NCBI RefSeq assembly: GCF_003334765.1
Contig: NZ_QOWT01000092.1
Source of the DNA: Escherichia coli
Lineage (GTDB): Bacteria > Pseudomonadota > Gammaproteobacteria > Enterobacterales > Enterobacteriaceae
Direction: 5' to 3' (one strand)
Length of the DNA: 951 nt
Part shown: positions 1 through 951 of the stretch, piece by piece
How positions within the stretch are numbered: the stretch's first letter is position 1
Layout of the letters: every line of letters starts with the position of its first letter
Translations under genes and position numbers: made by a program
The notes under the pieces: model-generated
The model's database searches: none
Told to the model about the DNA's origin: nothing
Seen by the model: the letters and a program-made list of their open reading frames with translations, nothing else

Positions 1-7
1 GAGTTTT

Positions 8-358
8 TTACAACATTGTCAGTGAGTTAAGGCGGGATGTTTTTGGCTGACGCCAGTCCAGCTTATCGAGGAGCATTGCCAGTTGCGAGCGGGTAATGGA
101 TATCTTACCGTCACGCACCGCAGGCCAGATAAACTGACCTTCCTCAAGGCGTTTGGTGAACAGGCACAGACCATCAGCATCAGCCCACAGGATTTTAATC
201 GTGTCTCCCCGTCGGCCACGGAAGATAAACAGGTGACCGGAGAAGGGGTTATCATCCAGCACATGCTGTATCTGCTCCCCCAGACCGTTGAAGGATTTAC
301 GCATATCAGTAACGCCGGCAACGAGCCAGATACGGGTACCTGATGGGAGTGAAATCAT
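8..358 (-). CDS. tnpB: IS66-family accessory protein TnpB (IS66 Orf2-like), 116 aa
   Basis: The ORF 8..358 translates to MISLPSGTRIWLVAGVTDMRKSFNGLGEQ...GHLFIFRGRRGDTIKILWADADGLCLFTKRLEEGQFIWP, recognised from memory as the conserved IS66 Orf2-like TnpB signature. Start ATG is the complement of 356..358 and stop TAA the complement of 8..10. A strong Shine-Dalgarno GGAGG (complement of 364..368) sits 5 nt upstream of the ATG. Confidence 0.9.
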   Translation of the reverse strand: MISLPSGTRIWLVAGVTDMRKSFNGLGEQIQHVLDDNPFSGHLFIFRGRRGDTIKILWADADGLCLFTKRLEEGQFIWPAVRDGKISITRSQLAMLLDKLDWRQPKTSRLNSLTML

Positions 359-789
359 CGTCCCCTCCCGGTCAGCTCACGGATCAACACCGTGAGCAGC
401 TCTGGTGAAGGATTTTCCAGCATCATTTTACCGTAATGGAATTCCACATGGCAGGAAGCTGCACAAGCAACTGATAATGCCTCCGGAGCAGGAGCATCTG
501 TAGCACAGCGCGGGGTGTCGATAAGTTCCACTGGAACCAGAGTCGGAGAGGCCGGAAAAGATTGTGATACTGTAGGGCCTACAATAGTTGGAGGCATTCT
601 ACGAGAAATACGTCCTTCTCTTTGCCAGAGGCGTAGCCATTTAAAAATCAGGTTGTTATCAACGCCATGTTCCCGGGCCAGTTGTGCAACATTGGCATTT
701 GGTTTCGAAGCCAGTTCAACCATATGAAGTTTAAATTCATTAGAAAATATCCGGCGGGTTCCGGAGCGCCAGTCTGTAGGTTTATCCAT
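355..789 (-). CDS. tnpA: IS66-family accessory protein TnpA (orfA, predicted helix-turn-helix DNA-binding protein), about 144 aa
   Basis: The translation MDKPTDWRSGTRRIFSNEFKLHMVELASKPNANVAQLAREHGVDNNLIFKWLRLWQREG has the N-terminal HTH-like region typical of IS66 TnpA. I place the start at the ATG that is the complement of 787..789, because GGAG (complement of 798..801) lies 8 nt upstream. The ORF track begins one codon earlier at a TTG (790..792), which leaves no spacer after the SD. Stop TGA is the complement of 355..357 and overlaps the tnpB ATG. Confidence 0.85.
   Translation of the reverse strand: MDKPTDWRSGTRRIFSNEFKLHMVELASKPNANVAQLAREHGVDNNLIFKWLRLWQREGRISRRMPPTIVGPTVSQSFPASPTLVPVELIDTPRCATDAPAPEALSVACAASCHVEFHYGKMMLENPSPELLTVLIRELTGRGR
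364..368 (-). promoter_or_regulatory. Shine-Dalgarno site for tnpB, embedded in the 3' end of tnpA
   Basis: Minus-strand GGAGG followed by a 5 nt spacer and then the tnpB ATG. Together with the ATGA overlap this suggests translational coupling. Confidence 0.55.
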
Positions 790-797
790 CAATAGAA

Positions 798-801
798 CTC
801 C
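798..801 (-). promoter_or_regulatory. Shine-Dalgarno site for tnpA
   Basis: Minus-strand GGAG followed by the 8 nt spacer TTCTATTG and then the ATG at 787..789. Confidence 0.55.
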
Positions 802-802
802 G

Positions 803-840
803 TCTAATTTAGAAGGAGCTCTAATTTAGTCTGCAAGGAG
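803..840. repeat. Direct repeat pair in the tnpA leader: tctaatttag at 803..812 and 820..829, each followed by aaggag (813..818 and 835..840)
   Basis: Seen directly in the sequence: a perfect 10 bp direct repeat with a 17 bp period, lying between the putative IS end and the tnpA ribosome-binding site. Confidence 0.6.
806..836 (-). promoter_or_regulatory. Tentative sigma70-like promoter for tnpA-tnpB
   Basis: Minus-strand TTGCAG (complement of 831..836) as a -35-like hexamer, followed after 18 to 19 bp by CTAAAT or TAAATT (complement of 806..812) as a weak -10. Matches to consensus are poor, so this is only a guess at where the IS promoter lies. Confidence 0.2.
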
Positions 841-848
841 CAGGTGTT

Positions 849-874
849 ACAGACGGCATTGGCTTTACGCTTAC
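849..874 (-). repeat. Putative left terminal inverted repeat (IRL) of the IS66-family element; exact length not determinable
   Basis: The minus strand reads GTAAGCGTAAAGCCAATGCCGTCTGT from 874 downward. IS66-family termini characteristically begin with GTAA, often GTAAGCG. The inner boundary is arbitrary because the right end is not available for comparison. Confidence 0.45.
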
Positions 875-951
875 CCATAGAGGCGGATATAAGGGGAATG
901 CCGGCAGAGCAGCGGCTTGCTGAACGTCAGCGAAAAACGAAACCGCTGTTG

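Follow-up and report, generated by a model that had tools for sequence, protein, structure and literature searches.

A probable ISEc43-group IS66 element cut by a window edge after tnpB in Escherichia coli, and the state of copies at the same junction

A 951-nucleotide stretch of contig NZ_QOWT01000092.1 from Escherichia coli assembly GCF_003334765.1 (the window, i.e. the whole stretch of DNA that was analysed) includes the genes tnpA and tnpB of an IS66-family insertion sequence (IS) and ends a few bases past tnpB. The question raised by this locus is whether the element continues to the left of base 1 with the transposase gene tnpC and a right inverted repeat (IRR), or is a truncated remnant. 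The comparisons described below indicate that the lack of tnpC is very probably an edge effect, the window holding the left 874 bp of a 2,541-bp ISEc43-group IS66 element that abuts a remnant of ISEc8 tnpC at 874/875. Bases 1..10 hold no biology beyond the end of tnpB and show nothing unusual.

The tnpA-tnpB module, the left end and the ISEc8 flank

The features of the window, with their coordinates and strand, are as follows.

1..7, minus strand: first 7 nt (AAAACTC) of the 30-nt tnpB-tnpC spacer, cut by the window edge
8..358, minus strand: tnpB, IS66-family accessory protein of 116 aa (ATG at 356..358, TAA stop at 8..10)
355..789, minus strand: tnpA, HTH accessory protein of 144 aa (from ATG at 789; alternative TTG at 792)
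790..874, minus strand: IS left end, including the terminal inverted repeat (IRL), outer end at 874, minus-strand sequence GTAAGCGTAAAGCCAATGCC...
875..951, plus strand: flank, an internal piece of ISEc8 tnpC (5'-truncated pseudogene) that is not part of the ISEc43-group element

The TAA stop of tnpB corresponds to TTA on the plus strand at 8..10, and only bases 1..7 (GAGTTTT; AAAACTC on the minus strand) are left beyond it. The exact coordinates of the ORF agree with an earlier note on this DNA, which had placed the stop at 8..10 of the minus strand and counted 7 remaining bp. The NCBIfam model NF033819 (IS66_TnpB, cut-off 50 bits) matched the window TnpB at 119.1 bits with E = 5.8e-35, and a protein identical to it carries Pfam PF05717. 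The possibility that tnpB is a chance ORF was ruled out by these two matches. The exact TnpB protein occurs in 300 blocks of a public protein collection. At the coordinates of tnpA, PGAP places the CDS WP_001309734.1; its product has PF01527 (HTH_Tnp_1), and the NCBIfam IS66 TnpA models gave 68 and 63 bits, under their cut-offs of 74 and 150.

The stop of tnpA overlaps the start of tnpB in ATGA at 355..358, giving the IS66-type gene order, and the IRL starts at window position 874 with the IS66-type tip GTAAGCG, reading GTAAGCGTAAAGCC... Both features back the assignment to the IS66 family made in the earlier note. An Rfam search of the window gave no match, and a scan of the window for promoters and terminators gave counts near the shuffle mean, at most ~1 standard deviation above it.

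Position 874 is the exact outer boundary of the element in ten copies with different genomic flanks. Here the flank beyond it is 99.1–99.6% identical to genes annotated as ISEc8 family transposase, and is annotated by PGAP as a pseudogene with the N-terminus missing. A GTG-started ORF of 161 aa, which covers 844..951 of the window and extends to position 7329 of locus L001, starts within the IRL and runs outward over the junction into what remains of ISEc8 tnpC. This ORF, or its 143-aa form with an ATG start, is called as a protein in >130 blocks of the public collection, while PGAP treats the region as a pseudogene. The 161-aa ORF is probably not functional, and it was used as an exact-match handle for the junction.

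Full-length copies and variants of the element

An exact look-up of the window TnpB gave ten loci, in all of which window positions 1..874 are reproduced at 100%. The full element is 2,541 bp in each of the ten copies, the window holding the left 874 bp of it (IRL, tnpA and tnpB), and nine of the ten are bordered by perfect 8-bp target duplications. In three element variants, the 30-nt spacer between the tnpB stop and tnpC is AAAACTCCTGACCGCATTATAAAAACGG(C/T)C and is followed by ATGAGTCAG...; in the ISEc47-type copy, counted here as the fourth variant, the spacer differs at several bases. The terminal 7 nt of the window are the normal spacer sequence of the full copies. In one example, tnpB ends at 10351 and tnpC occupies 10382..11995. 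The tnpC gene of the full copies encodes 537 aa with LZ, zf, DDE and DDE_C Pfam domains, and TnpC scored 448–452 bits on NF033517, for which the cut-off is 180. The right end of the copies reads ...GACGCTTAC, which is the complement of GTAAGCGTC, and their IRR is GTAAGCGTCAACGG... when read inward; the tips of IRL and IRR have GTAAGCGT-AA in common.

The full copies are in keeping with what the earlier note had expected of an IS66 element. Thus, tnpC follows tnpB, as a 537-aa gene 30 nt past the tnpB stop, and the right inverted repeat, predicted to end in the complement of GTAA, finishes in the complement of GTAAGCG. Placed in the frame of the window, the spacer would continue as CTGACCGCATTATAAAAACGG.., and the ATG of tnpC (ATGAGTCAGAAATACCTC...) and the end of the IRR would be expected 23 nt and ~1,667 nt, respectively, to the left of the first base of the window.

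In the IS66 family, TnpC is a DDE transposase that acts on GTAAGCG ends, and TnpA and TnpB are accessory proteins. By analogy with the family, tnpA, tnpB and tnpC would be read in series, tnpA and tnpB being coupled by the ATGA overlap and tnpC following past the 30-nt spacer. The 537-aa DDE transposase would then act on the GTAAGCG-tipped ends of the element and make the 8-bp target duplications.

The tnpA-tnpB module differs at 0–3 of 874 nt among four element variants (the elements of loci L003, L004, L021 and L024), which comprise an ISEc43 type, a close relative from a multi-copy genome, an ISEc47 type and a fourth type. Among the same variants, tnpC differs at 6–30 of 526 nt in the 5' segment, 0–43 of 500 in the middle and 0–97 of 440 in the 3' segment, i.e. 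by up to 22%. This mosaic pattern suggests that IS66 isoforms have recombined with one another. As the left module is nearly invariant, the window cannot fix the tnpC allele, and the ISEc43 label therefore rests on the shared junction.

At that junction, tnpC lies beside a region nearly identical to the window (1 mismatch) in strains 55989, 042, C227-11 and others, and is labelled there by PGAP as 'IS66-like element ISEc43 family transposase'. Published work (PMC6531882) reports 8-bp direct repeats for ISEc43, a named IS, and the 2,541-bp element described here likewise makes 8-bp duplications. The window differs from ISEc43 in that it holds the tnpA-tnpB module alone, which is common to the ISEc47-type and two other tnpC variants, and in that its TnpB has Ser112, whereas the junction-bearing copies compared base by base in complete genomes have Ala. 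ISEc47 is of equal length, has equal ends and shows 2–3 differences in the left 874 bp; in contrast, its tnpC is 89 of 440 nt off the ISEc43-type tnpC in the 3' segment, and its spacer starts AAAACGC instead of AAAACTC as in the window. Elements of the ISEc8/IS679 type, present in pathogenic E. coli, share the tnpA-tnpB-tnpC architecture, the GTAAGCG ends and the 8-bp duplications, but TnpC of the ISEc8 type has 512 aa as compared with 537 aa here. For IS679, Han et al. in 2001 are said to have found tnpA, tnpB and tnpC all to be needed. The element in the window is an already known insertion sequence.

Copies at the same junction and the ISEc45 insertion

The junction between the IS and the ISEc8 remnant is rare: of the 5,426 complete E. 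coli genomes searched, exactly 34 carry it. In every inspected locus that reaches that far, the junction adjoins pic, the gene for a serine-protease autotransporter of an enteroaggregative-E. coli-type island. In PLSDB plasmids, the IS part was found and the junction was absent. The states of the 34 copies were determined using a 3.2-kb query composed of the full element and both flanks, and representatives were checked against annotation.

The full element with an intact tnpC (WP_000080172.1, 'ISEc43 family transposase') and the IRR is present in 14 of the 34 genomes, which are mostly O104:H4 or closely related, such as C227-11 and FDAARGOS_403. A checked representative with the full element, FDAARGOS_348, has ISKpn26 82 bp outside the IRR, and the span lengths suggest ISKpn26 outside the IRR in four more genomes with the full element. 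In the other 20 genomes, tnpC is cut ~62 codons from its end by ISEc45, an element of the IS110 family with a length of ~1.43–1.45 kb, with ISEc45 inside tnpC in 15 and further loss in 5. The insertion point lies between ...GAAGAACACGTA and ATTTTTCTTTCC, ~188 nt before the tnpC stop and ~1.45 kb to the left of window base 1. Beyond ISEc45, E. coli 042 has the distal 215 bp and the IRR. BR1220 carries an extra IS3-family insertion in tnpA besides ISEc45 in tnpC, and 55989, H3, HSP425, UPEC69 and OZ547038 are cut at the ISEc45 site with the distal part gone. The stretch of tnpC between its start and the ISEc45 site is present in all 34 genomes. The cut gene encodes 475 native residues, or a fusion product of 522 aa, lacking PF13817, and a TnpC truncated in this way would presumably be inactive. 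Draft genomes and metagenome scaffolds showed the same mix of full and disrupted states.

The segment 875..882 of the window, CCATAGAG, occupies the position of a target duplication, if one existed. For the elements of locus L021 and E. coli 042 at the same junction, the sequence on the far side is TAATAGTC as compared with CCATAGAG, and there is no 8-bp duplication; hence one flank has been replaced since the insertion, probably by recombination or deletion in an IS-dense region. At L021, where no duplication is present at 7483..7490, two further IS66-type end scars, ...GGTTTACGCTTAC and ...GTTAACGCTTAC, lie just beyond the IRR, which indicates that the spot has been struck several times by IS66-family elements. 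Locus L008 has a full copy (9485..12025) that is inserted in an ISEc8 tnpC only 17 bp from the junction point of the window, faces the other way and lacks a target duplication. It was ruled out as the same insertion inverted, since the ISEc8 sequence (from 12043) starts 17 bp off the IRR and not at the IRR.

In E. coli 042 (L002), fragments of IS66 right ends lie at 770..989 and 2887..3101, and each is followed by an ISEc45 CDS, at 1049..2182 and 3166..4299, respectively.

In E. coli 042, two or more different IS66 right ends carry ISEc45 at the same point of tnpC. Among the 5,426 complete E. coli genomes searched, 875 have the ISEc45 left end, which is joined to the IS66 tnpC site in 858 of them with a junction identity of 84–100%. 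It is therefore likely that ISEc45 has a dedicated insertion site in one conserved sequence within the 3'-terminal ~62 codons of tnpC of the ISEc43/ISEc47 type, and it would thereby inactivate the IS66 lineage repeatedly and specifically, a proposal for which all of the evidence comes from sequence outside the window. IS110-family elements are site-specific, which the ISEc45 pattern fits, and ISEc45 is annotated as an RNA-guided transposase in some genomes. In a literature search, a dedicated tnpC target of ISEc45 was not found described, and ISEc43 and ISEc45 were found mentioned only in genome surveys.

The state of the copy in the window

The best matches to the window in complete genomes have one mismatch, at position 25, with A in the window and C in the genomes. 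A25 gives Ser112 in TnpB, the residue also present in the ten full copies located elsewhere, and C25 gives Ala112 in every junction-bearing locus of complete genomes that was compared base by base. The junction-bearing scaffolds with A25 (L014, L016 and L025) also have T at position 34, unlike the window. Thus, every junction-bearing locus examined is at least one base off the window, having C at 25 or T at 34, and the A25/G34 haplotype of the window is the consensus of intact copies elsewhere. Prediction of the state of the element from this SNP haplotype was considered and dropped because the signal is too weak: copies with a disrupted tnpC are found with C25 as well as with T34, the two derived backgrounds, and the haplotype therefore does not decide the state.

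A match to the window over 951/951 positions was not found in complete E. coli genomes or PLSDB plasmids. An exact 50-nt junction pattern had 0 matches in GTDB species-representative genomes, 0 in IMG/VR viral contigs and 5 in JGI metagenome contigs, none of the latter identical over the full window. Exact-protein look-ups with TnpB, the 161-aa junction ORF and its 143-aa form led to 28 places, none of them identical to the window. As none of the loci compared matches the full window, the sequence beyond its left edge is an extrapolation from relatives. In all public loci that contain the region of the window in full, tnpB is followed by the spacer and by tnpC over no fewer than its first 475 codons, and the DNA to the left of base 1 would almost certainly continue in the same way.

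It is very improbable that the element instead stops at or close to the window edge, be it as a truncated remnant that has lost all of tnpC or as a tnpC-less IS66 derivative. Rearranged and truncated versions of the element do exist, including an internal deletion that takes part of tnpB (L017), loci that retain only ~107–120 bp of the left end (L013 and L015) and a scrambled one (L039). However, all of these lack an intact tnpA-tnpB region, unlike the window, whose terminal 7 nt match the normal spacer and whose public relatives with the whole region all run into 475 or more codons of tnpC.

For an element that continues into tnpC, we lean slightly towards a defective copy, with ISEc45 in tnpC ~188 nt before the stop, a TnpC without its C-terminal domain, and mobility only with a transposase provided in trans. 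This reading is consistent with the disruption by ISEc45 or further deletion seen in 20 of the 34 complete junction genomes, and likewise in 6 of 10 places reached via the 161-aa junction ORF and in 5 of 8 reached via the 143-aa form. Moreover, the only junction-bearing loci with A25 (L014, L016 and L025) are all disrupted by ISEc45, and the 522-aa fused product lacks PF13817. On the other hand, these three loci have T34, which is absent from the window, and hence are not its source; tnpC is full-length at this junction in 14 complete genomes as well as in L021, L036 and L038; and a TnpC truncated by ISEc45 is only presumed to be inactive. The remaining reading is that the copy has all 2,541 bp, with tnpA, tnpB, tnpC and both ends intact and the potential for autonomous transposition, which is a serious possibility, if somewhat short of an even one. 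In several genomes, perfect 8-bp duplications border copies identical to positions 1..874 of the window, implying that such elements have been active recently; both tnpA and tnpB of the window are intact; tnpC and the IRR are intact in 14 of the 34 junction genomes; and A25/G34 is the consensus haplotype of intact copies. Nevertheless, completeness is the minority state at the junction, and no 8-bp duplication is seen at the full-element flanks compared, those of L021 and E. coli 042 (TAATAGTC as compared with CCATAGAG). Taken together, our estimate for the copy in the window assigns slightly over half of the weight to disruption by ISEc45, most of the rest to a complete element and very little to any other state, the intact and disrupted proportions coming from a sample heavy in O104:H4 outbreak genomes.

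The earlier note had stated that the integrity of the element depends on sequence outside the window. This caution was justified, as the same junction has 14 intact and 20 ISEc45-disrupted copies among 34. Its proposal to inspect 2 kb to the left would suffice for an uninterrupted copy (1,667 nt), but ~3.2 kb would be needed to reach the IRR if ISEc45 is inserted.

In itself, the finding matters little, being a routine annotation caveat on a named insertion sequence. Nothing about the activity of the element can be read from its left 874 bp, as genomes one base off the window carry complete, ISEc45-interrupted or further-deleted versions, and scoring IS66 copies as active from tnpA and tnpB alone would mislead. 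If the proposed targeting of tnpC is correct, the fate of an IS66 copy may be governed by a second element, ISEc45.

Follow-up and report, generated by a model that had tools for sequence, protein, structure and literature searches.

The insertion sequences of the IS66 family have terminal inverted repeats starting with GTAAGCG and produce an 8-bp target duplication, and the roles of their TnpA and TnpB proteins in transposition are poorly understood. The tnpA-tnpB-tnpC organisation of the family (IS66, IS679, ISEc8, ISEc43) was reportedly described by Han et al. in 2001 and by Gourbeyre et al. in 2010, and the study of IS679 by Han et al. is said to be the source of the proposal that IS66 elements rely on translational coupling. 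Classical examples of coupling in Escherichia coli are the overlapping pairs trpE-trpD, trpB-trpA and galT-galK, which work by termination–reinitiation at AUGA or UGAUG. Among the gene overlaps of bacterial operons, the four-base ATGA type is the most frequent.

According to a passage in a later paper, IS66 elements use translational coupling and not frameshifting (PMC3469429, citing Han et al. 2001). A full-text literature search on IS66 combined with translational coupling or ATGA returned nothing relevant beyond one secondary citation. In IS91, the stop of the accessory gene orf121 overlaps the start of tnpA, an arrangement which is described as highly conserved in a section of a recent article (Commun Biol 2026, PMC13181058); IS91 offers a parallel only, since its proteins are unrelated and it belongs to another IS family, that of the HUH nucleases.

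The window, that is, the whole stretch of 951 nt of E. coli DNA that was analysed, covers the junction between tnpA and tnpB in an insertion sequence of the IS66 family that resembles ISEc43, with the following features:

796..874, minus strand: left end of the element and untranslated leader to the tnpA start (direct reading; GTAAGCG from 874)
355..792, minus strand: tnpA, IS66-family accessory protein with an N-terminal helix-turn-helix (ORF list, Pfam, NCBIfam, RefSeq)
364..369, minus strand: Shine-Dalgarno-like GGGAGG within the last tnpA codons (direct reading; core GGAGG 368..364)
355..358, minus strand: ATGA start/stop overlap, in which the tnpB ATG and the tnpA TGA have TG in common (direct reading)
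340..373, minus strand: candidate helix that could mask the Shine-Dalgarno site, with AUG and UGA in its loop (RNA fold, relatives' alignment)
8..358, minus strand: tnpB, IS66-family accessory protein of 116 aa (ORF list; stop TAA 10..8)

The TnpB protein matched PF05717 (TnpB_IS66) at 3.5e-36, in an alignment spanning model positions 2-100 of 101, and scored 119 bits with NF033819, whose curated cutoff is 50. For TnpA, a match to the Pfam domain HTH_Tnp_1 was found at 2.8e-10, and its best NCBIfam matches, two models for IS66 TnpA, did not reach the curated cutoffs (68 vs 74 and 62 vs 150 bits), so that the family assignment of this protein rests on context and weak matches. The tnpA start is ambiguous, with TTG 792 directly before ATG 789 and a GGAG located 5 and 8 nt upstream, respectively; the protein has 145 aa from the TTG and 144 aa from the ATG, which is the RefSeq choice. 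The locus fits the IS66 family in its TnpB domain, helix-turn-helix TnpA and ATGA overlap, and has GTAAGCG at its putative left end. With IS66, IS679, ISEc8 and ISEc43 it shares the -1 frame of tnpB and, if tnpC is placed as in the 042 copy, the three-gene order as well. Nothing of substance differs from these elements, and the window copy is nested in a fragment of another IS66-family tnpC.

An ISEc43-like IS66 element located in the pic island of E. coli 042 and O104:H4 shares 99.9% identity with the window. With a coverage of ≥80%, this locus is present in 313 genomes of E. coli, including 042, 55989 and the O104:H4 outbreak lineage, and 339 E. coli records matched the window at ≥99% identity. 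The 042 locus adjoins the pic autotransporter gene in RefSeq, where tnpA is named 'transposase' (WP_001309734.1) and tnpB is WP_000624688.1. Base-by-base comparison with the 042 copy showed an identical junction and a sole difference at window position 25, which changes TnpB to S112A relative to WP_000624688.1, in the non-conserved tail.

The tnpC gene lies beyond the window, and the data on it were taken from E. coli 042 and related loci. In 042, the annotated 'IS66-like element ISEc43 family transposase' begins 30 nt past tnpB, a short spacer before tnpC like that of other IS66 elements, and the tnpC of the element is interrupted by ISEc45 (IS110-family); a complete tnpC, with PF13007/PF13005/PF03050/PF13817, is found in related loci. 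Since tnpC is interrupted in the closest sequenced relatives, the window copy is probably not autonomous. The preliminary description had called this part of the element intact, which holds for tnpA and tnpB, both full length against family models, but cannot be extended to the whole element, given the split tnpC of 042. Further on in 042 come a second ISEc45 and a fragment of an IS3 (L001:7400-8850 and 9770-10903), the pic-adjacent region being an IS graveyard.

The left terminal repeat, GTAAGCGTAAAGCC, begins at 874 on the minus strand, 3 nt after the disrupted flanking gene fragment, and its GTAAGCG is the usual terminal sequence of the IS66 family, as reportedly given by Han et al. in 2001. 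The element was inserted in a fragment of another IS66-family transposase gene (tnpC) at window positions 877..951 on the plus strand, reading ...IEADIRGMPAEQRLAERQRKTKPLL; RefSeq annotates this fragment in 042 as a pseudo-CDS for an incomplete IS66 family transposase that ends at window position 877. A candidate right end was located in 042 near L001:9065, with the sequence ...GACGCTTAC (reverse complement GTAAGCGTCAACGG). No direct repeat indicating a target duplication was seen at the candidate ends in 042, where the flanking 8-mers differ (CTCTATGG vs GACTATTA).

Direct reading of the minus strand at the junction gives 5'-CUGACCGGGAGGGGACGAUGAUUUCACUCCC-3', in which the tnpB start ATG occupies 358..356 and the tnpA stop TGA 357..355, tnpB being in the -1 frame relative to tnpA. 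The tnpA frame ends with ...ACC GGG AGG GGA CGA TGA, and the tnpB frame starts with ATG ATT TCA CTC CCA.... The GGAGG core is separated from the tnpB ATG by the 5-nt spacer GGACG (363..359, minus strand), and the energy of its anti-Shine-Dalgarno duplex, -10.5 kcal/mol, is among the strongest of the surveyed set. The RefSeq annotation of 042 places the end of tnpA 3 nt past the tnpB start, which is the identical 4-nt overlap. A preliminary reading of this DNA had named the two genes tnpA and tnpB and placed an ATGA at 355..358 with a GGAGG 5 nt upstream; the identities were confirmed by PF05717 and NF033819 for TnpB and by HTH_Tnp_1 for TnpA, and the coordinates, tetranucleotide and spacing proved exact against the sequence and the ORF list.

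When the whole window was searched on either strand, the pattern GGAGGNNNNNATGA had a single match, at 355..368 on the minus strand. The composite GGAGGN5ATGA was found once against 0.01 expected, and 3/200 dinucleotide-preserving shuffles contained at least one match. The GGAGG pentamer alone occurred 3 times in the window against 1.84 expected and is thus not enriched, which means that the significance of the arrangement comes from its position relative to both ORFs and from its conservation, and not from the pentamer.

Conservation was surveyed in junctions from 8 plasmid loci, 80 loci taken with one genome per species, and five metagenomic lineages. The tblastn search of plasmids with TnpB returned at least 5000 records, all of them enterobacterial and thus a narrow sample of the IS66 family, and the scan of genome contigs gave matches only at ≥62% identity; distant lineages were reached through a search of representative proteins, which gave 12,955 TnpB representatives, and through their contigs. 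Among the 79 usable genome loci, 65 had a 4-nt NTGA overlap and 6 a 1-nt overlap. Once duplicates were removed, 61 distinct junctions were left, of which 50 had the NTGA overlap, at TnpB identities of 62-97%: ATGA in 39, GTGA in 10 and TTGA in one. The rest comprised five junctions with a 1-nt overlap (TAATG or TGATG) and six decayed copies that had no usable tnpA frame. A legal start codon (ATG, GTG or TTG) was found exactly at TnpB residue 1 in 55 of the 61. The five metagenomic lineages are more distant, with a TnpB identity to the query of 51-54%, and in every one of them the junction was ATGA or GTGA, with unrelated flanking nucleotides. Throughout the 50 NTGA junctions the first base of the overlap varied among A, G and T, always giving a legal start codon, and the TGA was constant, as predicted by selection on both start and stop.

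Several variant junctions were observed in this survey. The 1-nt overlap (TGATGA or TAATGA) was seen in L005, L034, L035, L061, L065, L077 and L079, where the tnpA frame is shifted and the ATGA tetranucleotide is still there; in L065, compared with relatives that have the ATGA overlap, a single C-to-T change creates the earlier stop. A sub-clade related to ISEc8 had TTGA in L078, CTGA in L085 and TAGA in L004. The last is located on the Pantoea dispersa plasmid NZ_CP082343.1 (L004:1490-1560), which has 10 TnpB-matching places; here the tnpB start and the tnpA stop are both destroyed, TnpA extends by 51 nt, and the tnpB called by PGAP, 17 codons shorter, again overlaps the new stop by 4 nt.

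The Shine-Dalgarno site had a different distribution. GGGAG or GGAGG was present in 34 of 64 distinct junctions, all of them from the ISEc43-like clade or from part of a second one. In the ISEc8/ISSgsp1 clade only an AGGAA far upstream was found, with a duplex energy of -4.3 kcal/mol (vs -10.5 in the window), and the ATGA is still kept; L096 and L097, from distant lineages, likewise keep an NTGA overlap and have no good Shine-Dalgarno site. The retention of the overlap in such clades is expected if the overlap, and not an independent ribosome-binding site, drives tnpB initiation. The NTGA start/stop overlap is a conserved feature canonical for the IS66 family, and the Shine-Dalgarno site is not. 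The preliminary description had presented the whole arrangement as canonical for IS66, which stands for the overlap (50/61 junctions and 5/5 distant lineages) but not for the GGAGG, which is clade-specific.

From the sequence evidence, tnpB is most probably translated by termination–reinitiation coupling to tnpA, a reading to which a probability of about 0.8 was assigned. In this mechanism tnpA, tnpB and, beyond the window, tnpC would be carried on one mRNA from the left end; a ribosome on tnpA would terminate at the UGA (357..355), its footprint melting local structure, and the small subunit, held by the GGGAGG 5 nt upstream, would reinitiate at the AUG (358..356), two bases of which also belong to the stop. 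TnpB synthesis would thereby be tied to TnpA synthesis in time, place and amount. Promoter-like and terminator-like sites between the genes showed no excess, with 2 found against 1.0±0.9 expected from shuffles. A promoter-like site at 454..425 on the minus strand was considered as an internal tnpB promoter and rejected, the count being no higher than in shuffles.

As in trpE-trpD, trpB-trpA and galT-galK, stop and start share bases at this junction, the Shine-Dalgarno site lies within the final part of the upstream gene, and a co-regulated output of two proteins acting together would be expected. For the classical pairs the dependence was proven experimentally, whereas for the window pair we infer it from the anatomy of the junction, from its conservation and from one older IS679 study, in so far as that study is cited; reinitiation itself and any TnpA:TnpB ratio are likewise deduced. 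The claim in the preliminary description that the overlap implies fixed stoichiometry went too far, since coupling links the outputs and no ratio is derivable from sequence. The same description had called the arrangement not novel, rightly so, as translational coupling was already proposed for IS66 elements in 2001, according to the passage that cites that work.

The main alternative is that tnpB initiates de novo from its own strong Shine-Dalgarno site, the ATGA overlap being gene packing with no functional coupling. For E. coli, a spacer of 5 nt after GGAGG is close to the optimum, ATGA overlaps are generally known to be widespread in bacteria, and the overlap geometry varies in 5/61 junctions. 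However, an own ribosome-binding site cannot explain tnpB expression in the clades that have no such site and keep NTGA (ISEc8 type; L096, L097), the overlap persists at TnpB identities as low as 51%, where the nucleotides around it are completely different, and coupling is favoured in the literature, as far as the passage in PMC3469429 goes. As a full account of tnpB translation, independent initiation was considered unlikely. Parts of it qualify the coupling reading: with a strong and well-spaced Shine-Dalgarno site de novo initiation is possible, so that the dependence of tnpB on tnpA translation may be partial, and some de novo initiation is likely in this copy. In addition, some of the conservation could reflect compactness, because ATGA is the commonest overlap class, and the five junctions with a 1-nt overlap (TAATG/TGATG) indicate that the exact 4-nt geometry is not obligatory. 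Under termination–reinitiation coupling, the Shine-Dalgarno site of the ISEc43-like clade probably raises coupling efficiency.

A way in which coupling could be made stricter is suggested by RNA structure at the junction. In some coupled pairs, though not in all, the downstream ribosome-binding site is hidden by folding of the mRNA as long as no ribosome translates the upstream gene. The outer arm CUGAC-C-GGGAG (373..365) could pair with CUCCC-A-UCAG (349..340), and in an inner alternative GGGAGGGGA (369..361) could pair with UUUC-A-CUCCC (354..345). The inner hairpin was present in both the MFE and the centroid of a 96-nt fold (420..325, minus strand), with -8.6 kcal/mol for the hairpin alone; the 96-nt fold was no more stable than shuffles (z-score -0.97). 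In relatives, CUGAC-C-GGGAG could pair with CUCCC-G-UCAG, which corresponds to tnpB codons 4-7. A downstream CTCCC or CCTCC was found in 22 of the 34 junctions with a Shine-Dalgarno site and in 1 of the 30 that lack it, an association whose Fisher p of 1.7e-7 is untrustworthy as it stands, since by clustering the signal comes from essentially two clades and much of the apparent conservation of the helix is thus shared ancestry. The Leu-4 codon is CTC in 20/23 members of the ISEc43-like cluster and in 5/19 of the second cluster, compared with 21% of the Leu codons elsewhere in tnpB.

In a 30-sequence alignment, 87% of the cells of the outer 10-bp helix were paired; when the partners were slid, the figure was 37-55%. 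Changes on both sides were seen in only three pairs, most conspicuously CAGGGAG/CUCCCUG in the Erwinia/Pantoea clade, and this count was reached by 108/500 shuffles. RNAalifold on the 30 junctions gave no consensus structure, and no Rfam match was obtained at an E value of 1 or below. It is therefore only tentatively proposed, with the odds rather against it, that in the ISEc43-like and some related clades the tnpB Shine-Dalgarno site is locked in a helix with tnpB codons 4-7 (CUGACCGGGAG / CUCCCRUCAG; CAGGGAG / CUCCCUG in the second clade). The suggestion would be that the site may stay occluded by these codons until a ribosome arrives from tnpA.

A second structure was noted upstream, a perfect 8-bp GC-rich hairpin, GCUCACGG-N7-CCGUGAGC, at 375..397 on the minus strand (-13.5 kcal/mol), within the last 14 tnpA codons and 6 nt upstream of the Shine-Dalgarno site. 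It was rejected as a regulatory element because changes in the close relatives L002 and L008 break the pairing with no compensation, so that the hairpin seems to be a by-product of the conserved sequence that codes for LLTVLIREL.

A programmed -1 frameshift of the ribosome close to where tnpA ends, yielding a TnpA-TnpB fusion like the OrfAB of the IS3 family and leaving the ATG incidental, is a far weaker candidate. It draws on the position of tnpB in the -1 frame relative to tnpA, on the HTH_Tnp_1 domain that TnpA has in common with IS3 OrfA, on the Shine-Dalgarno-like element and hairpin close to the junction, and on the fact that 5 of the best 150 TnpB representatives are single TnpA-TnpB ORFs. 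However, the whole tnpA frame contains no X XXY YYZ slippery heptamer, homopolymer runs of ≥6 are absent from the region, and the start codon at TnpB residue 1, which a fusion would not need, is conserved in 55/61 junctions. A published statement, seen in the cited passage, also holds that IS66 elements avoid frameshifting (PMC3469429), and the fused database ORFs may stem from assembly errors or indels, or may be natural fusions of a rare kind. Frameshift fusion was rejected as very improbable, on the grounds of the missing slippery site in the tnpA frame and the conserved tnpB start codon. The resemblance to IS3-family orfA/orfB, a small upstream HTH_Tnp_1 protein followed by an ORF in the -1 frame, is one of frame arrangement only: unlike in IS3, the window has no slippery heptamer, tnpB has its own conserved start codon, and the downstream protein is a small TnpB accessory protein and not a DDE transposase.

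The five fused ORFs (P0016, P0050, P0060, P0112 and P0139) have a TnpA-like helix-turn-helix N-terminus and a full TnpB C-terminus, and still contain M-I-x-L-P internally. Either natural fusion of TnpA with TnpB or an artefact of 1-nt indels or assembly could account for them; if real, such fusions would support the idea of both proteins acting together.

That the overlap arose from a sequencing error or a frame-shifting pseudogene mutation has a negligible probability: although the element lies in a mosaic of broken ISs and tnpC is interrupted in the nearest genome, the 339 matching E. coli records and the identical 042 junction, the full length of both ORFs against family models and the recurrence of the same junction across dozens of species all stand against it.

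The tnpA–tnpB overlap is thus real, non-random, conserved and already described. What the present analysis adds is that NTGA is conserved rather than the Shine-Dalgarno site, that some lineages have a 1-nt overlap, and that the clades bearing a Shine-Dalgarno site may mask it. If this masking is true, tnpB would be translated only by ribosomes coming from tnpA, a strict coupling switch enforced by structure, and the lock would have co-evolved with the acquisition of a strong Shine-Dalgarno site, with the clades that lack the site having no need of it. For the IS66 family, the overlap is a reliable landmark for recognising tnpB and placing its start, and in the window copy it also indicates that tnpA and tnpB are not degraded. 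An obligatory co-expression of TnpA and TnpB would be consistent with the two proteins acting together.

Follow-up and report, generated by a model that had tools for sequence, protein, structure and literature searches.

The stretch of Escherichia coli DNA analysed here, which is 951 nt long and is referred to throughout as the window, contains a small gene of an insertion sequence, tnpB. It raises two questions: whether this gene is a genuine and intact member of a known family, and what its product might contribute to transposition. An earlier note, made from the sequence of the window alone, had described an IS66 Orf2-like gene whose biochemical role is not established. With regard to the role, the published record agrees, in that full-text literature searches on IS66 TnpB turned up neither biochemical nor structural work. 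The IS66 TnpB family is a real gap in knowledge: it comprises about 13,000 clusters, it is under strong purifying selection, and it is always found beside the IS66 transposase.

Identification of tnpB

The tnpB coding sequence lies on the minus strand at window positions 8-358, with its ATG at 356-358 and its TAA at 8-10. It encodes a protein of 116 aa, and is supported by the ORF listing and by matches in both Pfam and NCBIfam. There are no internal stops across the 116 codons, in agreement with the earlier note, which had placed a complete copy with no premature stop at these positions and left the strand unstated. The Pfam model TnpB_IS66 (PF05717) matches the protein at E 3.5e-36 across residues 9-106 (model positions 2-100 of 101). 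This is the sole Pfam match at E values up to 10, and the accession given in the earlier note is the right one. Likewise, the protein reaches 119.1 bits with the NCBIfam equivalog NF033819 (IS66_TnpB), for which the curated cut-off is 50, and the gene at the same locus in E. coli 042 is annotated as tnpB.

The exact 116 aa protein is present in NCBI, UniRef, ENA, and JGI, on 131 contigs, under the public name 'IS66 family insertion sequence element accessory protein TnpB'. Judged by dN/dS, which is 0.04-0.14 in comparisons with sister copies at dS 0.17-1.0, the gene is under strong purifying selection. Based on the PF05717 and NF033819 matches, the presence of the exact protein in the databases, and the low dN/dS, tnpB is a genuine ORF that has not arisen by chance. 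It is almost certainly the tnpB of an IS66-family insertion sequence that resembles ISEc43. The gene is very common and already catalogued, a correct but ordinary find, and its description as a known unknown and not a new system holds. As a feature of the genome it is one more copy of a catalogued insertion sequence gene, and carries little weight.

Anatomy of the element

The element is bounded by GTAAGCGT termini and carries three genes: tnpA for a small helix-turn-helix protein, tnpB for the accessory protein of 116 aa, and tnpC for the DDE transposase. In the window, tnpA is at 355-789 on the minus strand and encodes a helix-turn-helix accessory protein of 144 aa; the annotated ATG is at 787-789, and the ORF listing has the gene starting one codon earlier, at a TTG (790-792). 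The Pfam model HTH_Tnp_1 (PF01527) matches this TnpA at E 2.8e-10. With the two matching NCBIfam models for IS66 TnpA it reaches 68 bits (cut-off 74) and 63 bits (cut-off 150), and as both cut-offs are missed the RefSeq label in 042 is only 'transposase'. TnpA of the ISEc43 type appears to be poorly covered by the current NCBIfam models.

From the sequence and the ORF listing, tnpA and tnpB meet in a translational-coupling junction, an ATGA overlap at 355-358 on the minus strand in which the stop of tnpA (TGA, 355-357) overlaps the tnpB start. Reading of the sequence also places an SD-like GGGAGGGG at 362-369 on the same strand, within the 3′ end of tnpA and 3 nt before the ATG of tnpB. Two papers that cite Han 2001 report that IS66 elements have three translationally coupled ORFs, of which TnpC is the transposase (PMC3469429; PMC6778807).

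Between the start of tnpA and the terminus of the insertion sequence, a repeat search identified two exact 10 nt copies of the direct repeat TCTAATTTAG, at 803-812 and 820-829, which are 17 nt apart from start to start. These repeats may be a sub-terminal binding site for TnpA or TnpC, or a promoter element. A promoter and terminator scan gave counts no higher than those in shuffled sequence.

The left terminal inverted repeat is at 835-874 on the minus strand, and its terminal GTAAGCGT at 867-874 brings the element to an end at 874; the GTAAGCG terminus read here on the minus strand is typical of the family. On the plus strand, the flank at 875-951 encodes the C-terminal part of a further, older transposase of the IS66 family (translation IEADIRGMPAEQRLAERQRKTKPLL), which carries the 042 annotation 'IS66 family transposase, missing N-terminus'. 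In the 042 locus (L001) this older gene fragment and its terminus are within 5877-6366, the older element having its own GTAAGCG terminal repeat at 6322-6366. Since 875-951 is part of another IS66-family transposase gene, the insertion sequence in the window has inserted into an older relative.

Matching genomes and an intact sister copy

The window is identical at 950 out of 951 bases to E. coli 042, 55989, and the O104:H4 outbreak strains, and the remaining complete genomes among the matches listed are also at 99.9 % to the window. In a base-by-base comparison, the sole difference from 042 is at window position 25 (A113 to S113), in the predicted disordered tail of TnpB. The annotation around tnpC was inspected in 042, among the best-matching genomes. 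In this strain tnpC starts 30 nt past the tnpB stop, and the annotation is 'IS66-like element ISEc43 family'. At this locus (L001 1887-5874) the cognate tnpC is interrupted by ISEc45, of the IS110 family, and the copy is nested in a second IS66-family element. It has no matching 8 bp duplication (TAATAGTC versus CCATAGAG), and the locus adjoins the pic autotransporter gene, amid IS3 and IS110 fragments.

It is therefore possible, at somewhat less than even odds, that the copy in the window is a relic, with an intact tnpB ORF in a surrounding element that is no longer self-mobile; this would be compatible with any reading of TnpB function. The state of the element in 042 points in this direction, with its tnpC cut by ISEc45, its lack of a matching duplication, and its nested position beside insertion sequence fragments near pic. 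In the other best-matching genomes the match extends over the full window and across the junction at 874/875, and a near-identical copy (L002) has a split tnpC. Against this, the window itself does not extend into tnpC, and the TnpB protein could still act in trans. In addition, only 3 out of 874 bases and 2 out of 116 TnpB residues separate the insertion sequence part of the window from an intact sister copy with a target duplication.

This sister copy, on an IMG/VR contig (L008), shares 871 out of 874 bases with the insertion sequence part of the window. It is a complete element of 2,541 bp, with GTAAGCGT at both ends, an 8 bp target duplication (AGGTAGGT), and an intact TnpC (537 aa; 447 bits to NF033517). 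Due to its completeness and its target duplication, the lineage must have been mobile recently.

Conservation of the family and of gene order

The TnpB family includes 12,955 clusters at 50 % identity, with matches at E of 1e-3 or better. Of 5,426 complete E. coli genomes, 4,052 (about three quarters) contain a match to tnpB, as do at least 5,000 plasmid records. Divergent members were taken from phage records of Leptospira, Streptococcus, Pseudomonas, and human-gut origin, giving a set of 14 at 28-55 % identity. The diversity of the alignment comes from these phage records only; a distant-seed protein search, a plasmid tblastn, and a viral-contig locus search each returned close relatives only.

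All 14 divergent members match PF05717. Of the 14 loci, 13 have a small ORF upstream that runs into or directly adjoins the start of tnpB. Eight upstream ORFs were scanned and seven of these match the IS66 TnpA models, six above the curated cut-off, while all six of the downstream ORFs tested in the divergent loci match the IS66 transposase model, five of them above its cut-off. The order tnpA-tnpB-tnpC is kept in relatives down to about 30 % identity. Based on this gene order and the start overlaps across divergent loci, the tnpA-tnpB-tnpC unit and its coupling are ancient and conserved. Fusions of TnpA and TnpB are present in 4 out of 150 cluster representatives.

A different arrangement is seen in Streptococcus phage phiStag1 (L088 2995-4827), which has no adjacent tnpA and in which the transposase is split, the leucine-zipper part being a separate small ORF. 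This fits a remark on Bacilli made by Gomez et al. (2014; PMC3971601).

Conserved residues and predicted structure of TnpB

In the family alignment, divergent members included, five residues are invariant (L26, F46, K55, G63, and K69). A further 11 are conserved in at least 90 % of sequences (G15, T17, D18, R20, F44, L66, R70, F76, W78, P79, and L96). The window protein carries all five of the former and, of the latter, each residue from G15 to P79. At position 22 the window protein has S, whereas most family members have G.

Both AlphaFold2 runs gave the same topology, with a mean pLDDT of 77 from a shallow alignment and 85.5 from a diverse one: β1 (10-16), α1 (23-33), β2 (43-47), β3 (53-60), β4 (63-70), β5 (85-88), and α2 (90-97). 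TnpB is basic, with a pI of 9.7, or 9.0 if the core alone is counted. It is predicted from the models to be one compact basic domain followed by a disordered tail from about residue 104. In these models G15, T17, D18, and R20 are in the β1-α1 loop, K55 is in β3, K69 and R70 are at the end of β4, and F76, W78, and P79 are in the loop that comes next.

No match was found in PDB sequence and profile searches with TnpB. A Foldseek search of the TnpB model against the PDB returned nothing at E below 0.1; the top entries were SH2 domains, with TM-scores of 0.3-0.4. An SH2-like domain was rejected, both on these low TM-scores with E above 0.1 and on the residue that would bind phosphate. SH2 domains have for this an invariant, FLVRES-like arginine on the central strand. 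Its counterpart here would be R47 (of FRG), but 12 of the 14 divergent members have C, Y, F, or I at this position.

Proposed role of TnpB

In 2001, Han et al. reportedly found that tnpA, tnpB, and tnpC are all needed for the transposition of IS679. Single-ORF members of the IS66 family, those of the ISBst12 group, transpose without any tnpB (PMC12898284). TnpB is therefore accessory and not the catalytic core, and the DDE enzyme needs no such partner in principle. The role preferred here, tentatively and with the odds still against it, is that of a non-catalytic subunit of the transposition complex, binding both nucleic acid and partner proteins.

As a non-catalytic member of a TnpA-TnpB-TnpC complex, TnpB would be produced in an amount set relative to TnpA by translational coupling. 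The patch of conserved basic and aromatic residues would bind nucleic acid (an end of the insertion sequence, the target DNA, or a base that is flipped or unpaired), and the protein would contact TnpC, TnpA, or both through other surfaces. TnpB would thereby license productive assembly of the transpososome, on the ends or on the target, with the DNA chemistry being carried out by TnpC. Taken as a whole, the near-certain identity of the gene plus this tentative mechanism, the best explanation of the locus is given a probability of about 0.85.

The main alternative, itself doubtful, is that TnpB acts on TnpC purely through protein contacts, as a regulator or as a chaperone of its assembly, without nucleic-acid contact of its own. 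For example, it might act on the leucine-zipper or zinc-finger N-terminal region of TnpC, controlling multimerisation or stability. Such a role would suit a gene that always adjoins tnpC and is translationally coupled to tnpA, and a small product in which searches with Pfam, NCBIfam, and PADLOC revealed neither an enzymatic nor a DNA-binding motif of a known kind. That ISBst12-group transposases act alone also suggests that TnpB is a modulator and not a core part. However, the conserved residues are mostly basic or aromatic and are in loops (R20, K55, K69, R70, F76, and W78), which is more typical of a ligand or nucleic-acid site, and the closest structural neighbours of TnpB are nucleic-acid readers; neither point is decisive.

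These best structural neighbours of the model suggest a resemblance to the PUA-like base readers, a group that includes the YTH (m6A in RNA), EVE/THYN1 (5mC in DNA), ASCH, and McrB N-terminal domains. Sequence identity between TnpB and these domains is 4-12 %, and TnpB is 30-60 residues shorter. Foldseek and HMM searches gave no match between TnpB and the PUA-like reader families, and a PDB profile search with the TnpB family returned no PUA-like reader. In a Pfam scan of 40 TnpB members the YTH, EVE, and ASCH families were unmatched, with one member against the PUA-type TruB_C at E 0.08. Membership of the ASCH family was rejected, as the TnpB family profile aligned to E. coli YqfB with an hhalign probability of 0.6 %. 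The resemblance seen in the models is therefore a reproducible but weak lead, a resemblance and not membership, and would fit a nucleic-acid-binding role.

A more specific proposal, which is unlikely to be right, is that TnpB is a stripped-down PUA-like pocket domain, a fold relative of YTH, EVE, and ASCH. It would read a flipped, unpaired, or modified base in the end of the insertion sequence or in the target, and so gate when and where TnpC acts. If true, this would give a defined and testable biochemical role to one of the most abundant uncharacterised insertion sequence genes. Reading of m6A made by Dam at the ends of the element was rejected, there being no GATC within about 130 bp of either end; the element as a whole has eight GATC sites, where 9.8 are expected.

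It is very improbable that TnpB anchors the transposition machinery at the replisome by means of a β-sliding-clamp motif (QL[SD]LF or QLxLxL), which in the window protein would be QLAMLL at residues 92-97. Q92, L93, and L96 are conserved among proteobacterial members, and Gomez et al. (2014; PMC3971601) note the motif in some IS66 TnpBs and report that IS66a TnpC peptides bind the clamp. However, most of the divergent members have another residue (E, D, T, R, or K) in place of Q92, and the QLxxLL motif is therefore not family-wide. Position 4 of the motif is M here, not the strongly conserved L, and the motif is in a predicted helix packed onto the domain (90-97; pLDDT about 80-90) rather than in a flexible tail. 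In addition, the peptides tested by Gomez et al. were from TnpC alone, and the TnpC of the sister element has a closer match, QLSLV, near its N-terminus.

Similarly improbable is a small enzyme in which T17, D18, K55, and K69 would be catalytic, for instance a hydrolase or nuclease of ASCH type with a base or a strand of nucleic acid as its substrate, given the 0.6 % hhalign probability against YqfB, the absence by eye of the ASCH signature GxKxxExR, the lack of any Pfam or NCBIfam enzyme family match, and a chemistry that is already accounted for by the DDE transposase. A role in anti-phage defence was rejected, as the PADLOC defence models gave no match.

To make the role of TnpB easier to test, this analysis adds the family-wide conserved residues that could be mutated (T17, D18, R20, K55, K69, R70, F76, and W78). 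It also adds a reproducible but weak structural lead to nucleic-acid base-reader folds, and the finding that the β-clamp motif and the SH2-like site fail to hold across the family.

Comparison with known systems

In IS200/IS605 elements, TnpB is a nuclease about 400 aa long that combines a RuvC domain with a zinc ribbon; it is directed by a guide RNA and is the ancestor of Cas12. The window protein has the gene name alone in common with it, matching PF05717 only. At 116 aa, and with no RuvC or zinc-ribbon match, it is unrelated to that nuclease, as the earlier note had maintained and as the RefSeq gene note likewise says. The shared name leads to real annotation errors: in Pseudomonas phage Marin (L093 3001-3345; OR683406.1), an IS66 TnpB homologue is mislabelled 'transposon-associated TnpB endonuclease'. 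A 115 aa PF05717 protein (P0201) is named 'isocitrate lyase' at NCBI.

In the IS21 IstB, Mu MuB, and Tn7 TnsC systems, as with TnpB, a separate gene beside the DDE transposase gene encodes a protein that is needed alongside the transposase. IstB, MuB, and TnsC are AAA+ ATPases of 250 aa or more, whereas TnpB has no Walker A motif in its 116 residues and no match to an NTPase family.

The closest likeness is to the TnpB proteins of the IS66 family itself (IS66, IS679, ISEc8, and ISEc43), which the window protein resembles in HMM scores, size, and conserved residues. The gene has the same place between tnpA and tnpC, with the same ATGA coupling, the same GTAAGCGT termini, and, in the sister copy, the same 8 bp duplication. 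In the ISEc8 copies carried by Stx phages, TnpB is 65 % identical to the TnpB of the window.

Follow-up and report, generated by a model that had tools for sequence, protein, structure and literature searches.

Here, we describe a conserved hairpin in the leader of tnpA, the first gene of the insertion sequence ISEc43, which is predicted to bury the Shine-Dalgarno (SD) sequence of this gene in its stem. Structure models and the comparison of relatives suggest that its function is most likely translational repression of tnpA, especially on read-through transcripts. The window under study, a stretch of 951 nucleotides of Escherichia coli DNA, had drawn attention for a different feature of the same leader, a perfect direct repeat of 10 bp, which an earlier note had presented as a pair of candidate protein binding sites. 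We find that the two copies are better described as different parts of one conserved leader module than as equivalent sites; as a whole, this is the best explanation we can offer, and we hold it with slightly better than even confidence. The more general idea of the earlier note, a regulatory leader region, is very probably correct.

The Insertion Sequence and its Surroundings

The earlier note had assigned the region to the tnpA leader of an IS66-family element, and this assignment is right: the element is ISEc43 (RefSeq annotation: ISEc43-family transposase). The window matches IS66-family elements in 4,052 out of 5,426 complete E. coli genomes, and in plasmids, too. The left terminal inverted repeat (IRL) occupies positions 847-874 of the minus strand and reads GTAAGCGTAAAGCCAATGCCGTCTGTAA. 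The first base of the element is window position 874, where the match of independent copies begins, and the element starts with GTAAGCG. A pattern GTAAGCGT...CCGT.TG.A is common to the IRL and the right end. An intact plasmid copy (L065) comprises 2,541 bp with both ends and is bordered by a perfect 8-bp target duplication, GATTAGTC.

The coding part is likewise located on the minus strand. The gene tnpA (355-789, ATG at 789-787) encodes a protein of 144 aa with a helix-turn-helix (HTH) domain (HTH_Tnp_1, PF01527) and is the first gene of the tnpA-tnpB-tnpC operon; tnpB (8-358) encodes the IS66-family accessory protein of 116 aa. Both genes overlap in the sequence ATGA at 355-358, where the stop codon of tnpA meets the start codon of tnpB. 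ISEc43 thus exhibits the features by which the IS66 family is recognised, namely terminal inverted repeats beginning with GTAAGCG, a target-site duplication of 8 bp, the gene order tnpA-tnpB-tnpC with overlap, and the Pfam domains PF01527 and PF05717. On the mRNA strand, the leader reads GTAAGCG...CTGTAACACCTG CTCCTT GCAGA CTAAATTAGA GCTCCTT CTAAATTAGA C GGAG TTCTATTG ATG.

Outside the element, positions 875-951 (plus strand) were identified by matches, annotation and translation as a tnpC fragment of another, ISEc8-like, IS66-family element. Since this flank is a piece of a foreign IS66-family tnpC, the ISEc43 copy is evidently a nested insertion within the tnpC of an ISEc8-like element. On the plus strand, a GTG at 844 follows AAGGAG (835-840) and opens a frame which runs without a stop up to the last position of the window and has the same phase as the truncated tnpC fragment. 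The arrangement is probably coincidental, given that 3 nt are too short a spacing and that relatives do not keep the AAGGAG.

A few observations concern the history of the element. ISEc43 is a mosaic: its positions 1-400, which cover the IRL, the leader and approximately the N-terminal two-thirds of tnpA, show 60-85% identity to ISKox1 (L004) vs. 37-68% to ISEc23 (L073). From about position 500 onwards, it is 90-98% identical to ISEc23, and many matches of 92% cover window positions 1-464 only. An ISEc43-type tnpC is broken at the same place by ISEc45, a member of the IS110 family, in three E. coli chromosomes that are unrelated to each other (FORC_069, IPCEC42 and Nissle 1917; L001, 4475-7535; L002; L005), and this interrupted copy has apparently spread as one piece. 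In FORC_069, it is situated just downstream of pic, an autotransporter gene. Pathogenicity islands and virulence or resistance plasmids in E. coli, Klebsiella, Salmonella and Shigella are rich in IS66-family elements.

The Direct Repeat and its Neighbouring Motifs

Both copies of the repeat, TCTAATTTAG on the plus strand and CTAAATTAGA on the mRNA strand, were found again at 803-812 and 820-829; they are 100% identical and lie 17 nt apart from start to start. Their location between the IRL (first base 874) and the tnpA start (ATG at 789-787), all on the minus strand, had been given correctly. An exact direct repeat of at least 10 bp with a spacing of at most 30 arose in 51 out of 3000 dinucleotide-preserving shuffles of the whole window (1.7%), and in 25 out of 20000 shuffles of the 81-nt leader alone (0.13%). 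A chance origin is therefore unlikely, though not extremely so. Each copy holds a 9-bp palindrome, CTAA-A-TTAG, which is absent from the earlier note.

On the level of the leader, both copies play different parts. Copy 1 (820-829, minus strand, CTAAATTAGA) contains a hexamer TAAATT (823-828) and the pentamer TTAGA, with which the 5' arm of the hairpin begins. Copy 2 (803-812, in a feature extending from 803 to 813, minus strand) constitutes the palindromic apical stem-loop UCUA-AAU-UAGA.

It had also been noted that each copy is followed by aaggag. This holds for the copy at 803-812, where the motif follows directly (813-818), but only loosely for the one at 820-829, where it follows after 5 nt (835-840), so that the spacing is unequal. 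The motif itself is located on the non-coding strand. As a ribosome site of tnpA it was ruled out, since the genes lie on the minus strand and the mRNA reads CTCCTT instead. The plus-strand aaggag at 813-818 is the complement of the hairpin arm that pairs with the real SD. The upstream CTCCTT (835-840, minus strand) is part of a spacer of variable sequence but fixed length and shows no sign of a function; even in the 95%-identical copies L003 and L005 the motif is lost, the mRNA strand reading GATCCTT, and ISKox1-like relatives carry TTCCGG or TCCCGG.

The identity of both copies is confined to a narrow group. ISEc43 copies of at least 95% identity keep the perfect repeat, with one lineage (L006) carrying a mismatch in copy 1. 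In ISKox1-like relatives (approximately 78% DNA identity), the copies read CTAGCTTAGA and CTAATTTAGA and agree in 7 out of 10 positions; further relatives show 5-6 out of 10. In the ISEc23 clade, the direct repeat is absent and the apical stem is CTGT/ACAG. The 10/10 identity of the copies is specific to the ISEc43 lineage and most likely incidental. A simple origin may be suggested: TTAGA recurs because the outer and the apical stem use the same pentamer, which would thus be needed twice, and two more substitutions in copy 1 (TAGCTT to TAAATT) would have completed the identity.

The Leader Hairpin of ISEc43

On the mRNA strand, window positions 823-793 form a quasi-palindrome of 31 nt. The predicted hairpin consists of a 9-bp outer stem, UAGAGCUCC / GGAGUUCUA, 1x1 internal loops and a 4-bp apical stem, UCUA / UAGA, and its stem ends 3 nt before the ATG. 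The 5' arm (815-823, minus strand) is UAGAGCUCC, the CUCC of which pairs with the SD. The 3' arm (793-801, minus strand) is GGAGUUCUA and carries the tnpA SD itself, GGAG at 798-801, located 8 nt from the ATG. Both arms were found by RNAalifold and by minimum-free-energy folding, and the 5' arm also by pair counts.

The sense leader RNA reaches -31.3 kcal/mol, corresponding to z = -4.97 against 200 shuffles, and the hairpin is contained in its minimum-free-energy structure; for the antisense strand of the leader, shuffling yields z = -1.71. The 31-nt segment alone accounts for -15.7 kcal/mol, and a 56-nt leader segment containing the hairpin for -16.1 kcal/mol. A search of Rfam returned three chance-level matches only, the best with 16 bits vs. 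a gathering threshold of 36, and none of them overlapped meaningfully. We also considered the hairpin as a terminator and rejected this role, because no conserved U-run follows it on either strand in the relatives. A terminator scan of positions 700-951 gave a single terminator-like site, which lies inside tnpA and is unrelated.

Apart from the hairpin, a long-range helix around the whole leader is predicted, in which GUCUGUA of the inner IRL (848-854, minus strand) pairs with UACAGAC in tnpA codons 5-7 (770-776). This pairing is not evident in ISKox1-like relatives.

Conservation among Relatives

The left ends compared here come from records of E. coli and of plasmids, a set of 45 loci with a single genome for each species, contigs with graded TnpA homologues, and distant plasmid members. 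The earlier note had proposed to look for conservation of the direct repeat in related leaders. Among approximately 30 distinct relatives, this repeat is perfect only in the ISEc43 lineage and drops to 5-7 out of 10 positions outside of it; conserved instead is the 31-nt quasi-palindrome around the SD, i.e., the inverted hairpin. What does not vary is an inverted repeat, AGAGCTCC-(13 nt)-GGAGYTCT. Copy 2 is situated between its arms, and copy 1 supplies the TTAGA at the foot of the 5' arm.

Sixteen clade-A leaders align without gaps over 85 nt from the IRL to the ATG. Their RNAalifold consensus is the hairpin, with one pair occurring as G-C (10 leaders), G-U (5) and A-U (1). In all unique leaders (29 out of 29), the hairpin is found at the same place and ends 1-4 nt before the start codon. 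Three clades can be aligned column for column and nevertheless have different stems: GCTCC/GGAGC in the ISEc43/ISKox1 clade, CGCCC/GGGCA in the Serratia/AwEntero group, and CGCCC/GGACA with an apical CTGT/ACAG in the ISEc23-like clade. Over 30 distinct sequences of the three clades, 84% of the alignment cells are paired vs. 25-39% when the partners are slid. Five pairs are changed on both sides in these 30 sequences (C-G in 14 and G-C in 14; A-U in 12 and G-C in 9 at the apical pair, which covaries between clades; U-A in 19 and C-G in 4). The covariation score of the 30 sequences is 0.218 vs. a shuffled mean of 0.122 and was reached in 0 out of 500 shuffles, a statistic that is inflated by relatedness and reflects few clade-level events. 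Within the ISEc43/ISKox1 clade alone, covariation is not above the controls, because the stem hardly varies there.

The same arrangement extends to leaders of other sequence. A fourth leader type has the stem AGGTGCCCAC/GTGGACACCT at the same place. Four or five distant IS66-type plasmid elements (L066, L067, L068, L070, L071), with a TnpA identity of 33-41%, have sequence-unrelated leaders, the long hairpins of which again reach up to or across the start codon, as in GGAUAGUGGACACC...GGUGGACGCUAUCC-AUG of L067. These modelled start-codon hairpins suggest a family-wide design. Across the leaders, the distance from IRL to ATG ranges from 81 to 92 nt, and the helix keeps its position relative to the start codon, not to the IRL, in five or more leader types. 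A scan of metagenome contigs with a degenerate pattern, intended to collect stem variants without bias, contributed little, as it recovered mostly identical ISEc23 and ISEc43 copies; the free stem positions were paired in 69% of the cells in IS contexts vs. 49% in chance matches.

Two individual cases may be added. At the top of the hairpin (803-815), three asymmetric positions read T, A, C in ISEc43, whereas ISKox1 (L004/L007) has their exact reverse complement, G, T, A. The apical segment thus appears to be inverted between both lineages, as would result from template switching at a quasi-palindrome. The left end L046 from Trabulsiella odontotermitis has retained the clade-A 5' arm and loop (TAACTTAGAGCTCCGTCTAATTTA), but in place of the 3' arm, an unrelated sequence precedes its ATGGAA start; by its sequence, this left end is a decayed or chimeric one without the hairpin.

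Predicted Occlusion of the Ribosome-Binding Site

For transcripts that carry the 5' arm, the computed probability of an unpaired SD is 0.00. Opening the region from -15 to +5 of ISEc43 costs 13.9 kcal/mol in the presence of the 5' arm vs. 7.9 +/- 2.0 kcal/mol in shuffled leaders. The opening cost exceeds that of shuffled leaders (200) in 9 out of 9 elements, distant ones included, with z-scores of 2.6 to 8.7. For RNAs that start at least 7 nt after the hexamer of copy 1, each of the 12 elements computed shows a lower cost, 4-9 instead of 10-21 kcal/mol. We find together what characterises an SD-sequestering hairpin, i.e., an SD within a stable stem next to the start codon, compensatory changes across clades, and an occlusion that goes beyond base composition. 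Taken as a whole, the account of a leader module with an SD-occluding hairpin is somewhat favoured by the balance of probabilities.

The following mechanism is proposed. Transcripts containing the 5' arm, either because they read in from outside or because they start in the IRL, would have their ribosome-binding site locked in the stem. For this reason, tnpA would be poorly translated, and probably so would the translationally coupled tnpB and tnpC. If the hexamer of copy 1 served as the -10 element of a weak promoter of the element itself, the native transcript would begin within the 5' arm or behind it, and the block would be partly avoided. The computed opening costs speak for such an escape. 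In the case of ISEc43, the models let us expect a partial escape at best, because the SD of the 5'-truncated RNA is predicted to pair again, this time with GCGCUCCG in tnpA codons 8-10, which leaves a probability of 0.01-0.11 for the unpaired state.

This segment GCGCUCCG (761-768, minus strand) represents a second anti-SD-like sequence, which pairs with CGGAGU when the 5' arm is absent. It is apparently specific to ISEc43.

Promoter Candidates in the Leader

According to the earlier note, the repeat overlaps with tentative -35 and -10 elements. One part of this stands, as copy 1 contains the best, albeit weak, -10 candidate; a sigma-70 promoter as such does not emerge, since a consensus scan of positions 700-951 on both strands (spacing 16-18 bp, at least 9 out of 12 matches) gave 0 sites. 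The consensus scan of this region showed no sign of an antisense promoter or of a terminator linked to the leader, either.

The candidate hexamer (TAAATT, 828-823) belongs to a pattern TA[AG]NTT, of which T1, A2, T5 and T6 are invariant in 30 out of 30 leaders from three clades. T1 and A2 lie outside the stem. The positions T1, A2 and T6, which are the key positions of a sigma-70 -10 element, are thus conserved in the relatives. With a crude weight matrix, the top candidate in ISEc43 is GTAACA-16-TAAATT (7.1 bits, 8 out of 12 matches). All candidates are weak by this measure, and none of the positions is decisive; the hexamer ranks first in 11 and among the top three in 23 of 27 leaders. In other clades, a TGn just upstream of the hexamer resembles an extended -10 element, and it is absent in ISEc43. 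We infer from these patterns that the hexamer of copy 1 may act as a -10 element.

Further observations touch the control of transcription. ISKox1-like leaders (L004, L007, L054, L056, L059) carry a GATC (Dam) site, GGGATCG, approximately 3-10 nt upstream of their TAGNTT hexamer, and ISEc43 has none. In IS10, IS50 and IS903, the regulation involves Dam sites within the transposase promoter. At the right end (e.g., L001, minus strand from 387 onward, and L065, 5020-5056), the sequence TTGACG is found where the IRL has CTGTAA. It matches the -35 hexamer in 5 out of 6 positions, points inward and runs antisense to tnpC; as a sequence match, it is possibly part of an antisense promoter. A junction promoter formed across abutted ends was considered and dropped, since the right-end TTGACG faces inward.

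RNA Hairpin or DNA Operator

Conservation of the palindrome may also be viewed on the level of DNA. Among the mismatches in the stem, there are 27 sense G-U cells vs. 41 sense A-C cells, with clade A leaning towards the sense strand and clade B (ISEc23-like) towards the antisense strand. In the ISEc23-like clade, it is the antisense strand that folds much better (-17 to -23 vs. -7 to -13 kcal/mol). Because the mismatches favour no consistent strand, the strictly conserved feature is, as far as the alignments tell, a palindrome at the DNA level.

Such a constraint would be expected if the nested palindrome AGAGCTCC-n-TCTAA-n-TTAGA-n-GGAGYTCT were a double-stranded operator, bound by a dimer or tetramer of TnpA or by a host factor, by which the left-end promoter is autoregulated. 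The four alternating TTAGA/TCTAA pentamers would then be half-sites, and copies 1 and 2 two adjacent sites. The palindrome CTAA-n-TTAG within each copy is in good agreement with this, as is the fact that ISEc43 and ISKox1 have the arms in common but not the central base. TnpA has a suitable HTH domain (PF01527), its N-terminal part is inherited together with the leader as one module in the ISEc43 mosaic, and small HTH proteins of IS1 (InsA), IS2 (InsA) and IS911 (OrfA) are repressors which bind the element ends. However, in five or more sequence-unrelated leader types, the helix always lies directly against the start codon and includes the SD, with a distance from IRL to ATG that varies between 81 and 92 nt; this fits a translational role better. 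The structures of the distant members are long, bulged and imperfect, as is typical of RNA and not of an operator. A palindrome of 29-31 bp is long for a single HTH dimer, and the right end lacks a counterpart. We consider an operator unlikely for these reasons.

A related reading makes the palindrome, as double-stranded DNA or as RNA, the specific recognition site of the element's own TnpA. The left-end module of IRL, leader palindrome and N-terminal TnpA would then co-evolve and be exchanged as a unit between IS66 lineages, an exchange that is suggested by the mosaic structure of ISEc43. We regard this as quite improbable. If true, recognition of the palindrome would be the first defined function of an IS66 TnpA and would amount to autoregulation at the left end.

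Possible Functions of the Direct Repeat Itself

Two further explanations, other than the SD hairpin preferred here, assign a function to the direct repeat itself. One is a two-state RNA switch, in which the two copies pair with each other in the nascent RNA (CUAAAUUAGAG / UUCUAAAUUAG, the loop containing CUCC) and, in competition with the SD hairpin, transiently leave the SD free. In most clade-A members, this alternative hairpin is indeed the predicted fold before the 3' arm is made (-3 to -6.5 kcal/mol), and 82% of its cells are paired in the 16 clade-A leaders vs. 29-57% when slid. It is, however, much weaker than the SD hairpin (-12 to -18 kcal/mol), its pairing is an automatic consequence of TTAGA and TCTAA being conserved, none of its pairs has double-sided changes, and it does not rise above the shuffles by any measure. 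Leaders of the ISEc23-like clade cannot form the alternative hairpin. We judge a switch of this kind to be very improbable.

The other explanation, close to that of the earlier note, takes the direct copies as subterminal sites at which the transposase (TnpC) or an accessory protein assembles the transposition complex; although the repeat is perfect, lies within 55 bp of the IRL and is kept in ISEc43 copies of at least 95% identity, this is hardly credible, since the right ends of at least 20 elements contain neither a copy nor a TTAGA/TCTAA pentamer in their inner 100 bp, the tnpC stop approximately 30 bp from the right tip leaves no room, the direct repeat decays to 5-7 out of 10 positions among ISKox1-like relatives and is missing from the ISEc23 clade, and the relationship that is maintained is the inverted one. 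With the motif missing from the right end, where the earlier note had suggested looking for it, and the copies diverging outside the ISEc43 lineage, the reading as direct-repeat protein sites largely fails. A search for the repeat motif over 7.9 kb returned the two leader copies as the only matches.

Comparison with Known Systems

To our knowledge, very little is established about the control of the three-gene operon of IS66 elements, and our literature search found no description of leader or hairpin regulation for this family. A conserved hairpin that occludes the ribosome-binding site would explain how IS66 elements stay quiet when they are inserted downstream of active genes, and mutations in its stem would offer a simple handle on their expression.

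With respect to protein-mediated control, InsA of IS1, InsA of IS2 and OrfA of IS911 are small HTH proteins from first open reading frames, which occupy the terminal inverted repeats of both element ends and act as repressors of transcription or transposition. TnpA of IS66 elements shares with them the HTH family PF01527. In contrast to their binding sites, the palindrome of ISEc43 lies internal to the IRL, occurs at the left end only and is centred on the ribosome-binding site.

Closer parallels are found in fold-back structures of RNA. In IS10 and IS50, transcripts from outside reportedly carry both arms of an inverted repeat and thus hide the ribosome site, while the native start lies between the arms. 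This resembles ISEc43, where a -10-like hexamer is situated at the foot of the 5' arm and the opening cost drops by approximately 8-10 kcal/mol for RNAs that start after the hexamer. The resemblance has limits, as the promoter match of ISEc43 is weak and its truncated RNA is still predicted to pair the SD with the coding segment.

In ISPpu9, secondary structure in the 5' UTR of the transposase mRNA regulates expression (PMC8450116). The element belongs to another family and employs two small RNAs in addition. In IS200, an inverted repeat at the left end sequesters the SD of tnpA and blocks binding of the 30S subunit, which was demonstrated by toeprinting and reporter fusions (PMC4513863). The inverted repeat of ISEc43 is likewise located between the terminal repeat and the first gene and has the SD in its stem, so that position and geometry are the same, with the structure of ISEc43 being a predicted one. 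IS200 differs in that it belongs to an unrelated family with an HUH transposase, and in that it also has an antisense RNA, art200, control by Hfq and a separate terminator hairpin. By analogy with IS200, IS10 and IS50, an SD-occluding hairpin would not be conceptually new, and burying the ribosome site of the first gene would appear as an ordinary way for jumping elements to hold their own expression low.

Follow-up and report, generated by a model that had tools for sequence, protein, structure and literature searches.

Insertion sequences of the IS66 family are characterised by terminal inverted repeats of 20–30 bp beginning with GTAAGCG and by 8-bp direct repeats (PMC11946415), and their later history can be read from these same features. 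In Agrobacterium pAt15955, a single IS66 with mismatched 8-bp flanks is the footprint of recombination between two copies, each octamer representing one half of a separate original insertion site (PMC6778807). A cleanly preserved arrangement is found on the pig-derived plasmid NZ_CP062870.1 (L011, 3410-5941), in which ISEc23, a close relative of ISEc43, is nested within the tnpC gene of ISEc8, an independent insertion of one IS66-family element into another with ISEc8 kept on both sides and a perfect 8-bp duplication, GAATGACG. The window analysed here, that is the whole stretch of 951 nucleotides, joins ISEc43 to ISEc8, likewise in opposite orientation, at a different position of tnpC. In our reading, to which we assign a probability of about 0.9, it joins the left end of ISEc43 to an inert 3' remnant of ISEc8 lying in the opposite orientation, with non-cognate flanks and at a junction that was rearranged after insertion. 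The junction is an ordinary and already annotated meeting of two insertion-sequence pieces, both of which are recorded in RefSeq, and is itself without function.

The names ISEc43 and ISEc8 are those of the RefSeq/PGAP annotation. Positions 1..874 (minus strand) were recognised, by comparison with reference copies, as the left part of ISEc43, 874 bp of a 2,541-bp IS66-family element: 873 of the 874 bases equal those of the reference copies, including one whose tnpC is named ISEc43 family in RefSeq, so that near-identity to a RefSeq-named copy extends over all of these bases of the window. The sole mismatch to the reference copies (L001, L004) is at nt 25, where the window has A and they have C; the substitution changes Ala to Ser in TnpB (...NALTML to ...NSLTML), five residues before the C-terminus. 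The locus of E. coli 55989 matches ISEc43 nt 219-2541 with 100% identity. Two genes of the element lie in the window. The tnpA gene, coding for an accessory protein (355..792, minus; supported by the ORF, NCBIfam and RefSeq), starts from the ATG at 789 in RefSeq, while the longest ORF begins with the TTG at 792; its product matches the NCBIfam IS66 TnpA models with E=1e-18 and 2.7e-17, both under the curated cut-offs (68 against 74 bits), and WP_001309734.1 is annotated at the equivalent position. The tnpB gene (8..358, minus; NF033819 and annotation) shares 4 nt with the end of tnpA and encodes the IS66-family accessory protein TnpB, which scores 119 bits on NF033819 IS66_TnpB (cut-off 50). 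In the full ISEc43 tnpC follows, named in RefSeq 'IS66-like element ISEc43 family transposase', and its product scores 448 bits on NF033517 (cut-off 180). The element has, therefore, the consecutive tnpA-tnpB-tnpC order with overlapping tnpA and tnpB of the IS66 family, and the window shares with the ISEc43 copies of E. coli O103:H2 FWSEC0007, O104:H4 C227-11 and others the tnpA-tnpB order, the inverted repeat initiated by GTAAGCG and the terminus.

The original prediction had placed an IS66 left-end junction at about 874/875, with GTAAGCG marking the terminus. This motif occurs once in the window (868..874, minus strand, base 874 being the last base of the element), with 0.10 occurrences expected by chance, and at least one match appeared in 16 of 200 shuffles; the motif alone is weak evidence, and hence the terminus was judged on independent copies, the comparative evidence being decisive. 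Four ISEc43-type copies in unrelated contexts were compared base by base, one on an O103:H2 chromosome (L004), two on plasmids (L005 and L006) and one on a further chromosome (L007): all have ...GGCTTTACGCTTAC in common and diverge totally from the base equivalent to window position 875. When 600..951 was searched by BLAST in 5,426 complete E. coli genomes, IS copies with other surroundings stopped at query 275/276, corresponding to window 874/875, and ISEc8 tnpC copies started at query 272/273. A junction shifted to 871/872, with 3-4 bp of ISEc8 overlapping into the IS end, was considered and rejected, the overlap arising from a chance TAC across which BLAST had extended a gapped alignment. 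The four independent copies and the BLAST end-points thus agree with the predicted position, and the divergence of the copies from 875 onward confirms that 875..951 lies outside the element that ends with GTAAGCG. The left inverted repeat (IRL; 848..874, minus), delimited by alignment with the right one (IRR), is imperfect: GTAAGCGTAAAGCC... and GTAAGCGTCAACGG... are identical in their first 8 nt (GTAAGCGT) and match overall at ~15/27 positions, the repeat extending to ~27 nt, within the 20–30 bp of the family and with its GTAAGCG start. On this comparative basis, GTAAGCG at 868..874 is the exact left terminus of ISEc43.

What lies beyond the terminus had been left undecided by the original prediction among a gene start, the interior of a longer gene and intergenic DNA, and had been regarded as the only route by which the window could lead to something unusual. 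The 77 bases of the flank (875..951, plus) are all identical to the annotated interior of ISEc8 tnpC, with the reading frame continued, and correspond to ISEc8 nt 1952-2028 and to codons 362-387 of 512; this stretch is found in 3,297 genomes. In an intact ISEc8 (L003, 2,443 bp), an IS66-family element frequently found in E. coli O157:H7 and on plasmids of the pO157 type, window position 875 is nt 1952 of the element, and ...GTTGTACG runs unbroken into CCATAGAGGCGG... at this point. The translation of 877..951, IEADIRGMPAEQRLAERQRKTKPLL, corresponds to residues 363-387 of the 512 of ISEc8 TnpC. Hence, of the three options the interior of a longer gene was the right one, that gene being ISEc8 tnpC. 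Of the 2,443 bp of ISEc8, the junction locus retains no more than the final 492, in opposite orientation to ISEc43 and, in 55989, reaching the ISEc8 right terminus ...GCTGTACGCTTAC at L001 9366; tnpA, tnpB and tnpC up to codon 361 are missing. The 150-aa translation of the remnant covers model positions 259-384 of the 387 of NF033517, and RefSeq annotates the fragment as an IS66-family transposase pseudogene, incomplete and with its N-terminus missing, starting at window position 877. The flank therefore leads to another IS66-family remnant, a pseudogene that was already annotated, and not to the unusual content that had been hoped for; the question is closed, and 875..951 is neither host DNA nor the start of a host or novel gene.

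The second expectation concerned the 8 bp adjoining the terminus, CCATAGAG (875..882, plus), which had been proposed as one copy of the target-site duplication. The far IS end of the window's own copy lies outside its 951 bases, and the result that follows is transferred from near-identical loci. In O104:H4 C227-11 (L014), ISEc43 is intact and uninterrupted, with 100% identity over 2,541 bp, and is flanked by TAATAGTC outside the IRR and by CCATAGAG outside the IRL. In 042 (L012) and HH35 (L013), the right end is present and is split from the rest of the element only by an insertion of ISEc45; in all of L012, L013 and L014 the right end is bordered by the octamer TAATAGTC, beyond which follows DNA other than ISEc8, so CCATAGAG does not recur at the other end and the proposal fails. 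55989 provides no far-end comparison, the right 218 bp of ISEc43 being missing there. The corresponding empty site is present in JE86-ST05 and E41-1, where ...GGAGTAATAGTC is directly followed by CAAAGTATC..., leading toward sat, and where TAATAGTC and CAAAGTATC... form contiguous non-ISEc8 DNA. Perfect 8-bp duplications are the rule at copies of the ISEc43/ISEc23 type, namely AAATAAGT (L004), GAACAATA (L007), GAATAAAG (L009) and, at ISEc23 copies, GAATGACG (L011) and AAAGTATC (L021). The 8-bp duplication typical of the IS66 family is thus a property of the element type, and flanks the ISEc43 copies of L004 and L007, whereas it is lacking in the copy at this locus (CCATAGAG versus TAATAGTC); its absence concerns the later history of this copy of ISEc43 and not its membership of the IS66 family. 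Since TAATAGTC adjoins the IRR and CCATAGAG the IRL, the flanks are non-cognate, and the junction therefore does not represent a single insertion preserved intact.

The missing partners were sought in the 5,426 complete E. coli genomes. The reciprocal junction, ISEc8-5' followed by CCATAGAG and the ISEc43 IRR, had no contiguous match in these genomes, and two '100%' rows each turned out to be two pieces joined over 223-479 bp. The cognate left junction, IRL followed by TAATAGTCCAAAG, also had no contiguous match in the 5,426 genomes, its top rows consisting of two pieces that span 198 bp. Some IS66 insertion sites are preceded by a TACG-like string, which was set aside as a selection effect, as the rows concerned rank high by extending the alignment.

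These results bear directly on the simplest account of the locus, that of the original prediction, in which ISEc43 still sits within ISEc8 tnpC with ISEc8 and a duplicated CCATAGAG on both sides. The exact terminus and a flank that is a plausible target speak for it, as does the fact that IS66-family elements do nest in ISEc8 tnpC, as ISEc23 does in L011 with its duplication GAATGACG; the original event may well have been an insertion of this kind. As a description of the present locus it is, nevertheless, highly improbable: an intact nested insertion has the host element and the same 8 bp on both sides, and no ISEc8 lies outside the right end of ISEc43, every locus in which that end is present showing TAATAGTC and non-ISEc8 DNA there, and the reciprocal junction is without a contiguous match in the genomes searched. 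A further alternative starts from the ATG at 898..900 (plus), for which the original prediction had correctly noted a frame open to the window edge, confirmed by the translation given above, and a Shine-Dalgarno candidate too near to it, AAGGGG at 891..896, 1 nt away. One might suppose that this ATG begins a real small gene, by which a C-terminal TnpC fragment is expressed from the junction, given the open frame of ~143 codons that runs from it to the ISEc8 tnpC stop and the purine-rich AAGGGG upstream. We consider this improbable in the extreme, as the ATG encodes Met370, a conserved internal residue of the 512-aa TnpC, in the same frame as the RefSeq pseudogene, so that the option of a gene start falls; AAGGGG is merely 1 nt from it, no sigma-70-like promoter was found in 700..951, RefSeq marks the fragment as an incomplete pseudogene, and only part of the IS66 transposase model is spanned. 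Lacking its N-terminal 361 codons, a usable ribosome-binding site and a promoter signal, the tnpC fragment is a pseudogene.

A third account gives the junction a greater role and rests on the fact that strains of the O104:H4 type carry two near-identical pic modules at distant chromosomal loci (L012 8872-14058 compared with L018 7352-12539, 99.87% over 5,187 bp; L014 7596-10057 was likewise compared with L018 7352-9814). According to it, a pair of IS66-family elements with inward-facing left ends, one of them ISEc43, would have bracketed the 5.19-kb pic module and moved it to this locus as a composite transposon, with a duplication at the outer ends; the second chromosomal copy of the pic toxin module in EAEC and O104:H4 would thus be the work of a now decayed IS66-family transposon, and 874/875 would, if this were true, form the inner border of a transposon carrying a virulence gene instead of being mere IS debris. 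The shared module is in fact bounded on both sides, at the first locus, by inward-facing IS66-type left termini, those of ISEc43 (L012 8874) and of a 54-bp ISEc23-like remnant (L012 14059-14112), each of which cuts another IS that continues at the second locus, and an empty site exists for the outer end of ISEc43. We regard this account as a long shot, because the outer junction that it predicts, an IS66 IRR followed by TAATAGTC and CAAAG..., was not found, because the right-hand IS is only a 54-bp stump with which the model cannot be completed, and because two independent insertions followed by deletions explain the same facts. The 35 single-piece hits to the outer junction, IRR followed by TAATAGTCCAAAG, were discarded as an ordinary and unrelated ISEc23 insertion with its own duplication, AAAGTATC. 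The far IS66-type junction beyond pic was also compared with the sat island of JE86, and it is not shared.

The preferred reading remains a junction that was rearranged after the insertion of ISEc43. In the sequence of events that we propose, a single insertion of ISEc43, into either the TAATAGTC site or ISEc8, would have generated an 8-bp duplication, and one flank would then have been exchanged, by homologous recombination with another copy of ISEc43 or by an adjacent deletion mediated by the IS end. Non-cognate flanks are the usual footprint of either process. The similarity to the IS66 of pAt15955 (PMC6778807) is evident, as in both cases an intact IS66-family element is flanked by differing octamers; there, however, the two parental copies were seen, each with a duplication of its own, whereas neither parental junction was found for the ISEc43 locus, and it follows that an IS-end-mediated adjacent deletion is here equally possible as recombination between copies. 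Identities, coordinates and the absence of the duplication were read directly from the records; as no ancestral intermediate was found, we infer the direction and the mechanism of the rearrangement, and likewise the order of events and which of the two processes took place. The second pic module (L018), located near iuc in strains of the O104:H4 type, keeps ISEc8 nt 1752-2443 and is 99.96% identical to the first locus, the identity beginning exactly at the ISEc43 terminus. Since more of ISEc8 is kept in the second module, ISEc8 sequence was lost at the junction of the first locus. The locus offers in this respect a worked example of how an exact IS terminus is no guarantee of an intact insertion, mismatched 8-bp flanks being the mark of later recombination or deletion.

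Full-length matches to the window, at 99.9%, are found in E. coli 55989, 042, O104:H4 and others, one base differing from every listed genome, and the junction is present in ~35 complete genomes; no record of the plasmid collection has it. It lies in an IS-rich region just upstream of pic, which encodes a SPATE autotransporter, in E. coli of the enteroaggregative type (55989, 042, O104:H4), in the order ISEc43 (genes on the minus strand), ISEc8 3' remnant, IS256/IS1414-type remnant and pic. The region of the pic island is a mosaic built up by repeated events of the IS66, IS110 and IS3 families, and this is relevant to how strains of the O104:H4 type came by two copies of pic. The ISEc8 right end and the IS256/IS1414-type remnant (L001 9367-9643) were also observed, with 95% identity and an extra insertion, in the prophage Sp9 regions of O157:H7 Sakai (H254), from which the adjacency of ISEc8 and IS1414 seems to be older than the arrangement of the pic island. 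In different strains, sat (L015 5868-9755) and pic (L012 9760-10625) occupy an equivalent position and orientation downstream of the same 57-bp flank, and their 3' ends, coding for the beta-domain, are 76% identical; the sat and pic islands resemble alleles of a single scaffold.

At this locus a discrepancy exists between two assemblies of the 2011 outbreak clone, and some assemblies of the repeat-rich region may thus be imperfect. In C227-11 (L014 5058-8090), an intact ISEc43 is fused to ISEc8 nt 1952, while 2011C-3493 (L016 4112-6496), and also 2009EL-2050, have at the same locus ISEc43 nt 1-609, an IS100 fragment and ISEc8 nt 1752-2443, an arrangement equal to the interior of the second pic locus. 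The difference between C227-11 and 2011C-3493 may be due to gene conversion or to assembly collapse. The arrangement in which ISEc8 nt 1752-2443 lies next to pic behind the IS100 fragment ('Form B') was considered as the ancestral state of the locus and rejected, the same module being found at the second pic locus of Form A strains.

Further traces of IS66- and IS110-family activity were observed nearby. An apparent hotspot for IS66-family insertion lies upstream of sat/pic, with four different IS66-type termini within ~60 bp (L015 about 4990-5060; L021 1500-1545 and 4064-4075; L014 5050-5060): an ISEc23-like IRL stump, an ISEc8-type end, the ISEc43 IRR after TAATAGTC, and ISEc23, with the duplication AAAGTATC, only 1 bp away. 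At L012 4830-4845 there is a 16-bp scar, CTCCGTTAACGCTTAC, which, apart from one mismatch, reads as nt 1-16 of the ISEc43/ISEc23 IRR in reverse complement and is missing from the otherwise identical sequence of JE86 (L015). Finally, ISEc45, a member of the IS110 family, interrupts the diverged right ends of ISEc23-type elements and of ISEc43 at one common point, nt 218/219 of ISEc43 after ...GAAGAACACGTA (L012 2984/2985 and 5105/5106; L018 about 2922), and this shared position suggests a sequence-specific targeting of the 3' ends of IS66-family tnpC genes by an IS110-family element.
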